Source: Eledone cirrhosa (Eukaryota). From it: DNA of 64,000 nucleotides. Numbering within the stretch: the stretch's first letter is position 1; each line of letters opens with the position of its first letter. The DNA lies in contig OZ024741.1 in assembly GCA_964016885.1 (NCBI GenBank), positions 10,726,001-10,790,000 of the forward strand. The letters run 5' to 3'. Below, one piece after another: positions 1 to 64,000 of this stretch. The notes under the pieces were generated by a model. That model was not told the origin of the DNA. It worked only from the letters and a program-made list of their open reading frames with translations, and made no database searches. A program made the translations under genes and the position numbers.

Positions 1-3000
1 ACTGGACATCTAAAGTCAGATCTCTAGACTGGACATCTAAGGTCAGTTCTCTAGAGTGGACATCTAAGGTCAGGTCTCTAGACTGGAAATCTAACGTCAG
101 GTCTCTAGACTGGACATCTAAGGTCAGATCTCTAGACTGGACATCTAAGGTCAGATCTCGAGACTGGACATCTAAGGTCAGATCTCTAGCCTGGACATCT
201 AAGGTCCGGTCTCTAGATTGGACATCTAAGGACAGGTCTCTAGACTGGACATATATTATGGTCAGTTCTCTAGACGGGACATGTAAGGTCAGGTCTCTAG
301 ACTGGACATATATTAAGGTCAGGTCTCTAGACTGGACATGTATTAAGGTCAGTTCTCTAGACTGGACATCTATGGTCAGGTCTCTAGACTGGACATCTAA
401 GGTCAGGTCTCTAGACAGGACATATATTAAGGTCAGGTCTCTAGACTGGACATCTATTGTCAGGTCGCTAGACTGGACATCTAAGGTCAGATCTCTAGAC
501 TGGACATTTAAGGTCAGGTCTCTAGACTGGACATCTAAGGTCAGGTCTCTAGACTGGACATCTAAGGTCAGGTCTCTAGACTGGACATCTAACGTCAGGT
601 CTCTAGACTGGACATCTAAGGTCAGGTCTCTAGAGTGGACAACTAAGGTCAGGTCTCTAGACTGGACATATATTAAGGTCAGGTCTCTAGACTGGACATA
701 TATTAAGATCAGGTCTCTAGAGTGGACATATATTAAGGTCAGGTCTCTAGACTGGACATCTAAGGTCAGATCTCTAGACTGCACATCTAAGGTCAGGTCT
801 CTAGACTGGACATCTAAGGTCAGGTCTCTAGACTGGACATATATTAAGGTCAGTTCTCATGACTGGACATCTAAGGTCAGGTTTCTAGACTGGACATATA
901 TTAAGGTCAGCTCTCTAGACTGGACATCTAAGGTCAGGTCTCTAGAGTGGACATATATTAAGGTCATTTCTCTAGACTGGACATCTAAGCTCAGGTCTCT
1001 AGACTGGACATATATTAAGGGCAGATCTCTAGACTGGACATCTAAGGTCAGGTCTCTAGACTCGACATCTAAGGTCAGATCACTAGACTGGACATCAAAG
1101 TCACGTCTCTAGACTGGACATCTAAGGTCAGGTCTCTAGACTGGACATCTAAGATCAGGTCTCTAGCGTGCACATCTAAGGTCAGGTCTCTAGACTGGAC
1201 ATATATAAGGTCAGTTCTCTAGACTGGACATCTAACGTCAGGTCTCTAGACTGGACATCTAAGGTCAGATTCTAGACTGGATATCTAAGGTCAGGTCTCT
1301 AGACTTGACATCTAAGGTCAGGTCTCTAGACTGGACATATATTATGGTCAGGTCTCTAGACTGGACATCTAAGGTCAGATCTCTAGACTGGACGTCTAAT
1401 GTCAGGTCTCTAGACTGGACATCTAAGGTCAGTTCTCTAGAGTGGACATCTAAGGTCAGGTTTTAGGACTGGACAGCTAAGGTCAGGTCTCTAGACTGGA
1501 CAGCTAAGGTCAGATCTCTTGACTGGACATATATTAAGTTCAGGACTCTAGACTGGACTTCTAAGGTGAGGTCTCTGGACTGAACATCTAAGGTCAGGTC
1601 TCTAGACTGGACATATATTAAGGTCAGGTCTCTAGACTAGACAACAAAGGTCAGGTCTCTAGACTGGACATCTGAGGTCAGGTCTCTAGAGTGGACATCT
1701 AAGGTCAAGTCTCTAGAGTGGATATCTAAGGTCAGGTTTTAGGACTGGACAACTAAGGTCAGTTTTCTAGACTGGACATCTAAGTTCAGGTCTCTAGACT
1801 GGACATCTAAGGTCAGGTCTCTAGTCTGCACATCTCAGGTCAGGTCTCTAGACTGGACATATATTAAGGTCACGTCTCCAGACTGGTCATATATTAAGGT
1901 CACTTCTCTAGACTGGACATATATTAAGGTCAGGTCTCTAGTGTGGACATATATTAAGGTCACGTCACTAGAGTGCACATATATTAAGGTCAGGTCTCTA
2001 GACTGGACATCTAAGGTCAGATCCCTAGACTGGACATCTAAGGTCCGGTCTCTAGATTGGACATCTAAGGTCAGATCTCTAGCCTGGACATCTAAGGTCC
2101 GGTCTCTAGATTGGACATCTAAGGTCAGGTCTCTAGACTGGACATATATTAAGGTCAGTTCTCTAGACGGGACATGTAAGGTCAGGTCTCTAGACTGGAC
2201 ATATATTAAGGTCAGGTCTCTAGACTGGACATGTATTAAGGTCAGTTCTCTAGACTGGACATATATCAAGGTCAGTTCTCTAGACTGGACATCTAAGGTC
2301 AGATCTCTAGACTGGACATCTAAGGTCAGGTCTCTAGACTGGACATCTAAGGTCAGGTCTCTAGACTGGACATATATTAATTTTAGGTCTCTAGACTGGA
2401 CATATATTAAGGTCAGTTCTCTAGACTGGACATCTAAGGTCAGGTCTCTAGACTGGACATATATTAATGTCAGATCTCTAGACTGGACATCTCAGGTGGG
2501 TCTCTAGACTGGACATCTAAGGTCAGGTCTCTAGACTGGACATATATTAAGGTCAGGTCTATCTACATGACAACAAAGGTCAGGTCTCGAGACTGCACAT
2601 ATATTAAGGTCAGATCTCTAGACTGGACATCTAAGGTGGGTCTCTAGACTGGACATCTAAGGTCAGTTCTCTAGAGTGGACATTTAAGGTCAGGTCTTTA
2701 GACTGGACATCTAAGGTCAGGTCTCTAGACTGGACATGTATTAAAGTCAGTTCTCTAGACTAGACATCTAACTTCAGGTCTCAAGACTGGACATATATTA
2801 AGGTCAGTTCTCTAGACTGAACATCTAAGGTCAGGTTTCTATACGAGGCATATATTAAGGTCAGCTCTCTAGACTGGACATATATTAAGGTCAGGTCTCT
2901 AGACTGGACAGCTAAGGTCAGGTCTCTAGACTGGACATATATTAAGGTCAGTTATCTAGACTGAACATCTAAGGTCAGGTCTCTAGACTAGACTTATATT

Positions 3001-3439
3001 AGGGTCAGATCTCTAGACTCGACATCTAAGGTCAGGTCTCTAGACTGGACATCTAAGTTCAGATCACTAGACTGGACATCTAATTCACGTCTCTAGACTG
3101 GACATCTAAAGTCAGATCGCTACACTGGACATCTAAGATCAGGTCTCTAGACTGGACATCTAAGGTCAGTTCTCTAGAGTGGACATCTAAGGTCAGGTCT
3201 CTAGACTGTACGTCTAAGGTCAGTTATCTAGCGTGGACATGTAAGGTCAGGTCTCTAGACTGGACATCTAACGTCAGATCTCGAGACTGGACATCTAAGG
3301 TCAGGTCTCTAGACAGGACATCTATGGTCAGGCCTCTAGACTGGACATCTAAGGTCAGATCTCTAGACTGGACAGCTAAGGTGAAGTTTTCTAGACTGGA
3401 CATCTAACTTCAAGTCCCTAGACTGGACATCTAAGGTCA

Positions 3440-6400
3440 GGTCTCTAGACTGGACATATATTAAGGTCAGGTCTCTAGGGTGGACATATATTAAGGTCAG
3501 GTCTCTAGACTGGACATCTAAGGTCAGATCTCGAGACTGGACATCTAAGGTCAGGTCTCTAGACAGGACATATATTAAGGTCAGTTCTCTAGACTGTACA
3601 TCTATGGTCAGGTCTCTGGACTGGACATCTAAGGTCAGATCTCTAGACTGGACATCTAAGGTCAGGTCTCTAGACTGGACATATATTAAGCTCAGGTCTC
3701 TAGACTGGACATCTAAGGTCAGATCTCTAGACTGGACATATATTAAGGTGAGGTCTCTAGACTGGACATCTAAGGTCAGGTCTCTAGACTGGACAACTAA
3801 GGTGAAGTTTTCTAGACTGGACATCTAACTTCAGGTCCCTAGACTGGACATCTAAGGTCGGGTCTCTAGACTGGACATCTAAGGTCAGGTCTCTAGACTG
3901 GACATCTAAGGTCAGGTCTCTAGACTGGACATCTAAGGTCGGGTCTCTAGACTGGACATCTAAGGTCAGGTCTCTAGAATGGACATCTAAGGTCAGATCT
4001 CTAGACTGGACATATATTAAGGTGAGTTCTCTAGACTGGAGATCTAAGGTCAGGTCTCTAGACTGGACATCTAAAGTCAGGTCTATAGACTGGACATCTA
4101 AGGTCGGGTCTCTAGACTGGACATCTAAGGTCGGGTCTCTAGACTGGACATCTAAGGTCAGGTCTCTAGACTGGACATCTAAGGTCAGGTCTCTAGACTG
4201 GACATCTAAGGTCAGGTCTATTGACTGGACATCTAAGTTCAGGTCTCTAGACTGGACATCTAAGGTCAGGTCTATAGACTGGACATCTAAGGTCGGGTCT
4301 CTAGACTGGACATCTAAGGTCGGGTCTCTAGACTGGACATCTAAGGTCAGATCTCTAGACTGGACATCTAAGGTCAGGTCTATAGACTGGACATCTAAGG
4401 TCAGGTCTATAGACTGGACATCTAAGTTCAGGTCTCTAGACTGGACATCTAAGGTCAGGTCTCTCGACTGGACAGCTAAGTTCAGGTCTCTTGACTGGAC
4501 ATATATTAAGGTCAGATCACTAGACTTGACATCTAAGGTCAGTTCTCTAGGCTTGACATCTAAGGTCAGGTCTATAGACTGGACATCTATGGTCAGGTCT
4601 CTAGACTGGACATCTAATGTCAAGTTTCTTGACTGGACATCTAAGGTCAGGTATCTAGACTGGACATCTAAGGTCAGGTCTCTAGACTGGACATCTAAGG
4701 TCAGGTCTCTAGACTGGACATCTAATGTCAAGTTTCTTGACTGGACATCTAAGGTCAGGTCTCTAGACTGGACATCTAAGGTCAGTTCTCTAGGCTTGAC
4801 ATCTAAGTTCAGGTCTACAGACTGGACATCTAAGGTCAGGTCTCTTGATTGGACATATATTAAGGTCAGGTCTCTAGACTGGACATCTAAGGTCAGATCT
4901 CTAGACTGGACATCTAAGATCAGGTCTCTAGACTGGACATCTAAGGTCAGGTCTCTAGACTGGACATCTAAGGTCAGGTCTCTAGACTGGACATCTAAGG
5001 TCAGGTCTCTAGAGTGGACAACTAAGGTCAGGTCTCTAGACTGGACAGCTAAGGTCAGTTTTCTAGACTGGACATCTAAGTTCAGCTCCCTAGACTGGAC
5101 ATCTAAGGTCAGGTCTCTAGACTGGACATATATCAAGGTCAGGTCTCTAGACTGGACATATATTAAGATCAGGTCTCTAGACTGGACATATATTAAGGTC
5201 AGTTCTCATGACTGGACATCTAAGGTCAGGTTTCTAGACTGGACATATATTAAGGTCAGCTCTCTAGACTGGACATCTAAGGTCAGGTCTCTAGACTGGA
5301 CATATATTAAGGTCATTTCTCTAGACTGGACATCTAAGTTTAGGTCTCTAGACTGGACATATATTAAGGTCAGGTCTCTAGGGTGGACATATATTAAGGT
5401 CAGGTCTCTAGACTGGACATCTAAGGTCAGATCTCGAGACTGGACATCTAAGGTCAGGTCTCTAGACAGGACATATATTAAGGTCAGTTCTCTAGACTGT
5501 ACATCTATGGTCAGGTCTCTGGACTGGACATCTAAGGTCAGATCTCTAGACTGGACATCTAAGGTCAGGTCTCTAGACTGGACATATATTAAGCTCAGGT
5601 CTCTAGACTGGACATCTAAGGTCAGATCTCTAGACTGGACATATATTAAGGTGAGGTCTCTAGACTGGACATCTAAGGTCAGGTCTCTAGACTGGACAAC
5701 TAAGGTGAAGTTTTCTAGACTGGACATCTAACTTCAGGTCCCTAGACTGGACATCTAAGGTCGGGTCTCTAGACTGGACATCTAAGGTCAGGTCTCTAGA
5801 CTGGACATCTAAGGTCAGGTCTCTAGACTGGACATCTAAGGTCGGGTCTCTAGACTGGACATCTAAGGTCAGGTCTCTAGAATGGACATCTAAGGTCAGA
5901 TCTCTAGACTGGACATATATTAAGGTGAGTTCTCTAGACTGGAGATCTAAGGTCAGGTCTCTAGACTGGACATCTAAAGTCAGGTCTATAGACTGGACAT
6001 CTAAGGTCGGGTCTCTAGACTGGACATCTAAGGTCGGGTCTCTAGACTGGACATCTAAGGTCAGGTCTCTAGACTGGACATCTAAGGTCAGGTCTCTAGA
6101 CTGGACATCTAAGGTCAGGTCTATTGACTGGACATCTAAGTTCAGGTCTCTAGACTGGACATCTAAGGTCAGGTCTATAGACTGGACATCTAAGGTCGGG
6201 TCTCTAGACTGGACATCTAAGGTCGGGTCTCTAGACTGGACATCTAAGGTCAGATCTCTAGACTGGACATCTAAGGTCAGGTCTATAGACTGGACATCTA
6301 AGGTCAGGTCTATAGACTGGACATCTAAGTTCAGGTCTCTAGACTGGACATCTAAGGTCAGGTCTCTCGACTGGACAGCTAAGTTCAGGTCTCTTGACTG

Positions 6401-7083
6401 GACATATATTAAGGTCAGATCACTAGACTTGACATCTAAGGTCAGTTCTCTAGGCTTGACATCTAAGGTCAGGTCTATAGACTGGACATCTATGGTCAGG
6501 TCTCTAGACTGGACATCTAATGTCAAGTTTCTTGACTGGACATCTAAGGTCAGGTATCTAGACTGGACATCTAAGGTCAGGTCTCTAGACTGGACATCTA
6601 AGGTCAGGTCTCTAGACTGGACATCTAATGTCAAGTTTCTTGACTGGACATCTAAGGTCAGGTCTCTAGACTGGACATCTAAGGTCAGTTCTCTAGGCTT
6701 GACATCTAAGTTCAGGTCTACAGACTGGACATCTAAGGTCAGGTCTCTTGACTGGACATATATTAAGGTCAGGTCTCTAGACTGGACATCTAAGGTCAGA
6801 TCTCTAGACTGGACATCTAAGATCAGGTCTCTAGACTGGACATCTAAGGTCAGGTCTCTAGACTGGACATCTAAGGTCAGGTCTCTAGACTGGACATCTA
6901 AGGTCAGGTCTCTAGAGTGGACAACTAAGGTCAGGTCTCTAGACTGGACAGCTAAGGTCAGTTTTCTAGACTGGACATCTAAGTTCAGCTCCCTAGACTG
7001 GACATCTAAGGTCAGGTCTCTAGACTGGACATATATCAAGGTCAGGTCTCTAGACTGGACATATATTAAGATCAGGTCTCTAG
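3440..7083 (+). repeat. 1,903-bp near-identical tandem duplication within the satellite
   Basis: Identical 450-aa pseudo-ORFs at 3784..5136 and 5687..7039; the offset of 1,903 also holds for the ORF starts at 4022/5925. Confidence 0.9.
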
Positions 7084-10000
7084 AGTGGACATATATTAAG
7101 GTCAGGTCTCTAGACTGGACATCTAAGGTCAGGTCTCTAGACTGGACATATATTAAGGTCAGTTCTCATGACTGGACATCTAAGGTCAGGTTTCTAGACT
7201 GGACATATATTAAGGTCAGCTCTCTAGACTGGACATCTAAGGTCAGGTCTCTAGACTGGACATATATTAAGGGCAGATCTCTAGACTGGACATCTAAGGT
7301 CAGGTCTCTAGACTCGACATCTAAGGTCAGATCACTAGACTGGACATCAAAGTCACGTCTCTAGACTGGACATCTAAAGTCAGATCTCTAGACTGGACAT
7401 CTAAGGTCAGGTCTCTAGACTGGACATCTAAGATCAGGTCTCTAGCGTGCACATCTAAGGTCAGGTCTCTAGACTGGACATATATAAGGTCAGTTCTCTA
7501 GACTGGACATCTAACGTCAGGTCTCTAGACTGGACATCTAAGGTCAGATTCTAGACTGGATATCTAAGGTCAGGTCTCTAGACTTGACATCTAAGGTCAG
7601 GTCTCTAGACTGGACATATATTATGGTCAGGTCTCTAGACTGGACATCTAAGGTCAGATCTCTAGACTGGACGTCTAATGTCAGGTCTCTAGACTGGACA
7701 TCTAAGGTCAGTTCTCTAGAGTGGACATCTAAGGTCAGGTCTCTAGACTGGACATATATTAAGGTCAGTTCTCTAGACTGGACATCTAAGTTCAGGTCTC
7801 TAGACTGGACATATATTAAGGTCAGTTCTCTAGAATGAACATCTAAGGTCAGTTCTCTAGACTGGACATCTAAGTTCAGGTCTCCAGACTGGACATATAT
7901 TAAGGGCAGGTCTCTAGACTGGACATCTAAGGTCAGATCTCTAGACTGGACATCTAAGTCACGTCTCTAGACTGGACATCTAAAGTCAGATTTCTAGACT
8001 GGACATCTAGGGTCAGTTCTCTAGACTGGACATCTAAGGTCAGATCTCTAGACTGGACATCTAAGGTCAGGTCTCTAGACTGGACATCTAAGGTCAGGTC
8101 TCTAGACTGGACATATATTAAGTTCAGCTCTCTAGACTGGACATATATTAAGGTCAGTTCTCTAGACTGGACATCTAAGGTCAGGTCTCTAGTCTGGACA
8201 TCTAAGTTCAGGTCTCTAGACTGGACATATATTAAGGGCAGGTCTCTAGACTGGACATCTAAGGTCAGGTCTCTAGACTCGACATCTAAGGTCAGGTCTC
8301 TAGACTGGACATCTAAGGTCAGGTCTCTAGACTGGACATCTAAGTTCAGATCACTAGACTGGACATCAAAGTCACGTCTCTAGACTGGACATCTAAAGTC
8401 AGATCTCTAGACTGGACATCTAAGGTCAGGTCTCTAGACTGGACATCTAAGATCAGGTCTCTAGCGTGGACATCTAAGGTCAGGTCTCTAGACTGGACAT
8501 ATATTAAGGTCAGTTCTCTAGACTGGACATCTAACGTCAGGTCTCTAGACTGGAAATATATTAAGCTCAGATCTCTACACTGGACATCTAAGGTCAGGTC
8601 TCTAGACTGGACATATATTAAGGTCAGGTCTCTAGACTGGACATGTATTAAGGTCAGTTCTCTAGACTGGACATATATTAAGGTCAGTTCTCTAGACTGT
8701 ACATCTAAGGTCAGATTTCTAGACTGGACATCTAGGGTCAGTTCTCTAGACTGGACATCTAAGGTCAGATCTCTAGACTGGACATCTAAGGTCAGGTCTC
8801 TAGACTGGACATCTAAGGTCAGGTCTCTAGACTGGACATATATTAAGTTCAGGTCTCTAGACTGGACATATATTAATGTCAGTTCTCTAGACTGGACATC
8901 TAAGGTCAGGTCTCTAGACTGGACATGTATTAAGGTCAGATCTCCAGACTGGACATCTAAGTTCAATTCTCTAGACTGGACATCTAAGGTCAGGTCTCTA
9001 GACTGGACATGTATTAAGGTCAGTTCTCTAGACAGGACATCTAAGGTCAGTTCTCTAGAGTGGACATCTAAGGTCAGGTCTCTTGACTGGACATCTAAGG
9101 TCAGTTCTCTAGAGTGGACATCTAAGGTCAGTTCTCTAGAGTGGACATCTAAGGTCAGGTCTCTAGACTGGACATATATTAAGGTCAGTTCTCTAGACTG
9201 GCCATCTAAGTTCAGGTCTCTAGACTGGACATATATTAAGGTCAGTTCTCTAGAATGAAGATCTAAGGTCAGTTCTCTAGACTGGACATCTAAGTTCAGG
9301 TTTCCAGACTGGACATATATTAAGGGCAGGTCTCTAGACTGGACATCTAAGGTCAGATCTCTAGACTGGACATATATTAAGCTCAGGTCTCTAGACCGGA
9401 CATCTAAGGTCAGATCTCTAGACTGGACATCTAAGGTCAGGTCTCTAGACTGTACGTCTAAGGTCAGTTATCTAGCGTGGACATCTTTGGTCAGGTCTCT
9501 AGACTGGACATCTAACGTCAGGTCTCTAGACTGGACATATATTAAGCTCAGGTCTCTAGACCGGACATCTAAGGTCAGATCTCTAGACTGGACATCTAAG
9601 GCCAGATCTCGAGACTGGACATCTAAGGTCAGGTCTCTAGACAGGACATATATTAAGGTCAGTTCTCTAGACTGGACATCTTTGGTCAGGTCTCTAGACT
9701 GGACATCTAAGGTGAGATCTCTAGACTGGACATATATTAAGCTCAGGTCTCTAGACTGGACATCTAAGGTCAGGTCTCTAGACTGGACATCTTTGGTCAG
9801 GTTTCTAGACTGGACATCTATGGTCAGGTCTCTAGACTGGACATCTAAGGTCAGATCTCTAGACTGGACATTTAAGGTCAGGTCTCTAGACTGGACATCT
9901 AAGATCAGTTCTCTAGAGTGGACATCTAAGGTCAGGTCTCTAGACTGGACAGCTAAGGTCAGATCTCTAGACTGGACATATATTAAGGTGAGGTCTCTAG

Positions 10001-13000
10001 ACTGGACATCTAAGGTGAGGTCTCTAGACTGGACATCTAAGGTCAGGTCTCTAGACTGGACATAATATTAAGGTCAGGTCTCTGGACGGGACCTCTAATT
10101 TTATGTCTATAGACTGGACATCTAAGGTCAGGTCTCTAGAGTGGACAACTAAGGTCAGGTCTCTAGACTGGACAGCTAAGGTCAGTTTTCTGGACTGGAC
10201 ATCTAAGTTCAGGTCCCTAGACTGGACATCTAAGGTCAGGTCTCTAGTCTGGACATCTAAGTTAAGATCACTAGACTGGACATCTAAGTCACGTCTCTAG
10301 ACTGGACATCTAAAGTCAGATCTCTAGACTGGACATCTAAGGTCAGTTCTCTAGAGTGGACATCTAAGGTCAGGTCTCTAGACTGGAAATCTAACGTCAG
10401 GTCTCTAGACTGGACATCTAAGGTCAGATCTCTAGACTGGACATCTAAGGTCAGATCTCGAGACTGGACATCTAAGGTCAGATCTCTAGCCTGGACATCT
10501 AAGGTCCGGTCTCTATATTGGACATCTAAGGACAGGTCTCTAGACTGGACATATATTATGGTCAGTTCTCTAGACGGGACATGTAAGGTCAGGTCTCTAG
10601 ACTGGACATATATTAAGGTCAGGTCTCTAGACTGGACATGTATTAAGGTCAGTTCTCTAGACTGGACATCTATGGTCAGGTCTCTAGACTGGACATCTAT
10701 AGTCAGGTCGCTAGACTGGACATCTAAGGTCAGATCTCTAGCCTGGACATCTAAGGTCCGGTCTCTAGATTGGACATCTAAGGACAGGTCTCTAGACTGG
10801 ACATATATTATGGTCAGTTCTCTAGACGGGACATGTAAGGTCAGGTCTCTAGACTGGACATATATTAAGGTCAGGTCTCTAGACTGGACATGTATTAAGG
10901 TCAGTTCTCTAGACTGGACATATATTAAGGTCAGTTCTCTAGACTGGACATCTAAGGTCAGATCTCTAGACTGGACATCTAGGGTCAGTTCTCTAGACTG
11001 GACATCTAAGGTCAGATCACTAGACTGGACATCTAAGTCACGTCTCTAGACTGGACATCTAAAGTCAGATCTCTAGACTGGACATCTAAGGTCAGTTCTC
11101 TAGAGTGGACATCTAAGGTCAGGTCTCTAGACTGTACATCTAAGGTCAGTTATCTAGCGTGGACATCTAAGGTCAGGTCTCTAGACTGGAAATCTAACAT
11201 CAGGTCTCTAGCGTGGACATCTAAGGTCAGTTCTCTAGACTGGACATATATTAAGGTCAGTTCTCTAGACTGGACATCTAACGTCAGGTCTCTAGACTGG
11301 AAATATATTAAGCTCAGATCTCTAGACTGGACATCTAAGGTCAGGTCTCTAGACTGGACATCTAAGGTCAGATCTCTAGACTGGACATCTAAGGTCAGAT
11401 TCTAGACTGGATATCTAAGGTCAGGTCTCTAGACTTGACATCTAAGGTCAGGTCTCTAGACTGGACATATATTATGGTCAGGTCTCTAGACTTGACATCT
11501 AAGGTCAGGTCTCTAGACTGGACATCTAAGGTCAGATCTCGAGACTGGACATCTAAGGTCAGGTCTCTAGACAGGATATATATTAAGGTCAGTTCTCTAG
11601 ACGGGACATCTTTGGTCAGGTCTCTAGACTGGACATCTATGGTCAGGTCTCTAGACTGGACATCTAAGGTCAGATCTCTAGACTGGACATTTAAGGTCAG
11701 GTCCCTGGACTGGACATCTAAGGTCAGTTCCTTAGAGTGGACATCTAAGGTCAGGTCTCTAGACTGGACAGCTAAGGTCAGATCTCTAGACTGGACATAT
11801 ATTAAGGTGAGGTCTCTTGGCTGGACATCTAAGGTGAGGTCTCTAGACTGGACATCTAAGGTCAGGTCTCTAGCCTGGATATAATATTAAGGTCAGGTCT
11901 CTGGACGGGACCTCTAATTTTATGTCTCTAGACTGGACATCTAAGGTCAGGTCTCTAGACTGGACATCTAAGGTCAGGTCTCTAGTCTGGACATCTAAGT
12001 TCAGGTCACTAGACTGGACATCTAAGGTCATGTCTCTAGTCTGGACATCTAAGTTCAGATCACTAGACTGGACATCTAAGTCACGTCTCTAGACTGGAAT
12101 CTAATGTCAGGTCTCTAGACTCGACATCTAAAGTCAGATCTCTAGACTGGACATCTAAGATCAGGTCTCTAGACTGGACATCTAAGGTCAGTTCTCTAGA
12201 GTGGACATCTAAGGTCAGGTCTCTAGACTGTACATCTAAGGTCAGTTATCTAGCGTGGACATCTAAGGTCAGGTCTCTAGACTGGAAATCTAACGTCAGG
12301 TCTCTAGACTGGACATCTAAGTCAGATCTCTATACTGGACATCTAAGGTCAGATCTCGAGACTGGACATCTAAGGTCAGGTCTCTAGACAGGACATATAT
12401 TAAGGTCAGGTCTCTAGACTGGACATCTATGGTCAGGTCGCTAGACTGGACATCTAAGGTCAGATCTCTAGACTGGACATTTAAGGTCAGGTCTCTAGAC
12501 TGGACATCTAAGGTCAGGTCTCTAGACTGGACATCTAAGGTCAGGTCTCTAGACTGGACATCTAACGTCAGGTCTCTAGACTGGACATCTAAGGTCAGGT
12601 CTCTAGAGTGGACAACTAAGGTCAGGTCTCTAGACTGGACATATATTAAGGTCAGGTCTCTAGACTGGACATATATTAAGATCAGGTCTCTAGAGTGGAC
12701 ATATATTAAGGTCAGGTCTCTAGACTGGACATCTAAGGTCAGATCTCTAGACTGCACATCTAAGGTCAGGTCTCTAGACTGGACATCTAAGGTCAGGTCT
12801 CTAGACTGGACATATATTAAGGTCAGTTCTCATGACTGGACATCTAAGGTCAGGTTTCTAGACTGGACATATATTAAGGTCATTTCTCTAGACTGGACAT
12901 CTAAGCTCAGGTCTCTAGACTGGACATATATTAAGGGCAGATCTCTAGACTGGACATCTAAGGTCAGGTCTCTAGACTCGACATCTAAGGTCAGATCACT

Positions 13001-16000
13001 AGACTGGACATCAAAGTCACGTCTCTAGACTGGACATCTAAAGTCAGATCTCTAGACTGGACATCTAAGGTCAGGTCTCTAGACTGGACATCTAAGATCA
13101 GGTCTCTAGCGTGCACATCTAAGGTCAGGTCTCTAGACTGGACATATATAAGGTCAGTTCTCTAGACTGGACATCTAACGTCAGGTCTCTAGACTGGACA
13201 TCTAAGGTCAGATTCTAGACTGGATATCTAAGGTCAGGTCTCTAGACTTGACATCTAAGGTCAGGTCTCTAGACTGGACATATATTATGGTCAGGTCTCT
13301 AGACTGGACATCTAAGGTCAGATCTCTAGACTGGACGTCTAATGTCAGGTCTCTAGACTGGACATCTAAGGTCAGTTCTCTAGAGTGGACATCTAAGGTC
13401 AGGTTTTAGGACTGGACAGCTAAGGTCAGGTCTCTAGACTGGACAGCTAAGGTCAGATCTCTTGACTGGACATATATTAAGTTCAGGACTCTAGACTGGA
13501 CTTCTAAGGTGAGGTCTCTGGACTGAACATCTAAGGTCAGGTCTCTAGACTGGACATATATTAAGGTCAGGTCTCTAGACTAGACATCAAAGGTCAGGTC
13601 TCTAGACTGGACATCTGAGGTCAGGTCTCTAGAGTGGACATCTAAGGTCAAGTCTCTAGAGTGGATATCTAAGGTCAGGTTTTAGGACTGGACAACTAAG
13701 GTCAGTTTTCTAGACTGGACATCTAAGTTCAGGTCTCTAGACTGGACATCTAAGGTCAGGTCTCTAGTCTGCACATCTCAGGTCAGGTCTCTAGACTGGA
13801 CATATATTAAGGTCACGTCTCCAGACTGGTCATATATTAAGGTCACTTCTCTAGACTGGACATATATTAAGGTCAGGTCTCTAGTGTGGACATATATTAA
13901 GGTCACGTCACTAGAGTGCACATATATTAAGGTCAGGTCTCTAGACTGGACATCTAAGGTCAGATCCCTAGACTGGACATCTAAGGTCCGGTCTCTAGAT
14001 TGGACATCTAAGGTCAGATCTCTAGCCTGGACATCTAAGGTCCGGTCTCTAGATTGGACATCTAAGGTCAGGTCTCTAGACTGGACATATATTAAGGTCA
14101 GTTCTCTAGACGGGACATGTAAGGTCAGGTCTCTAGACTGGACATATATTAAGGTCAGGTCTCTAGACTGGACATGTATTAAGGTCAGTTCTCTAGACTG
14201 GACATATATCAAGGTCAGTTCTCTAGACTGGACATCTAAGGTCAGATCTCTAGACTGGACATCTAAGGTCAGGTCTCTAGACTGGACATCTAAGGTCAGG
14301 TCTCTAGACTGGACATATATTAATTTCAGGTCTCTAGACTGGACATATATTAAGGTCAGTTCTCTAGACTGGACATCTAAGGTCAGGTCTCTAGACTGGA
14401 CATATATTAAGGTCAGATCTCTAGACTGGACATCTCAGGTGGGTCTCTAGACTGGACATCTAAGGTCAGGTCTCTAGACTGGACATATATTAAGGTCAGG
14501 TCTATCTACATGACAACAAAGGTCAGGTCTCGAGACTGCACATATATTAAGGTCAGATCTCTAGACTGGACATCTAAGGTGGGTCTTTAGACTGGACATC
14601 TAAGGTCAGGTCTCTAGACTGGACATGTATTAAAGTCAGTTCTCTAGACTAGACATCTAACTTCAGGTCTCAAGACGGGACATATATTAAGGTCAGTTCT
14701 CTAGACTGAACATCTAAGGTCAGGTTTCTATACGAGGCATATATTAAGGTCAGCTCTCTAGACTGGACATATATTAAGGTCAGGTCTCTAGACTGGACAG
14801 CTAAGGTCAGGTCTCTAGACTGGACATATATTAAGGTCAGTTATCTAGACTGAACATCTAAGGTCAGGTCTCTAGACTGGACTTATATTAGGGTCAGTTC
14901 TCTAGACTTGACATCTAAGTTCAGGTCTCTAGACAGGACATATATTAAGGGCAGGTCTCTAGACTGGACAGCTAAGGTCAGATCTCTAGACTCGACATCT
15001 AAGGTCAGGTCTCTAGACTGGACATCTAAGTTCAGATCACTAGACTGGACATCTAATTCACGTCTCTAGACTGGACATCTAAAGTCAGATCGCTACACTG
15101 GACATCTAAGATCAGGTCTCTAGACTGGACATCTAAGGTCAGTTCTCTAGAGTGGACATCTAAGGTCAGGTCTCTAGACTGTACGTCTAAGGTCAGTTAT
15201 CTAGCGTGGACATGTAAGGTCAGGTCTCTAGACTGGACATCTAACGTCAGATCTCGAGACTGGACATCTAAGGTCAGGTCTCTAGACAGGACATCTATGG
15301 TCAGGCCTCTAGACTGGACATCTAAGGTCAGATCTCTAGACTGGACAGCTAAGGTGAAGTTTTCTAGACTGGACATCTAACTTCAAGTCCCTAGACTGGA
15401 CATCTAAGGTCAGGTCTCTAGACTGGACATATATTAAGGTCAGGTCTCTAGGGTGGACATATATTAAGGTCAGGTCTCTAGACTGGACATCTAAGGTCAG
15501 ATCTCGAGACTGGACATCTAAGGTCAGGTCTCTAGACAGGACATATATTAAGGTCAGTTCTCTAGACTGTACATCTATGGTCAGGTCTCTAGACTGGACA
15601 TCTAAGGTCAGATCTCTAGACTGGACATCTAAGGTCAGGTCTCTAGACTGGACATATATTAAGCTCAGGTCTCTAGACTGGACATCTAAGGTCAGATCTC
15701 TAGACTGGACATATATTAAGGTGAGGTCTCTAGACTGGACATCTAAGGTCAGGTCTCTAGACTGGACAACTAAGGTGAAGTTTTCTAGACTGGACATCTA
15801 ACTTCAGGTCCCTAGACTGGACATCTAAGGTCGGGTCTCTAGACTGGACATCTAAGGTCAGGTCTCTAGACTGGACATCTAAGGTCAGGTCTCTAGACTG
15901 GACATCTAAGGTCGGGTCTCTAGACTGGACATCTAAGGTCAGGTCTCTAGACTGGACATCTAAGGTCAGATCTCTAGACTGGACATATATTAAGGTGAGT

Positions 16001-19000
16001 TCTCTAGACTGGAGATCTAAGGTCAGGTCTCTAGACTGGACATCTAAGGTCAGGTCTATAGACTGGACATCTAAGGTCGGGTCTCTAGACTGGACATCTA
16101 AGGTCGGGTCTCTAGACTGGACATCTAAGGTCAGGTCTCTAGACTGGACATCTAAGGTCAGGTCTCTAGACTGGACATCTAAGATCAGGTCTATAGACTG
16201 GACATCTAAGTTCAGGTCTCTAGACTGGACATCTAAGGTCAGGTCTATAGACTGGACATCTAAGGTCGGGTCTCTAGACTGGACATCTAAGGTCGGGTCT
16301 CTAGACTGGACATCTAAGGTCAGATCTCTAGACTGGACATCTAAGGTCAGGTCTATAGACTGGACATCTAAGGTCAGGTCTATAGACTGGACATCTAAGT
16401 TCAGGTCTCTAGACTGGACATCTAAGGTCAGGTCTCTAGACTGGACAGCTAAGTTCAGGTCTCTTGACTGGACATATATTAAGGTCAGTTCTCTAGACTG
16501 GACATATATTAAGGTCAGATCACTAGACTTGACATCTAAGGTCAGTTCTCTAGGCTTGACATCTAAGGTCAGGTCTATAGACTGGACATCTATGGTCAGG
16601 TCTCTAGACTGGACATCTAATGTCAAGTTTCTTGACTGGACATCTAAGGTCAGGTCTCTAGACTGGACATCTAAGGTCAGTTCTCTAGGCTTGACATCTA
16701 AGTTCAGGTCTACAGACTGGACATCTAAGGTCAGGTCTCTTGACTGGACATATATTAAGGTCAGGTCTCTAGACTGGACATCTAAGGTCAGATATCTAGA
16801 CTGGACATCTAAGATCAGGTCTCTAGACTGGACATCTAAGGTCAGGTCTCTAGACTGGACATCTAAGGTCAGGTCTCTAGACTGGACATCTAAGGTCAGG
16901 TCTCTAGAGTGGACAACTAAGGTCAGGTCTCTAGACTGGACAGCTAAGGTCAGTTTTCTAGACTGGACATCTAAGTTCAGCTCCCTAGACTGGACATCTA
17001 AGGTCAGGTCTCTAGACTGGACATATATCAAGGTCAGATCTCTAGACTGGACATATATTAAGATCAGGTCTCTAGAGTGGACATATATTAAGGTCAGGTC
17101 TCTAGACTGGACATCTAAGGTCAGATCTCTAGACTGCACATCTAAGGTCAGGTCTCTAGACTGGACATCTAAGGTCAGGTCTCTAGACTGGACATATATT
17201 AAGGTCAGTTCTCATGACTGGACATCTAAGGTCAGGTTTCTAGACTGGACATATATTAAGGTCAGCTCTCTAGACTGGACATCTAAGGTCAGGTCTCTAG
17301 ACTGGACATATATTAAGGTCATTTCTCTAGACTGGACATCTAAGTTTAGGTCTCTAGACTGGACATATATTAAGGGCAGATCTCTAGACTGGACATCTAA
17401 GGTCAGGTCTCTAGACTCGACATCTAAGGTCAGATCACTAGACTGGACATCAAAGTCACGTCTCTAGACTGGACATCTAAAGTCAGATCTCTAGACTGGA
17501 CATCTAAGGTCAGGTCTCTAGACTGGACATCTAAGATCAGGTCTCTAGCGTGCACATCTAAGGTCAGGTCTCTAGACTGGACATATATAAGGTCAGTTCT
17601 CTAGACTGGACATCTAACGTCAGGTCTCTAGACTGGACATCTAAGGTCAGATTCTAGACTGGATATCTAAGGTCAGGTCTCTAGACTTGACATCTAAGGT
17701 CAGGTCTCTAGACTGGACATATATTATGGTCAGGTCTCTAGACTGGACATCTAAGGTCAGATCTCTAGACTGGACGTCTAATGTCAGGTCTCTAGACTGG
17801 ACATCTAAGGTCAGTTCTCTAGAGTGGACATCTAAGGTCAGGTTTTAGGACTGGACAGCTAAGGTCAGGTCTCTAGACTGGACAGCTAAGGTCAGATCTC
17901 TTGACTGGACATATATTAAGTTCAGGACTCTAGACTGGACTTCTAAGGTGAGGTCTCTCAACTGAACATCTAAGGTCAGGTCTCTAGACTGGACATATAT
18001 TAAGGTCAGGTCTCTAGACTAGACATCAAAGGTCAGGTCTCTAGACTGGACATCTGAGGTCAGGTCTCTAGAGTGGACATCTAAGGTCAAGTCTCTAGAG
18101 TGGATATCTAAGGTCAGGTTTTAGGACTGGACAGCTAAGGTCAGTTTTCTAGACTGGACATCTAAGTTCAGGTCTCTAGACTGGACATCTAAGGTCAGGT
18201 CTCTAGACTGGACATATATTAAGGTCACGTCTCCAGACTGGTCATATATTAAGGTCACTTCTCTAGACTGGACATATATTAAGGTCAGGTCTCTAGTGTG
18301 GACATATATTAAGGTCACGTCACTAGAGTGCACATATATTAAGGTCAGGTCTCTAGACTGGACATCTAAGGTCAGATCCCTAGACTGGACATCTAAGGTC
18401 CGGTCTCTAGATTGGACATCTAAGGTCAGATCTCTAGCCTGGACATCTAAGGTCCGGTCTCTAGATTGGACATCTAAGGTCAGGTCTCTAGACTGGACAT
18501 ATACTAAGGTCAGTTCTCTAGACGGGACATGTAAGGTCAGGTCTCAAGACTGGACATATATTAAGGTCAGGTCTCTAGACTGAACATGTATTAAGGTCAG
18601 TTCTCTAGACTGGACATATATCAAGGTCAGTTCTCTAGACTGGACATCTAAGGTCAGATCTCTAGACTGGACATCTAAGGTCAGGTCTCTAGACTGGACA
18701 TCTAAGGTCAGGTCTCTAGACTGGACATATATTAATTTCAGGTCTCTAGACTGGACATATATTAAGGTCAGTTCTCTAGACTGGACATCTAAGGTCAGGT
18801 CTCTAGACTGGACATATATTAAGGTCAGATCTCTAGACTGGACATCTCAGGTGGGTCTCTAGACTGGACATCTAAGGTCAGGTCTCTAGACTGGACATAT
18901 ATAAAGGTCAGGTCTATCTACATGACAACAAAGGTCAGGTCTCGAGACTGCACATATATTAAGGTCAGATCTCTAGACTGGACATCTAAGGTGGGTCTCT

Positions 19001-19449
19001 AGACTGGACATCTAAGGTCAGGTCTCTAGAGTGGACATTTAAGGTCAGGTCTTTAGACTGGACATCTAAGGTCAGGTCTCTAGACTGGACATGTATTAAA
19101 GTCAGTTCTCTAGACTAGACATCTAACTTCAGGTCTCTAGACTGGACATATATTAAGGTCAGTTCTCTAGACTGAACATCTAAGGTCAGGTTTCTATACG
19201 AGGCATATATTAAGGTCAGCTCTCTAGACTGGACATATATTAAGGTCAGGTCTCTAGACTGGACAGCTAAGGTCAGGTCTCTAGACTGGACATATATTAA
19301 GGTCAGTTATCTAGACTGAACAAATAAGGTCAGGTCTCTAGACTGGACTTATATTAGGGTCAGTTCTCTAGACTGGACATCTAAGTTCAGGTCTCTAGAC
19401 AGGACATATATTAAGGGCAGGTCTCTAGACTGGACAGCTAAGGTCAGAT

Positions 19450-22400
19450 CTCTAGACTCGACATCTAAGGTCAGGTCTCTAGACTGGACATCTAAGTTCA
19501 GATCACTAGACTGGACATCTAATTCACGTCTCTAGACTGGACATCTAAAGTCAGATCTCTAGACTGGACATCTAAGATCAGGTCTCTAGACTGGACATCT
19601 AAGGTCAGTTCTCTAGAGTGGACATCTAAGGTCAGGTCTCTAGACTGTACGTCTAAGGTCAGTTATCTAGCGTGGACATGTAAGGTCAGGTCTCTAGACT
19701 GGACATCTAACGTCAGATCTCGAGACTGGACATCTAAGGTCAGGTCTCTAGACAGGACATCTACGGTCAGGCCTCTAGACTGGACATCTAAGGTCAGATC
19801 TCTAGACTGGACAGCTAAGGTGAAGTTTTCTAGACTGGACATCTAACTTCAGGTCCCTAGACTGGACATCTAAGGTCAGGTCTCTAGACTGGACATATAT
19901 TAAGGTCAGGTCTCTAGGGTGGACATATATTAAGGTCAGGTCTCTAGACTGGACATCTAAGGTCAGATCTCGAGACTGGACATCTAAGGTCAGGTCTCTA
20001 GACAGGACATATATTAAGGTCAGTTCTCTAGACTGTACATCTATGGTCAGGTCTCTAGACTGGACATCTAAGGTCAGATCTCTAGACTGGACATCTAAGG
20101 TCAGGTCTCTAGACTGGACATATATTAAGCTCAGGTCTCTAGACTGGACATCTAAGGTCAGATCTCTAGACTGGACATATATTAAGGTGAGGTCTCTAGA
20201 CTGGACATCTAAGGTCAGGTCTCTAGACTGGACAACTAAGGTGAAGTTTTCTAGACTGGACATCTAACTTCAGGTCCCTAGACTGGACATCTAAGGTCGG
20301 GTCTCTAGACTGGACATCTAAGGTCAGGTCTCTAGACTGGACATCTAAGGTCAGGTCTCTAGACTGGACATCTAAGGTCGGGTCTCTAGACTGGACATCT
20401 AAGGTCAGGTCTCTAGACTGGACATCTAAGGTCAGGTCTCTAGACTGGACATCTAAGGTCAGGTCTCTAGAATGGACATCTAAGGTCAGATCTCTAGACT
20501 GGACATATATTAAGGTGAGGTCTCTAGACTGGACATCTAAGGTCAGGTCTCTAGACTGGACATCTAAGGTCAGGTCTATAGACTGGACATCTAAGTTCAG
20601 GTCTCTAGACTGGACATCTAAGGTCAGGTCTATAGACTGGACATCTAAGGTCGGGTCTCTAGACTGGACATCTAAGGTCGGGTCTCTAGACTGGACATCT
20701 AAGGTCAGATCTCTAGACTGGACATCTAAGGTCAGGTCTATAGACTGGACATCTAAGGTCAGGTCTATAGACTGGACATCTAAGTTCAGGTCTCTAGACT
20801 GGACATCTAAGGTCAGGTCTCTAGACTGGACAGCTAAGTTCAGGTCTCTTGACTGGACATATATTAAGGTCAGTTCTCTAGACTGGACATATATTAAGGT
20901 CAGATCACTAGACTTGACATCTAAGGTCAGTTCTCTAGGCTTGACATCTAAGGTCAGGTCTATAGACCGGACATCTATGGTCAGGTCTCTAGACTGGACA
21001 TCTAATGTCAAGTTTCTTGACTGGACATCTAAGGTCAGGTATCTAGACTGGACATCTAAGGTCAGGTCTCTAGACTGGACATCTAAAGTCAGGTCTCTAG
21101 ACTGGACATCTAATGTCAAGTTTCTTGACTGGACATCTAAGGTCAGGTCTCTAGACTGGACATCTAAGGTCAGTTCTCTAGGCTTGACATCTAAGTTCAG
21201 GTCTATAGACTGGACATCTAAGGTCAGGTCTCTTGACTGGACATATATTAAGGTCAGGTCTCTAGACTGGACATCTAAGGTCAGATCTCTAGACTGGACA
21301 TCTAAGGTCAGGTCTCTAGACTGGACATCTAAGGTCAGGTCTCTAGACTGGACATCTAAGGTCAGGTCTATAGACTGGACATCTAAGGTCAGGTCTCATG
21401 ACTGGACATCTAAGGTCAAGTCTCTAGCCTGGACATCTAAGGTCAGGTCTTTAGAATGGACATATATTAAGGTGTGTTCTCTAGCCTGGACATCTAAGGT
21501 CAGTTCTCTAGACTGGACATATATTAAGGTGTGTTCTCTAGGCTGGACATCTAAGGTCAAGTCTCTAGACTGGACATCTACGGAAAGTTCTCTAGACTGG
21601 ACATATATTAAGGTCAAGTCTCTAGACTGGACATCTAAGGTTAGGTCTCTAGACTGGACATCTAAGGTTAGATCTCTACACTTGACATCTAAGGTCAGGT
21701 CTCTAGATTGGACATCGAAGGTCAGTTCTCTAGACTGGACATTTATTAACGTGAGGTCTCTAGACTGGACATCTAAGGTCAGATCTCTAGACTGGATATC
21801 TAAGATCAGGTCTCTAGACTGGACATCTAAGGTCAGGTCTCTAGACTGGACATCTAAGTTCAGGTCCCTAGACTGGACATCTAAGGTCAGGTCTCTAGAC
21901 TGGACATCTAAGTTCAGGTCCCTAGACTGGACATCTAAGGTCAGGTCTCTAGACTGGACATCTAAGTTCAGGTCCCTAGACTGGACATCTAAGGTCACGT
22001 CTCTAGACTGGACATCTAAGGTCAGATCTCTAGACTGGACATCTAATGTCAGGTCTCTAGACTGGACATCTAAGTTCAGGTCCCTAGACTGGACATCTAA
22101 GGTCAGGTCTCTAGACTGGACATCTAAGGTCAGATCTCTAGACTGCACATCTAAGGTCAGGTCTCTAGACTGGACATCTAAGGTCAGATCTCTAGACTGG
22201 ACATCTAATGTCAGGTCTCTAGACTGGACATCTAAGTTCAGGTCTCTAGACTGGACATCTAAGATCAGATCTCTAGACTGGACATCTAAGGTCAGGTCTC
22301 TAGACTGGACATCTAAGTTCAGGTCTCTAGACTGGACATCTAACATCAGGTCTCTAGACTGGACATCTAAGGTCAGTTCTCTAGACTGGACATCTAAGGT

Positions 22401-25400
22401 CAGGTCTCTAGACTGGACATCTAAGGTCAGGTCTCTAGACTGGACATCTAACATCAGGTCTCTAGACTGGACATCTAAGGTCAGTTCTCTAGACTGGACA
22501 TCTAAGGTCAGGTCTCTAGACTGGACATCTAAGGTCAGTTCTCTAGACTGGACATCTAAGGTCAGGTCTCTAGACTGGACATCTAAGGTCAGTTCTCTAG
22601 ACTGAACATCTAAGGTCTGGTCTCTAGACTGGACATCTAAGGTCAGTTCTCTAGACTGGACATCTAAGGTCAGGTCTCTAGACTGGACATCTAAGGTCAG
22701 GTCTCTAGACTGGACATCTAAGGTCGGGTCTCTAGACTGGACATCTAAGGTCAGGTCTATAGACTGGAATCTAAGGTCAGGTCTATAGACTGGACATCTA
22801 AGGTCGGGTCTCTAGACTGGACATCTAAGGTTGGGTCTCTAGACTGGACATCTAAGGTCAGGTCTCTAGACTGGACATCTAAAATCATGTCTATAGACTG
22901 GACATATAAGGTCGGGTCTCTAGACTGGACATCTAAGATCAGATCTCTAGACTGGACATCTAAGGTCAGGTCTCTAGACTGGACATCTAAGTTCAGGTCT
23001 CTAGACTGGACATCTAACATCAGGTCTCTAGACTGGACATCTAAGGTCCGTTCTCTAGACTGGACATCTAAGGTCAGGTCTCTAGACTGGACATCTAAGG
23101 TCAGGTCTCTAGACTGGACATCTAACATCGGGTCTCTAGACTGGACATCTAAGGTCAGGTCTATAGACAGGACATTTAAGTTCAGGTCTCAAGACTGGAC
23201 ATGTAAGGTCAGGTCTCTAGACTGGACATCTAAGGTCAGGTCTCTAGACTGGACATCTAAGGTCAGGTCTCTAGACTGGACATATATTAATGTCAGTTCT
23301 CTAGACTGGACATCTAAGGTCAGGTCTCAAGACTGGACATGTAAGGTCAGGTCTCTAGACTGGACATCTAAGGTCAGGTCTCTAGACTGGACATCTAAGA
23401 TCAGGTCTCTAGACTGGACATCTAAGATTCGGTCACTAGACTGGACATCTAAGGTCAGGTCTCTAGACTGGACATCTAAGATCAGGTCTCTAGACTGGAC
23501 ATCTAAGATTCGGTCTCTAGACTGGACTTCTAAGGTCAGGTCTCTAGACTGGACATCTAAGATCAGGTCTCTAGACTGGACATATATAATGTCAGTTCTC
23601 TAGACTGGACATCTAAGGTCAGATCTCTAGACTGGACATCTAAGGTCAGATCTCTAGACTGGACAACTAAGGTCAGGTCTCTAGACTGGACATCTATGGT
23701 CAGATCTCTAGACTGGACATCTATGGTCAGATCTCTAGACTGGACATCTAAGGTCAGGTCTCTAGACTGGACATCTAAGGTCAGGTCTCTAGAATGGATA
23801 TGTAAGGTCAGATCTCTAGACTGGACATCTAAGGTCAGATCTCTAGACTGGACATCTAAGGTCAGGTCTCTAGACTGGACATCTAAGGTCAGGTCTCTAG
23901 ACTGCACATCTAAGGTCAGATCTCTAGACTGGACATCTAAGGTCAGATCTCTAGACTGGACATCTAAGGTCAGATCTCTAGACTGGACATCTAAGATCAG
24001 TTCTCTAGACGGCACATCTAAGGTCAGGTCTCTAGACTGGACATCTAAGGTTAGATCTCTAGACTGGACATCTAAGGTCAGATCTCTAGACTGGACATCT
24101 AAGGTCATATCTCTAGACTGGACATCTAAGATCAGTTCTCTAGACTGGACATCTAAGGTCAGATTTCTAGACTGGACATCTAAGGTCAGATCTCTAGACT
24201 GGACATCTAAGATCAGTTCTCTAGACTGGACATCTAAGGTCAGATCTCTAGACTGGACATCTAAGGTCAGGTCTCTAGACTGGACATCTAAGGTCAGGTC
24301 TCTAGAGTGCACATCTAAGGTCAGTTCTCTAGACTGGACATTTAAGGTCAGATCTCTAGACTGGACATCTAAGTCACGTCTCTAGACTGGACATCTAAGG
24401 TCAGGTCTCCAGAGTGAACATCTAAGGTCAGTTCTCTAGACTGGACATCTAAGGTCAGATCTCTAGACTGGACATCTAAGTCACGTCTCTAGACTGGACA
24501 TCTAAGGTCAGATCTCTAGAGTGCACATCTAAGGTCAGTTCTCTAGACTGGACATCTAAGGTCAGATCTCTAGACTGGACATCTAAGGTCAGATCTCTAG
24601 ACTGGACATCTAAGGTCAGATCTCTAGACTGGACATCTAAGATCAGTTCTCTAGACTGGACATCTAAGGTCAGATCTCTAGACTGGACATCTAAGGTCAG
24701 GTCTATAGACTGGACATCTAAGGTCAGGTCTCTAGAGTGCACATCTAAGGTCAGTTCTCTAGACTGGACATCTAAGATCAGTTCTCTAGACTGGACATCT
24801 AAGGTCAGGTCTCTAAACTGGACATGTAAGGTCAGGTCTATAGACTGGACATCTAAGGTCAGGTCTCTAGAGTGCACATCTAAGGTCAGTTCTCTAGACT
24901 GGACATCTAAGATCATATCTCTAGACTGGACATCTAAGTCACGTCTCTAGACTGGACATCTAAGGTCAGGTCTCTAGACTGGACATCTAAGGTCAGGTCT
25001 CTAGACTGGACATCTAAGGTCAGATCTCTAGACTGGACATCTAATGTCAGATCTCTAGACTGGACATCTAAGGTCAGATCTCTAGACTGGACATCTAAGA
25101 TCAGTTCTCTAGACTGGACATCTAAGGTCAGATCTCTAGACTGGACATCTAAGGTCAGGTCTATAGACTGGACATCTAAGGTCAGGTCTCTAGAGTGCAC
25201 ATCTAAGGTCAGTTCTCTAGACTGGACATCTAAGGTCAGATCTCTAGACTGGACATCTAAGTCACGTCTCTAGACTGGACATCTAAGGTCAGGTCTCTAG
25301 AGTGCACATCTAAGGTCAGGTCTCTAGACTGGACATCTAAGGTCAGATCTCTAGACTGGACATCTAAGGTCAGGTCTCTAGACTGGACATCTAAGGTCAG

Positions 25401-28400
25401 ATCTCTAGACTGGACATCTAAGGTCAGATCTCTAGACTGGACATCTAAGATCAGTTCTCTAGACTGGACATCTAAGGTCAGATCTCTAGACTGGACATCT
25501 AAGGTCAGATCTCTAGACTGGACATCTAAGATCAGTTCTCTAGACTGGACATCTAAGGTCAGATCTCTAGACTGGACATCTAAGGTCAGGTCTCTAGACT
25601 GGACATCTAAGGTCAGGTCTCTAGAGTGCACATCTAAGGTCAGTTCTCTAGACTGGACATCTAAGGTCAGATCTCTAGACTGGACATCTAAGGTCAGATC
25701 TCTAGACTGGACATCTAAGGTCAGATCTCTAGACTGGACATCTAAGATCAGTTCTCTAGACTGGACATCTAAGGTCAGATCTCTAGACTGGACATCTAAG
25801 GTCAGATCTCTAGACTGGACATCTAAGATCAGTTCTCTAGACTGGACATCTAAGGTCAGATCTCTAGACTGGACATCTAAGGTCAGGTCTCTAGACTGGA
25901 CATCTAAGGTCAGGTCTCTAGAGTGCACATCTAAGGTCAGTTCTCTAGACTGGACATCTAAGGTCAGATCTCTAGACTTGACATCTAAGTCACGTCTCTA
26001 GACTGGACATCTAAGGTCAGGTCTCTAGAGTGCACATCTAAGGTCAGGTCTCTAGACTGGACATCTAAGGTCAGATCTCTAGACTGGACATCTAAGGTCA
26101 GGTCTCTAGACTGGACATCTAAGGTCAGGTCTCTAGACTGGACATCTAAGGTCAGGTCTCTAGACTGGACATCTAAGGTCAGTTCTCTAGACTGGACATC
26201 TAAGGTCAGGTCTCTTGACTGGACATCTAAGGTCAGATCTCTAGACTGGACAGCTAAGGTCAGGTCTCTAGACTGGACATCTAAGGTCAGGTCTCTAGAC
26301 TGGACATATATTAAGGTCAGGTCTCTAGACTGGACATCTAAGGTCAGATCTCTAGACTGGACATCTAAGGTCAGGTCTCTAGACTGGACATCTAAGGTCA
26401 GGTCTCTAGACTGGACATCTAAGGTCAGGTCTCTAGACTGGACATCTAAGGTCAGGTCTCATGACTGGACATCTAAGGTCAGTTCTCTAGACTGGACATC
26501 TAAGGTCAGATCTCTAGACTGGACATCTAAGGTCAGATCTCTAGACTGCACATTTATTAACGTGAGGTCTCTAGACTGGACATCTAAGGTCAGATCTCTA
26601 GACTGGACATTTATTAACGTGAGGTCTCTAGACTGGACATCTAAGGTCAGGTCTCTAGACTGGACATCTAAGATCAGGTCTATAGACTGGACATCTAAGG
26701 TCGGGTCTCTAGACTGGACATCTAAGATCAGATCTCTAGACTGGACATCTAAGGTCAGGTCTCTAGACTGGACATCTAAGTTCAGGTCTCTAGACTGGAC
26801 ATCTAACATCAGGTCTCTAGACTGGACATCTAAGGTCCGTTCTCTAGACTGGACATCTAAGGTCAGGTCTCTAGACTGGACATCTAAGGTCAGGTCTCTA
26901 GACTGGACATCTAACATCGGGTCTCTAGACTGGACATCTAAGGTCAGGTCTATAGACAGGACATCTAAGTTCAGGTCTCAAGACTGGACATGTAAGGTCA
27001 GGTCTCAAGACTGGACATGTAAGGTCAGGTCTCTAGACTGGACATCTAAGGTCAGGTCTCTAGACTGGACATCTAAGATCAGGTCTCTAGACTGGACATC
27101 TAAGATTCGGTCACTAGACTGGACATCTAAGGTCAGGTCTCTAGACTGGACATCTAAGATCAGGTCTCTAGACTGGACATCTAAGATTCGGTCTCTAGAC
27201 TGGACATCTAAGGTCAGGCCTCTAGACTGGACATCTAAGATCAGGTCTCTAGACTCGACATCTAAGGTCAGGTCTCTAGACTGGACATCTAAGTTCAGAT
27301 CACTAGACTGGACATCTAATTCACGTCTCTAGACTGGACATCTAAAGTCAGATCTCTAGACTGGACATCTAAGATCAGGTCTCTAGACTGGACATCTAAG
27401 GTCAGTTCTCTAGAGTGGACATCTAAGGTCAGGTCTCTAGACTGTACGTCTAAGGTCAGTTATCTAGCGTGGACATGTAAGGTCAGGTCTCTAGACTGGA
27501 CATCTAACGTCAGATCTCGAGACTGGACATCTAAGGTCAGGTCTCTAGACAGGACATCTACGGTCAGGCCTCTAGACTGGACATCTAAGGTCAGATCTCT
27601 AGACTGGACAGCTAAGGTGAAGTTTTCTAGACTGGACATCTAACTTCAGGTCCCTAGACTGGACATCTAAGGTCAGGTCTCTAGACTGGACATATATTAA
27701 GGTCAGGTCTCTAGGGTGGACATATATTAAGGTCAGGTCTCTAGACTGGACATCTAAGGTCAGATCTCGAGACTGGACATCTAAGGTCAGGTCTCTAGAC
27801 AGGACATATATTAAGGTCAGTTCTCTAGACTGTACATCTATGGTCAGGTCTCTAGACTGGACATCTAAGGTCAGATCTCTAGACTGGACATCTAAGGTCA
27901 GGTCTCTAGACTGGACATATATTAAGCTCAGGTCTCTAGACTGGACATCTAAGGTCAGATCTCTAGACTGGACATATATTAAGGTGAGGTCTCTAGACTG
28001 GACATCTAAGGTCAGGTCTCTAGACTGGACAACTAAGGTGAAGTTTTCTAGACTGGACATCTAACTTCAGGTCCCTAGACTGGACATCTAAGGTCGGGTC
28101 TCTAGACTGGACATCTAAGGTCAGGTCTCTAGACTGGACATCTAAGGTCAGGTCTCTAGACTGGACATCTAAGGTCGGGTCTCTAGACTGGACATCTAAG
28201 GTCAGGTCTCTAGACTGGACATCTAAGGTCAGGTCTCTAGACTGGACATCTAAGGTCAGGTCTCTAGAATGGACATCTAAGGTCAGATCTCTAGACTGGA
28301 CATATATTAAGGTGAGTTCTCTAGACTGGACATCTAAGGTCAGGTCTCTAGACTGGACATCTAAGGTCAGGTCTATAGACTGGACATCTAAGTTCAGGTC

Positions 28401-31400
28401 TCTAGACTGGACATCTAAGGTCAGGTCTATAGACTGGACATCTAAGGTCGGGTCTCTAGACTGGACATCTAAGGTCGGGTCTCTAGACTGGACATCTAAG
28501 GTCAGATCTCTAGACTGGACATCTAAGGTCAGGTCTATAGACTGGACATCTAAGGTCAGGTCTATAGACTGGACATCTAAGTTCAGGTCTCTAGACTGGA
28601 CATCTAAGGTCAGGTCTCTAGACTGGACAGCTAAGTTCAGGTCTCTTGACTGGACATATATTAAGGTCAGTTCTCTAGACTGGACATATATTAAGGTCAG
28701 ATCACTAGACTTGACATCTAAGGTCAGTTCTCTAGGCTTGACATCTAAGGTCAGGTCTATAGACCGGACATCTATGGTCAGGTCTCTAGACTGGACATCT
28801 AATGTCAAGTTTCTTGACTGGACATCTAAGGTCAGGTATCTAGACTGGACATCTAAGGTCAGGTCTCTAGACTGGACATCTAAAGTCAGGTCTCTAGACT
28901 GGACATCTAATGTCAAGTTTCTTGACTGGACATCTAAGGTCAGGTCTCTAGACTGGACATCTAAGGTCAGTTCTCTAGGCTTGACATCTAAGTTCAGGTC
29001 TATAGACTGGACATCTAAGGTCAGGTCTCTTGACTGGACATATATTAAGGTCAGGTCTCTAGACTGGACATCTAAGGTCAGATCTCTAGACTGGACATCT
29101 AAGGTCAGGTCTCTAGACTGGACATCTAAGGTCAGGTCTCTAGACTGGACATCTAAGGTCAGGTCTATAGACTGGACATCTAAGGTCAGGTCTCATGACT
29201 GGACATCTAAGGTCAAGTCTCTAGCCTGGACATCTAAGGTCAGGTCTTTAGAATGGACATATATTAAGGTGTGTTCTCTAGCCTGGACATCTAAGGTCAG
29301 TTCTCTAGACTGGACATATATTAAGGTGTGTTCTCTAGGCTGGACATCTAAGGTCAAGTCTCTAGACTGGACATCTACGGAAAGTTCTCTAGACTGGACA
29401 TATATTAAGGTCAAGTCTCTAGACTGGACATCTAAGGTTAGGTCTCTAGACTGGACATCTAAGGTTAGATCTCTACACTTGACATCTAAGGTCAGGTCTC
29501 TAGATTGGACATCGAAAGTCAGTTCTCTAGACTGGACATTTATTAACGTGAGGTCTCTAGACTGGACATCTAAGGTCAGATCTCTAGACTGGATATCTAA
29601 GATCAGGTCTCTAGACTGGACATCTAAGGTCAGGTCTCTAGACTGGACATCTAAGTTCAGGTCCCTAGACTGGACATCTAAGGTCAGGTCTCTAGACTGG
29701 ACATCTAAGTTCAGGTCCCTAGACTGGACATCTAAGGTCAGGTCTCTAGACTGGACATCTAAGTTCAGGTCCCTAGACTGGACATCTAAGGTCACGTCTC
29801 TAGACTGGACATCTAAGGTCAGATCTCTAGACTGGACATCTAATGTCAGGTCTCTAGACTGGACATCTAAGTTCAGGTCCCTAGACTGGACATCTAAGGT
29901 CAGGTCTCTAGACTGGACATCTAAGGTCAGATCTCTAGACTGCACATCTAAGGTCAGGTCTCTAGACTGGACATCTAAGGTCAGATCTCTAGACTGGACA
30001 TCTAATGTCAGGTCTCTAGACTGGACATCTAAGTTCAGGTCTCTAGACTGGACATCTAAGATCAGATCTCTAGACTGGACATCTAAGGTCAGGTCTCTAG
30101 ACTGGACATCTAAGTTCAGATCTCTAGACTGGACATCTAACATCAGGTCTCTAGACTGGACATCTAAGGTCAGTTCTCTAGACTGGACATCTAAGGTCAG
30201 GTCTCTAGACTGGACATCTAAGGTCAGGTCTCTAGACTGGACATCTAACATCAGGTCTCTAGACTGGACATCTAAGGTCAGTTCTCTAGACTGGACATCT
30301 AAGGTCAGGTCTCTAGACTGGACATCTAAGGTCAGTTCTCTAGACTGGACATCTAAGGTCAGGTCTCTAGACTGGACATCTAAGGTCAGTTCTCTAGACT
30401 GAACATCTAAGGTCTGGTCTCTAGACTGGACATCTAAGGTCAGGTCTCTAGACTGGACATCTAAGGTCAGGTCTCTAGACTGGACATCTAAGGTCGGGTC
30501 TCTAGACTGGACATCTAAGGTCAGGTCTATAGACTGGAATCTAAGGTCAGGTCTATAGACTGGACATCTAAGGTCGGGTCTCTAGACTGGACATCTAAGG
30601 TTGGGTCTCTAGACTGGACATCTAAGGTCAGGTCTCTAGACTGGACATCTAAGATCAGGTCTATAGACTGGACATATAAGGTCGGGTCTCTAGACTGGAC
30701 ATCTAAGATCAGATCTCTAGACTGGACATCTAAGGTCAGGTCTCTAGACTGGACATCTAAGTTCAGGTCTCTAGACTGGACATCTAACATCAGGTCTCTA
30801 GACTGGACATCTAAGGTCCGTTCTCTAGACTGGACATCTAAGGTCAGGTCTCTAGACTGGACATCTAAGGTCAGGTCTCTAGACTGGACATCTAACATCG
30901 GGTCTCTAGATTGGACATCTAAGGTCAGGTCTATAGACAGGACATTTAAGTTCAGGTCTCAAGACTGGACATGTAAGGTCAGGTCTCTAGACTGGACATC
31001 TAAGGTCAGGTCTCTAGACTGGACATCTAAGGTCAGGTCTCTAGACTGGACATATATTAATGTCAGTTCTCTAGACTGGACATCTAAGGTCAGGTCTCAA
31101 GACTGGACATGTAAGGTCAGGTCTCTAGACTGGACATCTAAGGTCAGGTCTCTAGACTGGACATCTAAGATCAGGTCTCTAGACTGGACATCTAAGATTC
31201 GGTCACTAGACTGGACATCTAAGGTCAGGTCTCTAGACTGGACATCTAAGATCAGGTCTCTAGACTGGACATCTAAGATTCGGTCTCTAGACTGGACATC
31301 TAAGGTCAGGTCTCTAGACTGGACATCTAAGATCAGGTCTCTAGACTGGACATATATAATGTCAGTTCTCTAGACTGGACATCTAAGGTCAGATCTCTAG

Positions 31401-34400
31401 ACTGGACATCTAAGGTCAGATCTCTAGACTGGACAACTAAGGTCAGGTCTCTAGACTGGACATCTATGGTCAGATCTCTAGACTGGACATCTATGGTCAG
31501 ATCTCTAGACTGGACATCTAAGGTCAGGTCTCTAGACTGGACATCTAAGGTCAGGTCTCTAGAATGGATATGTAAGGTCAGATCTCTAGACTGGACATCT
31601 AAGGTCGGATCTCTAGACTGGACATCTAAGGTCAGGTCTCTAGACTGGACATCTAAGGTCAGGTCTCTAGACTGCACATCTAAGGTCAGATCTCTAGACT
31701 GGACATCTAAGGTCAGATCTCTAGACTGGACATCTAAGGTCAGATCTCTAGACTGGACATCTAAGATCAGTTCTCTAGACGGCACATCTAAGGTCAGGTC
31801 TCTAGACTGGACATCTAAGGTTAGATCTCTAGACTGGACATCTAAGGTCAGATCTCTAGACTGGACATCTAAGGTCAGATCTCTAGACTGGACATCTAAG
31901 ATCAGTTCTCTAGACTGGACATCTAAGGTCAGATTTCTAGACTGGACATCTAAGGTCAGATCTCTAGACTGGACATCTAAGATCAGTTCTCTAGACTGGA
32001 CATCTAAGGTCAGATCTCTAGACTGGACATCTAAGGTCAGGTCTCTAGAGTGCACATCTAAGGTCAGTTCTCTAGACTGGACATTTAAGGTCAGATCTCT
32101 AGACTGGACATCTAAGTCACGTCTCTAGACTGGACATCTAAGGTCAGGTCTCCAGAGTGCACATCTAAGGTCAGTTCTCTAGACTGGACATCTAAGGTCA
32201 GATCTCTAGACTGGACATCTAAGTCACGTCTCTAGACTGGACATCTAAGGTCAGATCTCTAGAGTGCACATCTAAGGTCAGTTCTCTAGACTGGACATCT
32301 AAGGTCAGATCTCTAGACTGGACATCTAAGGTCAGATCTCTAGACTGGACATCTAAGGTCAGATCTCTAGACTGGACATCTAAGATCAGTTCTCTAGACT
32401 GGACATCTAAGGTCAGATCTCTAGACTGGACATCTAAGGTCAGGTCTATAGACTGGACATCTAAGGTCAGGTCTCTAGAGTGCACATCTAAGGTCAGTTC
32501 TCTAGACTGGACATCTAAGATCAGTTCTCTAGACTGGACATCTAAGGTCAGGTCTCTAAACTGGACATGTAAGGTCAGGTCTATAGACTGGACATCTAAG
32601 GTCAGGTCTCTAGAGTGCACATCTAAGGTCAGTTCTCTAGACTGGACATCTAAGATCATATCTCTAGACTGGACATCTAAGTCACGTCTCTAGACTGGAC
32701 ATCTAAGGTCAGGTCTCTAGACTGGACATCTAAGGTCAGGTCTCTAGACTGGACATCTAAGGTCAGATCTCTAGACTGGACATCTAATGTCAGATCTCTA
32801 GACTGGACATCTAAGGTCAGATCTCTAGACTGGACATCTAAGATCAGTTCTCTAGACTGGACATCTAAGGTCAGATCTCTAGACTGGACATCTAAGGTCA
32901 GGTCTATAGACTGGACATCTAAGGTCAGGTCTCTAGAGTGCACATCTAAGGTCAGTTCTCTAGACTGGACATCTAAGGTCAGATCTCTAGACTGGACATC
33001 TAAGTCACGTCTCTAGACTGGACATCTAAGGTCAGGTCTCTAGAGTGCACATCTAAGGTCAGGTCTCTAGACTGGACATCTAAGGTCAGATCTCTAGACT
33101 GGACATCTAAGGTCAGGTCTCTAGACTGGACATCTAAGGTCAGATCTCTAGACTGGACATCTAAGGTCAGATCTCTAGACTGGACATCTAAGATCAGTTC
33201 TCTAGACTGGACATCTAAGGTCAGATCTCTAGACTGGACATCTAAGGTCAGATCTCTAGACTGGACATCTAAGATCAGTTCTCTAGACTGGATATCTAAG
33301 GTCAGATCTCTAGACTGGACATCTAAGGTCAGGTCTCTAGACTGGACATCTAAGGTCAGGTCTCTAGAGTGCACATCTAAGGTCAGTTCTCTAGACTGGA
33401 CATCTAAGGTCAGATCTCTAGACTGGACATCTAAGGTCAGATCTCTAGACTGGACATCTAAGGTCAGATCTCTAGACTGGACATCTAAGATCAGTTCTCT
33501 AGACTGGACATCTAAGGTCAGATCTCTAGACTGGACATCTAAGGTCAGATCTCTAGACTGGACATCTAAGATCAGTTCTCTAGACTGGACATCTAAGGTC
33601 AGATCTCTAGACTGGACATCTAAGGTCAGGTCTCTAGACTGGACATCTAAGGTCAGGTCTCTAGAGTGCACATCTAAGGTCAGTTCTCTAGACTGGACAT
33701 CTAAGGTCAGATCTCTAGACTTGACATCTAAGTCACGTCTCTAGACTGGACATCTAAGGTCAGGTCTCTAGAGTGCACATCTAAGGTCAGGTCTCTAGAC
33801 TGGACATCTAAGGTCAGATCTCTAGACTGGACATCTAAGGTCAGGTCTCTAGACTGGACATCTAAGGTCAGGTCTCTAGACTGGACATCTAAGGTCAGGT
33901 CTCTAGACTGGACATCTAAGGTCAGTTCTCTAGACTGGACATCTAAGGTCAGGTCTCTTGACTGGACATCTAAGGTCAGATCTCTAGACTGGACAGCTAA
34001 GGTCAGGTCTCTAGACTGGACATCTAAGGTCAGGTCTCTAGACTGGACATATATTAAGGTCAGGTCTCTAGACTGGACATCTAAGGTCAGATCTCTAGAC
34101 TGGACATCTAAGGTCAGGTCTCTAGACTGGACATCTAAGGTCAGGTCTCTAGACTGGACATCTAAGGTCAGGTCTCTAGACTGGACATCTAAGGTCAGGT
34201 CTCATGACTGGACATCTAAGGTCAGTTCTCTAGACTGGACATCTAAGGTCAGATCTCTAGACTGGACATCTAAGGTCAGATCTCTAGACTGCACATTTAT
34301 TAACGTGAGGTCTCTAGACTGGACATCTAAGGTCAGATCTCTAGACTGGACATTTATTAACGTGAGGTCTCTAGACTGGACATCTAAGGTCAGGTCTCTA

Positions 34401-34990
34401 GACTGGACATCTAAGATCAGGTCTATAGACTGGACATCTAAGGTCGGGTCTCTAGACTGGACATCTAAGATCAGATCTCTAGACTGGACATCTAAGGTCA
34501 GGTCTCTAGACTGGACATCTAAGTTCAGGTCTCTAGACTGGACATCTAACATCAGGTCTCTAGACTGGACATCTAAGGTCCGTTCTCTAGACTGGACATC
34601 TAAGGTCAGGTCTCTAGACTGGACATCTAAGGTCAGGTCTCTAGACTGGACATCTAACATCGGGTCTCTAGACTGGACATCTAAGGTCAGGTCTATAGAC
34701 AGGACATCTAAGTTCAGGTCTCAAGACTGGACATGTAAGGTCAGGTCTCAAGACTGGACATGTAAGGTCAGGTCTCTAGACTGGACATCTAAGGTCAGGT
34801 CTCTAGACTGGACATCTAAGATCAGGTCTCTAGACTGGACATCTAAGATTCGGTCACTAGACTGGACATCTAAGGTCAGGTCTCTAGACTGGACATCTAA
34901 GATCAGGTCTCTAGACTGGACATCTAAGATTCGGTCTCTAGACTGGACATCTAAGGTCAGGCCTCTAGACTGGACATCTAAGATCAGGTC
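19450..34990 (+). repeat. ~7.75-7.8-kb tandem duplication within the satellite
   Basis: Matching variant strings at offsets 7,797 (19802/27599; 20515/28312), 7,770 (22757/30527) and 7,743 (24476/32219; 26459/34202). The offsets step by single 27-bp monomers. Confidence 0.9.
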
Positions 34991-37900
34991 TCTAGACTGG
35001 ACATATATAATGTCAGTTCTCTAGACTGGACATCTAAGGTCAGATCTCTAGACTGGACATCTAAGGTCAGATCTCTAGACTGGACAACTAAGGTCAGGTC
35101 TCTAGACTGGACATCTATGGTCAGATCTCTAGACTGGACATCTATGGTCAGATTTCTAGACTGGACATCTAAGGTCAGGTCTCTAGACTGGACATCTAAG
35201 GTCAGGTCTCTAGAATGGATATGTAAGGTCAGATCTCTAGACTGGACATCTAAGGTCAGATCTCTAGACTGTACATCTAAGGTCAGGTCTCTAGACTGGA
35301 CATCTAAGGTCAGGTCTCTAGACTGCACATCTAAGGTCAGATCTCTAGACTGGACATCTAAGGTCTGATCTCTAGACTGGACATCTAAGGTCAGATCTCT
35401 AGACTGGACATCTAAGATCAGTTCTCTAGACGGCACATCTAAGGTCAGATCTCTAGACTGGACATCTAAGGTCAGATCTCTAGACTGGACATCTAAGGTC
35501 AGATCTCTAGACTGGACATCTAAGGTCAGATCTCTAGACTGGACATCTAAGATCAGTTCTCTAGACTGGACATCTAAGGTCAGATTTCTAGACTGGACAT
35601 CTAAGGTCAGATCTCTAGACTGGACATCTAAGATCAGTTCTCTAGACTGGACATCTAAGGTCAGATCTCTAGACTGGACATCTAAGGTCAGGTCTCTAGA
35701 CTGGACATCTAAGGTCAGGTCTCTAGAGTGCACATCTAAGGTCAGTTCTCTAGACTGGACATTTAAGGTCAGATCTCTAGACTGGACATCTAAGTCACGT
35801 CTCTAGACTGGACATCTAAGGTCAGGTCTCCAGAGTGCACATCTAAGGTCAGTTCTCTAGACTGGACATCTAAGGTCAGATCTCTAGACTGGACATCTAA
35901 GTCACGTCTCTAGACTGGACATCTAAGGTCAGGTCTCTAGAGTGCACATCTAAGGTCAGTTCTCTAGACTGGACATCTAAGGTCAGATCTCTAGACTGGA
36001 CATCTAAGGTCAGATCTCTAGACTGGACATCTAAGGTCAGATCTCTAGACTGGACATCTAAGATCAGTTCTCTAGACTGGACATCTAAGGTCAGATCTCT
36101 AGACTGGACATCTAAGGTCAGGTCTATAGACTGGACATCTAAGGTCAGGTCTCTAGAGTGCACATCTAAGGTCAGTTCTCTAGACTGGACATCTAAGATT
36201 AGTTCTCTAGACTGGACATCTAAGGTCAGATCTCTAAACTGGACATCTAAGGTCAGGTCTATAGACTGGACATCTAAGATCAGGTCTCTAGAGTGCACAT
36301 CTAAGGTCAGTTCTCTAGACTGGACATCTAAGATCAGATCTCTAGACTGGACATCTAAGTCACGTCTCTAGACTGGACATCTAAGGTCAGGTCTCTAGAC
36401 TGGACATCTAAGGTCAGGTCTCTAGACTGGACATCTAAGGTCAGATCTCTAGACTGGACATCTAAGGTCAGATCTCTAGACTGGACATCTAAGGTCAGAT
36501 CTCTAGACTGGACATCTAAGATCAGTTCTCTAGACTGGACATCTAAGGTCAGATCTCTAGACTGGACATCTAAGGTCAGGTCTATAGACTGGACATCTAA
36601 GGTCAGGTCTCTAGAGTGCACATCTAAGGTCAGTTCTCTAGACTGGACATCTAAGTTCAGATCTCTAGACTGGACATCTAAGTCACGTCTCTAGACTGGA
36701 CATCTAAGGTCAGGTCTCTAGAGTGCACATCTAAGGTCAGGTCTCTAGACTGGACATCTAAGGTCAGATCTCTAGACTGGACATCTAAGGTCAGGTCTCT
36801 AGACTGGACATCTAAGGTCAGATCTCTAGACTGGACATCTAAGGTCAGATCTCTAGACTGGACATCTAAGATCAGTTCTCTAGACTGGACATCTAAGGTC
36901 AGATCTCTAGACTGGACATCTAAGGTCAGATCTCTAGACTGGACATCTAAGATCAGTTCTCTAGACTGGACATCTAACGTCAGATCTCTAGACTGGACAT
37001 CTAAGGTCAGGTCTCTAGACTGGACATCTAAGGTCAGGTCTCTAGAGTGCACATCTAAGGTCAGTTCTCTAGACTGGACATCTAAGGTCAGATCTCTAGA
37101 CTGGACATCTAAGCTCAGATCTCTAGACTGGACATCTAAGCTCAGATCTCTAGACTGGACATCTAAGATCAGTTCTCTAGACTGGACATCTAAGGTCAGA
37201 TCTCTAGAGTGCACATCTAAGGTCAGTTCTCTAGACTGGACATCTAAGGTCAGATCTCTAGACTTGACATCTAAGTCACGTCTCTAGACTGGACATCTAA
37301 GGTCAGGTCTCTAGAGTGCACATCTAAGGTCAGGTCTCTAGACTGGACATCTAAGGTCAGATCTCTAGACTGGACATCTAAGGTCAGGTCTCTAGACTGG
37401 ACATCTAAGGTCAGGTCTCTAGACTGGACATCTAAGGTCAGGTCTCTAGACTGGACATCTAAGGTCAGTTCTCTAGACTGGACATCTAAGATCAGGTCTC
37501 TTGACTGGACATCTAAGGTCAGATCTGTAGACTGGACAGCTAAGGTCAGGTCTCTAGACTGGACATCTAAGGTCAGGTCTCTAGACTGGACATATATTAA
37601 GGTCAGGTCTCTAGACTGGACATCTAAGGTCAGATCTCTAGACTGGACATCTAAGGTCAGGTCTCTAGACTGGAGATCTAAGGTCAGGTCTCTAGACTGG
37701 ACATCTAAGGTCAGGTCTCTAGACTGGACATCTAAGGTCAGGTCTCATGACTGGACATCTAAGGTCAGTTCTCTAGACTGGACATCTAAGGTCAGATCTC
37801 TAGACTGGACATCTAAGGTCAGATCTCTAGACTGCACATTTATTAACGTGAGGTCTCTAGACTGGACATCTAAGGTCAGATCTCTAGACTGGACATTTAT

Positions 37901-40900
37901 TAACGTGAGGTCTCTAGACTGGACATCTAAGGTCAGTTCTCTAGACTGGACATCTAAGGTCAGATCTTTAGATTGGACATCTAAGGTCAGTTCTCTAGAG
38001 TGGATATCTAAGGTCAGATCTCTAGACTGGACATCTAAGTCACGTCTCTAGACTGGACATCTAAGGTCAGATCTCTAGAGTGCACATCTAAGGTCAGTTC
38101 TCTAGACTGGACATCTAAGGTCAGATCTCTAGACTGGACATCTAAGGTCAGATCTCTAGACTGGACATCTAAGGTCAGATCTCTAGACTGGACATCTAAG
38201 ATCAGTTCTCTAGACTGGATATGTAAGGTCAGATCTCTAGACTGGACATCTAAGGTCAGATCTCTAGACTGTACATCTAAGGTCAGGTCTCTAGACTGGA
38301 CATCTAAGGTCAGGTCTCTAGACTGCACATCTAAGGTCAGATCTCTAGACTGGACATCTAAGGTCTGATCTCTAGACTGGACATCTAAGGTCAGATCTCT
38401 AGACTGGACATCTAAGATCAGTTCTCTAGACGGCACATCTAAGGTCAGATCTCTAGACTGGACATCTAAGGTCAGATCTCTAGACTGGACATCTAAGGTC
38501 AGATCTCTAGACTGGACATCTAAGGTCAGATCTCTAGACTGGACATCTAAGGTCAGGTCTCTAGACTGGACATCTAAGGTCAGATCTCTAGACTGGACAT
38601 CTAATGTCAGATCTCTAGACTGGACATCTAAGGTCAGATCTCTAGACTGGACATCTAAGATCAGTTCTCTAGACTGGACATCTAAGGTCAGATCTCTAGA
38701 CTGGACATCTAAGGTCAGGTCTATAGACTGGACATCTAAGGTCAGGTCTCTAGAGTGCACATCTAAGGTCAGTTCTCTAGACTGGACATCTAAGGTCAGA
38801 TCTCTAGACTGGACATCTAAGTCACGTCTCTAGACTGGACATCTAAGGTCAGGTCTCTAGAGTGCACATCTAAGGTCAGGTCTCTAGACTGGACATCTAA
38901 GGTCAGATCTCTAGACTGGACATCTAAGGTCAGGTCTCTAGACTGGACATCTAAGGTCAGATCTCTAGACTGGACATCTAAGGTCAGATCTCTAGACTGG
39001 ACATCTAAGATCAGTTCTCTAGACTGGACATCTAAGGTCAGATCTCTAGACTGGACATCTAAGGTCAGATCTCTAGACTGGACATCTAAGATCAGTTCTC
39101 TAGACTGGACATCTAAGGTCAGATCTCTAGACTGGACATCTAAGGTCAGGTCTCTAGACTGGACATCTAAGGTCAGGTCTCTAGAGTGCACATCTAAGGT
39201 CAGTTCTCTAGACTGGACATCTAAGGTCAGATCTCTAGACTGGACATCTAAGGTCAGATCTCTAGACTGGACATCTAAGGTCAGATCTCTAGACTGGACA
39301 TCTAAGATCAGTTCTCTAGACTGGACATCTAAGGTCAGATCTCTAGACTGGACATCTAAGGTCAGATCTCTAGACTGGACATCTAAGATCAGTTCTCTAG
39401 ACTGGACATCTAAGGTCAGATCTCTAGACTGGACATCTAAGGTCAGGTCTCTAGACTGGACATCTAAGGTCAGGTCTCTAGAGTGCACATCTAAGGTCAG
39501 TTCTCTAGACTGGACATCTAAGGTCAGATCTCTAGACTTGACATCTAAGTCACGTCTCTAGACTGGACATCTAAGGTCAGGTCTCTAGAGTGCACATCTA
39601 AGGTCAGGTCTCTAGACTGGACATCTAAGGTCAGATCTCTAGACTGGACATCTAAGGTCAGGTCTCTAGACTGGACATCTAAGGTCAGGTCTCTAGACTG
39701 GACATCTAAGGTCAGGTCTCTAGACTGGACATCTAAGGTCAGTTCTCTAGACTGGACATCTAAGGTCAGGTCTCTTGACTGGACATCTAAGGTCAGATCT
39801 CTAGACTGGACAGCTAAGGTCAGGTCTCTAGACTGGACATCTAAGGTCAGGTCTCTAGACTGGACATATATTAAGGTCAGGTCTCTAGACTGGACATCTA
39901 AGGTCAGATCTCTAGACTGGACATCTAAGGTCAGGTCTCTAGACTGGACATCTAAGGTCAGGTCTCTAGACTGGACATCTAAGGTCAGGTCTCATGACTG
40001 GACATCTAAGGTCAGTTCTCTAGACTGGACATCTAAGGTCAGATCTCTAGACTGGACATCTAAGGTCAGATCTCTAGACTGCACATTTATTAACGTGAGG
40101 TCTCTAGACTGGACATCTAAGGTCAGATCTCTAGACTGGACATTTATTAACGTGAGGTCTCTAGACTGGACATCTAAGGTCAGGTCTCTAGACTGGACAT
40201 CTAAGATCAGGTCTATAGACTGGACATCTAAGGTCGGGTCTCTAGACTGGACATCTAAGATCAGATCTCTAGACTGGACATCTAAGGTCAGGTCTCTAGA
40301 CTGGACATCTAAGTTCAGGTCTCTAGACTGGACATCTAACATCAGGTCTCTAGACTGGACATCTAAGGTCCGTTCTCTAGACTGGACATCTAAGGTCAGG
40401 TCTCTAGACTGGACATCTAAGGTCAGGTCTCTAGACTGGACATCTAACATCGGGTCTCTAGACTGGACATCTAAGGTCAGGTCTATAGACAGGACATCTA
40501 AGTTCAGGTCTCAAGACTGGACATGTAAGGTCAGGTCTCAAGACTGGACATGTAAGGTCAGGTCTCTAGACTGGACATCTAAGGTCAGGTCTCTAGACTG
40601 GACATCTAAGATCAGGTCTCTAGACTGGACATCTAAGATTCGGTCACTAGACTGGACATCTAAGGTCAGGTCTCTAGACTGGACATCTAAGATCAGGTCT
40701 CTAGACTGGACATCTAAGATTCGGTCTCTAGACTGGACATCTAAGGTCAGGCCTCTAGACTGGACATCTAAGATCAGGTCTCTAGACTGGACATATATAA
40801 TGTCAGTTCTCTAGACTGGACATCTAAGGTCAGATCTCTAGACTGGACATCTAAGGTCAGATCTCTAGACTGGACAACTAAGGTCAGGTCTCTAGACTGG

Positions 40901-43790
40901 ACATCTATGGTCAGATCTCTAGACTGGACATCTATGGTCAGATTTCTAGACTGGACATCTAAGGTCAGGTCTCTAGACTGGACATCTAAGGTCAGGTCTC
41001 TAGAATGGATATGTAAGGTCAGATCTCTAGACTGGACATCTAAGGTCAGATCTCTAGACTGTACATCTAAGGTCAGGTCTCTAGACTGGACATCTAAGGT
41101 CAGGTCTCTAGACTGCACATCTAAGGTCAGATCTCTAGACTGGACATCTAAGGTCTGATCTCTAGACTGGACATCTAAGGTCAGATCTCTAGACTGGACA
41201 TCTAAGATCAGTTCTCTAGACGGCACATCTAAGGTCAGATCTCTAGACTGGACATCTAAGGTCAGATCTCTAGACTGGACATCTAAGGTCAGATCTCTAG
41301 ACTGGACATCTAAGGTCAGATCTCTAGACTGGACATCTAAGATCAGTTCTCTAGACTGGACATCTAAGGTCAGATTTCTAGACTGGACATCTAAGGTCAG
41401 ATCTCTAGACTGGACATCTAAGATCAGTTCTCTAGACTGGACATCTAAGGTCAGATCTCTAGACTGGACATCTAAGGTCAGGTCTCTAGACTGGACATCT
41501 AAGGTCAGGTCTCTAGAGTGCACATCTAAGGTCAGTTCTCTAGACTGGACATTTAAGGTCAGATCTCTAGACTGGACATCTAAGTCACGTCTCTAGACTG
41601 GACATCTAAGGTCAGGTCTCCAGAGTGCACATCTAAGGTCAGTTCTCTAGACTGGACATCTAAGGTCAGATCTCTAGACTGGACATCTAAGTCACGTCTC
41701 TAGACTGGACATCTAAGGTCAGGTCTCTAGAGTGCACATCTAAGGTCAGTTCTCTAGACTGGACATCTAAGGTCAGATCTCTAGACTGGACATCTAAGGT
41801 CAGATCTCTAGACTGGACATCTAAGGTCAGATCTCTAGACTGGACATCTAAGATCAGTTCTCTAGACTGGACATCTAAGGTCAGATCTCTAGACTGGACA
41901 TCTAAGGTCAGGTCTATAGACTGGACATCTAAGGTCAGGTCTCTAGAGTGCACATCTAAGGTCAGTTCTCTAGACTGGACATCTAAGATTAGTTCTCTAG
42001 ACTGGACATCTAAGGTCAGATCTCTAAACTGGACATCTAAGGTCAGGTCTATAGACTGGACATCTAAGGTCAGGTCTCTAGAGTGCACATCTAAGGTCAG
42101 TTCTCTAGACTGGACATCTAAGATCAGATCTCTAGACTGGACATCTAAGTCACGTCTCTAGACTGGACATCTAAGGTCAGGTCTCTAGACTGGACATCTA
42201 AGGTCAGGTCTCTAGACTGGACATCTAAGGTCAGATCTCTAGACTGGACATCTAAGGTCAGATCTCTAGACTGGACATCTAAGATCAGTTCTCTAGACTG
42301 GACATCTAAGGTCAGATCTCTAGACTGGACATCTAAGGTCAGGTCTATAGACTGGACATCTAAGGTCAGGTCTCTAGAGTGCACATCTAAGGTCAGTTCT
42401 CTAGACTGGACATCTAAGGTCAGATCTCTAGACTGGACATCTAAGTCACGTCTCTAGACTGGACATCTAAGGTCAGGTCTCTAGAGTGCACATCTAAGGT
42501 CAGGTCTCTAGACTGGACATCTAAGGTCAGATCTCTAGACTGGACATCTAAGGTCAGGTCTCTAGACTGGACATCTAAGGTCAGATCTCTAGACTGGACA
42601 TCTAAGGTCAGATCTCTAGACTGGACATCTAAGATCAGTTCTCTAGACTGGACATCTAAGGTCAGATCTCTAGACTGGACATCTAAGGTCAGATCTCTAG
42701 ACTGGACATCTAAGATCAGTTCTCTAGACTGGACATCTAACGTCAGATCTCTAGACTGGACATCTAAGGTCAGGTCTCTAGACTGGACATCTAAGGTCAG
42801 GTCTCTAGAGTGCACATCTAAGGTCAGTTCTCTAGACTGGACATCTAAGGTCAGATCTCTAGACTGGACATCTAAGCTCAGATCTCTAGACTGGACATCT
42901 AAGCTCAGATCTCTAGACTGGACATCTAAGATCAGTTCTCTAGACTGGACATCTAAGGTCAGATCTCTAGAGTGCACATCTAAGGTCAGTTCTCTAGACT
43001 GGACATCTAAGGTCAGATCTCTAGACTTGACATCTAAGTCACGTCTCTAGACTGGACATCTAAGGTCAGGTCTCTAGAGTGCACATCTAAGGTCAGGTCT
43101 CTAGACTGGACATCTAAGGTCAGATCTCTAGACTGGACATCTAAGGTCAGGTCTCTAGACTGGACATCTAAGGTCAGGTCTCTAGACTGGACATCTAAGG
43201 TCAGGTCTCTAGACTGGACATCTAAGGTCAGTTCTCTAGACTGGACATCTAAGATCAGGTCTCTTGACTGGACATCTAAGGTCAGATCTGTAGACTGGAC
43301 ATCTAAGGTCAGGTCTCTAGACTGGACATCTAAGGTCAGGTCTCTAGACTGGACATATATTAAGGTCAGGTCTCTAGACTGGACATCTAAGGTCAGATCT
43401 CTAGACTGGACATCTAAGGTCAGGTCTCTAGACTGGAGATCTAAGGTCAGGTCTCTAGACTGGACATCTAAGGTCAGGTCTCTAGACTGGACATCTAAGG
43501 TCAGGTCTCATGACTGGACATCTAAGGTCAGTTCTCTAGACTGGACATCTAAGGTCAGATCTCTAGACTGGACATCTAAGGTCAGATCTCTAGACTGCAC
43601 ATTTATTAACGTGAGGTCTCTAGACTGGACATCTAAGGTCAGATCTCTAGACTGGACATTTATTAACGTGAGGTCTCTAGACTGGACATCTAAGGTCAGT
43701 TCTCTAGACTGGACATCTAAGGTCAGATCTTTAGATTGGACATCTAAGGTCAGTTCTCTAGAGTGGATATCTAAGGTCAGGTCTCTAGAC
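32740..43790 (+). repeat. ~5.8-kb duplication within the satellite
   Basis: Offsets 5,817 (33000/38817), 5,790 (34202/39992; 34984/40774) and 5,763 (36678/42441; 37848/43611). Confidence 0.85.
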
Positions 43791-46700
43791 TGGACATCTA
43801 AGGTCAGATCTTTAGATTGGACATATATTAAGGTCAGGTCTCTAGACTGGACAGCTAAGGTCAGGTCCCTAGACTGGACATCTAAGGTCAGGTCTCTAGA
43901 CTGGACATCTAAGGTCAGATCTCTAGACTGGACATCTAAGGTCAGATCTCTAGACTGGACATCTAAGGTCAGGTCTCTAGACTGGACATCTAAGGTCAGG
44001 TCTCTAGACTGGACATCTAAGGTCAGATCTCTAGACTGGACATCTAAGGTCAGATCTCTAGACTGGACATCTAAGGTCAGGTCTCTAGACTGGACATCTA
44101 AGGTCAGATCTCTAGACAGCACATCTAAGGTGAGGTCTCTAGACTAGACATATATAATGTCAGTTCTCTAGAGTGGACATCTAATGTCAGGTCTGTCTCT
44201 AGACTGGACATCTAAGGTCAGATCTCTAGACTGGACATTTATTAACGTGAGGTCTCTAGACTGGACATCTAAGGTCAGTTCTCTAGACTGGACATCTAAG
44301 GTCAGATCTTTAGATTGGACATCTAAGGTCAGGTCCCTAGACTGGACATCTAAGGTCAGGTCTCTAGACTGGACATCTAAGGTCAGATCTCTAGACTGGA
44401 CATCTAAGGTCAGGTCTCTAGACTGGACATGTAAGGTCAGGTCTCTAGACTGGACATCTAAGGTCAGGTCTCTAGACTGGACATCTAAGGTCAGATCTCT
44501 AGACTGGACATCTAAGGTCAGGTCTCTAGACTGGACATGTAATGTCAGGTCTCTAGACTGGACATCTAAGGTCAGATCTCTAGACTGGACATCTATGGTC
44601 AGATCTCTAGACTGGACATCTAAGGTCAGGACTATAGACTGGACATCTAAGGTCAGGTCTCTAGACTGGACATCTACGGTCAGATCTCTAGAATGGACAT
44701 CTAAGGTCAGGTCTCTAGACTGGACATCTAAGGTCAGATCTCTAGACTGGACATCTAAGGTCAGGTCTCTAGACTGGACATCTAAGGTCAGGTCTCTAGA
44801 CTGGACATCTAAGGTCAGGTCTCCAGAGTGCACATCTAAGGTCAGTTCTCTAGACTGGACATCTAAGGTCAGATCTCTAGACTGGACATCTAAGTCACGT
44901 CTCTAGACTGGACATCTAAGGTCAGGTCTCTAGAGTGCACATCTAAGGTCAGTTCTCTAGACTGGACATCTAAGGTCAGGTCTCTAGACTGGACATCTGA
45001 GGTCAGGTCTCTAGACTGGACATCTAAGGTCAGATCTCTAGACTGGACATCTAAGATCAGTTCTCTAGACTGGACATCTAAGGTCAGATCTCTAGACTGG
45101 ACATCTAAGGTCAGGTCTATAGACTGGACATCTAAGGTCAGGACTCTAGAGTGCACATCTAAGGTCAGTTCTCTAGACTGGACATCTAAGATCAGTTCTC
45201 TAGACTGGACATCTAAGGTCAGATCTCTAAACTGGACATCTAAGGTCAGGTCTATAGACTGGACATCTAAGGTCAGGTCTCTAGAGTGCACATCTAAGGT
45301 CAGTTCTCTAGACTGGACATCTAAGGTCAGATCTCTAGACTGGACATCTAAGTCACGTCTCTAGACTGGACATCTAAGGTCAGGTCTCTAGACTGGACAT
45401 CTAAGGTCAGTTCTCTAGACTGGACATCTAAGGTCAGATCTCTAGACTGGACATCTAAGGTCAGATCTCTAGACTGGACATCTAAGATCAGTTCTCTAGA
45501 CTGGACATCTAAGGTCAGATCTCTAGACTGGACATCTAAGGTCAGGTCTATAGACTGGACATCTAAGGTCAGGTCTCTAGAGTGCACATCTAAGGTCAGT
45601 TCTCTAGACTGGACATCTAAGGTCAGATCTCTAGAGTGCACATCTAAGGTCAGGTCTCTAGACTGGACATCTAAGGTCAGATCTCTAGACTGGACATCTA
45701 AGGTCAGGTCTCTAGACTGGACATCTAAGGTCAGATCTCTAGACTGGACATCTAAGGTCAGATCTCTAGACTGGACATCTAAGATCAGTTCTCTAGACTG
45801 GACATCTAAGGTCAGATCTCTAGACTGGACATCTAAGGTCAGATCTCTAGATTGGACATCTAAGATCAGTTCTCTAGACTGGACATCTAAGGTCAGATCT
45901 CTAGACTGGACATCTAAGGTCAGGTCTCTAGACTGGACATCTAAGGTCAGGTCTCTAGAGTGCACATCTAAGGTCAGTTCTCTAGACTGGACATCTAAGG
46001 TCAGATCTCTAGACTGGACATCTAAGGTCAGATCTCTAGACTGGACATCTAAGGTCAGATCTCTAGACTGGACATCTAAGATCAGTTCTCTAGACTGGAC
46101 ATCTAAGGTCAGATCTCTAGACTGTACATCTAAGGTCAGATCTCTAGACTGGACACCTAAGATCAGTTCTCTAGACTGGACATCTAAGGTCAGATCTCTA
46201 GACTGGACATCTAAGGTCAGGTCTCTAGACTGGACATCTAAGGTCAGGTCTCTAGAGTGCACATCTAAGGTCAGTTCTCTAGACTGGACATCTAAGGTCA
46301 GATCTCTAGACTTGACATCTAAGTCACGTCTCTAGACTGGACATCTAAGGTCAGGTCTCTAGAGTGCACATCTAAGGTCAGGTCTCTAGACTGGACATCT
46401 AAGGTCAGATCTCTAGACTGGACATCTAAGGTCAGTTCTCTAGACTGGACATCTAAGGTCAGATCTTTAGATTGGACATCTAAGGTCAGGTCCCTAGACT
46501 GGACATCTAAGGTCAGGTCTCTAGACTGGACATCTAAGGTCAGATCTCTAGACTGGACATCTAAGGTCAGGTCTCTAGACTGGACATGTAAGGTCAGGTC
46601 TCTAGACTGGACATCTAAGGTCAGGTCTCTAGACTGGACATCTAAGGTCAGATCTCTAGACTGGACATCTAAGGTCAGGTCTCTAGACTGGACATGTAAT

Positions 46701-49700
46701 GTCAGGTCTCTAGACTGGACATCTAAGGTCAGATCTCTAGACTGGACATCTATGGTCAGATCTCTAGACTGGACATCTAAGGTCAGGACTATAGACTGGA
46801 CATCTAAGGTCAGGTCTCTAGACTGGACATCTACGGTCAGATCTCTAGAATGGACATCTAAGGTCAGGTCTCTAGACTGGACATCTAAGGTCAGATCTCT
46901 AGACTGGACATCTAAGGTCAGGTCTCTAGACTGGACATCTAAGGTCAGGTCTCTAGACTGGACATCTAAGGTCAGGTCTCCAGAGTGCACATCTAAGGTC
47001 AGTTCTCTAGACTGGACATCTAAGGTCAGATCTCTAGACTGGACATCTAAGTAACGTCTCTAGACTGGACATCTAAGGTCAGGTCTCTAGAGTGCACATC
47101 TAAGGTCAGTTCTCTAGACTGGACATCTAAGGTCAGGTCTCTAGACTGGACATCTGAGGTCAGCTCTCTAGACTGGACATCTAAGGTCAGATCTCTAGAC
47201 TGGACATCTAAGATCAGTTCTCTAGACTGGACATCTAAGGTCAGATCTCTAGACTGGACATCTAAGGTCAGGTCTATAGACTGGACATCTAAGGTCAGGA
47301 CTCTAGAGTGCACATCTAAGGTCAGTTCTCTAGACTGGACATCTAAGATCAGTTCTCTAGACTGGACATCTAAGGTCAGATCTCTAAACTGGACATCTAA
47401 GGTCAGGTCTATAGACTGGACATCTAAGGTCAGGTCTCTAGAGTGCACATCTAAGGTCAGGTCTCTAGACTGGACATCTAAGGTCAGATCTCTAGACTGG
47501 ACATCTAAGGTCAGTTCTCTAGACTGGACATCTAAGGTCAGATCTTTAGATTGGACATCTAAGGTCAGGTCCCTAGACTGGACATCTAAGGTCAGGTCTC
47601 TAGACTGGACATCTAAGGTCAGATCTCTAGACTGGACATCTAAGGTCAGGTCTCTAGACTGGACATGTAAGGTCAGGTCTCTAGACTGGACATCTAAGGT
47701 CAGGTCTCTAGACTGGACATCTAAGGTCAGATCTCTAGACTGGACATCTAAGGTCAGGTCTCTAGACTGGACATGTAATGTCAGGTCTCTAGACTGGACA
47801 TCTAAGGTCAGATCTCTAGACTGGACATCTATGGTCAGATCTCTAGACTGGACATCTAAGGTCAGGACTATAGACTGGACATCTAAGGTCAGGTCTCTAG
47901 ACTGGACATCTACGGTCAGATCTCTAGAATGGACATCTAAGGTCAGGTCTCTAGACTGGACATCTAAGGTCAGATCTCTAGACTGGACATCTAAGGTCAG
48001 GTCTCTAGACTGGACATCTAAGGTCAGGTCTCTAGACTGGACATCTAAGGTCAGGTCTCCAGAGTGCACATCTAAGGTCAGTTCTCTAGACTGGACATCT
48101 AAGGTCAGATCTCTAGACTGGACATCTAAGTAACGTCTCTAGACTGGACATCTAAGGTCAGGTCTCTAGAGTGCACATCTAAGGTCAGTTCTCTAGACTG
48201 GACATCTAAGGTCAGGTCTCTAGACTGGACATCTGAGGTCAGCTCTCTAGACTGGACATCTAAGGTCAGATCTCTAGACTGGACATCTAAGATCAGTTCT
48301 CTAGACTGGACATCTAAGGTCAGATCTCTAGACTGGACATCTAAGGTCAGGTCTATAGACTGGACATCTAAGGTCAGGACTCTAGAGTGCACATCTAAGG
48401 TCAGTTCTCTAGACTGGACATCTAAGATCAGTTCTCTAGACTGGACATCTAAGGTCAGATCTCTAAACTGGACATCTAAGGTCAGGTCTATAGACTGGAC
48501 ATCTAAGGTCAGGTCTCTAGAGTGCACATCTAAGGTCAGTTCTCTAGACTGGACATCTAAGGTCAGATCTCTAGACTGGACATCTAAGTCGCGTCTCTAG
48601 ACTGGACATCTAAGGTCAGGTCTCTAGACTGGACATCTAAGGTCAGTTCTCTAGACTGGACATCTAAGGTCAGATCTCTAGACTGGACATCTAAGGTCAG
48701 ATCTCTAGACTGGACATCTAAGATCAGTTCTCTAGACTGGACATCTAAGGTCAGATCTCTAGACTGGACATCTAAGGTCAGGTCTATAGACTGGACATCT
48801 AAGGTCAGGTCTCTAGAGTGCACATCTAAGGTCAGTTCTCTAGACTGGACATCTAAGGTCAGATCTCTAGAGTGCACATCTAAGGTCAGGTCTCTAGACT
48901 GGACATCTAAGGTCAGATCTCTAGACTGGACATCTAAGGTCAGGTCTCTAGAATGGACATCTAAGGTCAGATCTCTAGACTGGACATCTAAGGTCAGATC
49001 TCTAGACTGGACATCTAAGATCAGTTCTCTAGACTGGACATCTAAGGTCAGATCTCTAGACTGGACATCTAAGGTCAGATCTCTAGACTGGACATCTAAG
49101 ATCAGTTCTCTAGACTGGACATCTAAGGTCAGATCTCTAGACTGGACATCTAAGGTCAGGTCTCTAGACTGGACATCTAAGGTCAGGTCTCTAGAGTGCA
49201 CATCTAAGGTCAGTTCTCTAGACTGGACATCTAAGGTCAGATCTCTAGACTGGACATCTAAGGTCAGATCTCTAGACTGGACATCTAAGGTCAGATCTCT
49301 AGACTGGACATCTAAGATCAGTTCTCTAGACTGGACATCTAAGGTCAGATCTCTAGACTGGACATCTAAGGTCAGATCTCTAGACTGGACACCTAAGATC
49401 AGTTCTCTAGACTGGACATCTAAGGTCAGATCTCTAGACTGGACATCTAAGGTCAGGTCTCTAGACTGGACATCTAAGGTCAGGTCTCTAGAGTGCACAT
49501 CTAAGGTCAGTTCTCTAGACTGGACATCTAAGGTCAGATCTCTAGACTTGACATCTAAGTCACGTCTCTAGACTGGACATCTAAGGTCAGGTCTCTAGAG
49601 TGCACATCTAAGGTCAGGTCTCTAGACTGGACATCTAAGGTCAGATCTCTAGACTGGACATCTAAGGTCAGGTCTCTAGACTGGACATCTAAGGTCAGGT

Positions 49701-52700
49701 CTCTAGACTGGACATCTAAGGTCAGGTCTCTAGACTGGACATCTAAGGTCAGTTCTCTAGACTGGACATCTAAGGTCAGGTCTCTTGACTGGACATCTAA
49801 GGTCAGATCTCTAGACTGGACAGCTAAGGTCAGGTCTCTAGACTGGACATCTAAGGTCAGGTCTCTAGACTGGACATCTAAGGTCAGTTCTCTAGACTGG
49901 ACATCTAAGGTCAGGTCTCTTGACTGGACATCTAAGGTCAGATCTCTAGACTGGACAGCTAAGGTCAGGTCTCTAGACTGGACATCTAAGGTCAGGTTTC
50001 ATGACTGGACATCTAAGGTCAAGTCTCTAGCCTGGACATCTAAGGTCAGTTCTCTAGACTGGACATCTAAGGTCAGATCTCTAGACTGGACATCTAAGGT
50101 CAGATCTCTAGACTGCACATTTATTAACGTGAGGTCTCTAGACTGGACATCTAAGGTCAGTTCTCTAGACTGGACATCTAAGGTCAGGTCCTAGACTGGA
50201 CATCTAAGGTCAGATCTTTAGATTGGACTTCTAAGGTCATTTCTCTAGAGTGGATATCTAAGGTCAGGTCTCTAGACTGGACATCTAAGGTCAGATCTTT
50301 AGATTGGACATATATTAAGGTCAGGTCTCTAGACTGGACAGCTAAGGTCAGGTCCCTAGACTGGACATCTAAGGTCAGGTCTCTAGACTGGACATCTAAG
50401 GTCAGATCTCTAGACTGGACATCTAAGGTCAGATCTCTAAACTGGACATCTAAGGTCAGGTCTCTAGACTGGACATCTAAGGTCAGGTCTCTAGACTGGA
50501 CATCTAAGGTCAGATTTCTAGACTGGACATCTAAGGCCAGATCTCTAGACTGGACATCTAAGGTCAGGTCTCTAGACTGGACATCTAAGGTCAGATCTCT
50601 AGACAGCACATCTAAGGTGAGGTCTCTAGACTAGACATCTAAGGTCAGGTCTCTAGACTGGACATCTAAGGTCAGATCTCTAGACTGGACATCTAAGGTC
50701 AGATCTCTAGACTGGACATCTAAGGTCAGGTCTCTAGACTGGACATCTAAGGTCAGATCTCTAGACTGGACATCTAAGGTCAGATCTCTAAACTGGACAT
50801 CTAAGGTCAGGTCTCTAGACTGGACATCTAAGGTCAGGTCTCTAGACTGGACATCTAAGGTCAGATTTCTAGACTGGACATCTAAGGCCAGATCTCTAGA
50901 CTGGACATCTAAGGTCAGGTCTCTAGACTGGACATCTAAGGTCAGATCTCTAGACAGCACATCTAAGGTGAGGTCTCTAGACTAGACATCTAAGGTCGGG
51001 TCTCTAGACTGGACATCTAAGGTCAGGTCTCTAGACTGGACATATATAATGTCAGTTCTCTAGAGTGGACATCTAAGGTCAGGTCTGTCTCTAGACTGGA
51101 CATCTAAGGTCGGATCTCTAGACTGGACATCTAAGGTCAGGTCTCTAGACTGGACATCTAAGGTCAGGTCTCTAGACTGGACATCTAAGGTCAGATCTCT
51201 AGACTGGACATCTAAGGTCAGGTCTCTAGACTGGACATGTAAGGTCAGGTCTCTAGACTGGACATCTAAGGTCAGATCTCTAGACTGGACATCTATGGTC
51301 AGATCTCTAGACTGGACATCTAAGGTCAGGACTATAGACTGGACATCTAAGGTCAGTTCTCTAGACTGGACATCTACGGTCAGATCTCTAGAATGGACAT
51401 CTAAGGTCAGGTCTCTAGACTGGACATCTAAGGTCAGATCTCTAGACTGGACATCTAAGGTCAGGTCTCTAGACTGGACATCTAAGGTCAGGTCTCTAGA
51501 CTGGACATCTAAGGTCAGGTCTCTAGACTGGACATCTAAGGTCAGGTCTCTAGACTGGACATCTAAGGTCAGTTCTCTAGACTGGACATCTAATGTCAGT
51601 TCTCTAGACTGGACATCTAAGGTCAGATCTCTAGACTGGACATCTAAGGTCAGGTCTCTAGACTGGACATCTAAGGTCAGGTCTCTAGACTGGACATCTA
51701 AGGTCAGGTCTATAGACTGGACATCTAAGGTCTGTTATCTAGACTGGACATCTAAGGTCAGGTCTCTAGACTGGACATATATTAAGGTCAGGTCTCTAGA
51801 CTGGACATCTAATGTCAAGTCTCTAGACTGGACATCTAAGGTCAAATCTCTAGACTGGACATCTAAAGTCAGGTCTCTAGACTGGACATATATTAAGGTC
51901 ATGTCTCTAGTCTGGACATCTAAGGTCAGGTCTCTAGACTGGACATCTAAGGTCAAGTCTCTAGACTGGACATCTAAGGTCAGGTCTCTAGACTGGACAT
52001 ATATTAAGGTCAGGTCTCTAGACTGGACATCTAATGTCAAGTCTCTAGACTGGACATCTAAGGTCAGGTCTCTAGACTGGACATCTAACGTCAGGTCTCT
52101 AGACTGGACATATATTAAGGTCAGGTCTCTAGACTGGACATCTAATGTCAAGTCTCTAGACTGGACATCTAAGGTCAGTTCTCATGACTGGACATATATT
52201 AAGGTCAGTTCTCTAGGCTTGACATCTAAGGTCAGGTCTCTAGACTGGACATCTAATGTCAGGTCTCTAGACTGGACATCCAAGATCAGGTCTCTAGACT
52301 GGACATATATTAAGGTCAGGTCTCTAGACTGGACATCTAAGGTCAGATCTCTAGACTTTACATCTAAGGTCAGATCTGTAGACTGGACATCTAAGGTCAG
52401 GTCTCTAGACAGGACATATATTAAGGTCAGTTCTCTAGACTGGACATCTAAGGTCAGTTCTCTAGACTGGACATCTAAGGTCAGATCTCTAGACTGGACA
52501 TCTAAGCTCAGGTCTCTAGACTGGACATCTAAGGTCAGGTCTCTAGACTGGACATCTAAGGTCAGATCTCTAGACTGGACATATATTAAGTCAGGTCACT
52601 AGACTGGACATCTAAGGTCAGTTCTCTAGACTGGACATATATTAAGGTCAGGTCTCTAGACTGGACATCTAAGGTCAGGTCTCTAGACTGGACATCTAAG

Positions 52701-52997
52701 GTCAGATCTCTAGACTGGATATCTAAGGTCAGATCTCTAGACTGGACATCTAAGGTCAGGTCTCTAGACTGGACATCTAAGGTCAGTTCTCTAGACTGGA
52801 CATCTAATGTCAGTTCTCTAGACTGGACATCTAAGGTCAGATCTCTAGACTGGACATCTAAGGTCAGGTCTCTAGACTGGACATCTAAGGTCAGGTCTCT
52901 AGACTGGACATCTACGGTCAGATCTCTAGACTGGACATCTAAGTTCAGTTCTCTAGACTGGACATATATTAAGGTCAGGTCTCTAGACTGGACATCT

Positions 52998-53550
52998 AAG
53001 ATCAGGTCTCTAAACTGGTCATCTAATTTCAGGTCTCTAGACCGGACATATATTAAGGCCAGGTCTCTAGACTGGACATCTAATGTCAGGTCTCTAAACT
53101 GGACATCTAAGCTCAGGTCTCTAGACTGGACATCTAAGATCAGGTCTCTAAACTGGTCATCTAAGTTCAGGTCTCTAGACCGGACATATATTAAGGTCAG
53201 GTCTCTAGACTGGACATCTAATGTCAGGTCTCTAAACTGGACATCTAAGTTCAGATCTCTAGACTGGACATCTAAGATCAGGTCTCTAAACTGGTCATCT
53301 AAGTTCAGGTCTCTAGACCGGACATATATTAAGGTCAGGTCTCTAGACTGGACATCTAATGTCAGGTCTCTAAACTGGACATCTAAGCTCAGGTCTCTAG
53401 ACTGGACATCTAAGATCAGGTCTCTAAACTGGTCATCTAAGTTCAGGTCTCTAGACCGGACATATATTAAGGTCAGGTCTCTAGACTGGACATCTAATGT
53501 CAGGTCTCTAAACTGGACATATATTAAGGTCAGTTCTCTAGAGTGGACAT
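52998..53550 (+). repeat. Terminal 138-bp five-monomer higher-order repeat (4x27+30), ~4 copies
   Basis: Diagnostic AAACTGGTC at 53012, 53150, 53288 and 53426 (exact 138-bp spacing), each followed by an ACCGGACATATATT monomer. Confidence 0.93.
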
Positions 53551-53714
53551 ATATTAAGGTCAGGTTTCATACCCACCATGATTTGATGTCATGGCGTGTT
53601 TGTTCCTCTTGCAGGAACCTAAAGTTTCTAGGGTTTTCTTTACCTTTCTCCATCAATCACGGAGACCCTGGGAAATGTCCCGTCCACCTTGTCTAAGCAA
53701 TGAAAAAATACGTA

Positions 53715-54290
53715 TGTGCCCCAATAATCACAAGCATAAATCTGAAGGTGTAATCAGGATGGAGTATCTGCAGATTTCTCATCAGTTCTGCATAAATATT
53801 CTCCTTTTCACTAATCTTTTATAATATATTGGCATCTGCTGTGCAGCTAATTTCTACTACTGTGCATGTTTTCTTCTCCTTGTTCCATATCATAATATAT
53901 GGTCTGTTATGCCTGCATTTTATTGTGGTTTTTACTGGAACATTCCACCAGTACTTTTTCATATTATGTGCATGGATGTCTTCCACATTGTTGTAGCTTT
54001 TAATGTGTTTATTATCGGGGCTATCTTTTTTACGAACTGCATCGTACAGTGTTTTGGCCACTATATCATGCCTCATAGGTAGATAGTACCGCGATGACAT
54101 CTTTGGACAGCTGCTGATGACAAGGGTGATATCCTCGATGTTAGTTCTGCAAAGTATGCACTTGTTATCACATCTAGGTGTTTTGCTTGCATCCCTATCT
54201 CTTTTGTGAATCAGGTATTTCCTGCTAATCTCCTGTTATTGGATTGCAAAAGCGTATCCTTCAAAGTGGGAGCCAATATAGCGGTTGTTG
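53715..54290 (-). pseudogene. CCHC zinc knuckle and PD-(D/E)xK restriction-like endonuclease remnant
   Basis: CDNKCILCRTNIEDITLVISSCPKMSSRYYLPMRHD...WWNVPVKT...HNRPYIMIW...VVEISC. The knuckle His reads as Leu, catalytic PD reads as PY, and there are in-frame stops. Confidence 0.8.
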
Positions 54291-54585
54291 GTCCAAGAGA
54301 CTACTTTTCTTATCTACATTACTCTCACTCTGGAGCTTCCTGGCAACATATCCATGTATGATTTTTTGCTGATAAGCATGCAGTTTTTCATCCATGGATT
54401 CACTGTGAATCTGCTGAACGACATCCCTGGGTGTGAGTTTTTGATTATCACACAGGGAATATCTCTCAAGGAGTTCCTTCCCAACTCTCATGATCTTATC
54501 TGTTTCATGCAGATAGACTTGCTCGAGAAGCGGGCTCCTACGCTTCGAGGTTCGTAGATGTTGTCGGAGAGATATGATGCGACAT

Positions 54586-55249
54586 TCTCACATTTCTTGA
54601 GCAGAAAGGACAAGGGGTTTAATGACAAGATGAACAATATCACAGAGACTGTCCCCCTGTAATATATCCCTGCAATATTTTATTTTATCAGTGAAAATAG
54701 AGTCCTCCCTCTCTGTCTTTAACCTTAGGATAGTAGCCCAAGAAGAAGACAGCCTCTCTATGGCTCTGACAATAATGTCTGGGACTTTAGAAAGTTGGAG
54801 GGCCTCTATCATCCAAGAGTGGGGAACATAATCAAAAGCTTTCCTGTAGTCCAGCCAGACTGTAGTCATATTCCTCCTAAGTTGTCGCACCTCCGACATC
54901 GCAGTTTTGTTGATTAGGAGTTGTTCAGCACATCCCCAAACCCTTTTCTTTCCAGCTGCTTGTTCATCTGTGATGATGTTATTATTTTCACAGTGATCTT
55001 GGAGGAATAGGTTCAGGCAGGCTGTATACATCTTATACATCAGGTTCTGGCATGCAATGGGTCGGTAGTTTATTGCCAAGTGGGTGTCTTTGTTCTTGGG
55101 GACCAGTAACGTTTGTGCTAATGTCAACCATTCTGGTATCAGTGTATCTCCCTTAAGAACTTGTTGGTAGAGGTCAGTAAGATACCTCCGATAGAATATT
55201 AGTTTTTTGTACCACTAGCCGACAATCATGTCTCTTCCTGGTGTTTTCT
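54586..55249 (-). pseudogene. Reverse transcriptase N-terminal half (domains 0-4) of the R4-like element
   Basis: ORF 54588..55127 plus upstream frame. There is an in-frame stop in domain 0 and a frameshift right after QGDSL (continues SVILFILSLNPLSFLL in another frame). The catalytic xxDD region and thumb are absent (deletion junction ~54586). Confidence 0.85.
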
Positions 55250-55694
55250 TATGTATGTATGTATGTATGTATGTATGTATGTATGTATGTATGTATGTAT
55301 GTATGTATGTATGTATGTATGTATGTGTGTATATATGCTTGTATGTATGTTTGTATGTATGTATGTTTGTATGTATGTATGATTGTATGTGTGTATGTAT
55401 GTATGTATGACTGCATGTATGTATGTGTGTATGTATTATGTATGTATGTGTGTATGTATGTATGTATGACTGTATGTATGTATGTATGTGTGTATGTATT
55501 ATGTATGTATGTTTGTATGTATTATGTATGTATGCATGTATTTATGTGTGTATGTATTATGTATGTATGCATGTTTGTATGGATGCATGCATGACTATGT
55601 ATGTGTGTATGTATGTATGTATGTATGTATGTATGTATGTATGTATGTATGTATGTATGTGTGTGTGTATGTATGTATGTATGTATGTATGTTT
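55250..55694 (+). repeat. (TATG)n microsatellite, degenerate in the middle
   Basis: Direct reading of tatg/tgtg runs. Confidence 0.97.
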
Positions 55695-56142
55695 GTCAAA
55701 GGGCAAAGGAGCTCTTAAGAGTCAATGGCCATCCAAAATCGTCGGGAGAGATGACCCCTTAGCCTTTGTCAAGGCAGAATTCTAGGAGAAGGAAAACTCT
55801 GATATAACACCTGCAACCCTGATTGTATCCAATGATGTTGACTTGTTCTTCTTTTTGGTAAATATCATCTTGGTTAAGAGAGTGGGACTGGCTTCGTGCA
55901 GTGCCTTTACTCACTATAAAAGCTTCACGGCACAGGCATTGCTTTATATCTGGAGATCTCTCTGCACTTGTCACATGATACCAGCACTATGTGTCAATAA
56001 TTGTCACAAGTGTAGTGTTTGTACCAGAGTTTTCAAGTCGCTGGCTGGACTAAAAAGTCACACTCTTTGAGCGCATCGGTAGGGGTTCTCCTACATGGAT
56101 ATAAAGTAATGGCCGTACTCGAAAACGAGTTGGCAGCCACCA
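55695..56142 (+). mobile_element. Short bipartite RTE-clade derivative (5'UTR-like segment + ORF C-terminus/3'UTR)
   Basis: CTAGGAGAAGGAAAACTCTGA at ~55782 resembles the RTE 5'UTR motif (recalled, not searched). HKCSVCTRVFKSLAGLKSHTL*AH at ~56005-56075 is the terminal C2H2-like motif typical of RTE ORFs. Stem-loop ACTCG-AAAA-CGAGT at 56117-56130 lies just before a (TGTA)n tail. Confidence 0.6.
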
Positions 56143-56230
56143 TGTGTGTGTGTATGTATGTATGTATGTATGTATGTATGTATGTATGTATGTATGTGTG
56201 TGTGTATGTATGTATGTATGTATTTATGTA
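56143..56230 (+). repeat. (TG)n/(TATG)n microsatellite, probable 3' tail of the RTE derivative
   Basis: Direct reading; it abuts the 3' stem-loop. Confidence 0.9.
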
Positions 56231-56289
56231 CGAAAAGAGAAAAGAACAAATAATTTTCGTAGAAACACGAGAAAAAAAACTGTTGAAGG

Positions 56290-56460
56290 AAGATAGGAGA
56301 GATGAGAAAGAGAGAGAAATATATATAGAGCGCGTGATAGAGAAAGAGAGAGCGTGCTAGAGAAAGAGAGAGCATGTGAGAGAAAAAGAGCGAGATCATA
56401 TGAGAGAGAAAGAGCGAGAGTATATAAGAGTATATAGGGTAGAGAAAAGAAGAGGAGCGA
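56290..56460 (+). repeat. GA-rich low-complexity / decayed (GA)n
   Basis: Purine-rich gaga runs. Confidence 0.8.
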
Positions 56461-56880
56461 AGTTGGATTATGTAGCATCACCATCACATATCGCTTCCGG
56501 ACCGTTGGCTATAAAACGGAAGCAGTGATGCGTGTAGAAAAACCAACTATTAAATATTTTATCCTGGTATGGCAGCAAGAGAAAGTTATTGACCCGGAGC
56601 AATTTCACGGTTGGGGACACAATTCAATCGAACACCGTGTTGTGTTTGCAATGGCGATAGACTAACATGAAGTTAATAGCAGGACAGTTAAATTCCAAGT
56701 GGCAATCTGGACGACGGTTGTTGTGTTGTTGGATAGTTAGTTGGTTTGTTGGTCCACATTGGCTGTTATGAGGTCCGGCTGGATGAAAGGTGTTTGGTCG
56801 TTGGCATAAGAAATGGTGGAAAGGAAATCTTCATTGTCATGAATTCTCACTTGTAGCTAATTATACACATACCCACTACA

Positions 56881-56900
56881 TATGTATATATTTATATATA

Positions 56901-56960
<60 letters not shown>
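56881..56960. repeat. (TA)n microsatellite
   Basis: Direct reading. Confidence 0.97.
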
Positions 56961-56963
<3 letters not shown>

Positions 56964-57081
56964 GTTTCTACTTTAGGCACAAGGCCAGCAATTACCCAGT
57001 GCATTACTGGTACTTTATTTTATCGACCCCGTAAGGATGAAAGGCAAAGTCAACCGCGGCGGGATTCAACCTCGGCGGGAT

Positions 57082-57086
<5 letters not shown>
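56961..57086 (-). mobile_element. 5'-truncated, internally deleted SINE copy (same family as 61350-61950)
   Basis: Reverse complement reads TTCAAATCCCGCCGAGGTTG..CTTTGCCTTTCATCCTTACGGGGTCGATAAAATAAAGTACCAGTAATGCACTGG..AATTGCTGGCCTTGTGCCTAAAGTAGAAACAAT, matching the copies at 61350-61800. It has a 16-bp internal tandem duplication at 57051-57082. Confidence 0.85.

Positions 57087-57142
<56 letters not shown>
57087..57142. repeat. (TA)n microsatellite
   Basis: Direct reading. Confidence 0.97.
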
Positions 57143-57144
<2 letters not shown>

Positions 57145-57230
57145 GAAAAATTGAACGGGAACAAAACAGAGAGGCAGTACAACGAATGTTTATTAATTTC
57201 ACGCTCTGGAGAGTGGGGTGGTGGTGGGGA

Positions 57231-57263
57231 ACGACGTTTCGGGCATAAGCCCTTCTTCAGGTG
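57231..57263 (-). ncRNA. Minimal hammerhead ribozyme-like motif in the Penelope pseudo-LTR
   Basis: Minus strand CAC-CTGAAGA-A-GGGC-TTAT-GCCC-GAAA-CGTC-GT: core boxes, stem II, palindromic ACGT at stem III and a GUC cleavage triplet. Stem I is weak (2 bp). Confidence 0.7.
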
Positions 57264-58711
57264 AAAAGTGTGTGGGAAGAGAGTTCAAAGGGTGTGTAGG
57301 GGAGTGATGGAGAGACATATAGCAAAAAGGGGGTGAGAGGAAACGGTGCAAATGAAATTAAAAATAAAGGCATGATCAAAATAAAATTAAAATGGGGTAA
57401 AACAGGTGGTGGAAGGGTGTGGGGCGTGTAGGGGTGGTGGCGGGTGGAGTGGGGAGAGGGAGACGGGGTGTCCGAGCGGGGAGGGCCGAAGGTGGTGTGT
57501 GTGTGTAGGTGTACGTGTGTGTGTGTGTATGTGAAAGCAAGGGTTGGGGGAAGAACGGGGTTGCATGTTCAGGAAGAGGTGTGTGTGGGTGGGGTGTAGG
57601 TCGGAGTGTGTGTGCGTGTGTGGATAGAAGGGTGGGGGGAGAGGATTCCGGAGGCTGAATGTGTAAATATGTGGTGGTACGCACGTGTGTGCGTGGTGTT
57701 TATGCGTGTTGTGGGTGTAGGTGGCGTGTGGCAAAAAAATATGTTTGTGTGTGTGGGGTGAGTGTTAAAGGTAATTCCGTAAAAAGATGTGGTGGAATGC
57801 TTAGTAAAATCCTTGGATGTGGTGGATTCCGGGATCAAGGTTCACATACGTGTAATCCGTGAAGAGATTGGTCGGAAGAGGGGAGATGTGGGGTGCGCGC
57901 GCAACAGGAAGTGGTCAGAGGGTCAAGGCAGGAGGAGTGTTGTGTGTTTGTGTGTGCGGGGAGGTGGTCAGAGGGCATAGCAGCAGTAGGGTAGAATGGT
58001 AAGTGAAGGTGTGTCAGTGTGTGCGGTGGACAGGGGAGAGGATGGGTAGGTGTAAAAGTTGGAGTGAGAAGGGGGGGTGTGTGTATTTGTAGAGGTGTTA
58101 GTGGGATGAGTGAGTGTTTGAGAAAGGGTATGGGTGGAGCGGGGAGAGAAGGGTGTGGGGGACGATGGAGGGAGTGTAGTGTACTGGTGTGTGTGTTTGG
58201 TGAAGGGGGTGTTAGTGGGTGTTAGTATACAGGAGGTGGAGAAAGGGTTGAATGCGGGTGTGAGTGGGGGTCAGTGGTGGTAGGGTGTGTAGAGTGGGTG
58301 GTGTAAGAGGGTGTGTGTGTACGTGTGCGTAGGGTTGGGGGGTGTTAGTGATGTTAGTTGCGTGTAGGGTAGGTGGTGTAAGTGGGTGAGTGTGTTCGTG
58401 TGCTTGGGGTCAGGGGGTGTTAGTGATGTTAGTTGCGGGGTGGTGGGGTGGATGTGTGGGGGTGAGGGTTAGTGGTGGTAGTAGGGTGTGTGTTTAGTGT
58501 GAGTGCGTGTATATATGTGCCGGTGGGTGTGTGCGTGTGATAAGGAGGGGGAGGAGAAGAAGGGAGGGATGTTAGTATGTTAGTTGGGGAAGGGTGGTCG
58601 GATGTGGGGTGGAGGTGTTAGTATTGTTAGTTGTGGGGTGGGCGGTGAAAAGGAGGGGGGTGTTAGTGGTGTTAGTGGGGGATATGTGTGGGGGGAGGGG
58701 GCGGTCGAAGG

Positions 58712-59844
58712 TTAAAGGAATAAGGGTGGGGAGTTCAGGCCGGGGGGAGTGTGGGTCTGTAAGATGAAGATGGTTCGTTGTTCAACTCTTAGGAGATTGG
58801 CGGGTGTTCCGTGGCATTGGAGTAGGCCACAGACTGTGAGATGGTGTGTGGAATGTCCAGGGGCACCAAAGTGGCGGGCGATGGGGGAACTACCACCGAG
58901 ACGAATATCCCGGAGGTGCTCAGTAAATCTGTCCGCCAGGCGACGTCCAGTCTGTCCGTAGACTGGGTTGGAGGAGGTGCAGCGGAAGGCATGCCGGACA
59001 GAGAGAGAGTGGCCGTTGGGACCCTGGAAGGTGGTGGTGTTGGTGATGTGGGGACAGGTGTTGCAGCGGGGCCTAGAACAGGGAAAGGAACCGGGGGGAA
59101 GAGAGCGTGGGTTGGGGGTAGGGATCTGTGGACGAGGAGGGTGCGGAGATTGCGTGCGCGTTTGAAGGAGGGGAGTGGTGGTGCTGGGAAGATGTGGAAG
59201 GTGGAGGGGTCGAACTGGAGGCGTCGGAAGAGGCGTCGGATGGTGCGGTGGAGGGGTATGGTGGAGGGGTGGTAGGTGAGGGGGAGGGGGAGACGGTGGG
59301 TGGGTGTGCGGTGGTGTGGGGTGAGGGTGGTGGAGCGGTGGTCAGCACGGGCGCGGGTGAGAGCGGTGTGGACGAGAGTGGGGGGATAACCTCTGCGGAT
59401 GAAATGGCTGACTAGGGAAAGGGCCTGGGACTCAAAGTCGGCGGATCCTGAGGAGTTGGGAGTAGGGAATAGAGTGTTTAGTGTGTGTAGGGTGGGAAGA
59501 GGTGAAGTCGAGGTAAGAGTGGGAGTCGATGGGTTTGAAGAAGGCGGAGGTGACGAGGGAGTGGTGGGAGGGATCGAAGGCGACGGAGATGTCTAAGAAG
59601 TGGACGTGGGTGGTGGAGATAGAGGTGGTGAAGTGGAGGGAGGGGTGGAAGGAGCAGAAGAAGGAGAGAAAGGAGTCGAGCTGTTCTCGGGTGAGGGTCG
59701 TGGCTCCGATACAGTCGTCGATGTAACGACCGTACAGTTCGGGCGTGGGGCCGGTGTACTGAGCAAAGATTTGGGCCTCAACATGGCCAACAAAAAGGTT
59801 GGCATAGTTTGGGCCCATTCTTGTACCCATGGCTACCCCCGTGA

Positions 59845-59846
<2 letters not shown>
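58712..59846 (-). pseudogene. Penelope-like RT (C-terminal half) + Cys-rich linker + GIY-YIG endonuclease, frameshifted
   Basis: Reconstructed minus-strand translation: VTGVAMGTRMGPNYANLF..RYIDD..FLD..KPIDSHSYL..SSHP..IPYSQLLRIRRL / DFESQ..FIRRGYP..LTYHP..SFKRARNLRTLLV / GSFPCSRPRCNTCPHI..FRCTSSNPVY-GQTGRRLADRFTEH..ARHF..EQRTIFILQTHTPPGLN..* (TAA at 58714-58712). Two frameshifts. Confidence 0.92.

Positions 59847-59904
<58 letters not shown>
59847..59904. repeat. (TA)n microsatellite
   Basis: Direct reading. Confidence 0.97.
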
Positions 59905-59909
<5 letters not shown>

Positions 59910-60043
59910 ATACTTTGGGAGGGTCATGTTGCCAATAAGAAATACACACACCAGTTGCTTTCACTTCAATTTATTATAAATATAAATTTTATAAATTTCC
60001 GGTTGGTTGTTTGGTTCCAGAACCGGATGGTTGTTCTTATATT

Positions 60044-60086
60044 GTCAAAGTTCTTTCGTCACACATTCTGTGACCCCTTCAGTGAC
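60044..60086 (-). ncRNA. Hammerhead motif (left arm) with core change CTGAAGA>CTGAAGG
   Basis: Reverse complement GTCA-CTGAAGG-G-GTCACA-GAATG-TGTGAC-GAAAGAACTT-TGAC; otherwise identical to the right arm. Confidence 0.7.
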
Positions 60087-60301
60087 TGGGGATTCTTTTC
60101 TGTGTGTTTTTATTTGAAACACACACAAATAGAACAAACAACTAACTAGTAACATGTAAATAAACAAATAAATAAACAAATAAAAACACACACAGACACC
60201 CGGATGTAACACATGCGCAAACTAAGCACACAGCACACACAAAAACAAGATGGCGTAGGACAGAACAAAGGAGAGGCACAAAACAAAGAAAAGAATCTCC
60301 A

Positions 60302-60344
60302 GTCACTGAAGAGGTCACAGAATGTGTGACGAAAGAACTTTGAC
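60302..60344 (+). ncRNA. Minimal type I hammerhead ribozyme (right arm)
   Basis: GTCA-CTGAAGA-G-GTCACA-GAATG-TGTGAC-GAAA-G-AA-CTT-TGAC: stem I GTCA/TGAC, a 6-bp stem II, short stem III AG/CT and NUH=CUU. Confidence 0.8.
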
Positions 60345-60690
60345 AATATAAGAACAACCATCCGGTTGTGGAACCAACCAACCAACCGGAAATTTATAAA
60401 ATTTATAATAAATTGAACTGAAACAACTGGTGCGTGTGTTTCTTATTGACAACATGACCCTCCCAAAGTATAACAATATCGGTTTTAACACACGTTTTCA
60501 GATAAAAAATCTTGCTAAACAATTCAGAAACGAAATATATATATGTATTGTTGTAATAATATTGTCAGAAATGATAACAGTACACACTCACTGTTTGGTT
60601 GGTTTTCACTGCTGTATCTTTTATATCTCCATAGTTAATTTATTTGGCAATCAATGTGTATCACTGATTGACCAGCGGTTAAAAATACAG

Positions 60691-60743
<53 letters not shown>
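60691..60743. repeat. (TA)n microsatellite
   Basis: Direct reading. Confidence 0.95.
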
Positions 60744-60747
<4 letters not shown>

Positions 60748-60783
60748 ATCAAAGTTCTTTCGATATGCGACCTCATCAGTGGT
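60748..60783 (-). ncRNA. Degenerate hammerhead fragment between TA runs
   Basis: Reverse complement ACCA-CTGATGA-GGTCGCATATC-GAAAGAACTT-TGAT. It shares GAAAGAACTTTGA with the fold-back element; stems I and II are imperfect. Confidence 0.55.
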
Positions 60784-60978
60784 ACTATATATATATAGTA
60801 ATGTTAATAAATGTGAAGACTAAAATCCGAAGAGGGCTCGATAAGGATAATATATATATCAAACTATATAAAACCATAGAGCAAATATTTATAAAAATAA
60901 CAGGTTAAAGTTTAAGCAAAGAATCGCTGCTGTCACCCTTAACACTTTCAGAAGATCCTGTTAAGGGTGAAAGCCTTA

Positions 60979-61107
<129 letters not shown>

Positions 61108-61349
61108 ACCTGTTTGTATATATCGTTGTTATAAACTATGTCCATATACATTTGGTCGTTTTATTCTTGGTGTCACCCTTTATTAACTTTGTCGTTTACT
61201 CTGGAGGAAAATGTTTTAACTTTTCACACCATTCAGTGCTTTGTGACTGCCTCAAACAATTTCATTGGTACCAGTTATACTGCGGCTACTGCTTCCATTT
61301 TTATATATTTATTATATATATATATGTATTGTCATTATTATTATTATAA

Positions 61350-61950
61350 GGCGGTGGATTGGCAACACCAGGAGAACATCGGATAAGATGCTTTGTAACA
61401 TATAGTTACGGCCCTTTACATTCTGAAATTACATCTCACTGCGGTTAGCTTTGCCATTCATTCTTACAAGGTCGATAAAATAAAGTACCAGTAATACACT
61501 GGAGGCGATTTATTCGACTTTCCCTTTCCCCCAAATTGTTGGCCTTGTGCCTAAATCAGAAACAATTATTATCATAGCGGTGAATTGGCAGAACCAGTAG
61601 AGCATCGGGTAACATGCTTTGTAACATATAACACGGCCCTTGACATTCTGTGGTCAAATCCCGCCGAGGTTAGCTTTACCTTTCATCATTAAGAGGTCGG
61701 TAAAATAAAGTACCAGTAACACACTGAGATCAATTTAATCGACTTTCTGCTTCCCCTTCAAATTGCTGGCCTTTTGCCAAATGTTGAAACAATTATTAAT
61801 AGAACGGTGGATTAGCAATATCGGTAGAGCGTCGGACAACATGCTTTGTGGTATATAGTTACGGCCCTTTACATTCTGACGTCGTTTTAATCGACTCTCC
61901 CCTCTCCTTTATATTGCTGGCCTTCTGCCAAAAAGTAGAAATAATTATTA
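61350..61950 (+). mobile_element. Three head-to-tail diverged tRNA-type SINE copies (~226-bp period; third internally deleted)
   Basis: Starts GGCGGTGGATTGGC (61350), AGCGGTGAATTGGC (61576) and AACGGTGGATTAGC (61803). A-box-like TGGCAGAACCAGTAG and B-box-like GGTCAAATCC are present. Copies 1-2 share the core GGTCG(A/G)TAAAATAAAGTACCAGTAA, and each ends GAAA(C/T)AATTATTA. Confidence 0.8.
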
Positions 61951-62145
61951 ATAGTAGGGGTTTGTTTTTGCTACCATCTCTATATTTTCTATGTTTTTAA
62001 TATTGATGTTGTTGTTACCAGCGTCTTGTTGTTGTTATATTGTTTATCTATTGATTATATTTGTTTGTTTGTTTATTTATTCAATCAATGCCCGATCACT
62101 GTGCAATATACTCTCATAATTGCTTTACTTAAGAAATTCAGCCAA

Positions 62146-62221
62146 ACAAGCAGAACAACAGCAACAACAACAACAACAACAGCAACAACAACAGCAGCAG
62201 CAGCAACAACAACAACAACAA

Positions 62222-62253
<32 letters not shown>

Positions 62254-62341
62254 GCAGCAACAACAACAACAACAACAGCAGCAGCAGCAGCAACAACAAC
62301 AACAGCAGCAACAGCAACAACAACAACAACAACAATAATAA
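62146..62341 (+). repeat. (CAA/CAG)n trinucleotide microsatellite
   Basis: Mixed caa/cag run ending in taa units. Confidence 0.97.
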
Positions 62342-62414
62342 TGGAATACAGTCATCACTTCCCAAAAGGACAACAAAATGAATCACAAACTAAAACAGAG
62401 ATGTATAAAATACA

Positions 62415-62445
<31 letters not shown>

Positions 62446-62487
62446 TATATATGCGTGTGTGTGTGTATATATATATATATTGTATTT

Positions 62488-62520
<33 letters not shown>

Positions 62521-62638
62521 ATATATATATTGTATTTTATATATATATATGTGTGTGTGTCTGTGGGTGTGTATGTGGGTGGGTGTTTGTGTGTGCGTGA
62601 TGTATTTTTATATATCTTTATATATTTATATATATATA
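62415..62638. repeat. Compound (TA)n/(TG)n/(CA)n microsatellite
   Basis: Direct reading. Confidence 0.9.
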
Positions 62639-62899
62639 CAGAATTTTCTTTTTTTTTCAACTATTTCTAAATTTCGCGAGTTTACTGTTCGTGACAAAAG
62701 CATCTTCTGTGACAATACATTCTGCTCATCCGATGGCTGCTTGTATCATTTGCCATCTTTCTACACCACTAATAAATGTGTAGACAAATAACTGACATTA
62801 GCTCCTTAATTGTTCAATTCGTTGATGGGGGAAAATCACTCCTGCAAACAGAAACATCTAAATGATATATTAACAGTTCTTTGTCACCACCTCTCCCCG

Positions 62900-63290
<391 letters not shown>

Positions 63291-63672
63291 AGTTTATTTC
63301 TAGATTTAAATTTTTTTCCGCAGCTAATGCGCGGCCATACTTTTAAATGGCTGCCGCTTTTGTTGATTTTGTTGTTGAGACAGTGGTATTGTCTGTTAAT
63401 ACTGACTGTTCTTGCTGTTACTGTTGTTGTTGTCGTTGTTGTTGTTGATGTTTTTTGTACTGTTATAATAAATATGTTGTTATTTTACTGTTGCTATTGC
63501 TCATTCTAATTCTTCTTCCGGTTCGACTTGTGTTGCGAAAAGATTTCAAATAAAAAACGGAATACATAAAGAAATAAGGAAAGTGTAATGTGTTAGGATT
63601 GTGTTTATATTTTTTTAATTTGAAAGAAAATATAGAAACAGTGGAAGAGACGATGAATAGATGAAGGCACGA

Positions 63673-64000
<328 letters not shown>

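What the first reader, a model, noticed from the sequence alone, without database searches (positions are those of the whole stretch)
59902..60479. MITE-shaped palindromic element with a hammerhead ribozyme in each arm, pointing outward
Seen: a ~580-bp non-coding element with ~200-bp inverted arms. Each arm reads GTCA-CTGAAG(A/G)-G-GTCACA-GAATG-TGTGAC-GAAAGAACTT-TGAC toward the element end, so transcription of either strand yields a hammerhead followed by ~135 nt of terminus. The right copy has an intact core; the left has A9>G. The left arm continues to ~60114, matching 60177-60195 with a ~100-bp deletion, so the arms derive from one longer sequence. Established: minimal hammerheads with very short stem III mark Penelope pseudo-LTRs and retrozymes, are thought to act as dimers, and PLE insertions often show inverted terminal copies. 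Inference: this is a non-autonomous Penelope-type retroelement that repeat annotators would mislabel as a DNA-transposon MITE, possibly a ribozyme-carrying fold-back family. Its hammerhead differs from that of the adjacent Neptune-like element, so the mobilising partner is another PLE.
Basis: partly seen in the sequence, partly recalled or inferred. Interest (0 to 1): 0.75.

Follow-up and report, generated by a model that had tools for sequence, protein, structure and literature searches.

The report
Two-armed Penelope retrotransposon stump
This mirror-image DNA is one short insertion of a very common jumping gene of a known kind (Penelope-like), made of two back-to-back copies of the gene's end, each with a predicted self-cutting RNA motif; it is not a separate family, but its sister copies suggest that both halves are likely copied from one RNA molecule.

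Summary
The palindrome and both hammerhead motifs are real, but the element runs 57 nt further right (to 60536) and is not a fixed, non-autonomous family. Its arms are the 3' end (pLTR) of an autonomous ~4-kb RT + C-terminal GIY-YIG Penelope-like element (Neptune/Nematis type) with over 30,000 end copies. Its central junction occurs once in the genome. Inverted pLTR, one-sided tail and opposite-strand minimal hammerheads are all published (PMC3846280, PMC8557442, PMC4209133). The hammerhead fold is supported by three compensatory pairs against a sister family; cleavage is untested and arm 5' ends do not pile up at the cut (3 of 63). Sister insertions add mechanism: 52 of 53 two-armed insertions carry the tail on exactly one outer end, and in 4 of 4 A-to-G hyper-edited ones both arms share the edits, two patterns being genome-unique. 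Best reading: both cut DNA strands prime on one RNA, at two fixed sites. This scan noted the same layout, tail rule and shared edits before, on other DNA and in this genome.

The parts
59847..59901 (.). (TA)n target microsatellite, left flank
   Evidence: Sequence; nearly all family ends abut (TA)n
59902..60099 (-). Left (inverted) arm: last ~198 nt of the pLTR, ending at the short (tail-less) end
60044..60086 (-). Left minimal type I hammerhead motif, core damaged by A9>G at 60076 (predicted inactive)
   Evidence: folds differently from the right copy
60098..60116 (-). Junction piece matching 60177-60195; likely a template jump at the inversion point
   Evidence: junction unique in genome; similar extra pieces at other junctions
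60117..60479 (+). Right arm: almost the whole 3' UTR/pLTR, beginning about 10 nt after the parent ORF's stop codon
60246..60255 (+). YY1-site-like motif just inside a modest cluster of arm 5' ends; candidate transcription start region (inferred)
   Evidence: 14 of 63 arm 5' ends in a 27-nt window, scan p 0.02; L1 YY1 site in PMC2912911
60302..60344 (+). Right minimal type I hammerhead motif, intact core, predicted cut 60340/60341
60454..60536 (+). Start of the parent ORF: first ATG in the last 26 nt of the pLTR, frame continuing through the tail
   Evidence: frame continues into the body in tandem copies L039, L046, L053
60480..60536 (+).

Best explanation
This is a single 5'-truncated insertion of an autonomous Penelope-like retrotransposon into a (TA)n repeat, made of two head-to-head copies of the element's 3' end, and it was likely built when both strands of the cut DNA primed reverse transcription on one RNA at two fixed start sites 57-58 nt apart. 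Shown: parent element with RT and C-terminal GIY-YIG; two fixed outer ends, variable inner ends; one tail per insertion; shared A-to-G marks in both arms of edited sister insertions. Inferred: the endonuclease cuts both strands of (TA)n; each 3' end primes at one of two internal AT-rich sites (which end in AATAT or AAAT and merge with the target), perhaps by a protein dimer as predicted for the anole element; the two incomplete cDNAs are joined at their inner ends, sometimes with a short template jump. The hammerheads are passengers of the pLTR, kept under selection in source elements but dead-end in this stump; they point outward only because the arms do.
For: Parent: (RT motif, GIY-YIG 22.9 bits over cut-off 22.6, tandem pLTR in 7 of 20 and inverted upstream piece in 13 of 20 long copies). 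Copy number: 31,715 exact end matches; 14,091 tailed and 16,419 tail-less ends. Tail rule: 34 of 35 head-to-head pairs directly, the 35th (L170) when the outer end of its tandem is counted; second sample 17 of 18 after resolving three candidates. The tail arm is the longer one in only 18 of 35, so a fold-back copy of one cDNA cannot make all of them. Shared edits: L170 34 of 34, L160 19 of 20 in the overlap, L188/L189 94-95 sites, L178 10 shared plus 2 on one arm; the L160 and L170 patterns occur only in their own two arms. The window's arms share a variant seen in 2 of 48 arms, both its own. In vitro precedent: both strands cut and extended, two internal RT starts bounding the tail (PMC11167929).
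Against: One two-tailed pair (L191). Some pairs differ at subfamily-type positions (pairs 20 and 22), which may mean two templates or age. Arm-to-arm gene conversion after insertion could also equalise arms; not excluded. Only 4 informative edited insertions, found with strict patterns. In vitro, both strands used both start sites alike (PMC11167929), so strict pairing is not shown there. 40 of 110 arms are unpaired. The window's own arms differ at 5% of sites and carry no edit cluster, so the one-RNA step is carried over from sister copies.
Confidence: 0.72

Rival explanations
1. Same parent element and two priming events, but each arm is copied from its own RNA molecule; arms look alike because one donor dominates or because they were later equalised by gene conversion.
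For: Pairs 20 and 22 differ at subfamily-type sites; own-arm versus other-arm divergence (2.2% versus 5.0%) is also expected from shared age and donor.
Against: Genome-unique edit patterns shared by both arms; no edited/unedited pair in 4 informative cases; independent RNAs would not by themselves give one tail per insertion.
Confidence: 0.15
2. One priming event followed by fold-back: the nascent cDNA primes on itself (or on an antisense template) and copies itself to make the inverted arm, as suggested for rotifer Penelope.
For: Self-priming proposed in PMC3846280; fits L188/L189 (both arms start at -912), L178 and L170, where the tail lies within the longer strand; AT-rich self-complementary block near -94 coincides with several junctions.
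Against: In about half of the pairs the tail is on the shorter arm, including edited L160, so the tail could not be copied from the longer arm.
Confidence: 0.08
3. One reading: a non-autonomous, fixed palindromic ribozyme-carrying family mobilised in trans by another PLE.
For: Three of the 30 top loci are ~580-600-bp palindromes; palindromes are common in the genome.
Against: Those three have different junctions; the window's junction has 1 match with up to 2 mismatches; arm lengths range from under 40 to over 2,700 nt and run into the ORF; left core is damaged.
Confidence: 0.03
4. DNA-transposon MITE with terminal inverted repeats; the hammerhead look is chance.
For: Shape only; Rfam finds no hammerhead; folding z-score is not unusual (-0.34).
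Against: Arms are the 3' UTR of an RT/GIY-YIG ORF; ends are asymmetric; covariation in helices I and II.
Confidence: 0.01

Closest known systems
'Typical Penelope structure' of endonuclease-positive PLEs (Pen2a_Av, PMC3846280, passages read; Fig. 2 legend and text of PMC8557442, passages)
   Same: Partial tandems forming pLTRs, inverted 5'-truncated copy at the 5' end, tail on one end, pLTR plus tail encoding the first residues of the ORF, microsatellite targets hiding any TSD.
   Different: Tail is 57-58 nt rather than 30-40; this copy holds no ORF body; the papers call the tail optional, while here it is on exactly one outer end in 52 of 53 two-armed insertions.
Minimal PLE hammerheads (Cervera and de la Pena 2014, PMC4209133; parts 1-2 of 4 read; figures and supplements not seen)
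   Same: Long helix II, 4-5-bp helix I, unpaired base between positions 9 and 10.1, G10.1-C11.1, rudimentary helix III; the paper reports dual motifs 100-700 bp apart on opposite strands.
   Different: Loop 3 is AA, not palindromic; main subfamily has U at the cut site, a second one has A; predicted self-duplex of the helix III segment is weak (-2.0 kcal/mol).
Anole Poseidon element PAc in vitro (Frangieh et al. 2024, PMC11167929; parts 1-2 of 4 and a term search)
   Same: Two internal RT start sites bounding the tail; AT-rich target; both strands cut and extended; no sign of RNA ends at the hammerhead cut.
   Different: Different clade; here the ORF starts ~115 nt after the hammerhead cut instead of inside helix II; the parts read do not address inverted insertions.
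Twin priming of LINE-1 (passage in PMC2912911)
   Same: Both target strands prime on one RNA, giving an inversion joined by microhomology.
   Different: L1 arms do not overlap and the second site is variable (established knowledge); here both sites are fixed and the arms copy the same stretch twice.
Non-LTR retrozymes (10.64898/2026.07.22.740005, part 1 of 5 read)
   Same: Non-coding, hammerhead-bearing, pLTR-related sequence.
   Different: Retrozymes are head-to-tail tandem arrays of a fixed monomer; this is head-to-head, of variable length and continuous with an ORF in sister copies.

Membership tests
C-terminal EN+ Penelope-like element | Single ORF with RT followed by GIY-YIG endonuclease | tested here: met
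   L043 662-aa open frame and other copies; Pfam RVT_1 weak (E 1e-4, below cut-off) and GIY-YIG at cut-off. No fully intact copy was seen among loci read.
C-terminal EN+ Penelope-like element | pLTRs from partial tandems, inverted upstream copy, tail | tested here: met
   (L053 shows inverted copy, upstream pLTR with tail, body, downstream pLTR)
C-terminal EN+ Penelope-like element | CCHH motif in the endonuclease and DKG-type motif before RT | tested here: met
   Two cysteines between the GIY and YIG boxes and HxxxxH downstream; DKSG variant; criteria from PMC8557442
Neptune/Nematis type | CX2-5CxxC linker between RT and EN; (TA)n targets | tested here: met
   CX4CxxC; ends abut (TA)n
Neptune clade proper | Phylogenetic placement with reference Neptune RTs | not tested
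   No named reference sequences came from the tools (one search hits are mostly unnamed); Neptune versus Nematis left open
Naiad/Chlamys or Hydra | N-terminal EN (Naiad/Chlamys); loss of CCHH (Hydra) | tested here: not met
   EN is C-terminal and has CCHH
Minimal type I hammerhead | Core boxes and helices conserved, with covariation | tested here: met
   3 pairs change on both sides between families A and B, 93% cells paired (effectively one comparison of two lineages); core 2.1% and stems 1.8% divergence versus 8.0% free positions and 5.0% flank, 0 of 14 subfamily markers in core or stems
Minimal type I hammerhead | Self-cleavage, as dimer or with protein help | not testable with these tools
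   Indirect test negative: 3 of 63 arm 5' ends near the cut, about 2.7 expected
Non-autonomous fixed family (MITE-like or retrozyme) | Same internal structure repeated at many loci | tested here: not met
DNA-transposon MITE | Symmetric TIRs shared with a transposase element | tested here: not met
   Arms belong to an RT/GIY-YIG element and the two ends differ by the tail

The most novel reading that the evidence does not exclude
Penelope-like elements integrate by obligate paired priming: two enzymes copy the same stretch of one linear RNA from two fixed sites, one per cut strand, so the tail and the inverted arm are one event. ADAR scars prove the single template; in tandem insertions the tail arm is primed on the upstream pLTR of a linear read-through RNA (L170: upstream pLTR and inverted arm share 34 edits, the terminal pLTR has none of them), which argues against a circular template. 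In five of six heavily edited insertions the last ~100 nt plus tail are almost free of edits, a possible footprint of the bound protein.
Probability: 0.55. Interest if true: 0.6.

Novelty: new member of a known kind. Interest (0 to 1): 0.3.

Why it matters
As an object it is ordinary: one of thousands of two-armed stumps of a known retroelement class, worth flagging only because annotators could call it a MITE. The family matters more than the copy. How Penelope-like elements make their inverted ends and one-sided tail is still open in the papers read, and this genome offers about 30,000 ends plus RNA-editing scars that act as single-molecule barcodes, which makes the one-RNA paired-priming model testable by computation and in the existing in vitro system.

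Tried and rejected
Rfam scans found no hammerhead at E up to 10; not taken as evidence against, since PMC4209133 needed a special descriptor. Naiad assignment (my first recall) rejected: EN is C-terminal. Pile-up of arm 5' ends at the hammerhead cut: not found, 3 of 63, unlike notes e1-8622537 and e1-9820663 on other genomes. The cluster of 5' ends near -94 is treated as partly an alignment break in a length-variable AT-rich block. Expression: no RNA holder listed; contigs laid only confirm that the family and its variants occur in three runs and cannot show RNA ends. No TSD could be read because both flanks are (TA)n. Thermodynamic z-score of the motif is unremarkable. NCBIfam scan uninformative. 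Rows dropped: 11 of 121 3'-reaching arms (family-B ends and short weak hits) before the counts; loci L058-L087 were left out because they were selected by the core pattern. In one search, only the 3 discordant candidates of 17 were fetched and checked. Paper searches for ADAR-edited Penelope copies (0 papers; 1 listing, not relevant by abstract start), twin priming in PLEs (3 listings, not read) and recent pLTR/tail work (2 listings) found no statement of the one-RNA model; the library lacks most subscription journals, and no supplements were read.

Full report
Observation. One correction: the right arm continues through 57 more family-conserved bases to 60536 before (TA)n resumes. Rfam does not detect the motif.

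What it is. A search of the window's own 3.0-Gb genome gave 5,393 candidates, 40 scored. Of the 30 loci fetched, 27 continue upstream of the right arm into shared sequence for 23 to over 1,500 nt, and translate to RT and GIY-YIG frames. Searching with the 5' part of the ORF gave 20 long copies: 7 have a direct upstream pLTR and 13 an inverted upstream piece. L053 shows the full layout with a unit of about 4.0 kb. The ORF's first ATG lies in the last 26 nt of the pLTR (window 60454) and the frame runs through the tail into the body. The protein has a DKSG motif, a CX4CxxC linker and a CCHH-type C-terminal GIY-YIG, which fits the Neptune/Nematis type by the criteria of PMC8557442; no tree was built. 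The best named homologue is an Octopus vulgaris predicted protein at 64% identity, so the host is likely an octopus (inference). An 18-mer near the end has 31,715 exact matches, control 0. The window's central junction matches only itself with up to 2 mismatches. So this is one stump of an autonomous element, not a fixed palindromic family.

Hammerhead. A pattern for core plus helix III segment has 16,096 matches, control 0, in two families. Family B is a related PLE (about 70% nucleotide identity in the ORF). Between A and B, three pairs change on both sides, two in helix II and one in helix I; family B has one mismatch in helix I. This is one comparison of two lineages, not many. Within family A, core and stem positions diverge 2.1% and 1.8%, free positions 8.0%, flanks 5.0%; none of 14 subfamily markers falls in core or stems; 116 of 143 arms keep an intact core. 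A subfamily has A at the cut site and a change that adds a fifth helix I pair. These features match the minimal PLE hammerheads of PMC4209133, which also reports opposite-strand pairs 100-700 bp apart and low activity in vitro. Activity here is untested. Arm 5' ends show no excess at the cut: 3 of 63 within -150..-136, about 2.7 expected. They do show a modest cluster at -260..-234 (14 of 63, scan p 0.02), just 5' of a motif like the YY1 site that positions L1 transcription starts; I read it tentatively as the RNA 5' end.

How the arms form. I took the first 100 listed end matches on contig C1, fetched their surroundings and mapped them to natural copy L053. After dropping 11 of 121 arms (family B ends, short weak hits), 110 arms include 35 head-to-head pairs. 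Outer ends fall at two fixed sites; 34 pairs have the tail on exactly one arm and the 35th does so at the outer end of its tandem. A second sample from the lists gave 17 candidates: 14 concordant by position alone; of three discordant ones fetched, L192 is a tandem that obeys the rule, L193 is two insertions that each obey it, and L191 is a true two-tailed pair: 17 of 18. Tailed and tail-less ends are near equal genome-wide (14,091 and 16,419). The tail arm is the longer in 18 of 35 pairs, so self-copying of one cDNA cannot be general. Two of the 35 pairs carry dense element-sense A-to-G changes on both arms (L170 34 of 34 shared; L160 19 of 20 in the overlap), and their patterns occur nowhere else in the genome. 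Two targeted patterns found further edited copies; the two with overlapping arms also share edits (L188/L189, L178), and no edited/unedited overlap was seen (4 of 4). ADAR as the cause is inferred from strand-specific A-to-G clusters; the 5'-neighbour counts were too small to confirm it. In L170 the terminal pLTR lacks the edits that the upstream pLTR and the inverted arm share, pointing to a linear, longer-than-unit RNA. The window's own arms share a variant found in no other of 48 arms.

Mechanism. Shown in vitro for a different PLE: both target strands are cut and extended, RT starts at two internal sites that bound the tail, hammerhead cleavage is not needed for insertion, and a dimer is predicted (PMC11167929). 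Combining this with the counts above, the likely route is paired priming on one RNA, one strand at each site, with the two partial cDNAs joined inside. Rivals are two RNAs plus conversion, and fold-back self-priming (PMC3846280). I put 0.72 on the full account; the identity as a PLE stump alone is about 0.97.

Novelty. Inverted pLTR, one-sided tail, ORF start in the pLTR and opposite-strand hammerheads are in print. The strict one-tail rule and the one-RNA evidence were not found in my paper searches, which cover open-access text only. This scan's earlier notes report the same layout, rule and shared edits on other DNA and in this genome; they gave me the leads to test junction pile-ups and shared variants, and are not counted as support. 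Verdict: real, new member of a known kind, interest 0.3.

Noticed in passing
window 1-53550: A 27-bp tandem satellite of about 1,958 copies; the long stop-free frames on both strands likely come from it, and their Pfam hits look like repeat artefacts.
   Followed up: partly
window 57142-59846, minus strand: 5'-truncated Neptune-like PLE of another family (RT and endonuclease fragments) with its own minimal hammerhead motif at 57260, which also has an unpaired base before helix II.
   Followed up: partly
window 60546-60788, minus strand: 3' fragment of sister family B with a degenerate hammerhead at 60779; it ends about 26 nt before the usual family end, again at an AATAT merging with (TA)n.
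   Followed up: partly
window 54588-55214, minus strand: Fragment of another reverse transcriptase (Pfam RVT_1, E 2e-9), family not assigned.
   Followed up: partly
window 61352-61950: Three diverged head-to-tail copies of a ~226-bp dispersed repeat, also matched by L070.
   Followed up: no
L160, L170, L178, L186, L187, L188/L189: Hyper-edited copies (up to 132 A-to-G of 142 changes in L187). In five of these six insertions edits stop near -103 and spare the last 100 nt and tail (0 of 45 As in L170 and L160 tail arms; single stray sites in L178); L186 is edited up to -6.
   Followed up: partly
L053 and other long copies, N-terminal ORF region: A long low-complexity N/T/H-rich insert lies in the ORF before the RT and is prone to frameshifts, recalling the N-rich inserts described in PMC3846280.
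   Followed up: no
L109-L112, L097/L098, L121, L148: Very small palindromes (about 150-250 bp) that lack the hammerhead altogether yet keep the one-tail rule.
   Followed up: yes
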